Shown here: piece after piece, positions 1 to 64,000 of the stretch
How the letters are laid out: every line of letters starts with the position of its first letter
Position numbering within the stretch: position 1 is the first letter of the stretch
IMG/VR virus record: IMGVR_UViG_3300027782_000067
From: an uncultured virus (IMG/VR IMGVR_UViG_3300027782_000067)
Lineage: Duplodnaviria > Heunggongvirae > Uroviricota > Caudoviricetes
Direction: 5' to 3' (one strand)
DNA: 64,000 nucleotides
The notes under the pieces: generated by a model
Told to the model about the DNA's origin: nothing
Database searches by the model: none
Seen by the model: the letters and a program-made list of their open reading frames with translations, nothing else
Made by a program: the position numbers and the translations under genes

Positions 1-77
1 ACTATAGTAAGATTGGGGTGGAAAGTTATCGGTAGAAAACAACCACTTATGATCTTACCATCCGTAGACATTAAAGA

Positions 78-668
78 TTAATCCCACCACCCTCTCATTC
101 TTTCTTTCAATACTTTATGTAGAAGATTGTGAGCCTTTTCTTCATTATGTTTTGCAACCCAAAAACATAAATCTTTTTTATCAAGTTCAGGTTTTTCTTT
201 CAAAACTTTACGAACACTTGATGGATATTTTTTTATGTATTCATCGTAATTTTCAGAAATAACATCCTGTTCCATTGTGCAGTACTCATCATCCCCTTCA
301 ATTGGTTCAAATCTAAATTTTGATTCAGAGTAATCAAGATATTCAGTTCCATAATAATCTTCCTTAACTCTTTCAATCAAATTAAGAACTATAGTCATAT
401 CACGATTATCAATATCAACTTGCATATGTCTATTTGCATAGATAATTTCTTGTCTTTGGAACTCAATTTTCTTTTGTAAGATGTTATAGATATGCCAGTG
501 ATCCCAATCTCTATCTTTAAAGATTGTTGGTGACCATCTAATAACATTTTTACAACCTGTTAGGAACGATCTAATTCTCCAATGTAAGATTCTCCATATT
601 CTTGCCGATAATGTTTTTCTACTCCAAGCGGAGTCTTCAGGTATAATTAAAGGTTTAAAATTTTTCAT
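78..668 (-). CDS. hypothetical phage protein
   Basis: 196-aa ORF; TATCTTTG element just upstream (673-680). Confidence 0.7.
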   Translation of the reverse strand: MKNFKPLIIPEDSAWSRKTLSARIWRILHWRIRSFLTGCKNVIRWSPTIFKDRDWDHWHIYNILQKKIEFQRQEIIYANRHMQVDIDNRDMTIVLNLIERVKEDYYGTEYLDYSESKFRFEPIEGDDEYCTMEQDVISENYDEYIKKYPSSVRKVLKEKPELDKKDLCFWVAKHNEEKAHNLLHKVLKERMRGWWD

Positions 669-766
669 ACTACAAAGATATATAAAAAATAATAGATTAA
701 TAGTTTTTTAATGTCAAATAAAATTGTATATTTGTTATAAGAATCATTTATCTAAAATATACCACG

Positions 767-1102
767 ATGACAAAGATTAGAAAAGAGGCTGAGTCATATA
801 AAAACTCTTCATGTAAAGAATTAAAAAAAGCAATTAGACAATATAAGTTTTTATCTATTGCTAATACAGAAATTTTTAATTTTTTGTTTTACATAGTAAC
901 ATTTGGAATACCTTTCTTATGTGTTTTTGGGATCACCGTAGATTCCTTATTCTTTATGTTCTTAATTCACTTCTCATTTTTTTGGTTATTTCTTTTCAAA
1001 TACAAAAATTTTAAATTAGTTAGTGATGAAGATAAATATGAGATTGATGAAATTGTAGAAATTTTAGAAGAATATCTAAAAGAAAATAAAAAAACCCCTT
1101 AA
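767..1102 (+). CDS. small membrane protein
   Basis: two hydrophobic segments; TATATTTG at 727-734. Confidence 0.6.
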   Translation: MTKIRKEAESYKNSSCKELKKAIRQYKFLSIANTEIFNFLFYIVTFGIPFLCVFGITVDSLFFMFLIHFSFFWLFLFKYKNFKLVSDEDKYEIDEIVEILEEYLKENKKTP

Positions 1103-1118
1103 GTTAAGGGGTTTTTTT
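1091..1118. terminator. bidirectional intrinsic terminator
   Basis: aaaacccctt-aagtt-aaggggtttttt hairpin between convergent genes. Confidence 0.75.
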
Positions 1119-1152
1119 ATCTATTTGTGATCTAATCTATTTCCTATATAAA

Positions 1153-1731
1153 TCAATACGAGTTGAATCCACTTCCAGGTTTATCTTTTGTATATGGAGT
1201 ATCTAATCTGTTTGCTCTATCTGAATAACCTTTTAATGCTAAAGCTAGTCCCGCAAATACCATTGCCACAGTTATAGGTCCTGAGTATTGTCCAGCTCCA
1301 AAACTTTCAACAAACTCATGGATTTTCATAGTTAACTCATGTTCTGACCATCCTGTGAATTCACCAAGAGCGGTAATCATTCCTGTTACCATCGTACCAA
1401 GTCCTCCACCAATCATAGCCTTTTCTTTAAAACTTTTAAATCTACTTTTTAAATCTTCATTAAGATATGCTTCTGTCATTTCAGGAGTTGCTTTTCTTGC
1501 CATGTGTTTCAATTCAGATCTTTCTTCAGGTGCTAATTCTGGTAATACTTCACTTTTAAAGAAATCAGAAATAATGTCAACAACCTCAGGTTTAGACAAT
1601 TCCTCTTGGTCATCATCATAACCCATATCTTCTTCAGTATATTCCATACTCATGTCTTCTTGAGCTTGTTCTACCATTCTTTTAATTAAGGTAGTTAATT
1701 CGCTTTCGGTTAATCTTATTTTTCTTTTCAT
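1153..1731 (-). CDS. leader-B protein (MKRKIRLTESEL) with C-terminal hydrophobic helices
   Basis: shared N-terminal leader; Gly-rich hydrophobic segments. Confidence 0.7.
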   Translation of the reverse strand: MKRKIRLTESELTTLIKRMVEQAQEDMSMEYTEEDMGYDDDQEELSKPEVVDIISDFFKSEVLPELAPEERSELKHMARKATPEMTEAYLNEDLKSRFKSFKEKAMIGGGLGTMVTGMITALGEFTGWSEHELTMKIHEFVESFGAGQYSGPITVAMVFAGLALALKGYSDRANRLDTPYTKDKPGSGFNSY

Positions 1732-1790
1732 TTTAATTTTTTTTCAAATCTTTATTGTTATATATAAATATGTTAACTTTTAAAAAAGTT

Positions 1791-2294
1791 TTAATTTTTT
1801 AGAGATGGAATAACATCATCCTCAAAAAACATTTTAACCTCAGGTTCAATACCTTCAATTTCATCTTGAAATCTTCCAACATCATCATGAATACTTTTAG
1901 GATCTTCATTTATATCATAGAAATCAAAATCAATTAAGTGCCCCATTTTGTTTAAAAATAAACCACCAATGTATTCCTTATCTTTAAAATATATTGTACC
2001 ATATAATGCAGTTTCATCTTCAGTTTTTTCTTCGTAATCAAAAACAAATTCTATTTTTGGAATATGATTAAAAGAAGATATGAATTTTTCCCCTTCTCTT
2101 TCATCATAACTTTGGGAAGGATCAACAAATTCATCAGGTCTTCCTTTATGTTTAGAAAATACATCTAAGTATCTTTTTTCATCCACACTTAAAGATTCAT
2201 ACCCACCATCACTAATTTTATCTAATATCCTATCAACTTCTTCTTGACTTTCAAGAAGAATACGATATTGACTCTCTGTGAGTATTATATTCAT
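1791..2294 (-). CDS. leader-A protein with DUF6576-like motif; paralog of 51241..51741
   Basis: MNIILTESQ; EVDRILDKISDGGYESLSVDEK; shared DEREG, DFY and FF motifs. Confidence 0.7.
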   Translation of the reverse strand: MNIILTESQYRILLESQEEVDRILDKISDGGYESLSVDEKRYLDVFSKHKGRPDEFVDPSQSYDEREGEKFISSFNHIPKIEFVFDYEEKTEDETALYGTIYFKDKEYIGGLFLNKMGHLIDFDFYDINEDPKSIHDDVGRFQDEIEGIEPEVKMFFEDDVIPSLKN

Positions 2295-2295
2295 T

Positions 2296-3399
2296 TTATT
2301 TACAAAGATCTCCGTCTTGTGCTGATTCTAATGCGTCTGCAATAGCGTCTAATGTTTCAGGACCAACTTTTCCATCTTCTTTAATTTTCATAGAATAACA
2401 ACTATTAATTTTCTTTTGAAGTTCTAAAACAGATCCTGGCTTAAATTCGTCTGAATTATTATCAACAATATAATCAATAATTGAACCTGCGGTTTCGCTA
2501 CCTATTTCACCATCAGTTGAGATATCATATCCTTCGTCAGTTAAAAATTTTTGTATGTCTTTTATTTCTGCATTTATAGGTCTTTTATTACCGTTGTTAG
2601 ATTTGTTATTTTCTTTATCCGCAAAATCAACATTATCAAACTCTTTGTCTTCACACGAATAATCTAATTCAATACCCTTACGTATTTTTTTACCATTACC
2701 CATATAATAATCAGTTCCAATTCTAAAACGAGTTCTTTTACCATCGGCATATTTTTCACCAATTGCCTTTGGATGCTCAATAACACACATATACATATTC
2801 CAATTATCCTCAGATCCACCTCCACCAGGAGTAACAACATCATCTTTTTTAGGGTCTACTTTAACATCAGATTTTTTATCAATTAATTTAGTACTATATC
2901 TAATAACATCAGCAACAGGTGATACCAAATATCGTCTATATTCCTCGTTTTGAGCAAAATCTCCATCCATTGATTCAAAGAAGTCCTCATATTTAGCACT
3001 ATAACTAGAAATCATATAACAGAAATCAGGAAAACTTTTAGTATTACGTATACCATTTTCTACTTTTTTCTCATTAGTTCCCGCACCAAGAGTATACCAA
3101 CTACCTTCCTCAATTGCATCATATATACTTTCAGCAATACCATCTAAAGCACTTTCACTTTGAGTTATTGGGCCTAACCCTTCTTTACCTGACGTACATA
3201 CATTACATATCGATTCAAATCTGTCTTCAGGATCTGTTTCATTTTCTGTGTATTTTAATTGATCGGCAACGTCTTGTGTGATAGCACCAGGAGATAAACC
3301 ATTAGTGACTACATCATCTTCATTAAGTCGTCTTTCATTAAGAACTTTAATAACGATTCTTTTAAGATCGTTTTCATTTAATTTAATTATTTTTGCCAT
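2296..3399 (-). CDS. leader-B protein with two C-terminal peptidoglycan-binding-like repeats
   Basis: IQKFL..GY...DGEIGSET and LQKKIN...DGKVGPET. Confidence 0.7.
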   Translation of the reverse strand: MAKIIKLNENDLKRIVIKVLNERRLNEDDVVTNGLSPGAITQDVADQLKYTENETDPEDRFESICNVCTSGKEGLGPITQSESALDGIAESIYDAIEEGSWYTLGAGTNEKKVENGIRNTKSFPDFCYMISSYSAKYEDFFESMDGDFAQNEEYRRYLVSPVADVIRYSTKLIDKKSDVKVDPKKDDVVTPGGGGSEDNWNMYMCVIEHPKAIGEKYADGKRTRFRIGTDYYMGNGKKIRKGIELDYSCEDKEFDNVDFADKENNKSNNGNKRPINAEIKDIQKFLTDEGYDISTDGEIGSETAGSIIDYIVDNNSDEFKPGSVLELQKKINSCYSMKIKEDGKVGPETLDAIADALESAQDGDLCK

Positions 3400-3404
3400 G
3401 TTTT

Positions 3405-3764
3405 TTATTTTACTAATGTTTTAGTGTATTCATCTTTAAACTTTGTCCAGGCAGCCAAACTTTTTGGTCCAAACTGACCATAAGCTTTTCCTTTATTAAG
3501 TTTTTTCCAATTTTGTGCAGGAACACTTGGATTCCAATTAACGTGATTTACATCCATCCAATCTTGGAATGCTTTAGCTTCAGGTGTACCTGTTTTTGGT
3601 GCGTCAGCTGGTGCGGTTATTGGAGTTGTTACGGTTGATGCGGTTGTTGGATCAATTGGGTATAAATCATCAAATTGACCTTGTTCTTTTAGTAATGAAA
3701 ATTTTTCATTAATATGCATTGACCGTATTCTTAATTTTTCTTCTTCAGTTATTAAACTTTTCAT
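3405..3764 (-). CDS. leader protein with peptidoglycan-binding-like domain
   Basis: MKSLITEEE leader; AFQDWM...GQFGPKSLAAW. Confidence 0.55.
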   Translation of the reverse strand: MKSLITEEEKLRIRSMHINEKFSLLKEQGQFDDLYPIDPTTASTVTTPITAPADAPKTGTPEAKAFQDWMDVNHVNWNPSVPAQNWKKLNKGKAYGQFGPKSLAAWTKFKDEYTKTLVK

Positions 3765-3849
3765 AATTTATAGTTTTATTAATAAATATATCGTTATTTT
3801 GCTTTTACATTATTAAATATATATTCTATACTTAAAAAAAGAATAATTT

Positions 3850-4275
3850 ATGAAAAAAGTTTTAAATGACAGTACTGTTACGGTACATTACACCGGAAAA
3901 TTAGAAGATGGAACAATTTTTGACACATCTTTGGCCGAAGGAAGAGAACCATTAACAACAAATTTAGGTCAAGGACAACTCATTAAAGGGTTTGAGTCAG
4001 GTCTTATTGATATGTTAGAAGGTGATAAAAAAACAATTGAGATTGAACCTCTTGATGCTTATGGTGACCATGTTGAAGATATGATCATTGAAGTTACTAA
4101 GGATAAAGTTCCTGAAGGAGTTGAAGTTGGTCAAGTTTTACAAACGGAAGGACCTATGGGACCTAGTTTCGTAAAAGTTATGGAAGTTAAAGATGATGTT
4201 GTGGTAATTGATGCCAATCACCCATTGGCTGGTAAAAAATTAATTTTTGAACTTGAGGTTGTTGGTATTTCTTAA
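3850..4275 (+). CDS. slyD: FKBP-type peptidyl-prolyl cis-trans isomerase (SlyD/FkpB-like, no His-rich tail)
   Basis: VTVHYTGKLEDGTIFDTS, GQLIKGFE, DANHPLAGKKLIFELEV. Confidence 0.92.
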   Translation: MKKVLNDSTVTVHYTGKLEDGTIFDTSLAEGREPLTTNLGQGQLIKGFESGLIDMLEGDKKTIEIEPLDAYGDHVEDMIIEVTKDKVPEGVEVGQVLQTEGPMGPSFVKVMEVKDDVVVIDANHPLAGKKLIFELEVVGIS

Positions 4276-4296
4276 TACCAACAACTTTTAAGTTGT

Positions 4297-4707
4297 TTAT
4301 TTACAACCAGCGCAACCAAATACACATTTAAGAGTTATTGCAATACCACCAACTTCAGTCTTTATTTCACACTTTCCAGCATTCGCCTTTATTATTTTTG
4401 GTAATTCACTGTTATTACTTATTTCTTGGGTACTTGAACCTTTAAAAGGAACTGAGTAATTAATACTATCCCCACCAGGAAAATCGTTTACAGTTACTTT
4501 AACACCGTATGCGGACAATGAATATGCGTAAACTTTTTTAGTGATGGTGTCATTTATCATAACATTACCATTACGTGCCTCCAACGTATATGGATTAACA
4601 ACCATTTTTTCTTCATCCACTTCTTGCTCTGAAATAATAACTCCTCGTTTATAACCAAAAAGGTATTTCATTTGGTTAAGTTCTTCTTTGATAATTTCTT
4701 TACTCAT
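4297..4707 (-). CDS. leader-C hypothetical protein
   Basis: IIKEELNQMKYLFGYKRGVIISEQ leader. Confidence 0.65.
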   Translation of the reverse strand: MSKEIIKEELNQMKYLFGYKRGVIISEQEVDEEKMVVNPYTLEARNGNVMINDTITKKVYAYSLSAYGVKVTVNDFPGGDSINYSVPFKGSSTQEISNNSELPKIIKANAGKCEIKTEVGGIAITLKCVFGCAGCK

Positions 4708-4731
4708 AATTTTTTATTTAATAAATATATG

Positions 4732-5769
4732 TTATCTTTCAATAGTATACAATTTCATAAACTTACGTTTAAGATTTTTACCTGATTGAGTAATTCTAAG
4801 TTCAAAACTTTTTATTAGATCGTAAACATTTTTAGTCTTAAGTATTTTATTAGACACAGATTCATTATTCTCTAACGAAATTTTAACATATTGCTTTAAA
4901 TAGAATTTGTGTAAATTATTCAAATGATAATTTAATGTTTCTTCACCACTACGTTCTTTTATTTTTTTCTCTAACTCACGATAATATTGGTCGGCATTAA
5001 AATTTTCCATTTTGTTTGACATAATCCAATACTTAGTTGTTTTAAATGTGTCAAAACTCATTCGTAAAACTTTTGAGTATGCTTCTTGGGTCATTGCGTT
5101 TATTTCATATGGTTCAGAATAATAAACATAATCTAAAAATTCAGAATAATAATCGTATATTTCTCTTGGTGTATTTGGATTTTTTCTACCTGCATAAGTT
5201 TTAGATACATTAAAATTTCCTGAACCAGTACTTAACCATCTTTTATAAAATTCATACAGATGTAATGTTTCATGCATAATGGTGTCTCTTACATCCATAA
5301 GTAGTTCATCCATCTGACTCATCTTAAATTTTGAATCAATGTAAATCTCAATGTCCATTAATGCATTTAATGTCATTTCAACTTCATCTTTAATTTTTTT
5401 TGGGATTTCGGGTGATGGCTTTCTCATGTAGGAATAATCACCAGTTTTTTCATCTAACGCATATGCCGCACCACCACTAGCAAAATTATTTTCCACATCA
5501 CCTTTTTCGTAAGAAAATGAAATAACAATTTCAATCTCTTCCATTGGGAATTCTAAAAATGAATCTTCATCATTTTTTATAATACTCTTAATCTTATCTA
5601 AACCTATTACAATATTTTGTCGTGAAGACTTTCCACTATGAACCATAGATTCAACCATTGGTTCTATAATTCTATAAATTAAATTTACATATGGTAATGT
5701 TGATCTACTAACACCCATATCTTCATTTAAAAGATTCAATATTTGAGATTCACTTAATATGATTTTCAT
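4732..5769 (-). CDS. leader-A protein with zincin-like metallopeptidase motif
   Basis: MKIILSESQ; HETLH followed by EPYEINA. Confidence 0.6.
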   Translation of the reverse strand: MKIILSESQILNLLNEDMGVSRSTLPYVNLIYRIIEPMVESMVHSGKSSRQNIVIGLDKIKSIIKNDEDSFLEFPMEEIEIVISFSYEKGDVENNFASGGAAYALDEKTGDYSYMRKPSPEIPKKIKDEVEMTLNALMDIEIYIDSKFKMSQMDELLMDVRDTIMHETLHLYEFYKRWLSTGSGNFNVSKTYAGRKNPNTPREIYDYYSEFLDYVYYSEPYEINAMTQEAYSKVLRMSFDTFKTTKYWIMSNKMENFNADQYYRELEKKIKERSGEETLNYHLNNLHKFYLKQYVKISLENNESVSNKILKTKNVYDLIKSFELRITQSGKNLKRKFMKLYTIER

Positions 5770-6362
5770 TATACTTCACCCCACTTAAGGTTTTTTCTAC
5801 ATCCACTTCCGTTACCACTATTTTTCATTACAATAATAGCAATGATAATTATAAGTAGAATTGCACCAATTGCAATTAATAAGGACCAACCTACCATAAC
5901 GGTACCAATCATAATTCCACCTGTCACAATTTGCTCATCAAGTTCTTCAGGTTCCGATGTGTCTCCTGATTTATTTTTTACAATGGCCATTTTGATACCT
6001 TTCTTAACATTCTTAAGAACTTCCCATAATGAGTTTGATCCTTTTTCTTTTTTCATTCTAAGTAACTCAGACCTAACTTTTGATATGATATTATCGTGTT
6101 CTTCATTTCCGGTAACAATGTCACAAACCTGATCATTAGAAACAACATCATCAACACTTGGTACATTACTTGCAACCTCACCCAATGAAGAATCATTAAC
6201 AACTTCTTTTTCAAACATTGATTTGATCTTTTCTTTGAACATAGAACCCATTCCCGACTCTTCTGAGTCCATATCCGTCTGTTCTGATATAATGACACCT
6301 CTTTTATAAGAAACGAGATATTTCATCATATTTAATTCTTCATTTAATATTCGTCTTTCCAT
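5769..6362 (-). CDS. leader-C protein with C-terminal transmembrane helix
   Basis: ILNEELNMMKYLVSYKRGVIISEQ; LLIAIGAILLIIIIAIIV. Confidence 0.65.
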   Translation of the reverse strand: MERRILNEELNMMKYLVSYKRGVIISEQTDMDSEESGMGSMFKEKIKSMFEKEVVNDSSLGEVASNVPSVDDVVSNDQVCDIVTGNEEHDNIISKVRSELLRMKKEKGSNSLWEVLKNVKKGIKMAIVKNKSGDTSEPEELDEQIVTGGIMIGTVMVGWSLLIAIGAILLIIIIAIIVMKNSGNGSGCRKNLKWGEV

Positions 6363-6643
6363 AATTTCATATTTTTAACATAAGCCTTTTCAGCATACTC
6401 AATAAAGTTATCACCATATATTCTTGCAAGTCTATCCATCATCAACTGAGGATTTTTTCTCATATACCTCAATACATCATTGGGAATCTGATCCTCGTAT
6501 TTACCAAACATATTTTGTATTTGTTTTTCCCTTGGGATCATCCTAACATTTGGTTCAACTGAGAATGAATTATCTCTTGGTTCATCAATTTCCAATAATA
6601 CTTTTCTAACTATTTTTGATATCTCCATTTTCATATTAAGCAA
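6344..6643 (-). CDS. leader-D-like hypothetical protein
   Basis: ISKIVRKVLLE. Confidence 0.6.
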   Translation of the reverse strand: MLNMKMEISKIVRKVLLEIDEPRDNSFSVEPNVRMIPREKQIQNMFGKYEDQIPNDVLRYMRKNPQLMMDRLARIYGDNFIEYAEKAYVKNMKLWKDEY

Positions 6644-8279
6644 CTGGTTTTACAATTGGTTCTTTTGGTTCACCATTTATTAATTCATTTCCAGCGGTAA
6701 CTACTTTTTTAGTGTTTGAAACAACGTTTTTATAATGTTCACCTGACCAATTCCCTGAATTTGCCAAGTTTTGACCGGCTTTTTTCCAATCTTTTAGATT
6801 TGTTGCAATTTCATGTGACCCATGACCAACCTCATAAGCGGTTTTTGAATTTTTTAGTAAATCAGCATATGGTTTACCATAAGTTTTTTCAACATAAGCT
6901 ATTGCTTGGTCTTCACTATATGTTTTTAATTTACTTGTAAGTTCTTTTTTAATTGTATTTACGGTTTGAATAGCTAATTTTTTTGACAATGTTTTACCCG
7001 AAGCGGTGGCAAGATACGTTGCAAGTTTAGGCGATAAATTTGCACCCTTTTGTAATGCGCCTTTTACTACTGTATTTACAAGTTTTTTAGGGGCTTTAAT
7101 TATAGGTTTAATAATTTTTTTACCAAACTTATCAACACCACCTTTTAATACTTTTGCATTTTTAACAACAGGAGTAAAAAAGTTTTTTAATCCTGTTCCC
7201 AATTCACCAATAAATTTACCAACCGCATTTGCTCCTTTTGTAAAAAAAGCAACAACACCCTCACCAAAAACTTGACCAAAAATACCTTTAACCCATGTCA
7301 TCGCCTTAGCAATAAATCCAGGTACTTGACCAAGTCCTGCAGAAATCTTATTCACCATTGGTTTGAAGAATTGTCCGAATTTTGATTTGGCCAACCACTC
7401 TATTGCCTGCATAATTGACGATGACGCTTTTCCTGCGGTTTTGAAGAACGGCATTGCCGCACCAATCGCTTTTGATGCAATACCTGTTGTTGCGGTACCA
7501 ATCAAACTAAATAATGTATTAAACCAATTAGGGGATCCTCCAATTATATTAGCAATATCATAGTTAGCTAATATTGCCCAAGCTATTAAGGGAACCAACG
7601 CACCAAATCCTTCTGTTGAGACTTCAATTAATATTTGTAGAGCCGCACCCCAATTACTTGTTAGGACACCTCTATAATTTTCCATGAATGTACTAACACC
7701 TAAACTTTTTAATTTGTTCCACGCCCCTTGTAACGCTGCATATCCCGCTTTCACTCCACTAACAACTGCATTACCAACTGTTTTAGCTCCACTAACAACT
7801 GCATTACCAACTGTTTTTGCGGTATTAACGGCAGCATTCCAAACACCATTAATCCAACCTCCTTCATTTATTAAAGAATTATTATTGTAGTTAGATTCAT
7901 TTATAAAACCTCCCTGATATAGTAATGATGATTTAATGAAATTAAAATAACCATTTAATTCTTCTTGGAAATTAAATGTTGATTCCATAATAACTCCTTT
8001 ATTTGAGAACTTATTAAACCTCTCAAGGATCATACTATTATTAGAAAAAATATTTTCAACTATATTAGTTTTAAAGGTTTCTAATATATTAAATCTTTCT
8101 GAGAAATCTTCAATGTGTTTTAAAAATGCAGAATTAGATCTATAATGAAAATCCAACATAGAATCAATTTCCACCATTAAAGTATTGGTGGATTTAAACT
8201 CTTGTGTGTTTTTTTGTTTTATAACGCCTCTTACAACATTTTCAATGTCAGATTCTGTTAGTTGGATTACTTTACTCAT
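6636..8279 (-). CDS. leader-B protein with long amphipathic Ala/Gly/Lys-rich region (possible membrane-active virion protein)
   Basis: VIQLTESDI; internal INES/INEG; tandem AKTVGNAVVSG repeat. Confidence 0.65.
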   Translation of the reverse strand: MSKVIQLTESDIENVVRGVIKQKNTQEFKSTNTLMVEIDSMLDFHYRSNSAFLKHIEDFSERFNILETFKTNIVENIFSNNSMILERFNKFSNKGVIMESTFNFQEELNGYFNFIKSSLLYQGGFINESNYNNNSLINEGGWINGVWNAAVNTAKTVGNAVVSGAKTVGNAVVSGVKAGYAALQGAWNKLKSLGVSTFMENYRGVLTSNWGAALQILIEVSTEGFGALVPLIAWAILANYDIANIIGGSPNWFNTLFSLIGTATTGIASKAIGAAMPFFKTAGKASSSIMQAIEWLAKSKFGQFFKPMVNKISAGLGQVPGFIAKAMTWVKGIFGQVFGEGVVAFFTKGANAVGKFIGELGTGLKNFFTPVVKNAKVLKGGVDKFGKKIIKPIIKAPKKLVNTVVKGALQKGANLSPKLATYLATASGKTLSKKLAIQTVNTIKKELTSKLKTYSEDQAIAYVEKTYGKPYADLLKNSKTAYEVGHGSHEIATNLKDWKKAGQNLANSGNWSGEHYKNVVSNTKKVVTAGNELINGEPKEPIVKPVA

Positions 8280-8322
8280 ATAAATGGTTTTATATATAAA
8301 TATAAGAAATTACGGAAAATAT

Positions 8323-8502
8323 TTACAATCTAGATGCTGACTCCATAATGAATCTCATTTTATTTTCCAATTCATGAATACGTTGTCTTTGACTATCGTT
8401 AAGTTCAAAATTCTCACCTTTGATTGAGGATACTTGATTACTTAGTTGGTCGTACTCATACATATATCTGTCGTACTGTTGTGCTTTTTGATTTTCGTTC
8501 AT
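8323..8502 (-). CDS. 59-aa coiled-coil-like protein (not in ORF track)
   Basis: own translation MNENQKAQQYDRYMYEYDQL...ASRL*. Confidence 0.55.
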   Translation of the reverse strand: MNENQKAQQYDRYMYEYDQLSNQVSSIKGENFELNDSQRQRIHELENKMRFIMESASRL

Positions 8503-8568
8503 AATTTAATTATAATATTTGTTATTAAAAAGGAAATAAAAAATCCCTCTTGTGGAGGGATTAAGTTA

Positions 8569-9147
8569 TTATTTAACGGTTTTAAGAACTTCCCAAATTG
8601 CTAACATTGATTTAACTCCAAGTTTACCATCAACTCCCTTTGGACCAATATCTTTACCTAAAGATACAAGTTTATTTTGAATATTAACGGCAGTGTCTTT
8701 AACAATTGATACAACATCCATTTTGGAATCACATTTCCATCCTGAAGCCTCATATGCTTTTACATCATCACCCCATCCACATTTTTTAGCATTAATCAAT
8801 AAAAGTTCTTTTGCGTCAGGTTTACCAAATTTAACGGTTCCATCCGCAGCGCAAAAATAATCAACGTTTTTAATATTAAGCATATCTAGGTTACCAGGGA
8901 CACCAGGTTGAAGGGTTGCTTTATTGTTACTATAGTACGAATTACCTTGCTTGTCTGTAATAGCAGAGACTCCACCACCACCAGTAACAATATCCCCTAA
9001 ATTTTGTACGCAAGTGGGATATTCTTCTTTAGTCTTACCATCGGCTTCGGTTAGTAATACATTATTTTGTTCGGATATTACTCTTCCTTTTTTATAATCA
9101 AAAAGATATTTGATTAAATTTAATTCTTCGGTTATTTGATTTTTCAT
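8569..9147 (-). CDS. leader-C protein with C-terminal peptidoglycan-binding-like domain
   Basis: ITEELNLIKYLFDYKKGRVISEQ; IQNKLVSLGKDIGPKGVDGKLG. Confidence 0.7.
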   Translation of the reverse strand: MKNQITEELNLIKYLFDYKKGRVISEQNNVLLTEADGKTKEEYPTCVQNLGDIVTGGGGVSAITDKQGNSYYSNNKATLQPGVPGNLDMLNIKNVDYFCAADGTVKFGKPDAKELLLINAKKCGWGDDVKAYEASGWKCDSKMDVVSIVKDTAVNIQNKLVSLGKDIGPKGVDGKLGVKSMLAIWEVLKTVK

Positions 9148-9153
9148 TATTTT

Positions 9154-9270
9154 TTATTTTTTATTTTTTAGTCTTTTTATAACTTCTTCGTTTTTATTAA
9201 TCCTTTTTAAATTTTTTGCAAGATTTCTACGATTTCTTTTACCTTTACCTTCTTCCTTCGCTTTTGACAT
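9154..9270 (-). CDS. 38-aa basic peptide (not in ORF track)
   Basis: MSKAKEEGKGKRNRRNLAKNLKRINKNEEVIKRLKNKK; TATTTAT motif upstream. Confidence 0.5.
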   Translation of the reverse strand: MSKAKEEGKGKRNRRNLAKNLKRINKNEEVIKRLKNKK

Positions 9271-9291
9271 AGTTTTTTTATTATAAATATA

Positions 9292-10200
9292 CTAATGAAT
9301 CCAATTACCGTCCTCATCTATACAAAAATGTTTATTGTCCTCATAGAATTCATGGATTCTATCTACAAAGTTTTCAGAAATCAAATCATATATATCTTGA
9401 TAATATTCATTATGATTGTCGTCCCATTCTAATTTAAATAAGGATTCATATAAATTATCAGCGGTGTAATCCAACACACGATCCACAAAATCAATTACAT
9501 CAGTATATAAACAAACATCATAACGTGAAAGAGCTCTATCAATAAACTCACTAATGTATTGGTATCGTCTTTGTAACATTCTTTTATCATAAGATTCATT
9601 GATGTTTTTATTGTCCCTCCAATAATAATTTCTATCCCAAAACTCTTTTAATTCCTCGTAGAAATTATTTTTAATGAAACGTATCAATTGATTTCTATAC
9701 ATAACATAATCATCTTCAGGTATATTCATTTTACCAACAACCTGACTTGCAACATTCCAACAAATTTCAGTTAAAAAATTACCAAAGGTGTCCATAACAG
9801 TTAACGTATGGGTTAAGATAAAATCCGAAATACCATCCTCAATTTCTTGGTATCTTCGTTTAAATTTTATTTCGTGATCAGATTCATTAATATTTTTAAC
9901 CATACGAGAATAAAAATATTCTCTAATAATATCCATATATTCGGTTTCTATAAACCGTTGTATTTGTGTTTCTAATTCTATTTTGTCATCCCCCCGAAAA
10001 TTTGTACGATTTACTATTTCTTTTGTAATGTTTAATGTAGTAAAATCTATAAACGTATCGTAGTAGGACATATTAAGTGGGGACGGATTACCATTTTTCA
10101 TATATTCATACACTAAATCCATCATAGGACCAATTAAATGTTCAATTTCTGGAACTCTGCGTAATAGGCGATTTTGATTTTCTGTTATTATTACTTTCAT
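9292..10200 (-). CDS. leader-A protein with three tandem copies of the small acidic helical domain
   Basis: MKVIITENQ; two KNINES linkers, each followed by RRYQ. Confidence 0.7.
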   Translation of the reverse strand: MKVIITENQNRLLRRVPEIEHLIGPMMDLVYEYMKNGNPSPLNMSYYDTFIDFTTLNITKEIVNRTNFRGDDKIELETQIQRFIETEYMDIIREYFYSRMVKNINESDHEIKFKRRYQEIEDGISDFILTHTLTVMDTFGNFLTEICWNVASQVVGKMNIPEDDYVMYRNQLIRFIKNNFYEELKEFWDRNYYWRDNKNINESYDKRMLQRRYQYISEFIDRALSRYDVCLYTDVIDFVDRVLDYTADNLYESLFKLEWDDNHNEYYQDIYDLISENFVDRIHEFYEDNKHFCIDEDGNWIH

Positions 10201-10201
10201 C

Positions 10202-10876
<675 letters not shown>

Positions 10877-10892
10877 TTTAACTTATTTAATA

Positions 10893-11240
10893 TTAAAAAT
10901 CATCTTCATCATCATCGTCACAATCGTCACTCCATTCTTCCCACAATGAAACTAACTCATCGTAGTACTCACCGTTCATTAATTGTGTAATCTCTTCTCT
11001 ACCACTATCTTCATTCTCATCCTCATCAGCAAAGATATCATCCTCTCTCTCATAGTCTTCATCACCATAAAAGAACCTAAGTCCTTCTTCAATACAAAAC
11101 TCGGCGTACTCATCACCATCCTCAAAATTACAAGGGTCTTGAACTTCCATTTGATATTCTATAGTATCTCTAACTTCCTGTATCCTTCTTAATCTTTTAA
11201 GAAGTGTTTTACTCTGTGTTTCTGTTATTATTATTTTCAT
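10893..11240 (-). CDS. leader-A small acidic protein
   Basis: MKIIITETQ; RR..DPCNF. Confidence 0.7.
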   Translation of the reverse strand: MKIIITETQSKTLLKRLRRIQEVRDTIEYQMEVQDPCNFEDGDEYAEFCIEEGLRFFYGDEDYEREDDIFADEDENEDSGREEITQLMNGEYYDELVSLWEEWSDDCDDDDEDDF

Positions 11241-11241
11241 A

Positions 11242-11985
11242 TTAACTAATTAAATCTTCAAAATTATTTTCAATGAATCGTCTTAACATATCCAAATTTT
11301 TATCTGTCCACTCAAGTTGTGTGTCAGGGTCATCCAAGTACGTCATTGGGGAATGATCTATTGTTATCTCTCTTGCCTCATATGGTGATTTACCCTGATC
11401 CAATAAATAACCATAGTCAGAACTAACCCAATCTTTAAGTTCTTGGTATCTTCTAATAAATTTTAATGGTTTTGATTCAGTTACAATTTCAGGGTCGTCA
11501 GGACAATGAATTTCACTATAAGCATCGTAATGTAACCTTATTTTATTTTCAAAAATTTTTAATAGATAATCTCTTATTTCAAAAAAATTTTCATCGGAAT
11601 CCAAACTTATATTTTCATCAGATAAAAAAGGTGTTAAGGTGTAATTCATAATTCCTCTTTTATATTGAGAGAATCTTGAGTACTCACAAGGATCCGATTC
11701 TCTTAATGTTGTATTTAATTCATGGTCAAATAAATTAATTCTTCTACGTAAAGCTGATGGTATGTTATTATCTTTATTAGATTCATTATTTTCTTTTATA
11801 ATTCTAAATCGTAATAATGGTTTACCATTAATTGTAATATCTCCTTTATCATTTTTACCAATAGTTTTAACAACAACCTTCTTATTTTTAAACTTACCTC
11901 CCATGATTGTATCACCAACCTTGATGTCAAGTTTAATCATTTCTGTTAATTGTCCGTACTGATCCTCTGTAATAATTATTTTCAT
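11242..11985 (-). CDS. leader-A multidomain protein (SH3/KOW-like beta domain plus two helical domains)
   Basis: MKIIITEDQ; IKVGDTIMGG; IIKE and IVTES linkers. Confidence 0.65.
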   Translation of the reverse strand: MKIIITEDQYGQLTEMIKLDIKVGDTIMGGKFKNKKVVVKTIGKNDKGDITINGKPLLRFRIIKENNESNKDNNIPSALRRRINLFDHELNTTLRESDPCEYSRFSQYKRGIMNYTLTPFLSDENISLDSDENFFEIRDYLLKIFENKIRLHYDAYSEIHCPDDPEIVTESKPLKFIRRYQELKDWVSSDYGYLLDQGKSPYEAREITIDHSPMTYLDDPDTQLEWTDKNLDMLRRFIENNFEDLIS

Positions 11986-12317
11986 ATACAATCTTCATCC
12001 TCTAAAACCTTATCATAATATTCCCTAACCTTATCATAGAATGGTTCATACATCCATTCATTCATAGTTTCAGATAATTCATCAATATTAACCATATTTT
12101 CTTCTGACCAAGGTAAATTTATATCTTTTTCAATCATCTCGTATATGACTGCGTTACGAACATCACCATAGTAATCATACCACGCATAAAATGGATCATA
12201 CGTATAATCACAAGGGGGATAATACTCCATTTTTTCATCAACAAGTTTATCAATACGACCAAACCTACGTTTAAAAAAAAGATCCTCAAATTGTGATTCA
12301 GTTATGATAATTTTCAT
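11982..12317 (-). CDS. leader-A small acidic protein
   Basis: start moved to MKIIITESQ, downstream of TATTTAT. Confidence 0.7.
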   Translation of the reverse strand: MKIIITESQFEDLFFKRRFGRIDKLVDEKMEYYPPCDYTYDPFYAWYDYYGDVRNAVIYEMIEKDINLPWSEENMVNIDELSETMNEWMYEPFYDKVREYYDKVLEDEDCI

Positions 12318-12375
12318 ATTAGATAAATATAACACAAGATCAAAAATTAACCCGTCTTTTTACCAAGGGTAACCA

Positions 12376-12687
12376 TTACCTGTTTTCTTCATAATATCTT
12401 TTAGTCTCATCAAAAAATATTAAATCAAACTCTTTTGATAGTTTTTTACTAATTTCAATCTCATTTTCCTCATCAAGATCATAAAAATTTGGGATATCGT
12501 ACATAATAAATTCTACAACCGAATCTTTTACGGTGACGTAATAACGTTCAAACCCTTCGTTTTTTCCAAATTTATTGTTATACCATGCTGGAACTTGATC
12601 CTTAAGTTCTCGTTCAAAGATTGGAAGTATGTCCAAATACCTCCTTTTTATGTAATTATATTGTGATTCAGTTATTATTATTTTCAT
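12376..12687 (-). CDS. leader-A small acidic protein
   Basis: MKIIITESQ; KRRY. Confidence 0.7.
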   Translation of the reverse strand: MKIIITESQYNYIKRRYLDILPIFERELKDQVPAWYNNKFGKNEGFERYYVTVKDSVVEFIMYDIPNFYDLDEENEIEISKKLSKEFDLIFFDETKRYYEENR

Positions 12688-13004
12688 TATTGATAATCAG
12701 AATCATTATATTCTGGACAATTTTCTTTAATATATTTATCATAAAACTTTTTTATTTCATCATTTAAAATATAAAGAAGTTCATTTCTTAAATTTGTCCA
12801 CAATCTTGGATTAATTTCCAATCTATCTTCTTCTACCACATTATCAATTGCGGATCTTATTAAGTCTCTTTTGTATTTGTCAAACTCATGGTAATCCCTA
12901 TAATAACAAGGACTAGATTCATCCATACGATTATATACCTCATCTATTATTTTTAGGTACCGTCTTGCTAATGAATTTTGATTTTCTGTTATTATAATTT
13001 TCAT
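12687..13004 (-). CDS. leader-A small acidic protein
   Basis: MKIIITENQ; RRY..SPCYY. Confidence 0.7.
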   Translation of the reverse strand: MKIIITENQNSLARRYLKIIDEVYNRMDESSPCYYRDYHEFDKYKRDLIRSAIDNVVEEDRLEINPRLWTNLRNELLYILNDEIKKFYDKYIKENCPEYNDSDYQ

Positions 13005-13006
13005 AC

Positions 13007-13435
13007 TCAAATATTTTTACAAAAATCATTAATTATTTCACCATATTTTACATATAAAAAATCACGTATTTGATCAAATATATCTGCCAATTCTTCTGTA
13101 CCGTTGTCGGCGTTCCAATCATCCTCATAATAGTAAAGAATTTTGTCACTAATATCTAAAATAACATCAAAACTCATTTCCTTACAGTCAATCCAACGTT
13201 TAATCTCAGGGTCATTAATATAGTCATATATTGATTTAATTAGTATTTCGTGTATAAGATCTTTATCTTGGAAGTACTTACCTATCCGTCTAATAACATT
13301 ATATCCAAGATTTTCACCAGGAATATATTCTATTTCTTTTAACTTTAAAATTAAAGAATCATATAAATGATCTAAACCGTGAATTCTTGATTCTTTTAAT
13401 ATATTTAGTTGTTTTTTTGTTATAATGATTTTCAT
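13007..13435 (-). CDS. leader-A hypothetical protein
   Basis: MKIIITKKQLNILKES. Confidence 0.65.
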   Translation of the reverse strand: MKIIITKKQLNILKESRIHGLDHLYDSLILKLKEIEYIPGENLGYNVIRRIGKYFQDKDLIHEILIKSIYDYINDPEIKRWIDCKEMSFDVILDISDKILYYYEDDWNADNGTEELADIFDQIRDFLYVKYGEIINDFCKNI

Positions 13436-13510
13436 ATTGTATAAATACTTTATAAAACAAAAAGACCACCCAAAGGTGGTCTTACATACAATAAAAAATT
13501 TAAGGGTTTA

Positions 13511-13810
13511 TTAATATCCAAACGACGTACTCCTTATTTTAACTCCTTTTGGTATCTCAATATCATCCATTGATCTTGGTGGTTCTAATCTTTTTATTTT
13601 TGTAACTTCAAAACCACTATTAAACTCTCTTAATTTAGTTTCATATTCTTCACCAAATTCAATCAAACGATTTATTACATCATCAACCAATTCAGTCTTT
13701 TTTGATCTTGCTAGACCTCCTCTAAATTCCTCGTTTACGTTACTCTCTTGTATAATTCGTTTTATTAGTTTTGATAAATCTGATTCAGTTAATCTTATGG
13801 TTTTTTTCAT
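13511..13810 (-). CDS. leader-B hypothetical protein
   Basis: MKKTIRLTESDL. Confidence 0.7.
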   Translation of the reverse strand: MKKTIRLTESDLSKLIKRIIQESNVNEEFRGGLARSKKTELVDDVINRLIEFGEEYETKLREFNSGFEVTKIKRLEPPRSMDDIEIPKGVKIRSTSFGY

Positions 13811-13873
13811 AATATATATTTTATTATAAATACAACAATAAATAATAATATTTGATTATATTATAAATATTTT

Positions 13874-14242
13874 TTATTTATCAACCCACCACTCCGTTTT
13901 ATCATCATCCTCTTCTTCTTCTTCATCACAATCACGATCCCTATATTCTCGCTCAATTCGTGACCAATATTTACTAACAATTACCTTAACAACAAAAGCC
14001 ACAAGTTCGTCAGAAAATAATTGTTCTTCACCAGAAAGTTCAGTATATGAATTAATAAATGTTATTGCGGAATCATTTACGATATTAATTCTATAACTAT
14101 CATAAGTTCCGTAGTTACAAGGATCGGTATAATCAAATCCTTCAATAACAATATCCTTTAAGTGATCCATTAATTCACGGTCATTCAATCTCCTACGTAA
14201 CCATAGAATTTTACTTTGGGATTCCGTTATGATTATTCGCAT
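13874..14242 (-). CDS. leader-A small acidic protein; paralog of 34719..35078
   Basis: MRIIITESQ; DPCNY, FINSY. Confidence 0.7.
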   Translation of the reverse strand: MRIIITESQSKILWLRRRLNDRELMDHLKDIVIEGFDYTDPCNYGTYDSYRINIVNDSAITFINSYTELSGEEQLFSDELVAFVVKVIVSKYWSRIEREYRDRDCDEEEEEDDDKTEWWVDK

Positions 14243-14538
14243 GATTCAAATGATTTGTGAAAAAATTTTTTTAGTTTATCGTAATAACCATAATCCTCAA
14301 AAAATTTATACATATCTTTATTGTGATATGAATTTTTAATCCCAAGTGTTTGATTAATATCCCACACAATTCCCAAAATAACCTCATCAGCATAATATAA
14401 TGCATCCTTTTCTGTGTTCGACCATATTCTGCAAACATCTTCAGGGTTTAATCTAGAAATAATGTTATCGGCAATACTAAGTCTTCGAATAAATGAAAGA
14501 ATTTGTTTATCTTGGTCTTCGGTTATTATTATTTTCAT
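14233..14538 (-). CDS. leader-A small protein; paralog of 19647..19928
   Basis: MKIIITEDQ; LNPEDVCRIW. Confidence 0.7.
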   Translation of the reverse strand: MKIIITEDQDKQILSFIRRLSIADNIISRLNPEDVCRIWSNTEKDALYYADEVILGIVWDINQTLGIKNSYHNKDMYKFFEDYGYYDKLKKFFHKSFESCE

Positions 14539-14610
14539 ATGTTATAAATATATCATAAAACAAAAAACCCCACTGATGAGGTGGGGTGGTATCCAATTAT
14601 TTTTTTAAAA

Positions 14611-15078
14611 TTATTTAGATAATTTAGTCCAAGATCCAGTTTTTATATCACTTAAAATCATAATATCATCATTAATTCTTCTTGGATCATTTTTTATTGC
14701 TTGAACACTTCCATCCTTAAAATATAAAAATGCTCTATTCTCAAGTTCTGGGTTATTTTTTACCCATTCTTCTTCTCGTTTTTCTTTTTTTCTATCTTTT
14801 ATATTACTTGATATCATGGCAATGGATCCGGCAATTATACCAACTGAAGGTATTAATATTCCGGCTAAAACTCCAGGACAAGGTTGACATTCGGTGTAAC
14901 TTACACTAGCACCATCTCTTTTTGGGCACATCCCCTGTTTCCAACATGGACCATCTTTGGTTTTTTGGAAATTTGATCTAAGATCTGTTATTTGAGATTC
15001 CATTTCAGAACTTTCGGTAATAACACGTCTTATTAATCTTGTTAGTCCTTCTTCCGTTAGTTTTATTATTTTTTTCAT
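14611..15078 (-). CDS. leader-B protein with Cys cluster and transmembrane helix
   Basis: MKKIIKLTEEGL; GVLAGILIPSVGIIAG. Confidence 0.65.
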   Translation of the reverse strand: MKKIIKLTEEGLTRLIRRVITESSEMESQITDLRSNFQKTKDGPCWKQGMCPKRDGASVSYTECQPCPGVLAGILIPSVGIIAGSIAMISSNIKDRKKEKREEEWVKNNPELENRAFLYFKDGSVQAIKNDPRRINDDIMILSDIKTGSWTKLSK

Positions 15079-15081
15079 GTG

Positions 15082-15378
15082 TTATTTTTTTCTTTTTAAT
15101 CTTAAGTTAGTTTTTTTATCGTATATATTACCAATATAATTATTTAATAATGGTTTAATATGGTCAAAAAAAGAATTTATATCTCTATAATCAATTTCAT
15201 CGTATATTTGATGAAGAACCTCATCAATAAAATCTATCTTATTATATTCGTCAACATCATAATATTTTATAATACTTGGAATCATTAATTTTATCGACTC
15301 AAATCTTCGTTTTAATGATAATGGAATATCGTTGTCAACAATATTTTTATACTGTGATTCCGTTATTATTATTTTCAT
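15082..15378 (-). CDS. leader-A small protein
   Basis: MKIIITESQ; IPLSLKRR. Confidence 0.7.
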   Translation of the reverse strand: MKIIITESQYKNIVDNDIPLSLKRRFESIKLMIPSIIKYYDVDEYNKIDFIDEVLHQIYDEIDYRDINSFFDHIKPLLNNYIGNIYDKKTNLRLKRKK

Positions 15379-15433
15379 ATAACAATAAATACTTTATAAA
15401 ACAAAAAACTTTACTGATGAGGTGAGAATTTTA

Positions 15434-15910
15434 TTAATACCCGTGTCTGCTTGGAAATTTAATGTTATCGTTTTGAATCATTTCAGAAGACCGACAACCC
15501 CTGAACAAATTTGGGTCACGGTCTAACTCCCTGAAATACCTACCATAAGTCTCATCCATATCATTACAATACATAGTGGCTAAATCAAACCACCACCCCA
15601 CTATAGAAGATTTTAGTTCTACATCATTCCCAACACATTTAGTATTAATATGATCTAAATGTTTTTTTATTCTTGGGTCAGGGTTTTTAAAAAACCATGC
15701 AAGAGTATCTTTATCTTTATGACTATCATACCATTTGATTGTTTTATTTTCACTGGCAAATCCCAATCCATCATTTATTGAGCTACACAATTCTGTGTCA
15801 TATAACAACTTATTCTCAGATTCTATTAATATTTTTTTAAATAATAATCTATTTTCTAACACTATATTAGATTCTTGTATATGTCTGATTTTACTATAAC
15901 TTCTATTCAT
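15434..15910 (-). CDS. hypothetical protein with IQE/LIE leader variant
   Basis: MNRSYSKIRHIQESNIVLENR. Confidence 0.65.
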   Translation of the reverse strand: MNRSYSKIRHIQESNIVLENRLLFKKILIESENKLLYDTELCSSINDGLGFASENKTIKWYDSHKDKDTLAWFFKNPDPRIKKHLDHINTKCVGNDVELKSSIVGWWFDLATMYCNDMDETYGRYFRELDRDPNLFRGCRSSEMIQNDNIKFPSRHGY

Positions 15911-15913
15911 ATT

Positions 15914-16177
15914 TTATTTTTTAAAGTTTTTTATCACCTCATCTTTTGTAATGTACCCAATACCTTTCTTTTTTCGATATGATTCACCTTCATGATGTCT
16001 CAAAATACTACTCAATACCTCAACAATATCAGATGTTTCAACATCTTCAAATTCTCTATTAATTATTTTATTAATACTTGAATATAATTCACCTTTTCTA
16101 ACTGAAAGGTCTTCATTTATTACACGATTAATAAGTCTTGTTAAATCTCTTTCTGTTAATGTTACGGTTCTTCTCAT
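15914..16177 (-). CDS. leader-B small protein
   Basis: MRRTVTLTERDL. Confidence 0.7.
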   Translation of the reverse strand: MRRTVTLTERDLTRLINRVINEDLSVRKGELYSSINKIINREFEDVETSDIVEVLSSILRHHEGESYRKKKGIGYITKDEVIKNFKK

Positions 16178-16256
16178 AAGTTATATTTTATTATAAATAT
16201 CATATAAAACAAAAAACCCCACCGATGAGGTAGGGTTTATATTTTATTTTTTGTGA

Positions 16257-17363
16257 TTAACAATTAGCATCAGCAATTTTCATATCATCTAAAATGTCGT
16301 TAATTACTTTCATAACCTCATCAGCCAACATACCATTAGCCATATCTAATAACATTTGGTTCATATCAACAATTCCTCCAGTAACATATTCAACTTCCAT
16401 ACCGAGAGCATATACTAATTGAGTAAGAGCATTTGAGTCGTAGATGTTAGTTGGGATTTCAATTGTTAATGAATCTAACTGTAAGTAGTACCCTGATTCA
16501 TCACTTCCATCACAAACAATAGTTAACGTACCCTTAGCACTTCCTTTAACGTCTGTAGCAACAACAGGTAAATTCCCCTCAACTGCAGGAATTGGGTCTT
16601 GCCATAATTTGTAATAAGAGTTAGCAATAACTTGTGGAACGTTTAAGTCCATAGAAACACTAAACACATTTAATTCATTTTCTTTAGGAACCATATCATA
16701 AACATTAGTTACTTGGATTGTCCCAACACCTTTAATGTTTAATAATCTAAATGAATAACCACCTGTAATTGTTAAATAACCACAAGCATCAACACATACA
16801 TTATACATTGAGTCAGCTCCCGATTTACAATCAGATGACATTTTATTACATCCGTCTGTACAACTTTGGTATGGGAACGCTGAATTACATCCTGATTTAC
16901 AAGATGAAGATGCAGAATCACATCCTTTAGAACAACAACCATTACAAGTCCAATCAACAGCAGAACATCCACCTTTACACGCTTGTCTTGTTACATCACA
17001 AGTACCAATACACGCATCATAACCAACCTTAACTGCATCACATCCAGTATTACATGTTGCTCTTGTGGCATCACAAATATCTTTAGCTGCGTCCCTTGTT
17101 ACCTTACAAGCGTCAATACAGGTATTATTTAATGTTTGTTCTTCGTAACTATCGTGAACATAAACCTCATCACAAAATTCAATGTCGTTGATTACTGAAG
17201 TTTTATCACATTTAGATGACACTTTAAATTCCATACCTTGAATTGCCGGTGATTGGATGATAGTGTTTAATGCTGTTAATACTTTACCCTCAACAGAGTT
17301 GGGGTCTAAAGATACTTTTTGTTTTTTAAACAAGTCTTTAATGTGTTTAATAAGTTTTTTCAT
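16257..17363 (-). CDS. cysteine-rich protein (CxxxC repeats)
   Basis: about 20 Cys in a ~115-aa central segment; start moved to MKKLIK downstream of TATTTAT. Confidence 0.7.
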   Translation of the reverse strand: MKKLIKHIKDLFKKQKVSLDPNSVEGKVLTALNTIIQSPAIQGMEFKVSSKCDKTSVINDIEFCDEVYVHDSYEEQTLNNTCIDACKVTRDAAKDICDATRATCNTGCDAVKVGYDACIGTCDVTRQACKGGCSAVDWTCNGCCSKGCDSASSSCKSGCNSAFPYQSCTDGCNKMSSDCKSGADSMYNVCVDACGYLTITGGYSFRLLNIKGVGTIQVTNVYDMVPKENELNVFSVSMDLNVPQVIANSYYKLWQDPIPAVEGNLPVVATDVKGSAKGTLTIVCDGSDESGYYLQLDSLTIEIPTNIYDSNALTQLVYALGMEVEYVTGGIVDMNQMLLDMANGMLADEVMKVINDILDDMKIADANC

Positions 17364-17461
17364 AATTATATTTTTATTATAAATATCATATAAAAACAAA
17401 AAACCCCACTTGAAGGTGGGGAATAAATATTAGTTACTCATTAATCTGTTATTTATTAAGA

Positions 17462-17623
17462 CTAATCTTTCTCATCTTCCTTCACAATTAATTTTTCCAC
17501 AAATTGTCCAACCCAAGAACCAATCTGATAACAACCAATAAGGTAAATAACAAATTCAGGTAAAAAAATTATTGATAATATACAGGTAACAATTCCCGAT
17601 AATAATATTCCAAGTTTATTCAT
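17462..17623 (-). CDS. small membrane protein
   Basis: MNKLGILLSGIVTCILSIIFLP; overlaps the stop of the upstream gene. Confidence 0.5.
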   Translation of the reverse strand: MNKLGILLSGIVTCILSIIFLPEFVIYLIGCYQIGSWVGQFVEKLIVKEDEKD

Positions 17624-18137
17624 CCGTTCCTTCATCATAACTAATATAAGATTTAGGTTCAACAAAATTCATATCAAAGTTTTCCAACTTTAATTTTTGA
17701 GCATCAATATCCTCACGAGTATAGAACGGAGCGAAACTCGGTCTTTGTCTGAATGGAACATTTTCACGTTCTTCCCACACTTTAAGTTCTACCTCATGTC
17801 GGGGAATAGAATTCTTAAGATACATATATTCCTTCCATTTGTTATGGTCCTCCACGGATGGAATAAACTTAAGAGCCCCATAGTTATCAATACCAGACAA
17901 GTCGGGGTTATTGGAATATACATCAACAATACCGTCGTCACCACCATATTGGTAACATAACTCCTGAAGAGTGTGAGTGTTATAAATGTCCCACACTTTC
18001 CAATTACGTCCATAAGAACGTGCCTCACAGATATAGAAATATCCGTCTTTGAAATCGCGGATTATACTTGAAGATTTAGATTTTACTTCAAGTAGTTCTT
18101 CAAAATTAAGGTTTTTTAAAAAGTTGTCGATTCTCAT
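17616..18137 (-). CDS. hypothetical protein under host-type promoter
   Basis: 173-aa ORF; TTTG-N20-TATCTTTG upstream. Confidence 0.7.
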   Translation of the reverse strand: MRIDNFLKNLNFEELLEVKSKSSSIIRDFKDGYFYICEARSYGRNWKVWDIYNTHTLQELCYQYGGDDGIVDVYSNNPDLSGIDNYGALKFIPSVEDHNKWKEYMYLKNSIPRHEVELKVWEERENVPFRQRPSFAPFYTREDIDAQKLKLENFDMNFVEPKSYISYDEGTDE

Positions 18138-18141
18138 ATTA

Positions 18142-18173
18142 CAAAGATAGTAATAATAATTTAAATTATCAAA
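18142..18173 (-). promoter_or_regulatory. Bacteroidota-type -33/-7 promoter
   Basis: TTTG(18173-18170)-N20-TATCTTTG(18149-18142). Confidence 0.75.
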
Positions 18174-18221
18174 ACTTTATAATTTTTATTTATGTTAAGT
18201 TAATTACACAAAAAAGAAAAA

Positions 18222-18270
18222 CCGACGAAGTCGGGAAATGGTTCCGGATTCCATAAGAAAAGAAGAAAAA
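18222..18270 (-). repeat. ~50-bp dispersed intergenic element, copy 1 (others at ~19244-19290 and ~21033-21081)
   Basis: ccgacgaagtcgg...gttccggat...aagaa conserved; hairpin followed by U-run on minus strand. Confidence 0.7.
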
Positions 18271-18279
18271 ATTATTTTT

Positions 18280-18624
18280 TTAACAGTTCTGACTTTTCGA
18301 TAAATAATATTCACGGATCCTTTCACCGTGTTTATCTAATAACATATTCCTAAATTTTTCATACGTAATTCCAAGCATAAAATCAGTAATACTGTAGTTT
18401 TCATCCACCTTATAATGATTTATCATGTGTCCAACCAAATTGGACATTAATCCATTAAAATAAGCACTAAAATTTGAACAAAAAGTATCCCCATATAAGT
18501 CTGTTTCAATTGGTTTCATGGCAAAATCCAACATACTATCCAATCTCCTTTTAAAATATTCGTAATTGCGATCCTCTTTAAGAATTAATTTGTTGTACTG
18601 TTCTTCCGTAATTATAATTTTCAT
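18280..18624 (-). CDS. leader-A small protein; paralog of 23588..23932
   Basis: start moved to MKIIITEEQ; DKHGERIREYY vs DEHGEKIINYY. Confidence 0.7.
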   Translation of the reverse strand: MKIIITEEQYNKLILKEDRNYEYFKRRLDSMLDFAMKPIETDLYGDTFCSNFSAYFNGLMSNLVGHMINHYKVDENYSITDFMLGITYEKFRNMLLDKHGERIREYYLSKSQNC

Positions 18625-18646
18625 ATTAAACGAATTTAACATTTTT

Positions 18647-19186
18647 CTATTTTCTAAACTTATCATGGTTTTTTGATGCCATAACAAATTTTCTTTCAAC
18701 ATTCTTGTTTAGTCTGTAAGAATCATCAGCTTCTTGCCTTTTTTTATCTAGAATTCTATAAATGTTTGGATCAATAAATTGTTTGTTAATACCTTTAGCT
18801 CTTAAAAGTTTTTGAATGTCCTCAATTGACTTTGATTCAAGATTAGAATAAAATTTTGCACTACCTTTCTCCATATATTCTCTATATTGTTCTTTGTCAA
18901 CACCAGGTTTTTGTATTGGTTTAACAGGAAATCCTTTTTCCTTTAATTCGTCTAATACTTCATCAACAAAAGTAATTTTTTCATAGTTTGTGTAAATTTG
19001 AAAAACTTTTTTTGGTGCGTTATCTAATAATTTTTGAACTGTCCAGTTTCTATAAATTCCACCCTCATCACCAAGAACACTTTTTTTTGTCATTTTTCTC
19101 AGCATTACCTTTGGTTCATTCTCTTTTATAACCTTTTTTACAATTTTAATTAATTCCGATTCAGTCAATCTTATTGTTCTTTTCAT
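18647..19186 (-). CDS. leader-B hypothetical protein
   Basis: MKRTIRLTESEL. Confidence 0.7.
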   Translation of the reverse strand: MKRTIRLTESELIKIVKKVIKENEPKVMLRKMTKKSVLGDEGGIYRNWTVQKLLDNAPKKVFQIYTNYEKITFVDEVLDELKEKGFPVKPIQKPGVDKEQYREYMEKGSAKFYSNLESKSIEDIQKLLRAKGINKQFIDPNIYRILDKKRQEADDSYRLNKNVERKFVMASKNHDKFRK

Positions 19187-19295
19187 GATATTTTTTTTAT
19201 TAATAAATATGTTGAGATTATTAAATAATACAATATAAAAAAAACTTACGAAGTTGGGGTTTCGGATCCAGTTAAAAAAGAAGAATTTTAATTAT

Positions 19296-19637
19296 TTAGT
19301 AACGAGAGTAATTACACATTCTTACAAAAAGATTTCTAATATAATTCCCGTAGTTCTCCTCAACAATTTTATTTAACATACTAATGTCCATATCCGAACC
19401 ACCATTCTTAGAACTATCGTGAAAGAAATCCCAATTATCCCTAATGAATTCTTGAATAGAACGATCCATTATACTTTCAAAAAAAGTATCTGGATTAGAA
19501 TTATGGCACCACCAAGGACCATCATCATATAATTCAGCAACATTCTCATACGATTCAATTATAACTTCAACAATCTCAATAAATTGTTGTACTCGTCTAA
19601 GGAGATAGTTTTGGTTTTCTGTTATAATGATTTTCAT
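19296..19637 (-). CDS. leader-A small protein; paralog of 21823..22146
   Basis: NWDFFH; LNKIVEENYGNYIR. Confidence 0.7.
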   Translation of the reverse strand: MKIIITENQNYLLRRVQQFIEIVEVIIESYENVAELYDDGPWWCHNSNPDTFFESIMDRSIQEFIRDNWDFFHDSSKNGGSDMDISMLNKIVEENYGNYIRNLFVRMCNYSRY

Positions 19638-19646
19638 ATAAAAATA

Positions 19647-19928
19647 TTAATTACATTCATCTATGACATCATAGAAAAATTCGGTTATCTCGGACAAGGT
19701 CCCAAAATCATCCAATAGATCATATATCTCATCTTCAGACAAACGATCATATTGTTCCTGAACTATTAATATTAAATCGGACATTGCCTCAGCAATATAA
19801 TGTGAACCCTCTTCTCTCCTCCAATATCTACAAATATCATCAGGAGATAATTGACCAATGTATTCCTCAATCAAAAAATAAACACGTCTTATTAAATTAT
19901 TTTGACTTTCTGTTATAATGATTTTCAT
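19647..19928 (-). CDS. leader-A small acidic protein
   Basis: MKIIITESQ; LSPDDICRYW. Confidence 0.7.
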   Translation of the reverse strand: MKIIITESQNNLIRRVYFLIEEYIGQLSPDDICRYWRREEGSHYIAEAMSDLILIVQEQYDRLSEDEIYDLLDDFGTLSEITEFFYDVIDECN

Positions 19929-20359
19929 ATGTCATATATGCTTTCATAATAAATATCAATTAAATCATCAATTTTTAAACCTATAAGATTAAGACCGAGT
20001 AATTCCATTAAATGAGTTCCACTCCAAAAGTTACCATCTTGGTCCATTAAATATCCTCCACTTTGATACAGATATTGTTTGTTCATAACTTTGTCTTTAT
20101 AAAAGTGTATCAAATACATTGGTTTAAGATTTAATTCATCTTGATAATCTTTTGGAGTACGAAGTGAATCATGAAAAAAAATTTTAGGAATTTCGGAAGA
20201 TCTATTAATTTGTTTAATTTTTCCATTAAGGTCAATGTTAAATTTTTTTTTAATTATTTCTTTTAATTTTCTACTTTTCGGGCTCAAACTATCTTCACTA
20301 ATCACTCGTTTAACAATTTGTATTAAATCGGATTCTGTTAATCTTATAATTTTTTTCAT
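19925..20359 (-). CDS. leader-B hypothetical protein
   Basis: MKKIIRLTESDL. Confidence 0.7.
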   Translation of the reverse strand: MKKIIRLTESDLIQIVKRVISEDSLSPKSRKLKEIIKKKFNIDLNGKIKQINRSSEIPKIFFHDSLRTPKDYQDELNLKPMYLIHFYKDKVMNKQYLYQSGGYLMDQDGNFWSGTHLMELLGLNLIGLKIDDLIDIYYESIYDI

Positions 20360-20375
20360 ATTTTATAACTATAAT

Positions 20376-20765
20376 TTAATCTTCAGTATAAAATTTCATA
20401 TTATACTTTGAATCCATTTTAAACATAAGGGTAAATGGATAGTCGTATTTTAAATTAAACTCATCAACAAAGTTTTTAATTTTATTTGAATACTTTTCTA
20501 AAACCTCAACACCTTCATCGTACTCATCTCTCCACATATAAGGATCTTTATAAATGTCCATTAAGTCCAAACTTTCTCCGTCTTCCGAAGCCATAAAATC
20601 AAGACCACCAAAAGTATATACGTCATCAGGAAATTGAAAACTTTGTGATAATCTTCTTAACTTAAACCAAATATCCTCCCATGAGATTTCTTTGAAGTTT
20701 TCTTTAATTGCTCGTTTAACAATTCTTGTCAAATCTCTTTCAGTTAATCTTACAGTTCTTCTCAT
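20376..20765 (-). CDS. leader-B hypothetical protein
   Basis: MRRTVRLTERDL. Confidence 0.7.
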   Translation of the reverse strand: MRRTVRLTERDLTRIVKRAIKENFKEISWEDIWFKLRRLSQSFQFPDDVYTFGGLDFMASEDGESLDLMDIYKDPYMWRDEYDEGVEVLEKYSNKIKNFVDEFNLKYDYPFTLMFKMDSKYNMKFYTED

Positions 20766-20779
20766 AAGTTATTATTTAT

Positions 20780-20989
20780 TTACTTAATTAACTTTTTTAC
20801 TAAAAACATTATATGGGACTTTACGTCATTGTCTATAACGCTTTCATCAACAAGTTCCTTTAAATAGGTTTGTAGTTTTTTTAAAGTATCAGTATCACCA
20901 ACTTTTGGGGTTTGTTTATTATCTTCTCTAATAACTCTTCTAACGATACGATCCAAATCGTTTTCTCTTAATCTTTCTATTCTTCTCAT
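20780..20989 (-). CDS. leader-B small protein
   Basis: MRRIERLRENDL. Confidence 0.65.
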   Translation of the reverse strand: MRRIERLRENDLDRIVRRVIREDNKQTPKVGDTDTLKKLQTYLKELVDESVIDNDVKSHIMFLVKKLIK

Positions 20990-21139
20990 AATTTTTTTTA
21001 TTTAGTTATAAATATCAGATAAAACAAAAAAACCGACGAAGTCGGAACGGGGTTCCGGATCCAATAAGAAAGTAAGAATTTTATATCATAAAAAAACCCC
21101 ACCTGTATTAGAGAGTGGGGTTGTATAAAATATATTTTA

Positions 21140-21745
21140 CTATTTAAGTGCAGACCAGATCCCCAAAAGATTATTAGTTACAAACAAATCACAAATTACA
21201 TTTTTAGAATATGCTCCAACACCTCTTGCTGCTTTAGTTTGTTGATCCGCATAAGGTTGACAGTAAGTTTTAACTCTTTCTATACTATGATCAATCATTT
21301 GAGATGCAATATCAGTCTCGTAATCATCAAACAATACATTCCAAGGTGTGTCCTTGTTTCCTAATTTATACCACTGCCTTAAAAATTCATTTTGATCAAT
21401 CAAACCGTATGTTTTCCATTCGTTTGCAACTTCTTGAGCCAACTTGGCACCACTTCCAGTAATATCTAATCCTGATATAGCATTTAAAAGTTTGTATGCC
21501 GCCTTTTTTGTTTTAACCGCATCACCCGCAGGCCATGATGTCTGAGCCTTATTATTCAACCAAACTTCTGTTCCTCTTAAAGTTATTAACCAATAACCAC
21601 CACCATACCCATATGCTGGTTCAAAAATACTTTTTTCGTCAATAGAATAATAATCATCAGCATTAACATTTTTTTGTTCCTCTCTAATAATTTTTTTAAC
21701 CAATCTTGTTAAATCTCTTTCTGTTAATCTTACAATTCTTGCCAT
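21140..21745 (-). CDS. leader-B hypothetical protein
   Basis: MARIVRLTERDL. Confidence 0.7.
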   Translation of the reverse strand: MARIVRLTERDLTRLVKKIIREEQKNVNADDYYSIDEKSIFEPAYGYGGGYWLITLRGTEVWLNNKAQTSWPAGDAVKTKKAAYKLLNAISGLDITGSGAKLAQEVANEWKTYGLIDQNEFLRQWYKLGNKDTPWNVLFDDYETDIASQMIDHSIERVKTYCQPYADQQTKAARGVGAYSKNVICDLFVTNNLLGIWSALK

Positions 21746-21822
21746 AATATTTTAATTTATTAATAAATACTTCTATTTTCAAAAAAAACCCACTGATGAG
21801 GTGGGGTAGTATTAATAATTAT

Positions 21823-22146
21823 TTATTGACACTTACTGTGAAAAAGAGTTCTAATGTAGTTACCGTAGTTTTCCTCAACAAGTTTATTTAAAAAATGAAA
21901 ACCATCTAATGATTTATTTTTTTCGGGATGAAAGAAATCCCAGTTATTACTAATAAATTCCCCAACAGAAAACTCAGATACCTCCTTAAAAAAACTATCG
22001 GCACTCTTATATTCTTTACACCAATAATTATTTAAAATAGGATTTTCGTTTATTTTAAATAAATTAATTTGTTTCTCAACAATATCATTTAATTGTTGTA
22101 TTCTTCTAAGGATATAATTTTGACTTTCAGTTATAATGATCTTCAT
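21823..22146 (-). CDS. leader-A small protein
   Basis: MKIIITESQ; LNKLVEENYGNYIR. Confidence 0.7.
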   Translation of the reverse strand: MKIIITESQNYILRRIQQLNDIVEKQINLFKINENPILNNYWCKEYKSADSFFKEVSEFSVGEFISNNWDFFHPEKNKSLDGFHFLNKLVEENYGNYIRTLFHSKCQ

Positions 22147-22157
22147 ACAATAATAAA

Positions 22158-22523
22158 TTAATATTGGGGGGAATCGTAAGGACCTTCGTAAGGTTTCTCA
22201 TCACCATAATGATTTTTAAAAAATTCTTTCAGTCTTGACTCATATCTTGAATCCATAAATCTTTCAATTTGTTCAGAGAATTCGTACCAAGTTTGATCCT
22301 CCCAACATTTTTCCACACCATAACGTTCTTCAAGTCGGTCATATGCAAAATTAATTACCATATCATGAAAAAGTTCCATAGAATGATGAACTGAGACAAA
22401 TTCATCCATAGCCTCATTAACAATATTATCAAGATCATCAAGATCTATCCTTCTCTTAATACAGTTAGATAAATAAGAATAATCCAATGATTTTTTTTGA
22501 CTTTCAGTTATAATGATCTTCAT
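22158..22523 (-). CDS. leader-A small acidic protein
   Basis: MKIIITESQ; IKRRI. Confidence 0.7.
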   Translation of the reverse strand: MKIIITESQKKSLDYSYLSNCIKRRIDLDDLDNIVNEAMDEFVSVHHSMELFHDMVINFAYDRLEERYGVEKCWEDQTWYEFSEQIERFMDSRYESRLKEFFKNHYGDEKPYEGPYDSPQY

Positions 22524-22861
22524 AGGTATTTGTAATATCTAGGGTTTAATCTTCTTGCGATAATACTTTTTAAACTTCTTGGTATTTCACTTAAAGGTAT
22601 TGTAAATTGGTCCATTACATATTGAGGTACTTGTTCAGAATCCCAATACGGAACTAATTCGTTAAATTCTTCTGTGTATAATTGGATAAATACGTTCTTA
22701 GTGTCAAAATGTATCTCAACAACATAAGCCTCATCATCGGGGTTATATAATTTAATCCCTAATTCATTAAGTATATTATCAGGTACTCTATACCAAACAT
22801 TTGTATCCGTTAAAGATTCCATTAATACTCTCCTAACGATTTTTTTTAAGTTGTGATTCAT
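22520..22861 (-). CDS. leader-D-like hypothetical protein
   Basis: LKKIVRRVLMES. Confidence 0.65.
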   Translation of the reverse strand: MNHNLKKIVRRVLMESLTDTNVWYRVPDNILNELGIKLYNPDDEAYVVEIHFDTKNVFIQLYTEEFNELVPYWDSEQVPQYVMDQFTIPLSEIPRSLKSIIARRLNPRYYKYL

Positions 22862-22907
22862 ATACCAATAAATATACGTTAAATAAAAAACCCCACCTGA
22901 AGGAAGT

Positions 22908-23096
22908 TTAAAGTTTAAAGTCTTGTTTTTCTATTGTTATAATAGAACCTATCTCAATTAATCGAATTACTTCTAAAGCAAATCCTTTTGCATTAGTATC
23001 TAAATCGTAAATGAAATTTCCTGGGTCTTCCCCATATTGAATACTCGCAATAACACTTTTTGTGTAGTGTGTGATCGTTACTTGCATTGGTTTCAT
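22908..23096 (-). CDS. hypothetical protein
   Basis: 62-aa ORF, co-oriented. Confidence 0.5.
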   Translation of the reverse strand: MKPMQVTITHYTKSVIASIQYGEDPGNFIYDLDTNAKGFALEVIRLIEIGSIITIEKQDFKL

Positions 23097-23153
23097 AGTT
23101 TTTGTTTTTAAGGATTAAAAATATGTGAGTATAAAGTCTCACCCCTTGTTTTA

Positions 23154-23486
23154 TTAATAACTTCCTTCGCCATTAAATATTCCAAATAAACTTGTTATTT
23201 CTGTCGGTGGTATCGGACAATTATATTTTTTCATCAGTTGTAGGTATTCTGCAACTGCTGAATCATTTGCTCGACCTTTTCCGTGTCCCCCACAACCACA
23301 AGTTACCGAAGCGTTCATATACCAACTAACAAGTTGTACTTTGCTTACCTTCAACCAATGTCCGTAAGGTGTCATTTCGTGAGGTGTTCCCTGCAACACT
23401 TCTAACCGTTCAATTAAAGGTAAAGCAGAAAGAATTTCATTTGCTCTTTTGTAACCCATTTTTTTCCAATCTTCAATTTTTTTCAT
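23154..23486 (-). CDS. hypothetical protein under host-type promoter
   Basis: TACCTTTG upstream (23519-23526). Confidence 0.6.
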   Translation of the reverse strand: MKKIEDWKKMGYKRANEILSALPLIERLEVLQGTPHEMTPYGHWLKVSKVQLVSWYMNASVTCGCGGHGKGRANDSAVAEYLQLMKKYNCPIPPTEITSLFGIFNGEGSY

Positions 23487-23587
23487 AGTTTTAAATTGTT
23501 TAAATGATTAATATAAAACAAAGGTACAAATAAAAAACCATATAACCTAATTAAATAAAAAACCCCCACTTGAAGGTGGGGGTCAGA

Positions 23588-23932
23588 TTAACAATCTTTT
23601 GTTTTTTCATTATAGTAGTTTATGATCTTTTCACCATGTTCATCCATTAATATTTTAATAAACTTGTTATATCCAATATCAGAATAAATAAATATAAATA
23701 TATTATCAAAGTTGAAACGGTATTGATGACAAATTTCCTCAACAATACCCTTCATAAATTTTTTTAATGTGGGAAAGGTATGACAAAAGTCAATGTAGTC
23801 GTCTTGGTCCATGGGTCCCCAAAAATCATTACTAATATCAACCATTTCTGATACATCACCAATAATATCGTTTAACCTTCTTTTTAATCCAATAAGTTTA
23901 TCGTACTGTTCCTCCGTTATAATGATCTTCAT
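23588..23932 (-). CDS. leader-A small protein
   Basis: MKIIITEEQ. Confidence 0.7.
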   Translation of the reverse strand: MKIIITEEQYDKLIGLKRRLNDIIGDVSEMVDISNDFWGPMDQDDYIDFCHTFPTLKKFMKGIVEEICHQYRFNFDNIFIFIYSDIGYNKFIKILMDEHGEKIINYYNEKTKDC

Positions 23933-23985
23933 AATGATAAATATACCCCCGTTTAATATAGGGGGGAATAGATCTAATTTTTTCC

Positions 23986-24011
23986 CAAAAATTTTTCCAG
24001 AATTTTTTTTA
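23986..24011 (+). repeat. 26-bp direct repeat, copy 1
   Basis: caaaaatttttccagaatttttttta. Confidence 0.85.
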
Positions 24012-24025
24012 AATATATAAGGGTA

Positions 24026-24730
24026 TTATAATTCCATAATCCAATTAGGGTTCTCAAGTACTCTTTTTAAAACATCAGTAGTTTTCATAGGTTTAACATC
24101 TGATAGAGTATTATTATTATTTAAGATCTTTTTAATTTTTTGTACCGTTGAGGATGATTTTCCCGTAAGTGACATAATAGATCTAACTGAAACCCCAATC
24201 TGTAATAATTTAACAACATCATCATGTTTTAATAAAAGGTCCATCTCTGTAAATCTGAAACCAACTTTTCTTCCAACCTTACCCCCATTTGTTCTATAAG
24301 AGTTATAACCCCTCTCAAACCTACTTCTTATTTTTAATACTTCTCTATTGGCAAAATCAATTTCACTATAGATTATAGTTAAACAATTTTGGTTTATATT
24401 ATTATTAATGAGGGACTCAAGTTTTAAGTCTGAAAAATAAATGGAAGTTCCAACTTCATATAAAGTAGATATCAATTCTTTTAATTGTTCCTTATCTCTA
24501 CTAAGTCTTGATAATTCAGTTACCAATACTTTATCCACTTTATTATTTAAACAAAAATCAATAAGATCAGAAAGACCCTCCCTTTCAGATACCAACCCAC
24601 TTATACCATAATCCTTAAATGACTTTAATATGTCCCAATCATTATCATCACAAATTTTAACCAACGATAATAGTTGTTCATTTATGTTTTGTTTTTTGGT
24701 TGATGTTCTAGAATACAATACTACCTTCAT
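24026..24730 (-). CDS. small serine recombinase (resolvase/invertase family)
   Basis: YSRTST catalytic motif, GISG..REGL, ELSRLSR, G..VGRK, C-terminal HTH. Confidence 0.9.
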   Translation of the reverse strand: MKVVLYSRTSTKKQNINEQLLSLVKICDDNDWDILKSFKDYGISGLVSEREGLSDLIDFCLNNKVDKVLVTELSRLSRDKEQLKELISTLYEVGTSIYFSDLKLESLINNNINQNCLTIIYSEIDFANREVLKIRSRFERGYNSYRTNGGKVGRKVGFRFTEMDLLLKHDDVVKLLQIGVSVRSIMSLTGKSSSTVQKIKKILNNNNTLSDVKPMKTTDVLKRVLENPNWIMEL

Positions 24731-24763
24731 AAATCAAAGTATAAACTAATTTTGGGGTTTTGT

Positions 24764-24789
24764 CAAAAATTTTTCCAGAATTTTTTTTA
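24764..24789 (+). repeat. 26-bp direct repeat, copy 2
   Basis: identical to 23986-24011. Confidence 0.85.
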
Positions 24790-24845
24790 CAAATACTTTA
24801 TTTAAGGGATCACCCCCACTATTTGACTGTCAAAATGACATATAT

Positions 24846-24901
24846 GGGGGGCATACGGGAGGGGGGAGGGGGTACTACCCATATAGGGGAGGGGTAAAGG
24901 G
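24846..24901 (+). other. G-run tract (G-quadruplex-capable)
   Basis: seven runs of 3-6 G within 56 nt in an AT-rich sequence. Confidence 0.7.
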
Positions 24902-24922
24902 ACCATACCCCCAAGGTATAGA

Positions 24923-25348
24923 TCAATTATTATAGTATGGTTCAAACCTACTAAGGTGTATGGCCATATTCATTACAGGGTGTTCTCTTTTGATTGCCAT
25001 GTTATCTGGTACGAGACTATAACACTCACTTAAATATTCTTCAAGTGGATCATTAAAGTTCCATGAAAACATTTCAGAGTATTCTTCCTTAAAGAATGGA
25101 AATAGATATGGTGACGATGTGGACATGGGTCTCCTCTCTGCCTGTTCAACATTATATTGTTCTTCTATCTTTTCTATATCAACAACAAGAGAAACAATAA
25201 AGAGTGAGGAATAAAGATCTAATGGTTTATCTATCTTGATCTCTTTAATGAAGGGATACTTTTTTATTGCCAACAGATATAACATTCTCCATCCCATCTT
25301 TTGCTTGGGGGTCATCTGATCAACATAGTTCTCGTAATAATATTCCAT
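24923..25348 (-). CDS. hypothetical protein
   Basis: 141-aa ORF; TATTTAT upstream. Confidence 0.65.
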   Translation of the reverse strand: MEYYYENYVDQMTPKQKMGWRMLYLLAIKKYPFIKEIKIDKPLDLYSSLFIVSLVVDIEKIEEQYNVEQAERRPMSTSSPYLFPFFKEEYSEMFSWNFNDPLEEYLSECYSLVPDNMAIKREHPVMNMAIHLSRFEPYYNN

Positions 25349-25373
25349 TATTAATAAATATATCGATATAATA

Positions 25374-25405
25374 TTTGTGTATGTAAATTATTATCCATAT
25401 CTTTG
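25374..25405 (+). promoter_or_regulatory. Bacteroidota-type promoter preceding a GC-rich hairpin
   Basis: TTTG-N20-TATCTTTG. Confidence 0.65.
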
Positions 25406-25586
25406 TATTGACAATGAGGGATCATTTAAGTCGGGCTGGCAGTCTTGGGGGTGTTTGGAGTGTAGACTCCACCCTGCTTTATTAAAAAAAATAAAACCCC
25501 CATGGGCAAAGTTACGGTAAATGAATCTAATTACCGTAACAAAGTTTATACTTGTCTTTGTCATTTATTATTACTATCTTTGTAAT

Positions 25587-25655
25587 ATGAAATTAATATT
25601 CTTATTATTTATAATATACATATTAGGTGTATGTTATTTGTTTACTAAAGTTTAA
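25587..25655 (+). CDS. 22-aa hydrophobic peptide
   Basis: MKLIFLLFIIYILGVCYLFTKV; TATCTTTG 4 nt upstream. Confidence 0.45.
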   Translation: MKLIFLLFIIYILGVCYLFTKV

Positions 25656-25658
25656 ATT

Positions 25659-25802
25659 ATGAAATATCTACTTGAAATTATTATAGTGATCCTTACAATA
25701 GTGTTTGGTGTGTCTCTGTTTAGTTGGACACATAATTTTACCCCCTCGGTTATTGATGTTAAAGAAATTGAAGTGGTAACTAAAAAGGAGGAGGAGTTAT
25801 GA
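25659..25802 (+). CDS. 47-aa single-TM protein
   Basis: MKYLLEIIIVILTIVFGVSLFSW...; ATGA overlap with next ORF. Confidence 0.5.
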   Translation: MKYLLEIIIVILTIVFGVSLFSWTHNFTPSVIDVKEIEVVTKKEEEL

Positions 25803-25966
25803 CAATACTTTTTTTCATTGGAATCCTATCACTTGTGGTTGTACTACTAATAGGTCTACTGTCTGTAGTCTCCGCCATATCCATTAACTATTTCCCCCAA
25901 TCTAAATTTAATAAGTGGATCCTTAAACATATTATTACCACTGAAGATCTGGATCCCCCAAGTTAG
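25799..25966 (+). CDS. 55-aa single-TM protein
   Basis: MTILFFIGILSLVVVLLIGLLSVV... Confidence 0.5.
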   Translation: MTILFFIGILSLVVVLLIGLLSVVSAISINYFPQSKFNKWILKHIITTEDLDPPS

Positions 25967-26252
25967 ATATCACATTAATATATGAATCATCCCTGATCAA
26001 CTTGTTGATCACCGTCAGATCCTCACTACATAGTGGGGATTTTTTATGTATGTACTCTATTACATCCCCCATGTCAGAACTTGTCATGATCACTACTCTC
26101 TGTCTTATCGGTTTGTTTACTCCACTAAGGATCTTCTCATTGTATATACATACCCCTGAGAAGTGGGGGAAAGTGGGATGTTCGTATATCACACTTATGG
26201 AACCATTATTATTCTCTACTCTACTTTTGAATTCTTTGAATATCTCTATCAT
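25935..26252 (-). CDS. hypothetical protein
   Basis: 105-aa ORF; TATTTAT upstream. Confidence 0.5.
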   Translation of the reverse strand: MIEIFKEFKSRVENNNGSISVIYEHPTFPHFSGVCIYNEKILSGVNKPIRQRVVIMTSSDMGDVIEYIHKKSPLCSEDLTVINKLIRDDSYINVISNLGDPDLQW

Positions 26253-26339
26253 CAGGGGGGTTTTTGTTAATAAATATATGTTAATTTATTTGATTATGTC
26301 AAAATGTCAGTCTCACTTTGAAGATGGGATAATCGCCTG

Positions 26340-27200
26340 ACAGGGATTTATTGTTACCCCTCCGTTTATTTTCCCCCACTTTCTACCACCGATATGGTCC
26401 TCTTGGTATAGTGAGAGTAAAAAAAACCCCTCTGTTAGTACCTACAGGACCACTTTTTACTATGTATCAAAAATCCAGATAATTATACTAGGTTATGGTA
26501 CATAGTGCGGGGACAGTCCTTTAGGACGTTAGTAGATCACTTATAGATAACTAAATAGATAATTAAATAGATAACTTCAACGATCCCTTTAGGGTTTCCT
26601 CCAACCTTTTGACACCTTAATAATAGACATACTTTTCAAACAAGTAAATTACTTACCACACATATAATTAAGATGAGGTTTACCTCACCATAACATATAT
26701 AACATAAGTAACAAAATGATCTACCATACTGTTCACTAACCGTTCACGTTACGTAAACATTCTCTTATTGTGAACAACCTCATCAGATAACTAAATGTTT
26801 ACCACAATGTCTGTCTTTCACTGGGGGTGAGGTCGAAGACCGATTAAATGGGGGGGATTATATGGTTTACTGTAAACAACAGAGTGTCATCAGTGAGGCT
26901 CTGTCATTAGGTAAACTTTCTATACATAAGAACCTCATCATGTAAACCAATTATACATTATAAACTTATATCGTTATAGTTGTTTACACTAACCTGTTTA
27001 CTGTAAACTACAATATAGATAAACGTAAAATTTCCGGATAGGTTTACATTACGATAAAGGATGTATCCCATTAATTACCACATATCCTTTATGGAGATGT
27101 AAGAGTGTATGATAAAATTATGAATGAAATCCTCAGTGAGTTTACGAACGGGAGGATAGAGTGAATGATTTGATCGTATACTCTTATCCCTATAAACAAA
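26340..27200. other. long non-coding region with short repeats (candidate origin or terminus/control region)
   Basis: no ORF of 60 aa or more; about 12 GTTTAC/GTAAAC hexamers; tandem TAGATAA(C/T)TAAA. Confidence 0.5.
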
Positions 27201-27322
27201 AAACCCCCACTATTATGTGAGGGATCTTATTCTAATTTTTACTTGGTATAATCATTGGTATTCCTTGAATTGTGTATGTTGCATCAAAGAAAACCCATCC
27301 ACTTATAGTTCTTACCCACATC

Positions 27323-27685
27323 TTATTCTGATTTAAAGGTTTTGTTATAGTAATTTTCTCCATCTCCATCAACATATAATAATTTTACAACTTCATCACC
27401 ATTTATAATGGATATAGTTGGATATTCATCATCAGGTACTGGATGTGTGGGTTTAATTTCAATGTGATATTCCCAACATAATGCATATAACTTGTCAAGG
27501 AATTCATCCATTTCTTCTTTCATGTTATTCTGATTTGATTTCTCTCTCATTTCATCTAAATCAGCAGCAACCTTTTCTTTATTTTCTAACAGGTATTCTC
27601 TTAAGGCTACTTTAGCTTTTCCAAATTCTGAATCTAAATCTTCATCAAATTCTTTATTTAGCTTATCCCATTTAGTTTGTTTCAT
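27323..27685 (-). CDS. MKQT-family protein
   Basis: MKQT start; YYNKTFKSE end. Confidence 0.65.
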   Translation of the reverse strand: MKQTKWDKLNKEFDEDLDSEFGKAKVALREYLLENKEKVAADLDEMREKSNQNNMKEEMDEFLDKLYALCWEYHIEIKPTHPVPDDEYPTISIINGDEVVKLLYVDGDGENYYNKTFKSE

Positions 27686-27694
27686 TGTTCTGAT

Positions 27695-28051
27695 TTAAAG
27701 TTTAATTATTTCTCTTACAAGGAACTGGATCAGATAAGCATACACCTCTTCTGTCTCAAACCCTGGTTGTACTCCTATTTTATTAAGAACAGCATATGCT
27801 GCATGATATGCTTCATGAGCTACCAAACCAAGTGTATCAGGTTCCTTTTTAATTTTACCTCTAAACCTAACTATTATAAAACCATCACTATGTGTCACAG
27901 TTCTAGCATCTGACTTCCAATCATCAAATGCTAGATCAAATTGTTCTCTTGTAAATCTATGACATAGGCGGTCATATAACTTATCATCAGATTGGTTGAT
28001 GGATACTAATACATCAGTAGAAAACACATCAACAGGTATTATTTTAAACAT
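27695..28051 (-). CDS. HExxH metallopeptidase-like protein
   Basis: VAHEAYH...EEVYAY; start moved to MFKII. Confidence 0.6.
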   Translation of the reverse strand: MFKIIPVDVFSTDVLVSINQSDDKLYDRLCHRFTREQFDLAFDDWKSDARTVTHSDGFIIVRFRGKIKKEPDTLGLVAHEAYHAAYAVLNKIGVQPGFETEEVYAYLIQFLVREIIKL

Positions 28052-28052
28052 T

Positions 28053-28259
28053 TTATTCTGATTTAAAGGTTTCATTGTAGTATTCATCTGCTGTGCAATA
28101 TGTAGTTATTTTACCACGTGCATCTCCAAAGTTTACTGCCTCAATTATTTGATCCTTCTCCATTTCTTTGGCTTGTTCAACAATTTCTTTTGGTATATAA
28201 TTTGGAGCTATGTTTGATTGAACTACATATACTAACCATTCTACTGCTGTTTGTTTCAT
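28053..28259 (-). CDS. MKQTAVEWL-family small protein
   Basis: MKQTAVEWL...AKEMEKDQI...EYYNETFKSE. Confidence 0.75.
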   Translation of the reverse strand: MKQTAVEWLVYVVQSNIAPNYIPKEIVEQAKEMEKDQIIEAVNFGDARGKITTYCTADEYYNETFKSE

Positions 28260-28471
28260 TGTTCTGAGTTTTTAAAGGTTTCGTTGTAGTATTCATCACC
28301 TGTCTTAAAATCATCGCATTGTGTGCATATTTTTGATGAAACAAAATCATAACAATATGTTATCTGCTCCTTCTCCATTTCTTTGGCTTTTTCAATATGA
28401 TAATATTGTTCTGCTGTTAATACTTTTGGCATTAGTTGTTCAACTAACCACTCTACTGCTGTCTGTTTCAT
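28256..28471 (-). CDS. MKQTAVEWL-family small protein
   Basis: MKQTAVEWL...AKEMEKEQI...EYYNETFK. Confidence 0.75.
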   Translation of the reverse strand: MKQTAVEWLVEQLMPKVLTAEQYYHIEKAKEMEKEQITYCYDFVSSKICTQCDDFKTGDEYYNETFKNSEQ

Positions 28472-28626
28472 TGTTCTTGTTGTTTAGTTATTCCGTTTTT
28501 AATTAGTTCTTGTTTCAGTAAATATCTCAAACATTCTTCTTTGCTACCTTGAAAGTGGACACTTGATTCATCTTCACTTACTACTTGGTAAACATCATTA
28601 CTTGGATAAAGGCTAACTATCTTCAT
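28468..28626 (-). CDS. 52-aa protein (not in ORF track)
   Basis: MKIVSLYPSNDVYQVV...KQQEQ*; ATGA overlap. Confidence 0.55.
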   Translation of the reverse strand: MKIVSLYPSNDVYQVVSEDESSVHFQGSKEECLRYLLKQELIKNGITKQQEQ

Positions 28627-28746
28627 TGTTCTTGTTGTTTTTTTTTGTAAAGTTAAGTATTAAAATTTATAAAGACAATAGTAAAATAAAAAATGGGTGT
28701 AAATACCTTTTAAAATTAGAATAAGTACTAATAAAAACCCCCACTA

Positions 28747-29223
28747 TTATTTTAGATAATCATTTAATTTAAATCTTTCTATAATTTGTTTATATATTTG
28801 TGTTCTATATCTTACACCTAATTTATTTTTGTTTTCGATCCACCAATAACCAAATCCACTATCACCACTTGTACCGATTACTCCCCACATTTTTTGTCCA
28901 TTCACAGAGTGAGGATATATATGAGCCGTAAATTTATAACTAATATAATTCTTGGATCCGTATGAAAAATCACCTAATTTTTTTGTGTTCTTTGCTACTA
29001 ATCTATCGTCCTCAAAATTATGCATTTTAACAATTAAATCGTCAATATAAAGAGTCATTTTATCATCAGACAACTTATATGGTAATAAATTTGATTTCTT
29101 ATAGAAATTACTTATATCCCCATTGTACATTATCTTAACATATCTATCTATATTACCGACCGCTTTAATTGCACTATCGACCCCATATTTTTTGGAGATC
29201 TCACTTAATTTATTCTGTATCAT
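28747..29223 (-). CDS. hypothetical protein with shared VG(G/N/S) helical module
   Basis: AIKAVGNIDRYVKI; start moved to MIQNK. Confidence 0.6.
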   Translation of the reverse strand: MIQNKLSEISKKYGVDSAIKAVGNIDRYVKIMYNGDISNFYKKSNLLPYKLSDDKMTLYIDDLIVKMHNFEDDRLVAKNTKKLGDFSYGSKNYISYKFTAHIYPHSVNGQKMWGVIGTSGDSGFGYWWIENKNKLGVRYRTQIYKQIIERFKLNDYLK

Positions 29224-29720
29224 ATTGTATTTGATTTTAATAAATTCTCTTCTGCCCATAGTGGTTGAAGATTACTATAGTGACATAACTTTACAACCTC
29301 ATCTTCTGTCTTACCTGATGATATTGGAATGATATGATCTATGTGCCACTCTCCATGATTATTCCATGTCATCCCCTCTTTAAATAAAGATTCCATATGT
29401 GATTTAACCACCGACCAATCCGTTCCTAATATTATATGTGCTCTTGATTTCTTTGTGTATCCGTTTCTTTTAAAACTCTTTCTTACACACTGTCTCATGA
29501 TCTGAATGAATCCCGTCATAGGATCCTCATTCTCTTTTTTTCTTTTTCTATCTACATCATATGATTTCCACCACGAATTAAACACAGGATCATTTTGTCT
29601 CCTTAGTTTATTCTTCTGATACCTATTCTTATTCTCACAGGTCTTACATTGTTTCCTACCTCTATATTCAGAGATTGGTTTTACTGTTGTACAAGTATTA
29701 CAAACTTTTTCTTTTTCCAT
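29220..29720 (-). CDS. HNH endonuclease with N-terminal zinc ribbon (homing-endonuclease-like)
   Basis: CxxC..CxxC; WHIDHIIP...CHYSNLQPLW..ENLLKSN. Confidence 0.8.
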   Translation of the reverse strand: MEKEKVCNTCTTVKPISEYRGRKQCKTCENKNRYQKNKLRRQNDPVFNSWWKSYDVDRKRKKENEDPMTGFIQIMRQCVRKSFKRNGYTKKSRAHIILGTDWSVVKSHMESLFKEGMTWNNHGEWHIDHIIPISSGKTEDEVVKLCHYSNLQPLWAEENLLKSNTI

Positions 29721-29724
29721 ACCA

Positions 29725-29755
29725 CAAAGATAATCATATTATTTGAACTGCCAAA
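29725..29755 (-). promoter_or_regulatory. Bacteroidota-type promoter of the HNH gene
   Basis: TTTG-N19-TATCTTTG, 4 nt before ATG. Confidence 0.75.
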
Positions 29756-29787
29756 CTTTTATTATTATTTTATTCGATAGAGTTATA

Positions 29788-30219
29788 GTTGTGATTACCT
29801 TTCATTTGTGGGTCACTCACACCCTCTAAAGACAAAATACTTTGCCCTCTTTTGTTGTGATTACCTTTCATTTGTGGGTTACTCGCACCTATAAAAATAT
29901 AAATAAGTCATTCTATTAAGTTGTGATTACCTTTCATTTGTGGATCACTCACACCCTACCTTTTCCACTCAATTCTTTTGAAGTAGTTGTGATTACCTTT
30001 CATTTGTGGGTCACTCACACCTTTGTTTGGTTTAATAGATCATTCAATCAAGTTGTGATTACCTTTCATTTGTGGATCACTCACACCCAATGATGAGGGA
30101 AAACCTGATCCTTTTTCGTTGTGATTACCTTTCATTTGTGGATCACTCACACCTTTTTCTTGTTGGACAGGAATGCGTTGGTCGTTGTGATTACCTTTCA
30201 TTTGTGGATCACTCACACC
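29788..30219 (-). CRISPR. CRISPR array: 7 repeats of 36 nt, 6 spacers of 30 nt
   Basis: + strand consensus GTTGTGATTACCTTTCATTTGTGGATCACTCACACC at 29788, 29854, 29920, 29986, 30052, 30118, 30184; unique spacers; strand inferred from the adjacent tnpB. Confidence 0.97.
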
Positions 30220-30330
30220 TGACATGGAAATCCCCACAAATTAATGATCGGTTCTTGTTATCATTGTCAAACCATACTAATAGGTCCTCCTCCAACAATT
30301 AATTCGGATGTCACACCACCCCAATATTTC
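30220..30330 (-). ncRNA. omegaRNA/tracrRNA-like scaffold between tnpB and the array
   Basis: TGACAT...ATGTCA and AATTAAT...ATTAATT complementary pairs; ends in ATGTCA like many IS605-family right ends. Confidence 0.55.
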
Positions 30331-31482
30331 CTATTTTTTTACTTCAAAGAACTTTCTTTTACCCTCATCCTTAATGTTAAGGGCCGCATTGTAATCTCTA
30401 TCTAATTCAGTACCACAACTATTACAAGTCCATGTTCTGTCAGATAATTTTAACTCCTTATTAATTGTACCACAACAATTACAAGTTTTACTTGATGGAT
30501 AAAATTTATCAATTTTAACCGTATGTTTACCGTCAAAATTTGCCTTGTATTCAACCATCCTAACAAAACTACCTAATGAAACATCACTAAGAGATCTGTT
30601 TAATCCTGACTTTTGTTTTACATTTTTACCAGGTTTTTTAATTGTACCTTTAGATGACTTAGTCATTTCTTTTACATTAAGATCCTCCATACAGATCAAG
30701 TCATAATCATTAACCAATTTTATTGACTCATTATGTAAAAAGTTCTCTCTCTTGTTAGCAATTTTTTTATTTAACTTTGAGATTGTTTCTTTTATCTTCT
30801 CTCTATTACTTGATCCCTTCTTTGCTCTACTCAATTTTTGTTGTAGAAGTTTAAGGTATTTTAATTCAGATGAAAGAAATTTTGGATTACCCACATCTAC
30901 TTTGTCTGATGTCACAATAAAACTTTTAATCCCTAAATCAATACCCACAACTTTATTAATTACAACGGGTTGAATATCTTTTTCAATCTCACACATTGCT
31001 GATACATAATAATTACCTTTTTCTCTTGAGATTGTAAATTGTTTTAACTTACCTTCTATTGGTCTATGTATTTTTGCGTATATTGTTTTTTTAACTTTCG
31101 GTATTTTAATTCCATTACCCAAAACTTCAATATGAAATCTAGTTCTAAAACTTTGTTTAATATCTCCCTTACTCTTAAATTTAGGGAATCCACCTTGACC
31201 TTTAAAGAATTTACTATATGCAGATGATAAATTTTCCATTTCATAACACAAGGCATAAATATCATAATTTTTTAACCAAGGTTCCAATATTTTATAATTT
31301 CTTAAGTGATAACTTAAACCAAAAGTACTCAAATTTGATTTACACCCCAGTTGATACAACTGTTGTTCACAATCTAAAGAAACATTGTAGACGTATCTAC
31401 ACGCATTAAAACAACCTTCTATGTATTCTATCTGACTTTTGGTCGGATATATTCGGTATTTATATGCTTTATTTATTTTCAT
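30331..31482 (-). CDS. tnpB: TnpB RNA-guided nuclease (IS200/IS605 OrfB family), CRISPR-adjacent
   Basis: KAYKYRIYPT N-terminus; RuvC GIDLG, MEDLN, DRDYNAA all intact; CxxC..CxxC zinc finger. Confidence 0.95.
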   Translation of the reverse strand: MKINKAYKYRIYPTKSQIEYIEGCFNACRYVYNVSLDCEQQLYQLGCKSNLSTFGLSYHLRNYKILEPWLKNYDIYALCYEMENLSSAYSKFFKGQGGFPKFKSKGDIKQSFRTRFHIEVLGNGIKIPKVKKTIYAKIHRPIEGKLKQFTISREKGNYYVSAMCEIEKDIQPVVINKVVGIDLGIKSFIVTSDKVDVGNPKFLSSELKYLKLLQQKLSRAKKGSSNREKIKETISKLNKKIANKRENFLHNESIKLVNDYDLICMEDLNVKEMTKSSKGTIKKPGKNVKQKSGLNRSLSDVSLGSFVRMVEYKANFDGKHTVKIDKFYPSSKTCNCCGTINKELKLSDRTWTCNSCGTELDRDYNAALNIKDEGKRKFFEVKK

Positions 31483-31486
31483 AGTA

Positions 31487-31518
31487 CAAAGATATAAATA
31501 ATATTTTAATTAATCAAA
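31487..31518 (-). promoter_or_regulatory. tnpB promoter (host-type, overlapping a TATTTATA motif)
   Basis: TTTG-N20-TATCTTTG; TATTTATA at 31500-31493. Confidence 0.7.
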
Positions 31519-31536
31519 TAATTTATAAAAAAAAAA

Positions 31537-31560
31537 TCCCCCACTATTGTGAAGGATCTT
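31537..31560 (-). terminator. repeated intrinsic terminator (near-identical copies at ~31975 and 32371; variants at ~27203 and ~33383)
   Basis: ATCCTTCAC-AATA-GTGGGGGAT hairpin plus U-run on minus strand. Confidence 0.75.
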
Positions 31561-31611
31561 TATTATTTCTTAACAATAAAATTAGTATTAGGGTTAGAGA
31601 TCTGAAAAATA

Positions 31612-31911
31612 TTAGAAATCAATTTTCATTACCACGTAATTTATTTTTTCATGAATATCACCTATAGATCTTTTTATTTTTTGAGCCTCCGGATAACTCA
31701 TTAATCCTGATTGATATAATATTTTAACCACATCCTCGACCTCCTGATAAACTATCCCCATCTTTTCTATGACTTGGTCTGCAGCTTCTTCTTGTTCTTG
31801 ATTATCATGCCCCCAATTTCGCCCATCCTGAATATCTTCATTTTCTTCATTAATAATTCGTTTAACAATCATTGTTAAATCTTTTTCGGTTAGTCTTACA
31901 GTTTTTTTCAT
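31612..31911 (-). CDS. leader-B small protein
   Basis: MKKTVRLTEKDL. Confidence 0.7.
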   Translation of the reverse strand: MKKTVRLTEKDLTMIVKRIINEENEDIQDGRNWGHDNQEQEEAADQVIEKMGIVYQEVEDVVKILYQSGLMSYPEAQKIKRSIGDIHEKINYVVMKIDF

Positions 31912-31999
31912 ATTTTTTTGTATTTTATAATAAATATACGATTGTTTGAAAAAATCCTCTTATTAAAAAAAAATTCCCCACTATTGTGAAGGATCTTTA

Positions 32000-32341
32000 T
32001 TATTTCTTTAATACTCTATACATTGATTTTATTCTACCTTTGTACTTCTCAGTTAATTCATTGGTCAAGTCGTCACTCCATTGTATATCATCAGGTAAAT
32101 AATGTCTTGCCTCCATTAAACTTATAAAATCTGTTATCACCATTTTCGCAAAATTACGTTCCGATAATTTATTTGGATGTGACTTGTAGTTCTTTATAAA
32201 TATTTTTGATATATAGTTTAACGATGAATTAAATACTCCATCTATATTCTCTAATGCTTCTGGTGGTAATCTACGCAATAACATTCTAAGGTAGTTCGTT
32301 TCCTCTTGTAATACTTTTCTTATGTGTCCCTGTAGATTCAT
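32000..32341 (-). CDS. leader-D protein; paralog of the first domain of 39234..40634
   Basis: MNLQGHIRKVLQEE; LRRLPPE, LPDDIQW. Confidence 0.7.
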   Translation of the reverse strand: MNLQGHIRKVLQEETNYLRMLLRRLPPEALENIDGVFNSSLNYISKIFIKNYKSHPNKLSERNFAKMVITDFISLMEARHYLPDDIQWSDDLTNELTEKYKGRIKSMYRVLKK

Positions 32342-32398
32342 ATTAAATAAATATCCCTATAAACAAAAAATCCCCCACTATTGTGAAGGATCTTTTTG

Positions 32399-32527
32399 TA
32401 GTCAGGACAGGATTCGAACCTGCATGATAACTTATGAGCAGGACTTTCACCGGGTTTCTCGAGGTTACTCTGCGTTATCTTTACTTTTAACCTTTATTTA
32501 TAGCGTCTACCATTCCGCCACCTGACT
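32399..32527 (-). ncRNA. tRNA-like RNA (Leu-type D arm) with the anticodon region replaced by a large insertion
   Basis: AGTCAGG/CCTGACT acceptor, TGGCGGAATGGTAGACGC, GCAGGTTCGAATCCTGT; 129 nt. Confidence 0.7.
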
Positions 32528-32603
32528 ATATTCTCGTCTTTCCAAGATGTCAATACGGATATTTTGTGTACAATTCAGGACTCTCGTATTGCTTCCTTAG
32601 TTG

Positions 32604-32683
32604 TAGTCAGGGCCGGACTCGAACCGGATAAACAACCACTTAACTGGACTCGGGCACCAATCCCTCATTACGTCCACCTGACT
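32604..32683 (-). ncRNA. second tRNA-like RNA lacking a canonical anticodon arm
   Basis: same AGTCAGG/CCTGACT acceptor; CCGG-TTCGAGT-CCGG T arm. Confidence 0.6.
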
Positions 32684-32693
32684 AACTAAGTTA

Positions 32694-33323
32694 TTATTTT
32701 CTAATAAAGAACTTATCATTATCCCATCTCACCTTCTTTAGTGTTGATAAATAATCATTCTCACTATCTCTATATCCTAATGGAAGAACTACCACTGATT
32801 TTAATCCTAACTCTTGTAGACCTAAAACAGTATCCACTGATTCTGGGACAAATCCTTCCATTGGTGTTGAGTCTACTTCTTCTACCGCTGCTGCCGTTAA
32901 TGCGAACCCTAATCCGATGTATGCTTGTCTCTGAGCCCAAGAAATCTTTTGTTCCTGTGTCATGTTGGTTAATGATCCATTCATCATGTCTTGTAAACCA
33001 TTTAATGACTCTACAGGGATTTCTCTTTGTTTTGCAATCTCATTAATGTAGTTCCCCACAGAATGTTCTGTAACATCATCCCACGTTGCAAATACAAGTA
33101 CTGCGGATGACTCACTTAATTGTGTTTGTCCGTAACATGCTCCTTGTAACTCTTCTTTTAATTTTTGATCCTCTACCACAATAACATTATATGGTGTAAG
33201 TCCGTATGAACTTGGCGCCAATCTTGTTGCTTCTAAGATTCTTTCTAATTTATCCTGAGGAATTTTCTCCCCATTCATTTTTTTGGTGGCGTATCTCCAC
33301 TCTAACGATTTTAATAATTCCAT
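32694..33323 (-). CDS. nitroreductase-family NAD(P)H oxidoreductase
   Basis: WRYATKK, LAPSSYGL, DSTPMEGF, LGYR, KKVR. Confidence 0.92.
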   Translation of the reverse strand: MELLKSLEWRYATKKMNGEKIPQDKLERILEATRLAPSSYGLTPYNVIVVEDQKLKEELQGACYGQTQLSESSAVLVFATWDDVTEHSVGNYINEIAKQREIPVESLNGLQDMMNGSLTNMTQEQKISWAQRQAYIGLGFALTAAAVEEVDSTPMEGFVPESVDTVLGLQELGLKSVVVLPLGYRDSENDYLSTLKKVRWDNDKFFIRK

Positions 33324-33439
33324 AAGTATATTTTTTTTATATTCAAATTATAACTAAATTTATTTTAATTGTCAACAAAAAATCCCCCATTGTTAGTGGA
33401 GGATCTTTAATATTTCTTTAATATTTCTTTAATAGTTTA

Positions 33440-34054
33440 TTATATCTTTGGACTGTTATTTAATATTTGTTCTTTAGGTGATGTTACGGTTAAACATTTA
33501 CCTATATTTGTATTTGTTGTTGGTCCGTAATGCATAAATCCAACTGGTAGTGATGTAGTTGAAGACTGTGTTTCAAAATTTACATAACCAACTACTCCAC
33601 CTGTTGTCATTTCCCATACAAAACCAAAGTCACTATTTGGGTTCCATGTTGTTGTTGTTGAAACCCTAAAAGTTCCAACTACTACTCCTGTTCCCGTTGG
33701 TATAATAGGAGATGTTTCATTGGTAAAGATATTTGTTGCTGAAGAGAAATTTAATTTCCTTTGTCCTGAGATATATGGTAAGTTAGTTGTTCCTTTATTA
33801 GGCCATCCTAACCATGATGGATCAGTATTGTCATTTAACGCCTTCCATGTTATAGTTCCTGTTGTTATCTTTGGGGAATGAACTCCACGAATAATCAAAG
33901 CATTTAATTTAATTACTGATGTACCAGTGTTTGTTAATCGGATCTGAAAGTCTGCTGTGTTTGTTGTTGAACTCAACCACTCCATATCCATTTTGACTGA
34001 TACTGTTGGGGCAATATTAGTTAATTCTTGTAATCTCTGTTCTGTAAGGTTCAT
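33440..34054 (-). CDS. Thr-rich beta-sandwich-like hypothetical protein
   Basis: 204-aa ORF with beta-strand pattern; TATTTAT upstream. Confidence 0.6.
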   Translation of the reverse strand: MNLTEQRLQELTNIAPTVSVKMDMEWLSSTTNTADFQIRLTNTGTSVIKLNALIIRGVHSPKITTGTITWKALNDNTDPSWLGWPNKGTTNLPYISGQRKLNFSSATNIFTNETSPIIPTGTGVVVGTFRVSTTTTWNPNSDFGFVWEMTTGGVVGYVNFETQSSTTSLPVGFMHYGPTTNTNIGKCLTVTSPKEQILNNSPKI

Positions 34055-34137
34055 TTTTTTATTTTATTTTTTATGTATTATCTACATAATATAAATATAT
34101 TTATAATGACTATAAGTTTAATTATTTTTTATTTAAT

Positions 34138-34188
34138 TTAATATATCCTACCCTTAAAGATGTTTCTTATGTGTACCTGTAGGTTCAT
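34138..34188 (-). pseudogene. leader-only remnant (MNLQVHIRNIFKGRIY*)
   Basis: resembles the leader of 32000..32341 but stops after 16 codons. Confidence 0.45.
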
Positions 34189-34189
34189 A

Positions 34190-34750
34190 TTAATCTAACC
34201 ATTTAGCGTTTAGTCCGATATACACATTAGGTTGTATAAACCCATCGGGGAATTGTATAAATGCCTGTGTAGTTCTATGCCACCCTTCACCTAATTCATA
34301 TTTACCATCTTTGGTTTTGAATAAAATAATTGGTTCTTCAGATATTCCCTTACTTTGAAGTAATTCTTTTTGTGTTTCGTGTCTTTCAGTATCTTTATCA
34401 ACATCTTGTCTTACTTCACCCCCAATTCTACTTTCTAACTCTTTTTTTGTTTTATCGGTAAATATATCCATTGATATTGGAAAATCTTTTTGAAACTCCC
34501 ATCCCATATCTTTAACCCACTCATCAATCCATTCTATAATACCTTCATATGTGTTTACATCGTCTGATTGTGTAATCATTTTATAAACCCAATCTCTTAT
34601 TACATATTCAGGAGTGTTTGGTAGTTTTTCTTTTAACCAATTAAACATTCCTTGTCTTGTTTCTGTAACAAGTCCCATCATTTCTTTAATTCTTGATATG
34701 TTTTCTTGTAGGTTTATATTAATACTCATCATCACAGATTCTACCGTCAA
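34190..34750 (-). CDS. leader-D protein with ParB/Srx-like domain
   Basis: NLQENISRIKEMM; EPIILF....YELGEGWHR. Confidence 0.7.
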   Translation of the reverse strand: MTVESVMMSININLQENISRIKEMMGLVTETRQGMFNWLKEKLPNTPEYVIRDWVYKMITQSDDVNTYEGIIEWIDEWVKDMGWEFQKDFPISMDIFTDKTKKELESRIGGEVRQDVDKDTERHETQKELLQSKGISEEPIILFKTKDGKYELGEGWHRTTQAFIQFPDGFIQPNVYIGLNAKWLD

Positions 34751-35078
34751 ATTGATTTATAAGGTAATTACCATATTTTTTAGTTAATAAGTGCCATATA
34801 ATTTCTTCAATTTCTGACATTTCATGTTTAACATAAAGTTCATCACTAAAATGATTAATAAAATTAGAACTTGCAACTTCAAAAATTACATCTTTATAAT
34901 CTTCAGATGTACTATAACCACAAGGACTAATTTGATCGGTTAAACTATCAATTTGTTCATTTAGGTATTCTTTTATATCTTGGGTTTCCAGTCTTCTTAA
35001 TAACCAAATCTTATTTTTATATGACTCATTCAGATTCATCATGGATCTAATCCTTTGTATGTTTTCTTGTGGATTCAT
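34719..35078 (-). CDS. leader-D small acidic protein
   Basis: MNPQENIQRIRSMMNLNES; ISPCGY. Confidence 0.7.
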   Translation of the reverse strand: MNPQENIQRIRSMMNLNESYKNKIWLLRRLETQDIKEYLNEQIDSLTDQISPCGYSTSEDYKDVIFEVASSNFINHFSDELYVKHEMSEIEEIIWHLLTKKYGNYLINQFDGRICDDEY

Positions 35079-35093
35079 AATGATAAATACTTT

Positions 35094-35807
35094 TTACATA
35101 TAAATTATTTTCCACTTACCTTTAAAATCCTCCACAAGACACGTAGAGTTCTCACAAAAGTCTCCACTGTTCATATAGTCCAAATCTAACTTAGGTTGAT
35201 GGATGTGTCCACATACCGCAACATCACATCCTTTTTGTTTTGATAAACCTTTTGCATTCTCCTCAAAATCAGATACAAAGTTGATTGCTCCCTTTACAGA
35301 TTGTTTAATATCATTTGCCAAGGAATGGTATGGTAAGTTAAACTTTCTTCTAATATAGTTGTATATTGTATTTAATCTAATAACTAAATCATATGACCAT
35401 CCACCAAGAACTGCCAACCATCTTACTTTCATAATAACAAAGTCTAATACGTCGCCATGAAAACAATAGTAACTCCTTCCGTCTGCTCCGATGTGTGTAT
35501 ATTTTCTAACAATCTCTATGTTGTTTAATAAGAACGGAACAAATGGTTTTAAAAAGTCATCGTGGTTTCCCCTGATATACACTACCTTTGTTCCATCTTC
35601 TGATCGTTTCATAAAACGTCTGAATATCTTTGAACAATCTTTTTTCCATTTACCTCCACCCTTTAATGCCCATCCATCAATAATATCACCATTTAATATT
35701 AGTGTTTCAGATTCATTCTCTTCCAAGAACTTAATTATCTTGTCTGTTTGTGATTGTCTGGCACCTAAGTGCAAATCACTCATTATTATTGTTCTCCACT
35801 TTTTCAT
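35094..35807 (-). CDS. PlcP/LpxH-like metallophosphoesterase
   Basis: SDLHLG, GDIIDGW, GNHD, HGD, CGHIH, NSGD. Confidence 0.85.
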   Translation of the reverse strand: MKKWRTIIMSDLHLGARQSQTDKIIKFLEENESETLILNGDIIDGWALKGGGKWKKDCSKIFRRFMKRSEDGTKVVYIRGNHDDFLKPFVPFLLNNIEIVRKYTHIGADGRSYYCFHGDVLDFVIMKVRWLAVLGGWSYDLVIRLNTIYNYIRRKFNLPYHSLANDIKQSVKGAINFVSDFEENAKGLSKQKGCDVAVCGHIHQPKLDLDYMNSGDFCENSTCLVEDFKGKWKIIYM

Positions 35808-36130
35808 ACAAATAAAGATATGTATTGTGCCAATTTATAACCTGTAAATGCCCCAATGGCTGCAGATCCAGGAAGGATAATAAATTTACCTAATTTTGTT
35901 TTATACTTTTCACGATTTACAATGTATGAGATTAATAAATAATATAATATAAAATTTATAAATACCATAAAATCAAGCTCCTTTGACATAAAAACAACAA
36001 TTGAATTACCAATAAGTCCCCACATAAAATTTATAATGGTTTCTCGTATTAACTCAAATGGTGTTGTAATGGCCCCAAATATATTAATTTGTTTGCTCAT
36101 GGGATTTTGTTTATTTTTTTTCATTTCCAA
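35804..36130 (-). CDS. small multi-pass membrane protein
   Basis: three hydrophobic segments. Confidence 0.65.
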   Translation of the reverse strand: MEMKKNKQNPMSKQINIFGAITTPFELIRETIINFMWGLIGNSIVVFMSKELDFMVFINFILYYLLISYIVNREKYKTKLGKFIILPGSAAIGAFTGYKLAQYISLFV

Positions 36131-36843
36131 TAGTCTTTGTCGTTTGTAAAATATTCTTTATTTTTATTATTGAAGAATGATGACAACATTAGTCTTAACA
36201 TATACATCACACCTTTGTTTTCAAATCTTCTTGGTGGTGTAAATACAATATTGTTTATTCTTCCGAATTTCTTTGGTTTAATTTGTTTTGAGAATATATA
36301 ATCTTCGGCTAATTTAATATCTTCATCAAAACCTCCGATTAATTTAAACGTATCTGAACGAACTAACATGTACCCACCCAAACAGAATGGTGTTGACCAC
36401 TTTGAAAGTGACTGTATTAAATCAAATACCTTATACACATAATTAAATTTCCCATTGTCCGAACGGAACTTTGTTGTTACCAGATCTAAATGGTATCTAT
36501 GTATTCTTACTATTGATCTTTTTAGTACTTTTGGGTCTAATAGAAATACGTCAGCGTCCATAAACAACACATATGGTGTTGTCACAAGTTTGAATCCGTT
36601 GTTTCTTGCTATTGATGGGAGACCTCCATCCGTTAAATGTAAATCAAACATATCTGAATTATGTTCATATTCTAATCTACCCAATAGGTTAAGTTTTGTT
36701 ACACCATCATTTGATGCGTCACATACAACAACTTTTACGTTATTTATATCAACCTGATAGTTTAACAGGTCCAACGTTTTTAATATAATATCCTTCTCGT
36801 TCTTACAAGGTATTACAATCGTTACTAATTTACTTAAATCCAT
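36121..36843 (-). CDS. glycosyltransferase family 2
   Basis: IVIPCKNE, ARNNG, FMDAD, GGFDE...EDY. Confidence 0.9.
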   Translation of the reverse strand: MDLSKLVTIVIPCKNEKDIILKTLDLLNYQVDINNVKVVVCDASNDGVTKLNLLGRLEYEHNSDMFDLHLTDGGLPSIARNNGFKLVTTPYVLFMDADVFLLDPKVLKRSIVRIHRYHLDLVTTKFRSDNGKFNYVYKVFDLIQSLSKWSTPFCLGGYMLVRSDTFKLIGGFDEDIKLAEDYIFSKQIKPKKFGRINNIVFTPPRRFENKGVMYMLRLMLSSFFNNKNKEYFTNDKDYWK

Positions 36844-36906
36844 ATATAATAAATATAATTCACATTACACTTAACATATTAGTTAATAATTTAATAATCA
36901 AATTTA

Positions 36907-39237
36907 TTAATATCTTTTTTTAATTTCAACAGTATGAACAATATCCAAATAAAAATCTTCAAGGTCTCTTTCACCTGATGTAATTTTATTAATAACCTCA
37001 TCTCTACGATAAGCGGTATTATCTACAATAAACTCAAGCATTTCTTCATCAGTAATATCTTCAGGTTTAACTGGTTCAGGAATACAATCGTGGTTTCTAT
37101 CAAATAAATCAACATCATCAAAATAAAAACCTGTTTCACCAACTATTTGTTCAAACTTTGGGATCATAGTATCTTCATACCATTCCTCTATTATGCTCGT
37201 CACAAAGTTTTTTCTTGCGTTAAAAATTCTCATTATCTTTTCTACTAATGTTTTTGTTATCAGTAATGAACCACTATAAAATTTACCGTCTTCGTAATAG
37301 TATATTGCGGTAATAACTTCTTTACCGTTAACACACCAATCCTCACGAAGATTACCATAGTTACGAGATTTTTTACCTATTTCTCTATTACCACCCTCAA
37401 TATAATCATCAAGAAATAATGTGATAACTTTTCTAAGACTATCTGTGGATTTAAGGTATCTTTGTCTTTGGTCTTCTTCCCTCAATACTTTTATTATGTT
37501 TTCTTTTAAATCTGTTCCCCCACCATCTAACTTATCAGTAAACCCCATAAGTTTATCAAATGCTGGATGTGACATTATTGGTTCTTTTTTCTTATCTTTC
37601 ATCTGATTCCAAGTTGACGGTTTAACTTTCATATGGTTCTTAACAAGATATTTAATTTCATCAACATCCATTCCTTCAAATGATTCAATCCAATCTTTAT
37701 ATCTTTCAACATAGTCCGTTGATTTATCTTCGTGTCCGTACGCCGTTGGTTGATTTGTTTTTGGATTTATTTTATATGTGTCTATCTTACCTAAGTCGTG
37801 AAATAATGCCGCCATTACCATGTTTGGATCATCAGGATAGTGATGGTAAGCTCGTTTAATAACAACAATAATATGTTTAAGAGTATTCCCTTCAGGATGC
37901 CATTCAGGATTTTGTTTTGCCCCCCATTGTTTGAATAAAAGTTCTTTTAATTCCTTTGGTAAGTTCTTAATTAACTCCTGTGGTGTCGCATGAAGTTTTT
38001 CTTCCCTCAATACTCTTCTTATAGATTCTTGCATATTTCTTGGTTCAAATTTTTCTCTATTTTTCCAAATCTGTCCACCTTGATCTAATTGATTTCGTCC
38101 TTTTGTTTTTGAATTAACAATTGGAAGGCCAAAGTAGTCTGATATTTTTTGATATACTATTGTTGCAATTCCTTGTCCTCTATATTTTTCAGGAATAACA
38201 ATATCTCCTACATATATTTCACCATCATTAATTACAATGTTCATTTGTCCAAGATCAACAACACCGTCTTCACTGGTAATATCTTGGTCGTCAACCATAA
38301 TAATAATATTTTGAATTTTACCAAAATGATTATACATATTCCGACCTAAACGAATTTGAACTCTATCTTCTTCAATTCTTGTTGATGGGTCTGAAAGTTT
38401 AAATGGGTTTCTTATGTTATTTTTATGTTCATCGGATTCCCACATTTCTCGTTTATTAATATTCTCCTGTTCTTTAATATTAAAAATAAAATGTATTCTC
38501 CATTTATTAATTATTCTATCGGAAATATTATACATAAAATCATCATAATCAATCCCTCCCCAAATACCATTAAACGTCAGATTTACATCAACTTCAAACA
38601 TAGGAATTCTACTTATACCTTTTTTTATTTCTATATTTAGAATACTTATTTTATCTATAGTATCAACAACATCGCAACCATCAAACGATAACCAATCAGG
38701 GAAAGTATCCGCATCAGGCACTTCACAAATATTTTTAATTTCATCAAGTGTTTGATCAACGATGTTTTGGAATGTCCCAATCATTGTTTTTTTATTTAAC
38801 TTATTATCATTAGTTGATTCCATTAATCCCCAATCCTTACCTGTACCTTCATGTTTTAATGTTATTGCATTTGCAGGTATGTTTTCAAATGTTACTATAT
38901 GTTTTGATCTTGATTCATAGTGTTTATCTTTATACCACTTAACATCAGGTATCATTTCAGTATTAATTTCCCATACATCGTCATCGTATGTGGAATCAAA
39001 AGACGCTCTTTTATTTGTTGAGTTGGTTGCAAAGATTGCTGGTATACATTTTTCACCGTAACCCGCATAAATTTTATAACATTCTCCAGCTCTTACTTTT
39101 AAACCTTCATTTGTTATTTTATCTCTAACCTTTGGATTAGATTTATGTATAACAATTTTGTTTGGTATTATTTCTTTACCCGCAGGACTATATTCATCTT
39201 CCCTTAATATTCTTCTTATGGATTCCTGTAGGTTCAT
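36907..39237 (-). CDS. leader-punctuated multidomain protein: ART/KptA-like, unknown, GNAT, HD and unknown domains
   Basis: HKSN..GLK..IFAT; YRGQGIA; HPEG..H..HDLGK..GHE; internal QESIRRVLREE and KENIIKVLREE. Confidence 0.75.
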   Translation of the reverse strand: MNLQESIRRILREDEYSPAGKEIIPNKIVIHKSNPKVRDKITNEGLKVRAGECYKIYAGYGEKCIPAIFATNSTNKRASFDSTYDDDVWEINTEMIPDVKWYKDKHYESRSKHIVTFENIPANAITLKHEGTGKDWGLMESTNDNKLNKKTMIGTFQNIVDQTLDEIKNICEVPDADTFPDWLSFDGCDVVDTIDKISILNIEIKKGISRIPMFEVDVNLTFNGIWGGIDYDDFMYNISDRIINKWRIHFIFNIKEQENINKREMWESDEHKNNIRNPFKLSDPSTRIEEDRVQIRLGRNMYNHFGKIQNIIIMVDDQDITSEDGVVDLGQMNIVINDGEIYVGDIVIPEKYRGQGIATIVYQKISDYFGLPIVNSKTKGRNQLDQGGQIWKNREKFEPRNMQESIRRVLREEKLHATPQELIKNLPKELKELLFKQWGAKQNPEWHPEGNTLKHIIVVIKRAYHHYPDDPNMVMAALFHDLGKIDTYKINPKTNQPTAYGHEDKSTDYVERYKDWIESFEGMDVDEIKYLVKNHMKVKPSTWNQMKDKKKEPIMSHPAFDKLMGFTDKLDGGGTDLKENIIKVLREEDQRQRYLKSTDSLRKVITLFLDDYIEGGNREIGKKSRNYGNLREDWCVNGKEVITAIYYYEDGKFYSGSLLITKTLVEKIMRIFNARKNFVTSIIEEWYEDTMIPKFEQIVGETGFYFDDVDLFDRNHDCIPEPVKPEDITDEEMLEFIVDNTAYRRDEVINKITSGERDLEDFYLDIVHTVEIKKRY

Positions 39238-40634
39238 ATTTCCTCTTCTATTTTTTTTTGTTTAAGTGGTGGATCCAATAAAAACTTATTATTAATCCAA
39301 TTTCTTAATTCATTTTCAACAAAAAATTCTGGAACTTCGTTATCTTCAGGCATAGTTGACGCTAGTTCAGCAATGTATCTGGCAAATTTAACTTTATATT
39401 TATTATCCATTAAGGTCATTAATCCATCGGATATAAAAAAAATTCTAGATAATGGATCAGATAAATTTAATTCACCTTCAGTTAAATCAAACATTTTCAT
39501 TACCACCTTACCCCACCAAGTCTTATAACTTGTTGTTTCTTCTAAGGTTGGTCTTAAAACTTTATTAACCGCTCTAACAATTGAACCTGTAAAACCGGCA
39601 ATTGCCAATTGTGGAATAAACCAAGGTAATAATCGTATTGTTGCTTTAACACCTCCCTCACCTACGTGTTGAAATAATCTTCTGCTAGTCGCGGAATCAA
39701 CTATAGCCTTTAATTGACCAAATGTTATTTTACCTTGAGAACTACAAAATTTTTCTGAATCACAAATGTTTTTTAAAGCATTTTTGTCGGGATTTGTTTC
39801 ATTTAACCCAATCAATGATTGTGATCTTAATGTTTGTTCAGTTAAAGGATCAAAGTATCTACCTTCTAAGTCAATGTCTCTAACTTCAAGACCTGAGTTA
39901 TCCTCGAACCATTTTTTAAAGACAGGAATCCATTTATCTCCAAATAATAATGTTAACCCATTGTTTACCCATTTTGTGATCACTAAGGCATATAAATAAT
40001 CATACCCATCCCACTCACCAAGATAAGCGTAAGCAAAGAGATCGTTTATCTCAAAGTCATAACTCCCATGTTTATTTACATCATCCCTATAAAAATCATG
40101 TAATTCTGGACCCCAATTATAATCAGGATGATATTCTTCTTTTAAATATTGATATATAAATTCATTAAGATCTTCTCCATCAAAATTTAATATCTTTATT
40201 AATCTTTCTACACTACCAACCGCCTTTGCCGTTTTTTTAATTCCTATAGTACGAATCATTCGGGACAAATTATCTTGTATTGTTTCTTCCCTCAGTATTT
40301 TTATTACTGATTCATTTATACCATATTTTCTTTTTATTAAGTCGTATCTTTCTTCTATTCTTTCATCATAATATTTTCTAAGAACATAAAAAACATCATC
40401 ATACCATTGTAACTCATTTGGGAGGGTATATACCAATATATTGTGTATTCCGTCTATGGTCATTGATAATATGGTATTTCTAAATGTGACCAATGGTACA
40501 ATACTACCACTTTCTTTAAGATTTATTGAACATTTATTTGAAATCGTATCTAAACACTCGGTAAATTCCATTTCTAAATACTCAGGACTTACTCTACGTA
40601 AAATTAGATTTAATGTTTTATCGTTTATGTTCAT
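39234..40634 (-). CDS. multidomain protein with internal leader-like linkers
   Basis: INESVIKILREE, LTEQ and LNET linkers; start moved to MNIND. Confidence 0.65.
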   Translation of the reverse strand: MNINDKTLNLILRRVSPEYLEMEFTECLDTISNKCSINLKESGSIVPLVTFRNTILSMTIDGIHNILVYTLPNELQWYDDVFYVLRKYYDERIEERYDLIKRKYGINESVIKILREETIQDNLSRMIRTIGIKKTAKAVGSVERLIKILNFDGEDLNEFIYQYLKEEYHPDYNWGPELHDFYRDDVNKHGSYDFEINDLFAYAYLGEWDGYDYLYALVITKWVNNGLTLLFGDKWIPVFKKWFEDNSGLEVRDIDLEGRYFDPLTEQTLRSQSLIGLNETNPDKNALKNICDSEKFCSSQGKITFGQLKAIVDSATSRRLFQHVGEGGVKATIRLLPWFIPQLAIAGFTGSIVRAVNKVLRPTLEETTSYKTWWGKVVMKMFDLTEGELNLSDPLSRIFFISDGLMTLMDNKYKVKFARYIAELASTMPEDNEVPEFFVENELRNWINNKFLLDPPLKQKKIEEEI

Positions 40635-40693
40635 ATTAATAAATACGACCATAAGATAAAACTGACTATTTTATAATTAACATAGTTGTTGTA

Positions 40694-40987
40694 TTAATAA
40701 AAATCATAATTTGTTTTATAGTACTCTACAAACTCTGATGTAATTTTTATTTTTTTTATATTAATGTTAAGTGTTGAGGATAGAAAACTTTTAATCTTGA
40801 ATATGTTTGGTGTTTTAGATATTCTACCGAAAATACCATCTACAGGACCTAAAGTTATGACTAATTTTATGACGTATTGATCATCCCCAAAATCTTTAGG
40901 TTCTTTTAAAACATTTATTTGCACATCTTCCATTTCTTGGTAAACATGCGTATTAAGTAATTGTTTTATTAGTTTGGATTTGTCCAT
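40694..40987 (-). CDS. hypothetical protein under host-type promoter
   Basis: start moved to MDKSK, 4 nt after TATATTTG. Confidence 0.6.
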   Translation of the reverse strand: MDKSKLIKQLLNTHVYQEMEDVQINVLKEPKDFGDDQYVIKLVITLGPVDGIFGRISKTPNIFKIKSFLSSTLNINIKKIKITSEFVEYYKTNYDFY

Positions 40988-41197
40988 ACTACAAATATAC
41001 AAAATATTTTTTAATTTAATAATAATATAAATAAAAAACCCCATCCATGTGATGAGGTTTATTTTATTTTAATACCTGTAATTTTTTTAAATCTTTGTTT
41101 TAGTTTTATTCTCAAATACCTATTAACAACTTTACTGATGTTTTTTTCTTTTTCTAACAACCTCATTTTTAGATCGTCCTCTGTTCTTATATTCATA

Positions 41198-41431
41198 TTA
41201 AATTAATTTAAAATTTTCTGTAGTTAACAATTTAACTATTCGTTTCTCAGATACTGAGTTAATTGCTGGTCTTGTTGCAACTTCAGTTATCCCCTTGGAA
41301 AATACTACTTGAAACTTCTCTGTGTTTTTAATGTAAAACCTTGATACATGACAGTATTCTCCTTTGTCATTAACAAAATTACCAAAAGATTTGGCCATTA
41401 ATAGTTGTCCGAGTGTGATTTTATTTTCCAT
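41198..41431 (-). CDS. hypothetical protein under host-type promoter
   Basis: start moved to MENKI, 4 nt after TATCTTTG. Confidence 0.6.
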   Translation of the reverse strand: MENKITLGQLLMAKSFGNFVNDKGEYCHVSRFYIKNTEKFQVVFSKGITEVATRPAINSVSEKRIVKLLTTENFKLI

Positions 41432-41483
41432 ACCACAAAGATATGTGAAATTTATTAACCCCACAAATAAATTTATTTATTTC

Positions 41484-41948
41484 TTAAGATTCTTCTATCT
41501 GTTCTGAATCTAACACTACCGTTGTATTTCTACCGGCAAATGCTGGTTCGTAAGCAGCAACTGATTTAAATGGAAAAAATTTGTTCATTTCATCACGTAA
41601 AGTACCTATAATCCAAGATTGCATATTACTGGCCATAAGATTTGTTTTAAAATATATTTTAATACGTACTTTATCCGGTCTATTTCTATTAACCTCAAGA
41701 AAAGATATTTCAACATCATCAAATTCCACAAAATTAATAAAGTTTTTAACTAACATTTCTTGGGTTTCAATATCGGTAACATCCAAATTTAATATTTTTA
41801 CAACATTTTTAAATCCTCCAACAACACTAGATACAAAATGAATACCTTTAGTTTCAAATAAATTTCTAACACTCTTTTGAATATCGGTATCTTCTTCCCT
41901 TAATATTTTTAATATTTTTTGATTGTCAAACATATTAAATAAATACAT
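41484..41948 (-). CDS. leader-D protein with VGG helical module
   Basis: ILKILREE; SSVVGGFKNVVKIL. Confidence 0.65.
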   Translation of the reverse strand: MYLFNMFDNQKILKILREEDTDIQKSVRNLFETKGIHFVSSVVGGFKNVVKILNLDVTDIETQEMLVKNFINFVEFDDVEISFLEVNRNRPDKVRIKIYFKTNLMASNMQSWIIGTLRDEMNKFFPFKSVAAYEPAFAGRNTTVVLDSEQIEES

Positions 41949-41988
41949 CGTAAAAATAAAAATAAACCCAACTTTTTGGTTAGGTTTA

Positions 41989-42588
41989 TTAATCCAATGA
42001 TTTTGGTAGATACAACAATGTTGGGTTCTTTTTTTGAATATCTACGTCAGGAAACTTCTCACTAAAAGTCTTAACATCAAATCTACCTGTAATCAAATGC
42101 CACCCGTTTTTTGTTGGTATAACCGCTTCAATTTTTTTACCTTCGGGTCTAAGATAATTAATAAATTGCGATAGTTCAGTGACCGCATGAAAATCAGTTA
42201 CGTCAATATCAACAATCCATCTTTTCTCTTGAGTTTTAATTTGTCCAACAACTGAATCAAATAGACCCTTTTGATTTGATACACCATCTCTAATACGTTC
42301 AGCAAGTGATGCTAACATATTTAACGATACATCTTTATGATTTTGTTTTTGTACGTGAATGTATGCTCGTGCTTTAAAGATCTCACATAGTTCTTTAATC
42401 TCATCATACCTACGTTCCAAGTGTTCAATAGATTCAATACAATATGTTTTAATTGTACGAACTGACTGATGGTTATCTCTTTCTCCTTCAGGTTGATCTT
42501 TCTTACGTTTAAAAACATATAACATATAGAAATCCCCCTGTTCAGAAAAATTCAATAAAGGTTTAATAATTTCTAAATTGTTTATCAT
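41989..42588 (-). CDS. phage protein with AEP primase-like motifs
   Basis: WIVDID and PTKNGWHL. Confidence 0.5.
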   Translation of the reverse strand: MINNLEIIKPLLNFSEQGDFYMLYVFKRKKDQPEGERDNHQSVRTIKTYCIESIEHLERRYDEIKELCEIFKARAYIHVQKQNHKDVSLNMLASLAERIRDGVSNQKGLFDSVVGQIKTQEKRWIVDIDVTDFHAVTELSQFINYLRPEGKKIEAVIPTKNGWHLITGRFDVKTFSEKFPDVDIQKKNPTLLYLPKSLD

Positions 42589-42892
42589 TTTTTATAATTT
42601 TATATCCATTCAATTTTATCCACCCTAAAAAATCAAGTGCGGTCCATTTGTTTGGATCTAATTCACCTAAAGGTCCGTCACCAAACTGATCAATAAATCC
42701 TTGGAGGATATCTTTTTCTATTTCAAATCCTCTATTTTCACTTTCATTTATTTTAATCTTAACCATTTCAATGGCACATTTTTCACATTGGACTGCCTTT
42801 TTATCTCCTGAAAAAGTATTCTTACATGTAATACAATTACAGTGATAAAATCCAGAAGCAAATCCACCTATTGGATATTTTACTTCTCCCAC
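42563..42892 (-). CDS. zinc-ribbon hypothetical protein
   Basis: CNCITC...QCEKC. Confidence 0.6.
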   Translation of the reverse strand: MGEVKYPIGGFASGFYHCNCITCKNTFSGDKKAVQCEKCAIEMVKIKINESENRGFEIEKDILQGFIDQFGDGPLGELDPNKWTALDFLGWIKLNGYKIIKNDKQFRNY

Positions 42893-43131
42893 TATTCTTC
42901 AATATTATTTATAAATGATTGTCGTTTAATTTTAACCAAACTCTCAAGTGGTTCAATAACTGTGTATTGATAATTTCTCCAATATTTGGCATTTTCGTTA
43001 TTTATTAATTGTTTTGCAAAATTACTAATCAATGTTTTAGCGGTAATTGTTTGTTGGTATGTCTCACAAGAATCAATTACCTTTTCAATCCATTTTGATA
43101 CGTCTCCGTAGTGTGTGCTTCTTTTTTCCAT
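42892..43131 (-). CDS. hypothetical protein
   Basis: WIEKVIDSC; start moved to MEKRS. Confidence 0.6.
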   Translation of the reverse strand: MEKRSTHYGDVSKWIEKVIDSCETYQQTITAKTLISNFAKQLINNENAKYWRNYQYTVIEPLESLVKIKRQSFINNIEE

Positions 43132-43133
43132 TT

Positions 43134-43631
43134 TTATAATTTTTTTAATATTAAACAACCTTCTTCATCCAATTTTGGTTTACCTGTAGTAATACAAACA
43201 CCTTTTTTATTTATACCATCACAATTCTTGTCTAAACACTCTTCAACTATCTCAACATCCCATTCAGTTTGTTGATTAGCTAAACTAAGATATTGTATTG
43301 TCAATCCTGTTTTTCTACTTTTTTCAATTATAGAAATAACATCATCCTCACTAAACTTCTTATCACCCATCAACTCTATCATAACTTCAATAGTTCTTTC
43401 TACTGCGGCTAATGTAAATGAATCAGGACATCCATCAAAACCATTAAATATTTTTTTCTTTATATCAACCAAATCATAACCACGTTCAATTTCTTTGCAG
43501 TTTTTGATGGATAACATACCAACCTGATCATCTCTTGTTGTTCCTAATAGATAACCGGTGTCGTAAGTTCCTTTGGTTGGGTCAATTAAAATGTAGTTAC
43601 CCTTATCTGTCTTAATTAGTTTTGCTTTCAT
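43134..43631 (-). CDS. hypothetical phage protein
   Basis: MKAKLIK...TEWDVEI...PKLDEEGCLILK. Confidence 0.65.
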   Translation of the reverse strand: MKAKLIKTDKGNYILIDPTKGTYDTGYLLGTTRDDQVGMLSIKNCKEIERGYDLVDIKKKIFNGFDGCPDSFTLAAVERTIEVMIELMGDKKFSEDDVISIIEKSRKTGLTIQYLSLANQQTEWDVEIVEECLDKNCDGINKKGVCITTGKPKLDEEGCLILKKL

Positions 43632-43727
43632 AAGTTAATAATACAAAACTTTTTTTAAAAAACAAAATCCCACAACCTGTTAAAGTGTGGGATTTTTATT
43701 GTTTGGTGTTGTGTTAATCTTATTGTA

Positions 43728-44936
43728 TTATATTTTTCCAAAATTAATGTAACTTGAGATATCATCTGCTTGGTCTCTTATTTTGTTAAATTCATATTGT
43801 AGTTCGTTAACCTCGTAAGTTATGTTTTTTAATTTTTTATCTAAATTTTCTTTTATTTTTAATAAATTATAGTACTTATCTTTTATCCCGTTAAATTCTA
43901 AAAATTGATCAAAACTTTTTGGTTCTATTTTCATTACTCTATAATAATTCATAACAATATCATACAATTCTAAAGTTTCTTTTACAAATCTTACAGATTT
44001 TGTTGCATTATAACTTCTTTTTGCGGTGTTCAACACTTTGTATTTTTCTTTAAGTAAATTATCTAACTCTTCATACCTAGACTTATTAAATTCTTGTTCC
44101 TTTTTATACTGTTGATCATAATATTTTAAATAAAGATTATATGTATAATCTCTAATAAGTTCAATAAATGAACCTAAAATATTACTACCAATATATTTTC
44201 TAACAGTTCCAGGAGTTACCTCATCATCAATTGCATTCCAAAAAGCAAAATCACCTTTTTTACTATTTGCCAAAAAATTCTCTTTATACCTCCAATCAGT
44301 ACTTGTTGGGGGGTCGTACTGAATTGCAATTTTAAAGTAGTTTTTAGATTTTTTCTTTCCTGGTATTGGTTCTCTTAATTTATCTATAACAAAGAAAAAT
44401 AAATTTACATCACTATAATTTTCAAAATAATTGTTTGTGTTTGATGCAATACACCATTTAGTATTTGATCCATATTTACAGGAAGCCTCTTTATTTTTTG
44501 GTCTTACCAAAACATACTTATCGTCTTCATATAATTTTTCAACACCGGATAATTCAAGTTCTTTTTTTGTGATTTTTGTTATTGCCTCTTCATATTTTTT
44601 TTCAAATTCCTCATAACTATATTGGTAAATGTCTTTTTTTTCAAACTTATGTTGATTTTTATCAAAATAATTAATCATTAATATTAAATCTTCAATTTCT
44701 GTGGTTAAATCTTTTTGATCTCTTTCAATTAATACTTTTGATATCCAATTAAAATATTTTTTGGTTGGGGATGGGTCTAAATTATAAGCATCTTTTATAA
44801 TATCATTATATGTGTCATTATATTTTTTTTCATAATATTTAAGTAAATCGTCAAGTTTACTTTCAGATAAAATGGTTTTATTTGATAAGAAATTTGTTAA
44901 ACCATTAATTCTTTTTATCTCTTCTCTTAAATTCAT
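43728..44936 (-). CDS. leader-D protein with TKWC (PcfJ-like) domain and coiled coil
   Basis: MNLREEIKRI..ILSES; EASCKYGSNTKWCI. Confidence 0.6.
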   Translation of the reverse strand: MNLREEIKRINGLTNFLSNKTILSESKLDDLLKYYEKKYNDTYNDIIKDAYNLDPSPTKKYFNWISKVLIERDQKDLTTEIEDLILMINYFDKNQHKFEKKDIYQYSYEEFEKKYEEAITKITKKELELSGVEKLYEDDKYVLVRPKNKEASCKYGSNTKWCIASNTNNYFENYSDVNLFFFVIDKLREPIPGKKKSKNYFKIAIQYDPPTSTDWRYKENFLANSKKGDFAFWNAIDDEVTPGTVRKYIGSNILGSFIELIRDYTYNLYLKYYDQQYKKEQEFNKSRYEELDNLLKEKYKVLNTAKRSYNATKSVRFVKETLELYDIVMNYYRVMKIEPKSFDQFLEFNGIKDKYYNLLKIKENLDKKLKNITYEVNELQYEFNKIRDQADDISSYINFGKI

Positions 44937-44956
44937 ATTAATAAATATCCCTTATA

Positions 44957-45349
44957 CTAATAATTGTATTCATCATCATCATCGTCTTCTTCATCCCAAG
45001 TGATAGGCTCATCATCGTCTTCAATAGTACCTAAATTACTACCTGATTCAACCCAAACTTCAAAAGGTGTTGAAAGTCCACAATTTTCAACATACTGAAT
45101 AAAAAATTCTTCCAAATATGAATCGTCTTTAAAAATTCTAGATATTTGGTCATAGATTTCTTTTTGTACCGATAATGATTTATCTGGTTTAACTATTAAA
45201 AATATAACAGTGTTTCCCGGAGTTGCAAGATATTCCATTCCATAACGTTTGTTTTCCCAAGGTCTTAAATCCAACCTTGAGAGGAATAGTTTTGCGATCT
45301 CTTGTTTATCTATAGTTTCTTTTAATATATGTCTAATATTTTCTTTCAT
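44957..45349 (-). CDS. leader-D hypothetical protein
   Basis: MKENIRHILKE. Confidence 0.65.
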   Translation of the reverse strand: MKENIRHILKETIDKQEIAKLFLSRLDLRPWENKRYGMEYLATPGNTVIFLIVKPDKSLSVQKEIYDQISRIFKDDSYLEEFFIQYVENCGLSTPFEVWVESGSNLGTIEDDDEPITWDEEDDDDDEYNY

Positions 45350-45353
45350 AGTC

Positions 45354-45851
45354 TTACATATTTAATAATTCTGCACTAAACCCATTAAAAAAATTTAATT
45401 TAATTTCTTTAAAATATCTTCTAAAATACTCATCCACAATTTCACTAACTTCATTTTTTATTTGCCAATATTCTTCAAAATCTTGCATTTCTTTACTTAA
45501 AAGATCATAAGTTTTATCTGTTGTCATAATTAAAGTTACCTTACCATATAAAACATCAAAATTAACTTCTAAAAAATCATCTTCATCATAATTATTAATT
45601 TCCCTAACTTTAAAAGTAAAATCATATCCACCAACTTGTATTTTAAATTCTAACTTTCTAACGTCAATTTCTTTACCTATAAACTCTTTTTTTAAAAGAT
45701 CTATTTCTGACATTTTAACTATTTTAGAAACGTTTTTGATTCCTCCAACTTTTCTACAAACCATTAACAATCCTTCATTATTAATCATTTTTAAAAATTG
45801 ATCACCTAAATTTAATTCTTCTTTTAAAATATTTCTTATTAGATTTTTCAT
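45354..45851 (-). CDS. leader-D protein with VGG helical module
   Basis: MKNLIRNILKEE; RKVGGIKNVSKI. Confidence 0.65.
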   Translation of the reverse strand: MKNLIRNILKEELNLGDQFLKMINNEGLLMVCRKVGGIKNVSKIVKMSEIDLLKKEFIGKEIDVRKLEFKIQVGGYDFTFKVREINNYDEDDFLEVNFDVLYGKVTLIMTTDKTYDLLSKEMQDFEEYWQIKNEVSEIVDEYFRRYFKEIKLNFFNGFSAELLNM

Positions 45852-46717
45852 CCCTCTGTAATCTCTATATAATTGAAATGTTTATCTATATTAAAACCAA
45901 AGGATTCAATAACATTATGAACAAACTGTTCAACCAATCCTACAATACCTTCTTTAAATTCATGATAAGAATAAAAATCATCAAATGGATTATTACCTGT
46001 TGAAAAATTTATGTCTTGTCCTGATTCTGGATCATAAAATGTACCTTCTAATACAATAAAATTGGCGTCTAAATCTATATAATTTTTAGTTGGGTTTAAT
46101 AGGTTTTCTTCATCCTCTTCACTAAATTCAACTTTATCAAATTTAATAGTTAGTTTACCATCAAAAAAATCACCCATGACTTGTATCATTTCTCTTTCAG
46201 TAAATGTATTATCCATTAGGTATTTAGTTATTATTTCAGTTCTACTATTACCATCATAACCCATATATTCCATAAAAAATAGAATTATCTCATTTTTTTT
46301 TGAACCCAATCCAAGTTTACTTATATCATATATGTTTGGTATTTTACCTTGTTTTTTTTCTTGGTCCCATTTATTGAAAAAGAATTTTTTAAGTTGGTCT
46401 ATATTATTAGACTCCTGTATTTGATTTTTTCCTGTTTTTCTAAAATTATAATAATATGCCTTTAATAAAGGATCATAAATCTCAATCATATATACTATAT
46501 ACCCATCAACTTCATTTGTTGGTAACTCATCTATATTGATATTGTATTTGTAAAAAATGTAATTTTCTAATGTTGCTTTAACTAATCTCCATTTAAACTC
46601 CTCAAGAGATTCGGATTCATAAAAAATATAACTAGTTCCTTTCCTCATCATTTTTTCAAATTTATGATGATCAATTCTTCTCACAAAAAAAGGCGAAATA
46701 TTATGATTGTTATCCAT
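45848..46717 (-). CDS. two-domain protein; second domain paralogous to 52860..53426
   Basis: IQES linker; LKKFFFNKWDQEKKQGKIP; start moved to MDNNH. Confidence 0.65.
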   Translation of the reverse strand: MDNNHNISPFFVRRIDHHKFEKMMRKGTSYIFYESESLEEFKWRLVKATLENYIFYKYNINIDELPTNEVDGYIVYMIEIYDPLLKAYYYNFRKTGKNQIQESNNIDQLKKFFFNKWDQEKKQGKIPNIYDISKLGLGSKKNEIILFFMEYMGYDGNSRTEIITKYLMDNTFTEREMIQVMGDFFDGKLTIKFDKVEFSEEDEENLLNPTKNYIDLDANFIVLEGTFYDPESGQDINFSTGNNPFDDFYSYHEFKEGIVGLVEQFVHNVIESFGFNIDKHFNYIEITEG

Positions 46718-46890
46718 ATAGTATATAAATACCTTAATGAATATATTTGTCACTGTGTTTTACTCATAAATCTTTTTAATCAACTAACATGGTAAAAGAA
46801 TGTAAAAAAGGTAAAAACCCATCTTAAAGTGGATTTTTTTATTGTGATTATCCTATTGAATCTAACTTATAAAATATCTAATTTTAATTT

Positions 46891-47229
46891 ATGGATGACG
46901 TTACAAAATATTTCCCAATATTTGATAAATTTTTAAATGAAATGTCGTATGGGTCTATATCCAATGTTGAGTTTATTAATGTAGAAAAGTTCTTTGACCG
47001 TACTGTTTTTATTGCCGAAACAAAGTTTGGTGAAGAGTTTGTGGTTAACCAAAGACGTATTAATTGTAAAATGGTTATTGGTGTTAATACATATAATTAC
47101 CGTTGGTCTTACAATAAAAGTTTATTAGAAAAACAATTTGTTTCGATGTTTAAAAGACAATTTAAAAGTATAGACTTTGATTATTGTCAGGTCGTTATTG
47201 AATCTGCTAATATGATTTCAAGTTATTAA
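46891..47229 (+). CDS. hypothetical protein
   Basis: 112-aa ORF filling the gap between minus-strand genes. Confidence 0.55.
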   Translation: MDDVTKYFPIFDKFLNEMSYGSISNVEFINVEKFFDRTVFIAETKFGEEFVVNQRRINCKMVIGVNTYNYRWSYNKSLLEKQFVSMFKRQFKSIDFDYCQVVIESANMISSY

Positions 47230-47680
47230 CAAATCTTTTTATTTCACGATTTGATATAAATTCCTCAGTGTCTTTTTTTACTTGTTCTTGATCACATTCG
47301 TTATTATCAAAGAACAAGTTAGGTATCCCATTACTTTCACCTTCTTTAATTGTTAGTTCTATAAAATCAGGAAGATATTTTACTGCTTCTGATTCATATT
47401 TTTCTATTTTATTAATTACGTCATCATAATCATGTACTCCTTTTGAATCGATATAATGGTCCCCTATTTTTATGTAAACGTGTATTAAATGATATTCAAT
47501 AACTTCATTTGTGTCCAAGACTAATTCTTCGGCAATAACCAAATAATAAGTTATATCTTTATTGGGTAATAGTTTTTGCAATTTTTCTTTAACATTCATT
47601 GCAAAATAATGACAAAAACCAAACTGATAATCGTAAAAATTCCGATTTTCTCTTAAAATTTTTACAATTAAGTTTTTCAT
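47207..47680 (-). CDS. leader-D protein with papain/transglutaminase-like Cys-His-Asp triad
   Basis: GFCHYFA...HVYIKIGDHYIDSKG. Confidence 0.55.
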   Translation of the reverse strand: MKNLIVKILRENRNFYDYQFGFCHYFAMNVKEKLQKLLPNKDITYYLVIAEELVLDTNEVIEYHLIHVYIKIGDHYIDSKGVHDYDDVINKIEKYESEAVKYLPDFIELTIKEGESNGIPNLFFDNNECDQEQVKKDTEEFISNREIKRFVNNLKSY

Positions 47681-48399
47681 AACTTGGAATCTATTTCTCT
47701 CCCTATTGTTTCGTATATTTTTAAATTACCGTGTGGATCTGAAACTTTACCAATTGGCGTATTTATAATTTTTGCTCCTTGGTTTTTGAATACGTTATAA
47801 TACCTCTCAACATTTGATTCTTTAGTATCTTTGTTTCCTCCCCATCCCCAAGATCCCTGAACAACGTAAAAATTGGCCTTAGGGAAAGTTTTTTCTAAGT
47901 TGTCAAACAACCCACTGATGTCGTCATTGGTGTTGAATCCTCCGTTGGTACCAATACTTATGATCACATTTTTAACGGTGTCATCCGTCTCATATTTTTT
48001 AACTGCATTTTTTAACCAACTTACACCTATTCCACCTAACCATAAAGACTCTTCGCTACCTTTAGTTGATATTCTACTTGCCTTATCGGTCTTATTATCA
48101 ATGTATGGAACCTGTGAGTCACCAATTATAATGTTTTTATTTTCTATTTTAGAGTTTTCAGACGAAAATGATTTCTTTTCTACTTCTTTTTTTATTTCTT
48201 TTTCAACCTCATCTTTGGTGGGTTCTTTTCCTTTAAACTTACTCATTATTTTTTTAAGAATATACCCCACCGCGGCACCTCCCAAAACATATTTACCTAT
48301 TGTACCTAAAATACTAAATAAACCTTCATTAATTGGTTGATTTTTTAACTTGTTATTAACAAGTTTTTTAAATTGTTCTTCTGTTATTTTTATTTTCAT
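47677..48399 (-). CDS. leader-A SGNH/GDSL-like hydrolase
   Basis: IIGDS, ISIGTNG, DPH. Confidence 0.7.
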   Translation of the reverse strand: MKIKITEEQFKKLVNNKLKNQPINEGLFSILGTIGKYVLGGAAVGYILKKIMSKFKGKEPTKDEVEKEIKKEVEKKSFSSENSKIENKNIIIGDSQVPYIDNKTDKASRISTKGSEESLWLGGIGVSWLKNAVKKYETDDTVKNVIISIGTNGGFNTNDDISGLFDNLEKTFPKANFYVVQGSWGWGGNKDTKESNVERYYNVFKNQGAKIINTPIGKVSDPHGNLKIYETIGREIDSKL

Positions 48400-48612
48400 T
48401 TTTTTATTTAATAAATATTTGGTTAATCTTTTTAAATACTTTATTTTTGTATAAAATATAATTATGAAAAAAAATTCTTGGTCTTTTATTTTTACAATCT
48501 GTGAGATGTTAATAATGTTTTTACTATCAATGGGATTGACCGCTGCGTTGTATTCTATTTTTTTTATTGTTTATGTTTTTTTGATTAAATAAAAATTAGT
48601 GACCAAAATATT

Positions 48613-51057
48613 TTAATATTTAATTCCGTCATAAATTAAAGAATTCTTCTCAACTGTTGTTGGTCCTGGTGTGTTCCTAAACATTGGTTCGTTATAATTA
48701 ATTTGATTGGTGGTTTTATCTAACCTACCTTGAGGTGGAAAAATAATAATATTATTTTTTGAGTCAACTACTGCTGCCAATCCACTATTTAATGGTATAC
48801 CTGGTGACCTAAAATTAATAACTTTATTACCTGTTATGGGTGATACTTCATTTTTGAAAAAATTATAATAAGAGTCTTCGGATATTGATTTAACTGAAAC
48901 AACGTCAACTTTACCGTTTGGTGATTTAACAATCATATCAACACCAGCTTTATCTAAAGCATTACCTTTTCCTCCTCTCCATAAAACACTATACCCTAAA
49001 TCCTCAAATTTTTTTGCAATCAAATCTTCACCAAAATCTCCTCTTTTTGTATTCACAATAGAATTTTTTGTATATCTTTTTGTATTTTTAGAAATTTTTT
49101 CTTTCATTTTGGTTTTATTATTTTTCATGTAGTCCATAGTGTCTTTAAATAATTTTTCTATTTCTTTTTCATCTAAAAGTTGCATATCATTTATATTCTT
49201 TATTCGATAATTACCTTCATTCAATTTATCTTGTAAAACATCTCTGAAAAATGTTTTTCTATCACCAGAATTTGTATTTAACATATTTATTGGTAACCAT
49301 TCTTCATTTTCAGTAACATATTTATATTTTCCATTATCTAAGTTTTTAAAAAAGTTTTTTAATTCTGGAACTGATTCTATCGCATTTTTAATATCTTCCG
49401 TTACTCCGTTTGGAAAGGTATTGTCCACATCCGAAACTACTAATTTGACTTTTACACCATCTTCTAATTCGGATAAAATATCTTGGATTGTTTTTGTAAA
49501 TTCTGTTCCATTATATCCTCGTAAATAATCACCGATTGATTTATTTAAATTATTTAATGAGGTTTCAGTTCTAAAAACATTATCAGTAAGATCAACTTCC
49601 TCACCTCGTAAATATTTTTCTACATCGTCAACTAAATTTTGTTGGAACTTTCCTAATTTTTTTTGGTTTTTTAAATATAGATAATTATTTGTTACTACTT
49701 CGCCTAAATCCTCTAAACTTCTACTTTCACCGGGTAAATTTTTATTCATCATAGATAGATATTCTTCCATTGTACTTAATCCCATTTCAGATCTTTTAGC
49801 ATTAAGTTTAGTTAAAAAATTAACATCATCTAATAATTTTTGTGGAGTTTCAAAAAAATAAAGTTTACCATCCATTTCTATTGGTCTAGGTATCCAATAA
49901 TTACCATCAGAAGTAACACCCCCTTGTGATCCATATTTTTGTACTCCACTTGAAATTTCTGAAAAATTTAAATCTCCCGTTTTATTTACACTTATTCTGT
50001 CTTCCAACATTGCCATCCCTTTTTTAATTTTTAACTCTTGGTCAGGAAATTTATTTATAAAGTTTTCTTTATTTGTATCAAATAAGTTAAACATACTTTT
50101 TTGGAACTCTAAATCGTTGTCAGCATGTTGGGTTATTAACCAAATTGCTTCAATGTCTTCAATTTTATCTATACTTGATATAAAATTTTGTGGGTCGTCC
50201 CCCATTATTTTTTTTAATTGTTCTTGATTTTTTATATCAACAGTTATGTCAAAAATTTCACTTTGTCTCATTGTTTGATCTAACTCAATCATTTTTGATA
50301 AATCTTGACTATTTTTTTTAGGATTAACTATATCGTTTATTTGATTAACAACATTATTGTCTATTTTGTTTGCAAAATCTAATTCTTCATTTTTAATTTT
50401 TAATAAATGTTCGTCAGGGCTTGTTTTTTTTAAAATATCATCACTTATTTTTTTTAAATAATCGTAAAGACCATCTGTTTTATTTTTATAATTAAGTTTT
50501 AAATTTTCTAAATTGACATTAAAAATGCCCCACAACTCGTCTTGACCTCCAAATATATCTGATTTCTCAACTCCACCTTTTTGTTCAATGTTAGATAACA
50601 CATCAAATACCGTCAAATTTCCTCCTGTATTTGGTTTTGTGTTTTTTAAAAATTTTTGTACATCTGCGGATGTTTTTATAAGATTAGACCCTATTTTTGC
50701 ACTTTTTTCTGATAATTCTTTTGCTAATAATCTTTCGGTTTTGGCTAAAACTGATTTTATTGTGTCTGTTCCTCCGTTCTTTAAAAAGTTTTTTAAACTT
50801 GCTATTGTTACCGCATCAGTTAAATTACCAGTAATTTTACCGTCCGAAGAATTAATTAAAGCCCTAAGTAAATTTTGATCCTCTTCTGATAAATTTTTAA
50901 AAAATACGGTTGCCTCATCATCTGATAATTTTAAAAGACTAATTAAAAGTTCTTGTAATCTTGGTCCTCCTGAAGAAGATAAAGATTCATTTAAAACCTC
51001 AGATTTAATTCCCATTAACTCACGTATCCTACTTATTTCCGTTAAAAGTTTACTCAT
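48613..51057 (-). CDS. leader-D large protein with DUF6624-like domain and C-terminal PD-(D/E)xK-like region
   Basis: DQTMR, WLITQHAD, LEDRI, QKYGSQ, RSEMGL; GDFGE...GVDMIV...SVK. Confidence 0.6.
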   Translation of the reverse strand: MSKLLTEISRIRELMGIKSEVLNESLSSSGGPRLQELLISLLKLSDDEATVFFKNLSEEDQNLLRALINSSDGKITGNLTDAVTIASLKNFLKNGGTDTIKSVLAKTERLLAKELSEKSAKIGSNLIKTSADVQKFLKNTKPNTGGNLTVFDVLSNIEQKGGVEKSDIFGGQDELWGIFNVNLENLKLNYKNKTDGLYDYLKKISDDILKKTSPDEHLLKIKNEELDFANKIDNNVVNQINDIVNPKKNSQDLSKMIELDQTMRQSEIFDITVDIKNQEQLKKIMGDDPQNFISSIDKIEDIEAIWLITQHADNDLEFQKSMFNLFDTNKENFINKFPDQELKIKKGMAMLEDRISVNKTGDLNFSEISSGVQKYGSQGGVTSDGNYWIPRPIEMDGKLYFFETPQKLLDDVNFLTKLNAKRSEMGLSTMEEYLSMMNKNLPGESRSLEDLGEVVTNNYLYLKNQKKLGKFQQNLVDDVEKYLRGEEVDLTDNVFRTETSLNNLNKSIGDYLRGYNGTEFTKTIQDILSELEDGVKVKLVVSDVDNTFPNGVTEDIKNAIESVPELKNFFKNLDNGKYKYVTENEEWLPINMLNTNSGDRKTFFRDVLQDKLNEGNYRIKNINDMQLLDEKEIEKLFKDTMDYMKNNKTKMKEKISKNTKRYTKNSIVNTKRGDFGEDLIAKKFEDLGYSVLWRGGKGNALDKAGVDMIVKSPNGKVDVVSVKSISEDSYYNFFKNEVSPITGNKVINFRSPGIPLNSGLAAVVDSKNNIIIFPPQGRLDKTTNQINYNEPMFRNTPGPTTVEKNSLIYDGIKY

Positions 51058-51244
51058 AACTTTCCCAAAATTTTAATAATTCTTTGTCTTTATATCTTTT
51101 TACTTTTTGATCCCAACCACATATATAACAGATAAAAGGATGATCATCATTTTTTTTCATTTTCCATGAATGATCACACTTTTTACAAACTATGTTATCT
51201 CCAAATAATTTATCTGACTGTCTTTCTGTAATTATAATTTTCAT
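51050..51244 (-). CDS. leader-A zinc-ribbon protein
   Basis: MKIIITERQ; CKKC...CYICG. Confidence 0.7.
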   Translation of the reverse strand: MKIIITERQSDKLFGDNIVCKKCDHSWKMKKNDDHPFICYICGWDQKVKRYKDKELLKFWESYE

Positions 51245-51741
51245 CTTTTTAAAGTGTTAATTATTTCTTCTTGGAAGAAGTTTTGAATTTCAGATTCACT
51301 GTCTTCACTTTTTAATGTGTCTTGTAATCTTACGTCATCATCATTTAATACACTATAAAAATCATAGTCAGTTAAATACCCTCTTTTATCTGTAACAATA
51401 ACTCCAAGAAACTCATCTCCATTGAATGTTATTTCTCCATAATATTCTACCTCATCACCTTTATTAATTTCTTCGGAGAATTCAAATCTAAATGGTCTAC
51501 CTTTTAGATTATATTTAAATCTCATTCCCTCTCTTTCATCAACCTTGTGAACATCTTCAATATCAAATATGAAATCTTCTGGATTACCTCCTCTTTCCGT
51601 AAAACTTTTAAAGGCTCTCAATATATCTTTTTCTGATGGTTTTAAATCTTCACCTTTATTCATTTTTGAATATAGGTCAAGTACCTGATCAAGATTTTCT
51701 TTTAGGTAATTAAACTGTGATTCTGTAAGAATTATTTTCAT
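51241..51741 (-). CDS. leader-A protein; paralog of 1791..2294
   Basis: MKIILTESQ; VDEREG. Confidence 0.7.
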   Translation of the reverse strand: MKIILTESQFNYLKENLDQVLDLYSKMNKGEDLKPSEKDILRAFKSFTERGGNPEDFIFDIEDVHKVDEREGMRFKYNLKGRPFRFEFSEEINKGDEVEYYGEITFNGDEFLGVIVTDKRGYLTDYDFYSVLNDDDVRLQDTLKSEDSESEIQNFFQEEIINTLKR

Positions 51742-51745
51742 TTTT

Positions 51746-52432
51746 TTATTTAAAATCGTCTCTTGTGATTATTTTTTCCATTCCAGAATCATACCATTCT
51801 CTTGATGACCAAATGTGTGAACTACTAATAAATCCATTATTACTTATTTGTAATGTCCCTGTTGATCCATCATCAATTTCCCATCCACCATATTCCGATT
51901 CTAAGTAATCATATGCCATGTTTATAATAGACATAGTTTTCTCATTACGTTCCCAAGTGTGAATATTCTCTTCTTTACCATCAACAGACACTGAATTTAT
52001 TTGCCCACTATCACCACCACCATCATATGAAAAATTAATAATTGATATTTTTTTTTCATTCATATATTTTATTGTATCTGAAGTTTCAATAGGAAATTTA
52101 CGTTCATTATATATATCCTGATCAACATATTCTTCAACAGAAACTCTTAATTCAAGTGTTTTATTTTTTGGTCTAAATATTGCCACTAACTGATACCCTT
52201 CAGTTTCACTATATGCGTTATCTAATAAATTGTCAGTTGCAAATTCTTCAATAATACTAACAATAATATTCATTATAGATGACGGTATTTTTTTTCTACC
52301 TAAATCATTACTTCCATATTCCCAATCTACATTTTCAATACCTGCCTCCCACATTGTCCATTCAAATCTTATCTCATTTTGTTCATAAGATGATAAAAAG
52401 TTCATAATATTATCAAAAATTCTTTTTTCCAT
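51746..52432 (-). CDS. DUF6878-like protein
   Basis: YDGGGDSGQI...GWEIDDGSTG. Confidence 0.65.
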   Translation of the reverse strand: MEKRIFDNIMNFLSSYEQNEIRFEWTMWEAGIENVDWEYGSNDLGRKKIPSSIMNIIVSIIEEFATDNLLDNAYSETEGYQLVAIFRPKNKTLELRVSVEEYVDQDIYNERKFPIETSDTIKYMNEKKISIINFSYDGGGDSGQINSVSVDGKEENIHTWERNEKTMSIINMAYDYLESEYGGWEIDDGSTGTLQISNNGFISSSHIWSSREWYDSGMEKIITRDDFK

Positions 52433-52444
52433 AGTTATAAATAT

Positions 52445-52798
52445 CTAATCATCAAATTTAAGATCCAAAGTTCTAATCATCCACATTGGTTTTTCTTTTT
52501 CTTGTAATGCTTTTATCCATTCTTTCGCAGATGGTACGTGATTAAAGCAGTCTTCTTTAACATGATCCTCACCAACATATCTGGTATAAACCGTTTTTCC
52601 ATCACTGTTTTGAAATGATGGTCCGAACACTTTTTCACATTCAAATATACCCTCACTATGGTGTCTAAACACCCTATGATATGAGTGCCCAATCCATGCT
52701 TTTGTTTCATCAAACCATTCATGTATCTTTATGTAATCTTCAACTTTTCCTCCATATTTTTTAACAGAACTTTTTGCGTGTATTTGTGGGTGTGCCAT
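52445..52798 (-). CDS. DUF6915-like protein
   Basis: MAHPQIHAKSS..KYGG, HHSEGIFECE, HVKED. Confidence 0.7.
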   Translation of the reverse strand: MAHPQIHAKSSVKKYGGKVEDYIKIHEWFDETKAWIGHSYHRVFRHHSEGIFECEKVFGPSFQNSDGKTVYTRYVGEDHVKEDCFNHVPSAKEWIKALQEKEKPMWMIRTLDLKFDD

Positions 52799-52859
52799 AA
52801 TTTTTACTTTTTAATAAATATAGTTTTTTACTTCATGTTTTTGTAGTATTTATTTAAAT

Positions 52860-53426
52860 ATGAAAGATCTTGTTAGGACTATACTTAGAGAAAATTCTCA
52901 TTTAGAAACGTTAAAAAAATATTTTTGGGATATTTGGACTAACGAAGTAAATTCAGGTAAAATACCTAAAATAGGTTACGTAGATATTCGTAGAAAAAAC
53001 CTATCTAAATATATTAAACAAATAGATAAGTGGTATAATGAATTTGTTGGTGGTAGTGATGAGTCTTTTAAATTATTTGATCGTTACATGACAAATTTAA
53101 CTGTTACGGATGTTGACATGCGAAAAGCGAATCAACCTATTAACCCTGAAGACAAATTTGAAATTTTGATTACTCGTATTTTTAATAAATCTTATGACGA
53201 AAACATTGTAAAACAAACTTTAGATTTTGGTTTTATGATTAAAGATGCGACATTATTAACTGATGAAGGTAGATTGACTTGGGATGAACTTTGGGACGAA
53301 AAGTACGATGATCTCTGGAATGATATTGAGAATTGGTTAAGAGGAGAACTTGAGGGTTATGTTCACACGATTCAATTAGATTTTGGTTTAGACTACCTAT
53401 ATATTGATTCCCAATGGGATGATTAA
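52860..53426 (+). CDS. leader-D protein on the + strand
   Basis: MKDLVRTILRE; TATTTAT at 52847-52853 on the + strand. Confidence 0.7.
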   Translation: MKDLVRTILRENSHLETLKKYFWDIWTNEVNSGKIPKIGYVDIRRKNLSKYIKQIDKWYNEFVGGSDESFKLFDRYMTNLTVTDVDMRKANQPINPEDKFEILITRIFNKSYDENIVKQTLDFGFMIKDATLLTDEGRLTWDELWDEKYDDLWNDIENWLRGELEGYVHTIQLDFGLDYLYIDSQWDD

Positions 53427-53464
53427 AAAATAAAAAAGTCGAACTTTCATCCGACTTTATCTTT

Positions 53465-53695
53465 TTATTTCTTTATCATATGGTATTCCATCATTTCGGT
53501 TGCTTTAGCCACCGCTTGGTCTTTGGTTTTAAACCCACGTTCTTTAATATTTTTAGCGTGTATGATTTGATAAGTAGTTGAGGCAACTTCTTTGTTTTCT
53601 CCTCTTCCTGGTTTTTTTCTCATTGCATCTGCCGCGTAAACATCTAAAAAACCAACTTTACAAATGTAACGACCTTTTGTTGTGCCCTTTCCCAT
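53465..53695 (-). CDS. small basic protein
   Basis: TATATTTG upstream. Confidence 0.6.
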   Translation of the reverse strand: MGKGTTKGRYICKVGFLDVYAADAMRKKPGRGENKEVASTTYQIIHAKNIKERGFKTKDQAVAKATEMMEYHMIKK

Positions 53696-53741
53696 TTTTT
53701 TATTTTTTTGTTTTAATTAATACTTCTACAAATATAGTATT

Positions 53742-54110
53742 TTATTTTTGATCTGACAATATGAAATTTAAAAAATTTCTAATTGTTTTCATAAATTTTT
53801 GTCTTTCTGGGTTGTTGACATTATTTGAACCAAAAAACCAATCACCAACCATATCAGTTTCCTCAACTAACATTTCAACAATTTTAAGTTCCATTTGTTT
53901 TTTATTATTAAAATTATTAAATCCAAATCCAGGAAATCCTTCAAATGAATATTCGGTAGATTTTAATGGTTCCATATCAACCCATTCTCTGCCAAACTCT
54001 CGTTCAACAACTTTAATCCTTCTTAATAAAAAGTTTAATAATGAACGATCAATCTCCTCGTGTTGTGAGGAGATTTGATCCTTTTCATTTTCATTTATTA
54101 TTATTTTCAT
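53742..54110 (-). CDS. leader-A hypothetical protein
   Basis: MKIIINENE. Confidence 0.65.
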   Translation of the reverse strand: MKIIINENEKDQISSQHEEIDRSLLNFLLRRIKVVEREFGREWVDMEPLKSTEYSFEGFPGFGFNNFNNKKQMELKIVEMLVEETDMVGDWFFGSNNVNNPERQKFMKTIRNFLNFILSDQK

Positions 54111-54640
54111 TTAAGAAATTTCAATTTATAGATTGTTGAGTTAATTAACTCCTGTACCGTATCAATTTGATTTTGAATATAACTATCTTCAATAGATTCT
54201 CTATTTTCATCAATTATATCTAATAATTTTTCAAAATAAGAGATTGTTTTTTTACAGTTTTTATATTGTTCAATTTTAAATGTTTTGAAGTTTTTAATAA
54301 TTCCGTATTTACCTTGGTAAGATTCTATAATCCCATCAAATAAATCAACAACACCATCATAGTAATTGTTTAATGCATTGTGTTCAGCAAATGATTGTGT
54401 TTGAAGGTGAAATACGTGTGCTTGGTTTCTTGAATGTAAGATATTACAAACCATTTCACAAAAATCTTCATTACCGTCATCTTCTTGGTCATCCTCACCA
54501 TCCTCCTCATCATCATCGTCTTCTTCTTGATCGTTATCATCATCGTCTTGATCATCCTCGTCCTCATCTTCTTCGAACAATCTACGTTTTTTTAATTCTT
54601 CAAATAATTTATTGGTTAGATCTTTTTCATTAATTTTCAT
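54107..54640 (-). CDS. ferritin/Dps-like (DUF5856-like) protein with acidic tract
   Basis: HVFHLQT.SFAEHNAL..YYD, ESYQGKYG, INSTIYKLKFL. Confidence 0.7.
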   Translation of the reverse strand: MKINEKDLTNKLFEELKKRRLFEEDEDEDDQDDDDNDQEEDDDDEEDGEDDQEDDGNEDFCEMVCNILHSRNQAHVFHLQTQSFAEHNALNNYYDGVVDLFDGIIESYQGKYGIIKNFKTFKIEQYKNCKKTISYFEKLLDIIDENRESIEDSYIQNQIDTVQELINSTIYKLKFLK

Positions 54641-54666
54641 AGTTTTTTTTATTATAAATATATTGT

Positions 54667-55350
54667 TTATTTATAGTCTTCAGGTTTTATTGTTAAATTT
54701 AAATTAGTTGGTTCATATTCTTCAGTATAATCAAATCCATCTATTAAAATATCATCACCCCATAATCTTACTTCACCTTTAGATCCAACACCTTCATTCC
54801 AAAATCTACCTTGACGTAAAGTCATTAATTCGTTAACAACTGTCCAGTAATCTTCATCATCATAAGAGTCATGTTTCTTATTATTAACATAAACTTTTGT
54901 GATTTGTCCGTCATCCCACCTTCCATAGAATTCTATATCAACAATGTTTTCATTGTTATTTGTTAATACATTAATAATATTTCTTGTATCTTCTTTTAAG
55001 TCATTTAAAATGTATTCCCTTTCAAATTCATCCTCTTTTTCCTGTTTACAGGAACTTCGGAAGTTTATTTCTTTTATTTCTGTATTAATAAGAATAGTTA
55101 AATACCAATATTCATCAATATCGTAATTATTGTATCTATTAAACTTGTATTCGTATTCTTCCAATAGATCTTTAATTACCTTAACTAAAAAATTTGGTAA
55201 CTTTCTTGATTGTCTTCGATCTTTTACATCATATATTATTGATTCATCCCATTCCTCAATAGTATTTACATCCAAAGTCATATTGATTTCACCAAGAAGA
55301 ACTCCCATTTGTTTTAAAAGTTCAAAAAATAATATAAGTCTTTTATTCAT
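54667..55350 (-). CDS. diverged paralog of 51746..52432
   Basis: FYGRWDDGQI, WNEGVGSKG. Confidence 0.6.
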   Translation of the reverse strand: MNKRLILFFELLKQMGVLLGEINMTLDVNTIEEWDESIIYDVKDRRQSRKLPNFLVKVIKDLLEEYEYKFNRYNNYDIDEYWYLTILINTEIKEINFRSSCKQEKEDEFEREYILNDLKEDTRNIINVLTNNNENIVDIEFYGRWDDGQITKVYVNNKKHDSYDDEDYWTVVNELMTLRQGRFWNEGVGSKGEVRLWGDDILIDGFDYTEEYEPTNLNLTIKPEDYK

Positions 55351-55379
55351 ATTTCTATAAATATAAGGCTTATATTATT

Positions 55380-56072
55380 TTAAATAAATTCAATCTCATT
55401 TGTTTCTGGATCCCAATCAATGGTTATTGGTTTGTTTCGGAACTCATATCGTCCGTTTAACACCGCTGCGTTGATAAAGTGAGTATTACCATCAAACACA
55501 TAACCATAACCTTCGTGGATGTGTCCAAATACGTGGATTTTAGGTTTGATTTCTTGAACTCGTTTCATAAGTTCTTCACAACCAACACTTACACTATCAT
55601 ATGGTACATAATCCAATTTACCAAATGGTGGTCCGTGAGTGATAAGGATGTCAGTATCAACAGGTATCATATCCCATTTTTCTTTTATCTTTTTACCACG
55701 AGGAAGATTGAATGCCCAATTATTAAACTCAGGTTGCCAAGGTGTTCCCCATATTTTAACCATAGTATCATAATCTTCACCAACCATCAATAAGTCATCT
55801 TGAAGATACTCTATAGTTTTGTAACCGGTAAGTAATCCTTTAACTTTTTCGTTATCATTTTCAAATCCAAAATCGTGATTACCACATATGAATACTTTGG
55901 TATCGTAGTTATTGATTTTATCATACCACTTAGTAAAGTTTTCTATTTCAGTGATATAACCACGGCTAGTTAAATCTCCGGCGTGGACAAGAATATCTCC
56001 ACCAGTCAAGAACCCACTAATCTTGTCGTGTTTGGTGTGGGTGTCGCTTATAAATGTGATTCTTTTTTTCAT
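55380..56072 (-). CDS. calcineurin-like metallophosphoesterase
   Basis: SDTH, HAGD, GNHD, THGPP, FGHIHE. Confidence 0.9.
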   Translation of the reverse strand: MKKRITFISDTHTKHDKISGFLTGGDILVHAGDLTSRGYITEIENFTKWYDKINNYDTKVFICGNHDFGFENDNEKVKGLLTGYKTIEYLQDDLLMVGEDYDTMVKIWGTPWQPEFNNWAFNLPRGKKIKEKWDMIPVDTDILITHGPPFGKLDYVPYDSVSVGCEELMKRVQEIKPKIHVFGHIHEGYGYVFDGNTHFINAAVLNGRYEFRNKPITIDWDPETNEIEFI

Positions 56073-56108
56073 AAAACAAATATAAGTAATTTTATTAAAT
56101 AAAAAAAA

Positions 56109-56345
56109 TTAACTTATTATTTTAATTTCACTTTCTGTTTCAATAACCACTCTTGCACCACAACTAATAATTGGTTTTTTATCTCCACTACCACAATACT
56201 TTATTTTACTTGGTCCAAGTATTTCTACTTCATTACAGTACGTATTTGTTTTACCCTCCTTAATTGTGATAACAGGAAGATCTGTGTCCTTTGTTTTATT
56301 GGACCTGACGTGGTGTTGGTTAACGTGGATTCTTTTTATCCCCAT
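56109..56345 (-). CDS. small phage protein
   Basis: IHVNQH...SCGARVVIET. Confidence 0.65.
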   Translation of the reverse strand: MGIKRIHVNQHHVRSNKTKDTDLPVITIKEGKTNTYCNEVEILGPSKIKYCGSGDKKPIISCGARVVIETESEIKIIS

Positions 56346-56418
56346 CCTCTACCCGATTGTGACATCGCGTTTATTCTTTGTTGTTCTAACCAACCTAAAA
56401 ATTTAAATAGTTTTTTAA

Positions 56419-56631
56419 TCATTTTTTATTTCTGTTAAATGGTTCTTTTTTAAAAACGTATCCTGAAATATCCAAGTATCTCAATAACTCCCTATCCCCC
56501 TCAATTATTGTGTGAGGTATAAAAGACTCTCCTCTATCATGTTTCTTATTACCATCAATTTTAATCATTCCTATTTTATATCCAAAACGGTTTGCTAACC
56601 ATTTAATAAATAATGCGGGGTATCTTTTCAT
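56419..56631 (-). CDS. hypothetical protein
   Basis: 70-aa ORF in operon. Confidence 0.55.
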   Translation of the reverse strand: MKRYPALFIKWLANRFGYKIGMIKIDGNKKHDRGESFIPHTIIEGDRELLRYLDISGYVFKKEPFNRNKK

Positions 56632-56638
56632 ATTTTAA

Positions 56639-57013
56639 TTATTTTATTGTTTTAACTGCTCTAGCGTTAATATGACCTTCTTTTAAAGTTATTGCTATAA
56701 GTTTGTGTGTAAAAACTTGCATCCAAGCATAATCAGAATTATGGTCGGTAGAACTCCAATAATTAGTATTAACAAAATTACCGATAAGGTCCTTATTTTC
56801 ATACATTTTTTCTAATTCGTCTTTAGTTGGTAATCTCCAACCTTTACCTAATTCTTTACACTCTCTTTTAGCATTATACCATGTTACCTCTGTTGGTAAA
56901 TCATATTGTGCAATTTCTATACTATCAAGCTTATATGTTGTTCCTATTATCTGAGATACAGATGTGAATGTAATAAAAAACAAAAGGATGATCAATATTG
57001 TTTTTAATTTCAT
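56639..57013 (-). CDS. secreted DUF1566-like protein
   Basis: signal-peptide-like N-terminus; GWRLPTKDEL, YWSST. Confidence 0.75.
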   Translation of the reverse strand: MKLKTILIILLFFITFTSVSQIIGTTYKLDSIEIAQYDLPTEVTWYNAKRECKELGKGWRLPTKDELEKMYENKDLIGNFVNTNYWSSTDHNSDYAWMQVFTHKLIAITLKEGHINARAVKTIK

Positions 57014-57029
57014 AATTTTTTATTTAAAT

Positions 57030-57275
57030 TTAATCTTCTAAATTTAAACTATAACCATTAAGTATTTCTCTCATTTGTTCTCTTATTTTTTCACAAATCT
57101 CTATTTCCTCACTTGATGCTTCATCGTTGGAATAAAACTTAATTCCGTGTTTGGTTGTTGTTCTTAACTTTTGGTCAAGATCCCACATTGACATCTTCCA
57201 TTTCATGGCATCAAGTGCCACTCTTGCGTCTTGTGATTCTTCTACCGAATCAAATTCTATTGTTATTTTTCCCAT
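57030..57275 (-). CDS. hypothetical protein
   Basis: TAACTTTG just upstream. Confidence 0.6.
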   Translation of the reverse strand: MGKITIEFDSVEESQDARVALDAMKWKMSMWDLDQKLRTTTKHGIKFYSNDEASSEEIEICEKIREQMREILNGYSLNLED

Positions 57276-57284
57276 AAAACAAAG

Positions 57285-57515
57285 TTATGAATTTTTTTCT
57301 AATGAATCAACAAACTCGTTGAATTCTATTTTAGATGGTGGTCTTCCATCAATATCACAACAGGTATTGTAATAATTTCTGATTTTATTGATTACCTCTT
57401 CTTTGTCAATATTTTCTAACCCATCCATTAAAGTATTATCCCATAAGTTCATTTCGTCGTCTTCCATATAAAAATCACCATCCGACCCTATGTAAGGTGT
57501 TGTGTCTTCACTCAT
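57285..57515 (-). CDS. hypothetical protein
   Basis: WDNTLMDGLE. Confidence 0.55.
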   Translation of the reverse strand: MSEDTTPYIGSDGDFYMEDDEMNLWDNTLMDGLENIDKEEVINKIRNYYNTCCDIDGRPPSKIEFNEFVDSLEKNS

Positions 57516-57527
57516 AATATTTTTAAT

Positions 57528-57779
57528 TCAATTCTGTATTTCTTTATTTTCAAATTGATCCAATAAAGCAACTACACTTTCATCAACCAAACTAACGTTA
57601 TGTAATTCTTTTGATGTTTTATAATCGGAAACATTAATTTTTGATTTTATTTTTTTTTCTCCATCTGTAATGGTAATTTTAATTTCAAAATCTTGTTTCG
57701 GTTTTGTTTTTTTATCTACCGGTGGTTTGTAACCAAATTCTTTCTCTTGTCTTATTTCGTTGAGTGTTCTTTTTTTCAT
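57528..57779 (-). CDS. hypothetical protein
   Basis: 83-aa ORF in operon. Confidence 0.55.
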   Translation of the reverse strand: MKKRTLNEIRQEKEFGYKPPVDKKTKPKQDFEIKITITDGEKKIKSKINVSDYKTSKELHNVSLVDESVVALLDQFENKEIQN

Positions 57780-58789
57780 TTAATATTATTTTTTAATTTG
57801 TTTATATATCCTTCAAGTAATACAATCTTTCTTCTAATACCAATATTATCCATATCAGATAACATTTTCAAGTAATCGTTTAGTTCATCAAGTTGTGTTT
57901 GTGGCTCAACTTCCTTTTGAATCTCTAAGTCAGGAAATGTGTTTTTAATTGCGTTCTGTTGTCTGATTGGCATATCACCATCTGATAATTGGGGATCATC
58001 CCACGATGTGTCTCTTTCCATAGTGTTTTCTTTTATAAAGTTTTCTATCTCTTCTGTTGTTGCGGTAGCAATACCACCATTATTGGTAAATATTCTTATA
58101 AATTCGTCTTTTAGGTGTCTTGGTATTGGTTTACTTTTTAATGTTAAACTAAGTTGATTTGGTGTTTGATCTAGTGTTTTTTCCATATAATACGCCATAT
58201 AACTATCAGAATCCATAGGTGTTCCTGTTAAATATGGTGGTTCTTTTCTATCAACACTTTTAGTTTTAAAAACACCTCTTACCATAATACCTCTCTCACC
58301 TTTTACTTTATATTCTTCAGGATTGTCCAATACGTCATCTAATAACTTATGAATATCATTTCTCAATGTTAATTCATTATTAGCTCCTGATACATCTTGA
58401 GCCATTTCAGGTGACCAAGTTAATACAATTTTTTTTCTTGGTTCAAATGTCATTGGATCATATAATGCTGGAGTAATTAATGCACCATTTTTAACCGGTG
58501 TATGTAATGAGTTTGGATCAAACATTTCAGGAGTAAAACTTAAATTATATAAGAAAACTTTCCCATCAAATTTTGTATTATCACCAAGTTTCATTGTTTG
58601 TGCGGAATATGTTTTTCCCTCAATTTCTTGTACCGGTATATCCATAAATTCAATTCCCTCACATTCAGAAAATTCATCACATTTTAATAGTTCTTCTTTT
58701 AGTGGTTCTAAGTCCTTTTTTAAAAATTGATCGTTTGGATAAGACAGATTTTCACCAAATGTGTTAGTTAGTAATTCTTTTAGTTTCAT
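57776..58789 (-). CDS. hypothetical protein
   Basis: 337-aa ORF. Confidence 0.65.
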   Translation of the reverse strand: MKLKELLTNTFGENLSYPNDQFLKKDLEPLKEELLKCDEFSECEGIEFMDIPVQEIEGKTYSAQTMKLGDNTKFDGKVFLYNLSFTPEMFDPNSLHTPVKNGALITPALYDPMTFEPRKKIVLTWSPEMAQDVSGANNELTLRNDIHKLLDDVLDNPEEYKVKGERGIMVRGVFKTKSVDRKEPPYLTGTPMDSDSYMAYYMEKTLDQTPNQLSLTLKSKPIPRHLKDEFIRIFTNNGGIATATTEEIENFIKENTMERDTSWDDPQLSDGDMPIRQQNAIKNTFPDLEIQKEVEPQTQLDELNDYLKMLSDMDNIGIRRKIVLLEGYINKLKNNIK

Positions 58790-59024
58790 ATTTTAATCCC
58801 CATTTTTCACTTATCTCAGTGAATTTATCGTTTATTGTTTCTTCTTTAATTCCATTTAAAGATGAGAAATCTTTTTCAAATTGTAAACCGTGTTCTCGGT
58901 TTGCATCCATAATTTTTTGTCCAAGAATAGAAAGTTCATTTGAAGTATAAAATTCTGTTCCGTGATCAATGATTTTTAGTTCCACAAGAACTTTTTTGTC
59001 AAAGGTTTTTATTTGGTGTATCAT
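58764..59024 (-). CDS. hypothetical protein
   Basis: 86-aa ORF in operon. Confidence 0.55.
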   Translation of the reverse strand: MIHQIKTFDKKVLVELKIIDHGTEFYTSNELSILGQKIMDANREHGLQFEKDFSSLNGIKEETINDKFTEISEKWGLKYETKRITN

Positions 59025-59026
59025 AA

Positions 59027-60304
59027 TTAATTTGATAACGGTGCTTTAATTGGTGGGTGTGATTGATAGTTACCTAATTGAATGTCATCTTCTAATAAAC
59101 ATTTACAAAAATTATCATCTTTAAATGATTCAAATACCTTAACGGCATCTATAGATCCTACACCGCACTCACCTGATTCAGTTGGCCAGAACTCAGTGTT
59201 GATGTTTAGGATTGGTAGTGTATATGGTTCTCTTGTTCGGGTTGGTACATTCCATTGATCAATTTCAGAATGTGATAATGTGCTACTGTCTCCACCATTA
59301 TAGATTTGATTAAACATTTCTTGAGTAACCATTTCTCTTCTTTCATCTAAATCTAATTTTTGACCAATTTGTTCTTTCGTTTGTTCAATATGATTCAAAT
59401 ACAAATGTGTATCACCCAAGTTGCCAATCAATTCATCAGGAATCATATTAACTGCCTTAGCAATTATTTCCAATAACAGGCCGTAAGATGCAATGTTGAA
59501 TGGTAGACCTAAGAATGTATCTACTGAACGTTGATTCCACATTAGGGAGATTGCTCTGGTTGGTATTGTATCTTTGTATTTTTCATAGTCCATACCACCA
59601 TCCCCATATTTTTCAATATACAAATCGACTCTTTCATCTAAACTCAACTCTCTTGTATAAACTTGAAATCCATAATGACAAGGTGGAAGCATCATTTGAT
59701 CCAATTCTCCAACATTCCAAGCATTAACCATTAAACGTCTTGAGTCTGGGTTTGTTTTAAGGTCGTTGATTAGGTTCGCAATTTGGTCATTCTTAGGGAC
59801 TTCTTTATAATGGGTTACAGAACCATGATTCCAACCAGAAGGGACTTTTTTATAACCACCCCAATTTCTCCATTGCTTACCATAAATTGGACCTAACTCA
59901 CCCCACTTCTTAGCAAACTCATCATCTGTTTTGATTTCGTTGATGAATTCTTCCTGAGTCATCTTTCTCACTTCAATGTTACTACCTTCATATTGAAATG
60001 TTTTTTCAACCTCAGGGTAAATTTTACAATAGTTCTTATAAGCATCACCATCCCAAATATGACAATTGTTATCAACAAGGAATTTAATGTTTGTATCACC
60101 ACGTAGGAACCATAGTAATTCAGTCACCATAGTTTTCCAAGCCATCTTCTTGGTTGTGAGTAATGGAAACCCATCACTCATTTTATGACGGATCTGTCTA
60201 CCAAAAACACTAATTGTGCCGGTCTTTGTACGATCCATTTTACGGGTACCATTATCTAAAATGTCCTGTAATAAATCTGTGTATTGCCTATCTAAATTAT
60301 TCAT
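59027..60304 (-). CDS. thyA: thymidylate synthase with insertions
   Basis: DRTKTGT, ELLWFLRG, YGKQWR, SRR, LPPCH, QRSVD, PFNIASY, HLYLNH. Confidence 0.95.
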   Translation of the reverse strand: MNNLDRQYTDLLQDILDNGTRKMDRTKTGTISVFGRQIRHKMSDGFPLLTTKKMAWKTMVTELLWFLRGDTNIKFLVDNNCHIWDGDAYKNYCKIYPEVEKTFQYEGSNIEVRKMTQEEFINEIKTDDEFAKKWGELGPIYGKQWRNWGGYKKVPSGWNHGSVTHYKEVPKNDQIANLINDLKTNPDSRRLMVNAWNVGELDQMMLPPCHYGFQVYTRELSLDERVDLYIEKYGDGGMDYEKYKDTIPTRAISLMWNQRSVDTFLGLPFNIASYGLLLEIIAKAVNMIPDELIGNLGDTHLYLNHIEQTKEQIGQKLDLDERREMVTQEMFNQIYNGGDSSTLSHSEIDQWNVPTRTREPYTLPILNINTEFWPTESGECGVGSIDAVKVFESFKDDNFCKCLLEDDIQLGNYQSHPPIKAPLSN

Positions 60305-60510
60305 CTTTGTTTAGTAATTTACGACCTTCTTCCCATATTGGTGATCCGTACATATAAGGATGTTCAATAACATCTTCAAGAAATTCCTCAAGTTCTTTTA
60401 TTCTATTATCCTTTTCTTCTTCCGTCATCTTTTAAAATATGATTTAATTTTCATCCAAACTATTTCGGGATAATTCCGTAACCACCAAAAAAATATATAA
60501 AATTTTCTCA

Positions 60511-60789
60511 TCAGTCAATCATTTTATAAGTTGTTGATTTAACTTTATTGTTTTCGTCAATTTGGTATCTATTCTTATATCCTTCAATTACTTTTAGAGC
60601 ATCTTCTTCATTACCATACCTCACAGTAATTGTTTTTGATATTCCAAATGCCTCTCCAATCTTATGGATATTATACCAAACAAGTTCTTGTGTTTGTTTG
60701 AATAATCTTTTTTTGATTTCTAATTTACAAGCTTGTGGTATGTAACCCTTCTCTCCGTTATTTTTTTCTTCAATTTTAATTCTGTACAT
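60511..60789 (-). CDS. hypothetical protein
   Basis: 92-aa ORF in operon. Confidence 0.55.
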   Translation of the reverse strand: MYRIKIEEKNNGEKGYIPQACKLEIKKRLFKQTQELVWYNIHKIGEAFGISKTITVRYGNEEDALKVIEGYKNRYQIDENNKVKSTTYKMID

Positions 60790-60798
60790 ATTAGTTAT

Positions 60799-61008
60799 TT
60801 AAATATAATTTTTTAAAAAATAATTTGTTTTTCCAACAGGAACTCTTAAAACCGAAATAAGTTTTGAGGTACCATTTAATAGTACCATAACACTATATAG
60901 TTTATCTGTGTATTCAACACTATGAACATTTTCAATGGTATATACAAATGCCGATTCATTTGATAAAAATACCTTTTTTTCATTTTTGTCGTAAGTAAGT
61001 GTTTGCAT
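60799..61008 (-). CDS. hypothetical protein
   Basis: 69-aa ORF in operon. Confidence 0.55.
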   Translation of the reverse strand: MQTLTYDKNEKKVFLSNESAFVYTIENVHSVEYTDKLYSVMVLLNGTSKLISVLRVPVGKTNYFLKNYI

Positions 61009-61011
61009 AAC

Positions 61012-61347
61012 TTATTGTTTTTCAATATTAATTTCTTTTTTAATCTTTGGTTTACGTCCTCGTTTTTTTGGTTTTTTTGATGTAAATTTTTCTTGAAACT
61101 TTTTATCTTTTTCAATGATTTCAATAAATTCTTCCAATGTAAATTCTCTTACTTTATGTTCGTTTGGGTCGTCCATCAAATAATCATAATCTGGTTCTTC
61201 CAATGTTTTACAAAACTCAAGATATCTTTCATAAGATTTTTTAAGTTTTTCATAATCTGTATCGTCTTCAATAACAATCTTTATTGTTTCAGGGAATAAC
61301 ATATTCATTCCAATTCCTAAATTCACTTCAATTTTTTTCATTTCCAT
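61012..61347 (-). CDS. hypothetical protein with basic AT-hook-like tail
   Basis: KKRGRKPK. Confidence 0.55.
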   Translation of the reverse strand: MEMKKIEVNLGIGMNMLFPETIKIVIEDDTDYEKLKKSYERYLEFCKTLEEPDYDYLMDDPNEHKVREFTLEEFIEIIEKDKKFQEKFTSKKPKKRGRKPKIKKEINIEKQ

Positions 61348-61448
61348 ATTTTTTTCTTAAGTATTCTGCCCACGCAGCTTGTTTCCTACCATTAACGAAG
61401 AACCACCCAAAGTCCATCTCAAACCATTTTACAATTTTTCCCATAATA

Positions 61449-62651
61449 TTATTTATTTTTTAAATCAAATTTTATTTCTTCTGTCAGTACATTTGTTTTT
61501 GACCCCATAACTTCTTCCGACATTTCATATTTAACATCGTCAGAATAATCTTTTAGTAATTCTTCAGATGTTAATGTACCGTACTTACCTTCAAAACCAT
61601 TAACATCAATCTTTACATTAATATTTTTATACATTCTTTCCCAATATTGTGTTCCATTCAATGAGATTGAAATTTCATTAATAATCTTATATGGGTCCGC
61701 ATTTGATCCTGGTCTTCTATCTTCCAAATAACCTTTCCAATTATCTGCGGTTGTTTTTGGGACTCTGATTGATGATCCTCTATCCGATACACCCCAACTA
61801 AATTTATCAATTGATTGTGTCTCAAAATTTCCGGTTAATCTTAAATTATTATCGGAACCATATGATTCAATATGTTCTTTATGTCTATTTTCAAATGATG
61901 TGAATATTGATTTGAAGTATTCTTCCTTGCCATCATTTCTCATTTTGTCGTTTGAAAAGTTAGTATGTAAACCAGATCCGTTCCATTCTCCGTATTTAAG
62001 TGGTTTTGGATGTAGATTAACCCCATAATTATATTTTTCGGAAATTTTATATAAAAAGTACCTGGTCATCCACAAATCATCACCCGCCTTTAATTTACCT
62101 TTTGAAAATACTTGGTATTCCCATTGACCTAATGCAACCTCAGCGTTGATCCCTGTAATATCAATTCCGTATTTTAAACACATATCCATATGTTCTTCAA
62201 CAAAATCTCTTCCTGCAACATATTCACCTACACCACAATAATATTTACCTTGTGGTTCCAAGTTGTTTTCATCGTGACCTAAAATACATTTATTTTTTAT
62301 ATCCTGTATAAAATATTCTTGTTCAAACCCAAACCATAAATCTTCTTGTTCTTCAATTAGTTTTGATCTTGTATTAGTTTTGTGTGGAGTACCATCAGAA
62401 TTCATTACTTCACACAACACGTAAATTGTGTTTGTATGATTGTAAAAATAATGTCTAACAGGTATTAAAATACAATCAGAACTACCTGTCTGAGCTTGTT
62501 TTGTTGATGACCCATCAAAGTTCCATTTTGGAAAATTACCTAAAACCAAACAATTTCTAATTTCTTCGTATTCAACAATTTTAATTTTACTTCTCAAATT
62601 TGGTTCTGGTGTATACCCATCTAACCAAACATATTCTAATTTACACTTCAT
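61449..62651 (-). CDS. glnII: glutamine synthetase type II
   Basis: LEYVWLDG, WNFDGSST, FGFEQEY, PQGKYYCGVG, GINAEV..GQWEYQ, WNGSGLHTNFS, YLEDRRP. Confidence 0.93.
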   Translation of the reverse strand: MKCKLEYVWLDGYTPEPNLRSKIKIVEYEEIRNCLVLGNFPKWNFDGSSTKQAQTGSSDCILIPVRHYFYNHTNTIYVLCEVMNSDGTPHKTNTRSKLIEEQEDLWFGFEQEYFIQDIKNKCILGHDENNLEPQGKYYCGVGEYVAGRDFVEEHMDMCLKYGIDITGINAEVALGQWEYQVFSKGKLKAGDDLWMTRYFLYKISEKYNYGVNLHPKPLKYGEWNGSGLHTNFSNDKMRNDGKEEYFKSIFTSFENRHKEHIESYGSDNNLRLTGNFETQSIDKFSWGVSDRGSSIRVPKTTADNWKGYLEDRRPGSNADPYKIINEISISLNGTQYWERMYKNINVKIDVNGFEGKYGTLTSEELLKDYSDDVKYEMSEEVMGSKTNVLTEEIKFDLKNK

Positions 62652-62830
62652 TTATTCTCGTTTATATATTTTATTATTTCCTCTTTTGTTTTTCCCTCAT
62701 TAAATATTTTGTAGACATTATGTGAAAATTCATCTGTACTGATAACCGCATCAGCATCCAAATAGGTCATAATATTGTCAACGTTTAACAATATTCCTTC
62801 TTTTCTTAAAAATCTTTTATTAAAACCCAT
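62648..62830 (-). CDS. small hypothetical protein
   Basis: MGFNKRFL; ATGA overlap with the GS gene. Confidence 0.55.
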   Translation of the reverse strand: MGFNKRFLRKEGILLNVDNIMTYLDADAVISTDEFSHNVYKIFNEGKTKEEIIKYINENK

Positions 62831-62866
62831 TTGTTAAAAAATAAGAATAATTTATATTAAATTCAA

Positions 62867-64000
62867 TTATTTTAAAAATATTTTTTTAGATTGTTTTTGT
62901 CTGTGGAATTTAATGGCAAATCTGTGTACTTCTTCTTGTATTTTACCAAAAAGTGTAAAGTTCTTATAATCCTTTATGTTAAATTCCGTACCGTCTATCT
63001 TATGAATAACTGAAGACTTATGGTTAGAGTCCTTAGATATTGAAATTAAATCTATCTTATCAGTTAAATTAAGTTTTTCAAACACTCTTTTTGCAACACC
63101 TAATTGTCCTTTACCCCCATCAATTAAAATAAGATCAGGTAGTTTTTGTTTTTCATCAATAAGTCTTTTTAGTCTTCTTTGTAAGATCTCATCAAAAGAT
63201 GCGTAGTCATCAATACCAACAAAACTTTTAATATTGTATTTACGATACTCAGATTTTAATGGAACACCATCATCAAACCTAACCGAAGCCGCAACATTAG
63301 AATCTCCTTGGTTATGTGAATTATCAAAAGCCTCAATAACCTGCGGTATATTTTTCAGATTTAAAATATCCTTTATTTCAAAGATATTTTTTTTGCGTTT
63401 CTGAATTCTTATTACCTCTAACTTATTATCAATTGTTTCCAATACTGTAAGTTTCGATAATATAGTCTGAGCTTTTTCATATTCCGTATTATTTGAATAA
63501 TGTTTCATTAATTTTTTTATCTTTGACTTTAATCCATCCAAATCAAGAGAAAGAACTTTTTTAACGTCACGAACTATTTCATTATAGTAAAACTTTTTAA
63601 TACCATTTACGCAAGGGGCATTACATCTACCAAGATGAAATTCTAAACAATTTTTAAATTTTTCTTTTAGAATATTTTCTTCTGTAAGATCGTAAGAACA
63701 ACTACGAAGTTCAAAGATATCATGAATAAGATCATATACTTCACGACACAACATTCCTGAAGTAAAATCAAGACTTACTCTATCGTCTTGTTTATCTCTT
63801 ACTATTTCAAGTTTAGGAAATTCTTCGTCCGTAAAACATAAGGACCATTTTCTAGTCTTATCATCTTTACCCTTGATATTAAACTTTGGTTTGTATAGTT
63901 TAATTAATTCTTCTTCAAGGATTATTGCCTCTTGTTCTGATGAGGTAATTTTAAACTCAACATCGTGAATGTTCTCAACGAGGGTTTTTGTTTTACCAGT
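62867..64000 (-). CDS. uvrC: UvrC-like excinuclease, 5' end beyond the window, lacking the C-terminal HhH domain
   Basis: frame open to 64000 (EAIILEEELIKLYKPKFN); CLEFHLGRCNAPC; EAFDNSH, DDYAS, PDLILIDGGKGQ, EEVHRFAI. Confidence 0.9.
   Translation of the reverse strand, partial: TGKTKTLVENIHDVEFKITSSEQEAIILEEELIKLYKPKFNIKGKDDKTRKWSLCFTDEEFPKLEIVRDKQDDRVSLDFTSGMLCREVYDLIHDIFELRSCSYDLTEENILKEKFKNCLEFHLGRCNAPCVNGIKKFYYNEIVRDVKKVLSLDLDGLKSKIKKLMKHYSNNTEYEKAQTILSKLTVLETIDNKLEVIRIQKRKKNIFEIKDILNLKNIPQVIEAFDNSHNQGDSNVAASVRFDDGVPLKSEYRKYNIKSFVGIDDYASFDEILQRRLKRLIDEKQKLPDLILIDGGKGQLGVAKRVFEKLNLTDKIDLISISKDSNHKSSVIHKIDGTEFNIKDYKNFTLFGKIQEEVHRFAIKFHRQKQSKKIFLK

Follow-up and report, generated by a model that had tools for sequence, protein, structure and literature searches.

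The 776-residue open reading frame (ORF) described here is almost certainly a mosaic of modules jointed by short peptide tags, which arose by recombination. It lies in a stretch of 64,000 nt (hereafter the window) of IMG/VR record IMGVR_UViG_3300027782_000067, from an uncultured virus of the Caudoviricetes. It consists of five modules, which we take to be independently mobile, each behind a copy of a leader peptide or a worn remnant of it. The same leader starts many separate genes in this uncultured freshwater T4-like phage group. The best explanation that we can offer for the whole combines the tag-jointed mosaic with loading into the capsid and cutting at the joints, and we hold it with slightly less than even confidence. 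The features are collected in Table 1. The ATG of the ORF overlaps the stop codon of the ORF upstream (ATGA), which itself probably starts at the ATG at 40634 and whose C-terminal part differs in a syntenic relative, L001.

Table 1. The five-module ORF, its tags and its surroundings (positions in the window; aa, residues of the 776-aa ORF)
Feature	Position	Strand	Residues and motifs	Basis or remark
Five-module ORF	36907..39237	-	776 aa	ORF listing; observation confirmed
Leader copy 1	39196..39237	-	aa 1-14, MNLQESIRRILRED; L-Q-E and L-R-E sites	
Module A, small ADP-ribosyltransferase-like fold	38836..39195	-	aa 15-134	fold matches, weak
A/B junction, leader remnant	38797..38835	-	aa 135-147; LMES at 138-141	alignment A1
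Module B, alpha/beta domain	38458..38796	-	aa 148-260	pLDDT 68-87
B/C junction, degenerate 14-residue leader	38407..38448	-	aa 264-277, EMWESDEHKNNIRN; MWES at 265-268	
Module C, GNAT-like	38041..38406	-	aa 278-399; YRGQGIA at 352-358	
Leader copy 2	37999..38040	-	aa 400-413, RNMQESIRRVLREE (MQESIRRVLREE = aa 402-413)	
Module D, HD phosphohydrolase domain	37516..37998	-	aa 414-574; FHDLGK at 479-484	
Leader copy 3	37474..37515	-	aa 575-588, TDLKENIIKVLREE (LKENIIKVLREE = aa 577-588)	
Module E, alpha/beta domain	36910..37473	-	aa 589-776	pLDDT mostly 70-89
Upstream ORF, two-gene unit with the 776-aa ORF	39234..40652	-	internal leader GINESVIKILREET	
TATTTAT, promoter-like motif	40639..40645	-		4 nt before the ATG at 40634

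The original prediction had the N-terminal leader recurring inside the ORF before and after an HD domain, and both internal copies were found (aa 402-413 and 577-588). A strict pattern for the eight-residue leader core matches only seven times in the six frames of the 64-kb window, always in minus-strand ORFs (7/7), and three of these matches fall in the 776-aa ORF. At the two remaining joints, the motifs LMES and MWES are worn-down leader copies by alignment A1. There, LMES pairs with the first half of the full leaders of relatives (PNLYES.., IVRES..), and EMWESDEHKNNIRN aligns column for column, over 14 positions, with KIQESIRRILREET of P0049-52, ahead of module C. Internal starts of translation were considered and are unlikely, Met402 not being kept (it is Ile in P0001) and leader 3 containing no Met.

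All five tag sites lie at module borders, on which three independent measures (homology blocks, stand-alone relatives and low-confidence model linkers) agree, so that the predicted proximity of LMES and MWES to domain borders stands and the boundaries do coincide with the motifs. BLAST block edges against 240 retrieved relatives fall at about aa 1/16, 133-141, 268-278, 401-413 and 574-591. Proteins of 134 aa that correspond to module A terminate at ...GTGK, that is, at query residue 134, and 186-aa HD proteins terminate at query residues 577-579. The segments with an AlphaFold pLDDT below 50 (1-22, 134-147, 261-285, 378-410 and 573-596) cover all five sites, a weak test of linkers for the first three, where model 1 is poor (mean pLDDT 57, 162 of 420 residues below 50). 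The search for stand-alone homologs in related phages was also positive: modules A, D and E occur elsewhere as separate tagged genes. Module A stands alone in P0299 and P0327 (134 aa each), and module E in L006 and L009, in genes that start with another tag, MKIIITEEQ or MKIIINEEQ.

The assignment of module D as an HD domain is solid, and the expected likeness to the HD part of CCA-adding enzymes was borne out. Pfam HD (PF01966) reaches 28.9 bits where 22 are required, the H..HD motif is present, and the model has the HD fold, matching PhnZ (Z 13.0, rmsd 2.8, 136 residues) and the tRNA-processing enzyme 3wfo (Z 12.0); the module also matches phrog_2244 (tRNA nucleotidyltransferase). It is homologous to the C-terminal HD domain of bacterial and phage CCA-adding enzymes. 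Identity is 71% to that domain of P0041, a relative's full CCA-adding enzyme with PolyA_pol domains which also bears a tag, and 31% to the tRNA nucleotidyltransferase of Tunturiibacter phage Tunturi_5, the one phage-collection record similar to the ORF, in its HD part only. Unlike these enzymes, the ORF lacks the nucleotidyltransferase head (PolyA_pol, PF01743) that P0041 has, and we rejected it as a CCA-adding enzyme in its own right.

The other assignments are less firm. Module C is weakly supported as a GNAT acetyltransferase: fold matches reach Z 5.4-6.0 over 77-88 residues, with VipF, AAC and RibT (Z 5.7-6.0) among them, and Pfam Acetyltransf_1 (PF00583) stays below its cut-off (19.6 bits against 20.7, E 0.0012), as do three more GNAT families. 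Its RGQGIA (aa 353-358) fits the usual acetyl-CoA loop motif of GNAT enzymes. For module A, what survives of the predicted ART/KptA-like domain is a weak, model-based likeness of fold. Residues 18-132 align with only the NAD-binding C-lobe of Tpt1/KptA (VIA-align Z 5.4-6.4, 11 entries; chain residues 84-182, preceded in the ORF by the 17 residues of the leader), and the ESM features lie near the Arr and PARP clusters (0.93). The top Foldseek match of the module is 9ldi (E 4.4e-3), model confidence over it is low (pLDDT mostly below 66), and neither of the two models gave a Foldseek match at E <= 0.001. A true Tpt1/KptA was rejected, the N-terminal RNA-binding lobe being absent and module A having no Pfam match. 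Candidate NAD-site residues for an ART-type triad, read from the sequence, are His31, Tyr54/57/60 and Asp86. The three predicted domain calls were thus largely right, but modules B and E had been missed. Module B, which is present twice in P0006, gives generic fold matches only (SirA, Z 7.1; RbfA, Z about 6-6.9), and module E nothing above 0.79 in the ESM atlas. A profile of A1 found nothing below E 0.14 among PDB sequences.

A set of domains such as this could also form one purpose-built protein of several enzymes, whose ART-like, GNAT-like and HD modules act as a single chain, for instance in the repair of tRNA or of RNA ends. The CCA-adding-enzyme type of the HD domain and the resemblance of module A to the Tpt1/KptA NAD lobe point that way, as does the 76-kb sister record G005, where genes for an RNA ligase and for kinase- or phosphoesterase-like proteins are found. 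Against it, module sets vary between near-identical phages: L001 starts with another module and is missing C and D, and aa 293-384 are absent from P0002. The same modules are also paired with DUF2237, a cyanophycin-synthase-N-like part, DUF5661 and many unassigned parts, A, D and E each stand alone, and the five-module order is lost beyond the closest relatives. We regard this reading as very improbable. The joint role in RNA-end repair or anti-defence that had been suggested lacks direct support, given that these modules combine in many other ways. Candidates for host-takeover or RNA-directed functions are the ART-like module A and module D, the HD domain of CCA-adding enzymes.

Comparison with relatives at the nucleotide level reveals how modules are gained and lost. 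The ORF of L001 runs from a cyanophycin-synthase-N-like module through a leader to A, B and E. The missing 897 nt (C and D) are flanked by DNA 94.9% and 97.6% identical to ours, and the joint lies within the MWES remnant and leader 3, with AACATAA shared. A contig of metagenome run X9 has the same joint (37493->38412, 7 letters shared). Among the 15 joints listed, 5 have an end within a leader. Contig ends cluster at 39197 and at 39237-39240, at the two ends of leader 1, in all four metagenome runs, and joints in metagenome contigs fall at 38022 and 38031, in leader 2. These breakpoints in L001, together with the pile-ups of contig ends, show that shuffling takes place at the tag: leader-coding DNA is a recombination handle for the gain and loss of whole modules. 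Many contigs break at the leader, which forms a repeat of some 41 nt, and a chimeric ORF assembled from reads mis-joined there was therefore weighed as well. We consider such an artefact hardly credible, since P0001, a 775-aa protein from another assembly that stands for a 13-sequence cluster, matches the ORF along its full length (100%) at 90% identity, with all five modules in the same order, and since contigs of run X5 identical to the window cross leader 2 (37891-38604) and leader 3 (37417-37920). An exact 35-nt piece of module C found no matching IMG/VR contig.

Given a mosaic, the main question is whether its joints are cut. We propose that the leader acts like the capsid-targeting sequence (CTS) of T4. 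Late in infection, the chain would enter the prohead core by way of its N-terminal copy. At every joint a head protease of the gp21 type would then cut after the Glu of (L/I)-x-E, and the freed enzymes would reach the next cell together with the DNA. The cut sites would be LQE↓S and LRE↓E in full copies and LME↓S, perhaps MWE↓S, in the remnants (the arrow marks the cut), giving candidate cuts after Glu5/13, 140, 267, 404/412 and 579/587. Packaging and cleavage of the chain by such a protease come close to an even chance in our judgement. Of the original prediction that fused cargo is cut by the head protease, the borders at the motifs, the stand-alone forms, the protease in relatives and the (L/I)-x-E sites were all found, while packaging and cleavage themselves are conjectured from these.

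The most serious alternative is that the protein stays whole in the cytoplasm, as uncut beads on a string. The leader would then be above all a cassette for DNA exchange and expression, made up of the promoter-like motif, the ATG and the codons next to it, at which phages swap genes. Its internal copies would be fusion scars, homogenized by gene conversion and at most flexible helical linkers. Conservation of the leader at the codon level argues for it, the Arg of LREE being AGG in 18 of 26 copies as against 11% of Arg codons in the ORFs of the window. So do the many different contigs that end on the leader repeat with breakpoints within it, the decay of internal copies seen in LMES and MWES, and three proteins (P0247, P0325, P0194) that end in a leader followed by a stop and look like scars; moreover, gene conversion could keep internal copies alike with no role at the protein level. 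The leader is widespread. Among the 120 best near-length relatives, 95 contain the leader core (76 N-terminally, 65 internally, 57 at least twice), and the leader directly follows LDGGG in 65 of 78 proteins that continue past the HD module, counts of homologous copies which do not represent independent events. The pattern of amino-acid conservation speaks against an uncut chain. Over 928 pairs, identity falls from 0.81 in the HD module to 0.53 in the leader and to 0.07 over the 22 residues behind it; behind an HD domain that has diverged to about 0.8, and ahead of an unrelated module, leaders keep Ile7 in 65/65 and Glu13 in 64/65 cases. Glu-Ser is retained even at the decayed A/B joint among the relatives aligned in A1, and (I/L)-x-E-S is common to three different-looking tag families. 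We find an uncut chain doubtful on balance, though well worth taking seriously.

The promoter-like motif bears on both readings. TATTTAT occurs 57 times in sense and 25 times in antisense orientation in the window, and 34 of the 57 sense copies fall between 7 and 60 nt ahead of ORF starts, in a region that covers 9% of the window. In L022 it precedes the genes of the gp21-type protease, an ORF of 245 aa, of the scaffold and of the capsid protein, and sharing this motif with head genes argues against the uncut chain; we infer that TATTTAT is a late promoter. Many tagged genes have it only 4-7 nt ahead of their ATG, which implies that their mRNAs may be nearly leaderless and that the first codons are possibly kept for translation, a point in favour of an expression cassette. 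The T4 late promoter TATAAATA was rejected as the enriched signal (just 11 of 33 matches sense), TATTTAT being enriched instead. Past 56612 the window contains no TATTTAT; thymidylate synthase, glutamine-synthetase-like and UvrC-like genes are located there. DNA of this phage is present in 18 studies; two RNA runs contained just 5-6% of the sampled words.

Returning to cleavage of the chain, relatives supply a suitable protease. Peptidase_S77 and Gp23 score above cut-off in three of five related records, two of which (G002 and G004) also contain leader copies, and the head-gene order of relatives is that of T4. In the window and in G005, both of them fragments, no Peptidase_S77 or head gene was found. 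Because the head genes of the phage itself are not seen, its T4-likeness rests on more distant relatives and, in G005, on genes for gp46/47-like proteins, a primase and an RNA ligase; gp32 was detected only in G001, and the search for gp45 (PF09116) matched in no record, hence is uninformative. The closest cultured capsid proteins, those of Flavobacterium immuto phages, are about 40% identical.

According to excerpts of the cited papers, gp21 cuts at L/I-x-E, the CTS being 10 residues long (PMC9026906), and the protease takes off the first 10 residues of T4 gp24 (PMC9958956). The gp24 N-terminus reads MAKINELLRE then S, so that the removed propeptide ends in L-R-E, which the present leader has too, and Glu65 of T4 gp23 aligns with ...LINE↓ATSEG of a relative's capsid protein. 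Likewise, the first 14 residues of the 776-aa ORF contain (L/I)-x-E sites placed as in a short propeptide, MNLQE↓S and ILRE↓D. Across the window, (L/I)-x-E begins within the first 10 residues of 53 of 106 ORFs where 16 are expected, and (L/I)-x-E-S in 17 of 106 against an expectation of 1.3. Eight recognisable enzymes or mobile-element genes of the window carry no tag. The motif alone is weak evidence, because its 17 occurrences in the 776-aa ORF include folded parts. The residue after LRE↓E is Glu or Asp, whereas the two T4 sites read have Ala or Ser, and the B/C remnant reads M-W-E, not L/I-x-E. As a separate observation, such N-termini on half of the ORFs of the window would make a very large cargo list, which counts against packaging, as does the tag borne by the complete CCA-adding enzyme P0041.

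A helical peptide could also serve as a docking or sorting element for a target other than the capsid (a hub protein, a chaperone or a membrane site), or as the substrate of another protease, with no delivery. The leader is predicted to be helical at low confidence (H3-12, H402-415 and H176-189 in model numbering), its hydrophobic residues (L3, I7, I/V10, L11) have helix spacing, and it is found on unrelated folds, so it is no part of them. The T4 precedent, with its short tag, L/I-x-E and a gp21-type protease in relatives, needs fewer assumptions, and we judge docking improbable.

That precedent is close in several respects. In T4 the CTS is carried by the internal proteins IPI-III and Alt and removed by the prohead protease gp21, as excerpts of three papers describe (PMC9026906, PMC3012670, PMC9958956). 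Here too a short N-terminal tag that ends in L/I-x-E is borne by unrelated proteins, and a gp21-type protease and T4-like head-gene order are found, in relatives. T4 packages an ADP-ribosyltransferase (Alt), and the present ORF carries the weakly ART-like module A; hhalign of A1 against Alt gave a probability of 0.3%. Unlike in T4, the tag recurs inside long ORFs at each joint, so that one chain would give up to five products, and whereas T4 has a handful of tagged genes, several tag families occur here on dozens of genes (the 53 ORFs above), their packaging and cutting being presumed.

The variable internal-protein (ip) genes of T-even phages have only the CTS in common, according to an excerpt of PMC3012670. 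The genes described here resemble them in their conserved leader, unrelated bodies and exchange at the leader, and differ in their larger scale, their in-frame chaining and breakpoints located at the nucleotide level. Recombination studies of T-even ip genes reportedly found exchange between related phages at the leader. In phiKZ, 201phi2-1 and SPN3US, a protease related to gp21 processes many head-internal and ejection proteins by cutting behind Glu; the excerpts (PMC9026906, PMC7411985, PMC10052503) describe propeptides with several short-motif sites, as here, but with S/A-x-E and with no mention of a common portable tag or of chains of unrelated enzymes. The theme of the T4 CTS is thus known, and the recurrence of the tag at the joints of one chain appears new: no paper with the tag strings or describing such a chain was found, and the combination of CTS, polyprotein and giant phage led only to papers on T4 and SPN3US.

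Polyproteins are otherwise familiar chiefly from RNA viruses. Cutting at the joints would mean that tailed phages, too, follow such a strategy and fill the capsid with many different enzymes by means of it. The tag would then offer a portable signal, ready for use, that directs both packaging and release, a natural plug-and-play system of protein delivery. Large uncultured phages could then try effector combinations fast, because fusing or splitting genes at the tag leaves the final products unchanged. One peptide would do three jobs, as prohead address, as protease cut mark and as the DNA homology handle for joining, separating and exchanging modules of a combinatorial cargo library among giant freshwater T4-like phages, an idea that is conceivable but that we advance with reserve. 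Even without cutting, the module exchange documented at the nucleotide level makes the ORF a clear case, found in nature, of domains shuffled by a dedicated homology cassette.

The start of the 776-aa ORF overlaps the stop of a 472-aa ORF upstream, and its N-terminal leader returns twice inside the protein, as the original prediction had it (see table). A strict leader-core pattern has only seven matches in the six frames of the 64-kb window, which has a G+C content of 27-35% and carries nearly all its genes on one strand; all seven lie in minus-strand ORFs, three of them inside the 776-aa ORF. The strings LMES and MWES had been proposed to lie near domain borders, and both coincide with module borders in the BLAST blocks and in the AlphaFold linkers. 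In an alignment of the ORF with its relatives the column partners of LMES are the first half of relatives' full leaders, and EMWESDEHKNNIRN occupies the same 14 columns, ahead of module C, as KIQESIRRILREET; by this column match, the two sites are decayed leader copies. The Arg of L-R-E-E is encoded by AGG in 18 of 26 leader copies; the share of AGG among all Arg codons of the window ORFs is 11%. This codon, rare here, is also used in all five window copies of the tag type of the 776-aa ORF, with the fixed string AGGGAAGA.

Features of the 776-aa ORF (aa, residues of the ORF) and of genes named in the text
Feature	Position	Strand	Sequence	Source
Five-module ORF, 776 residues	36907-39237	-		ORF reading
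Module A block	aa 1/16 to about 134-170			BLAST
Module B block	aa 138-273			BLAST
Module C block	aa 278-413			BLAST
Module D block	aa 401-588			BLAST
Module E block	aa 580-776			BLAST
Leader copy 1	aa 1-14		MNLQESIRRILRED	
Leader copy 2	aa 402-413		MQESIRRVLREE	
Leader copy 3	aa 577-588		LKENIIKVLREE	
A/B joint	aa 138-141		LMES	
B/C joint	aa 265-268		MWES	
AGG-bearing leader codons, examples	39199-39207, 38002-38010, 37477-37485			leader copies
TnpB	30331-31482	-		
Serine resolvase	24026-24730	-		
Sister-phage RNA repair-like genes	L027:12464-13588, L027:16856-17892			record G005

Searches for near-length and for shorter proteins yielded 370 relatives among 7,715 candidates and 797 among 3,158, respectively. 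Only P0001 covers the full length among the best 120 of the 370 near-length relatives, and BLAST of the 240 listed proteins back onto the ORF gave separate shared blocks. The module borders are fixed by the existence of stand-alone relatives: P0299 and P0327 consist of leader and module A (134 aa, ending in ...GTGK, which is aa 134 of the ORF), HD proteins 186 aa long stop at query aa 577-579, and module E is a gene of about 200 aa in IMG/VR loci, with another start tag (MKIIITEEQ or MKIIINEEQ). Stand-alone homologs, suggested as a check for each domain, were hence found for A, HD and E. In the AlphaFold models all five leader or remnant sites lie at pLDDT <50 between better-predicted blocks, model 1 being poor overall (mean pLDDT 57); BLAST blocks, stand-alone forms and pLDDT all place borders and motifs together. 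The relative P0002 lacks aa 293-384, a deletion away from any leader.

The predicted domain identities held in part. Module D is an HD domain, with Pfam HD above cut-off and fold matches to PhnZ (Z 13.0) and a tRNA-processing enzyme (Z 12.0). Its identity to the HD part of P0041, a related protein that further contains PolyA_pol with its RNA-binding domain, is 71%, and it matches phrog_2244 and a tRNA nucleotidyltransferase from phage Tunturi_5. Module C is GNAT-like, though with sub-threshold matches, and module B has generic alpha/beta fold matches only. Module A, predicted to be ART/KptA-like, aligns only with the NAD-binding lobe of Tpt1/KptA (Z 5.4-6.4, 11-19% identity, 11 entries, from a weak model), and its ESM features lie near the Arr and PARP clusters; given the weakness of the model, we label it tentatively ART-like and do not adopt the name KptA.

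The leader is a portable tag. Its core occurs in 95 of the best 120 of the 370 near-length relatives (N-terminal in 76, internal in 65, at least two copies in 57). The HD module is found behind several different tags, or none, and in 65 of the 78 proteins that continue past it a leader stands directly behind LDGGG, followed by unrelated sequence (identity 0.07); these post-HD leaders keep Ile7 in 65/65 and Glu13 in 64/65 cases. Tags of the MKIIITESQ, MKKTIRLTESDL.., MNLQESIRRILREE-type or ..ENIxRIKxMMGL kind open dozens of small window ORFs. In 53 of 106 window ORFs, against 16 expected, an [LI]-x-E begins among the first ten residues, and in 17, against 1.3 expected, an [LI]-x-E-S; the tags are homologous copies and not independent events. 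Eight recognisable genes are untagged: those for thymidylate synthase, TnpB, resolvase, glycosyltransferase, phosphoesterase and nitroreductase, and the glutamine-synthetase-like and UvrC-like genes. ORF 45848-46717 (-) begins with MDNNHNISPFFVRRIDHHKFEKMM, the N-terminal module ahead of A and B in relatives of 387-402 aa (P0121 and others).

Modules are shuffled by recombination within leader DNA. In the syntenic IMG/VR locus L001 of a sister phage, with the same upstream genes, the ORF consists of a cyanophycin-synthase-N-like module followed by the leader, A, B and E; the 897 nt of C and D are absent, and the two flanks share 94.9% and 97.6% identity with the window. The joint falls between the MWES remnant and leader 3, where the parents have AACATAA in common. 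One freshwater metagenome contig from another study has this same joint (37493->38412, seven shared letters), and in further contigs joints lie at leader 2 and at leader 1; one of the contig joints has a short side of just 24 letters. Contig ends cluster at 39197 and 39237-39240, both edges of leader 1, in four of four runs, with raised depth; contigs were placed at 85% likeness and so mostly reflect related phages. As module sets vary, a fixed joint function for the five modules is unlikely. The upstream 472-aa ORF (39234-40652, -) is also mosaic, with internal leader GINESVIKILREET, its C-terminal part being swapped for an FFQRRIDLD-type module in the sister phage (L001:8412-9527).

On the sense strand, 34 of 57 TATTTAT copies lie 7-60 nt upstream of ORF starts, a zone making up 9% of the window. 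Many start codons have the motif 4-7 or 20-40 nt ahead (for example 35083-35089, 44941-44947), and one copy (40639-40645) lies 4 nt before 40634, the probable start of a two-gene unit ending with the 776-aa ORF. It is also found ahead of the genes for protease, scaffold and capsid protein in the related record G002 (locus L022). We infer that TATTTAT could be the late promoter of the clade, in which case many tagged genes would have nearly leaderless mRNAs. Long arrays of small ORFs (1-23932, -) carry MKIIITESQ-type or MKKTIRLTESDLxRIVKRVIxE-type start tags, several being separated by a G+C-rich hairpin and T-run, then TATTTAT (upstream of 14538, 16177 and 21745, for example).

Neither the window nor the sister record G005 (76 kb) contains a head gene; G005 encodes a ThyA with 82% identity and carries gp46/47-like, primase, exonuclease and RNA-ligase genes. 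Among five related records, Peptidase_S77 and Gp23 are above cut-off in three and gp32 occurs in one; two of the three, G002 and G004, contain leader copies as well. The head genes of G002 follow the T4 order: portal, two small ORFs, protease, scaffold, capsid protein. Glu65 of T4 gp23, the residue before the cut, aligns with ...LINE, followed by ATSEG, of a relative, and T4 gp24 begins MAKINELLRE, then S. The literature gives 65 and 10 residues removed from gp23 and gp24 (PMC9958956), an L/I-x-E rule with a 10-residue capsid-targeting sequence (CTS) (PMC9026906), and the CTS as the only feature common to T-even internal proteins (PMC3012670).

We propose that recombination in leader DNA, the step observed here, builds and rebuilds module chains, and that the leader would most likely be a T4-type address and cutting site, by which the chain enters the prohead and is cleaved at every joint; this loading and cutting has, in our view, a little under an even chance of being correct. 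Leader copies alike at codon level, a very short distance from motif to ATG and the existence of decayed copies speak for a leader that is mainly an expression and recombination cassette, in a chain that stays whole. This main alternative, which we consider possible but less likely, sits poorly with old internal copies in which Ile7 and Glu13 are invariant, and with the Glu-Ser retained at decayed joints. Cutting is favoured further by near-identical phages that differ in module fusion, a difference best tolerated with the same end products. In a text search of the literature, the tag strings appeared in no paper, and none described chained cargo with internal CTS copies.

The TnpB gene (OrfB_IS605 and Cas12f-like TNB) and the serine resolvase gene lie about 5.6 kb apart within the phage region. 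In the 425-aa thymidylate synthase (59027-60304, -), a Pfam match of 224 profile positions is stretched across aa 7-316, which suggests a large insertion. The glutamine-synthetase-like gene (61449-62651, -) and the gene with a UvrC RNase H endonuclease domain (62867-63754, -) have no TATTTAT nearby, and an FKBP-type peptidyl-prolyl isomerase gene (3850-4275, +) is among the few on the plus strand. A grouping reminiscent of a T4-like RNA repair set occurs in G005, with an RNA ligase gene beside genes for phosphoesterase and kinase-like ATPase.
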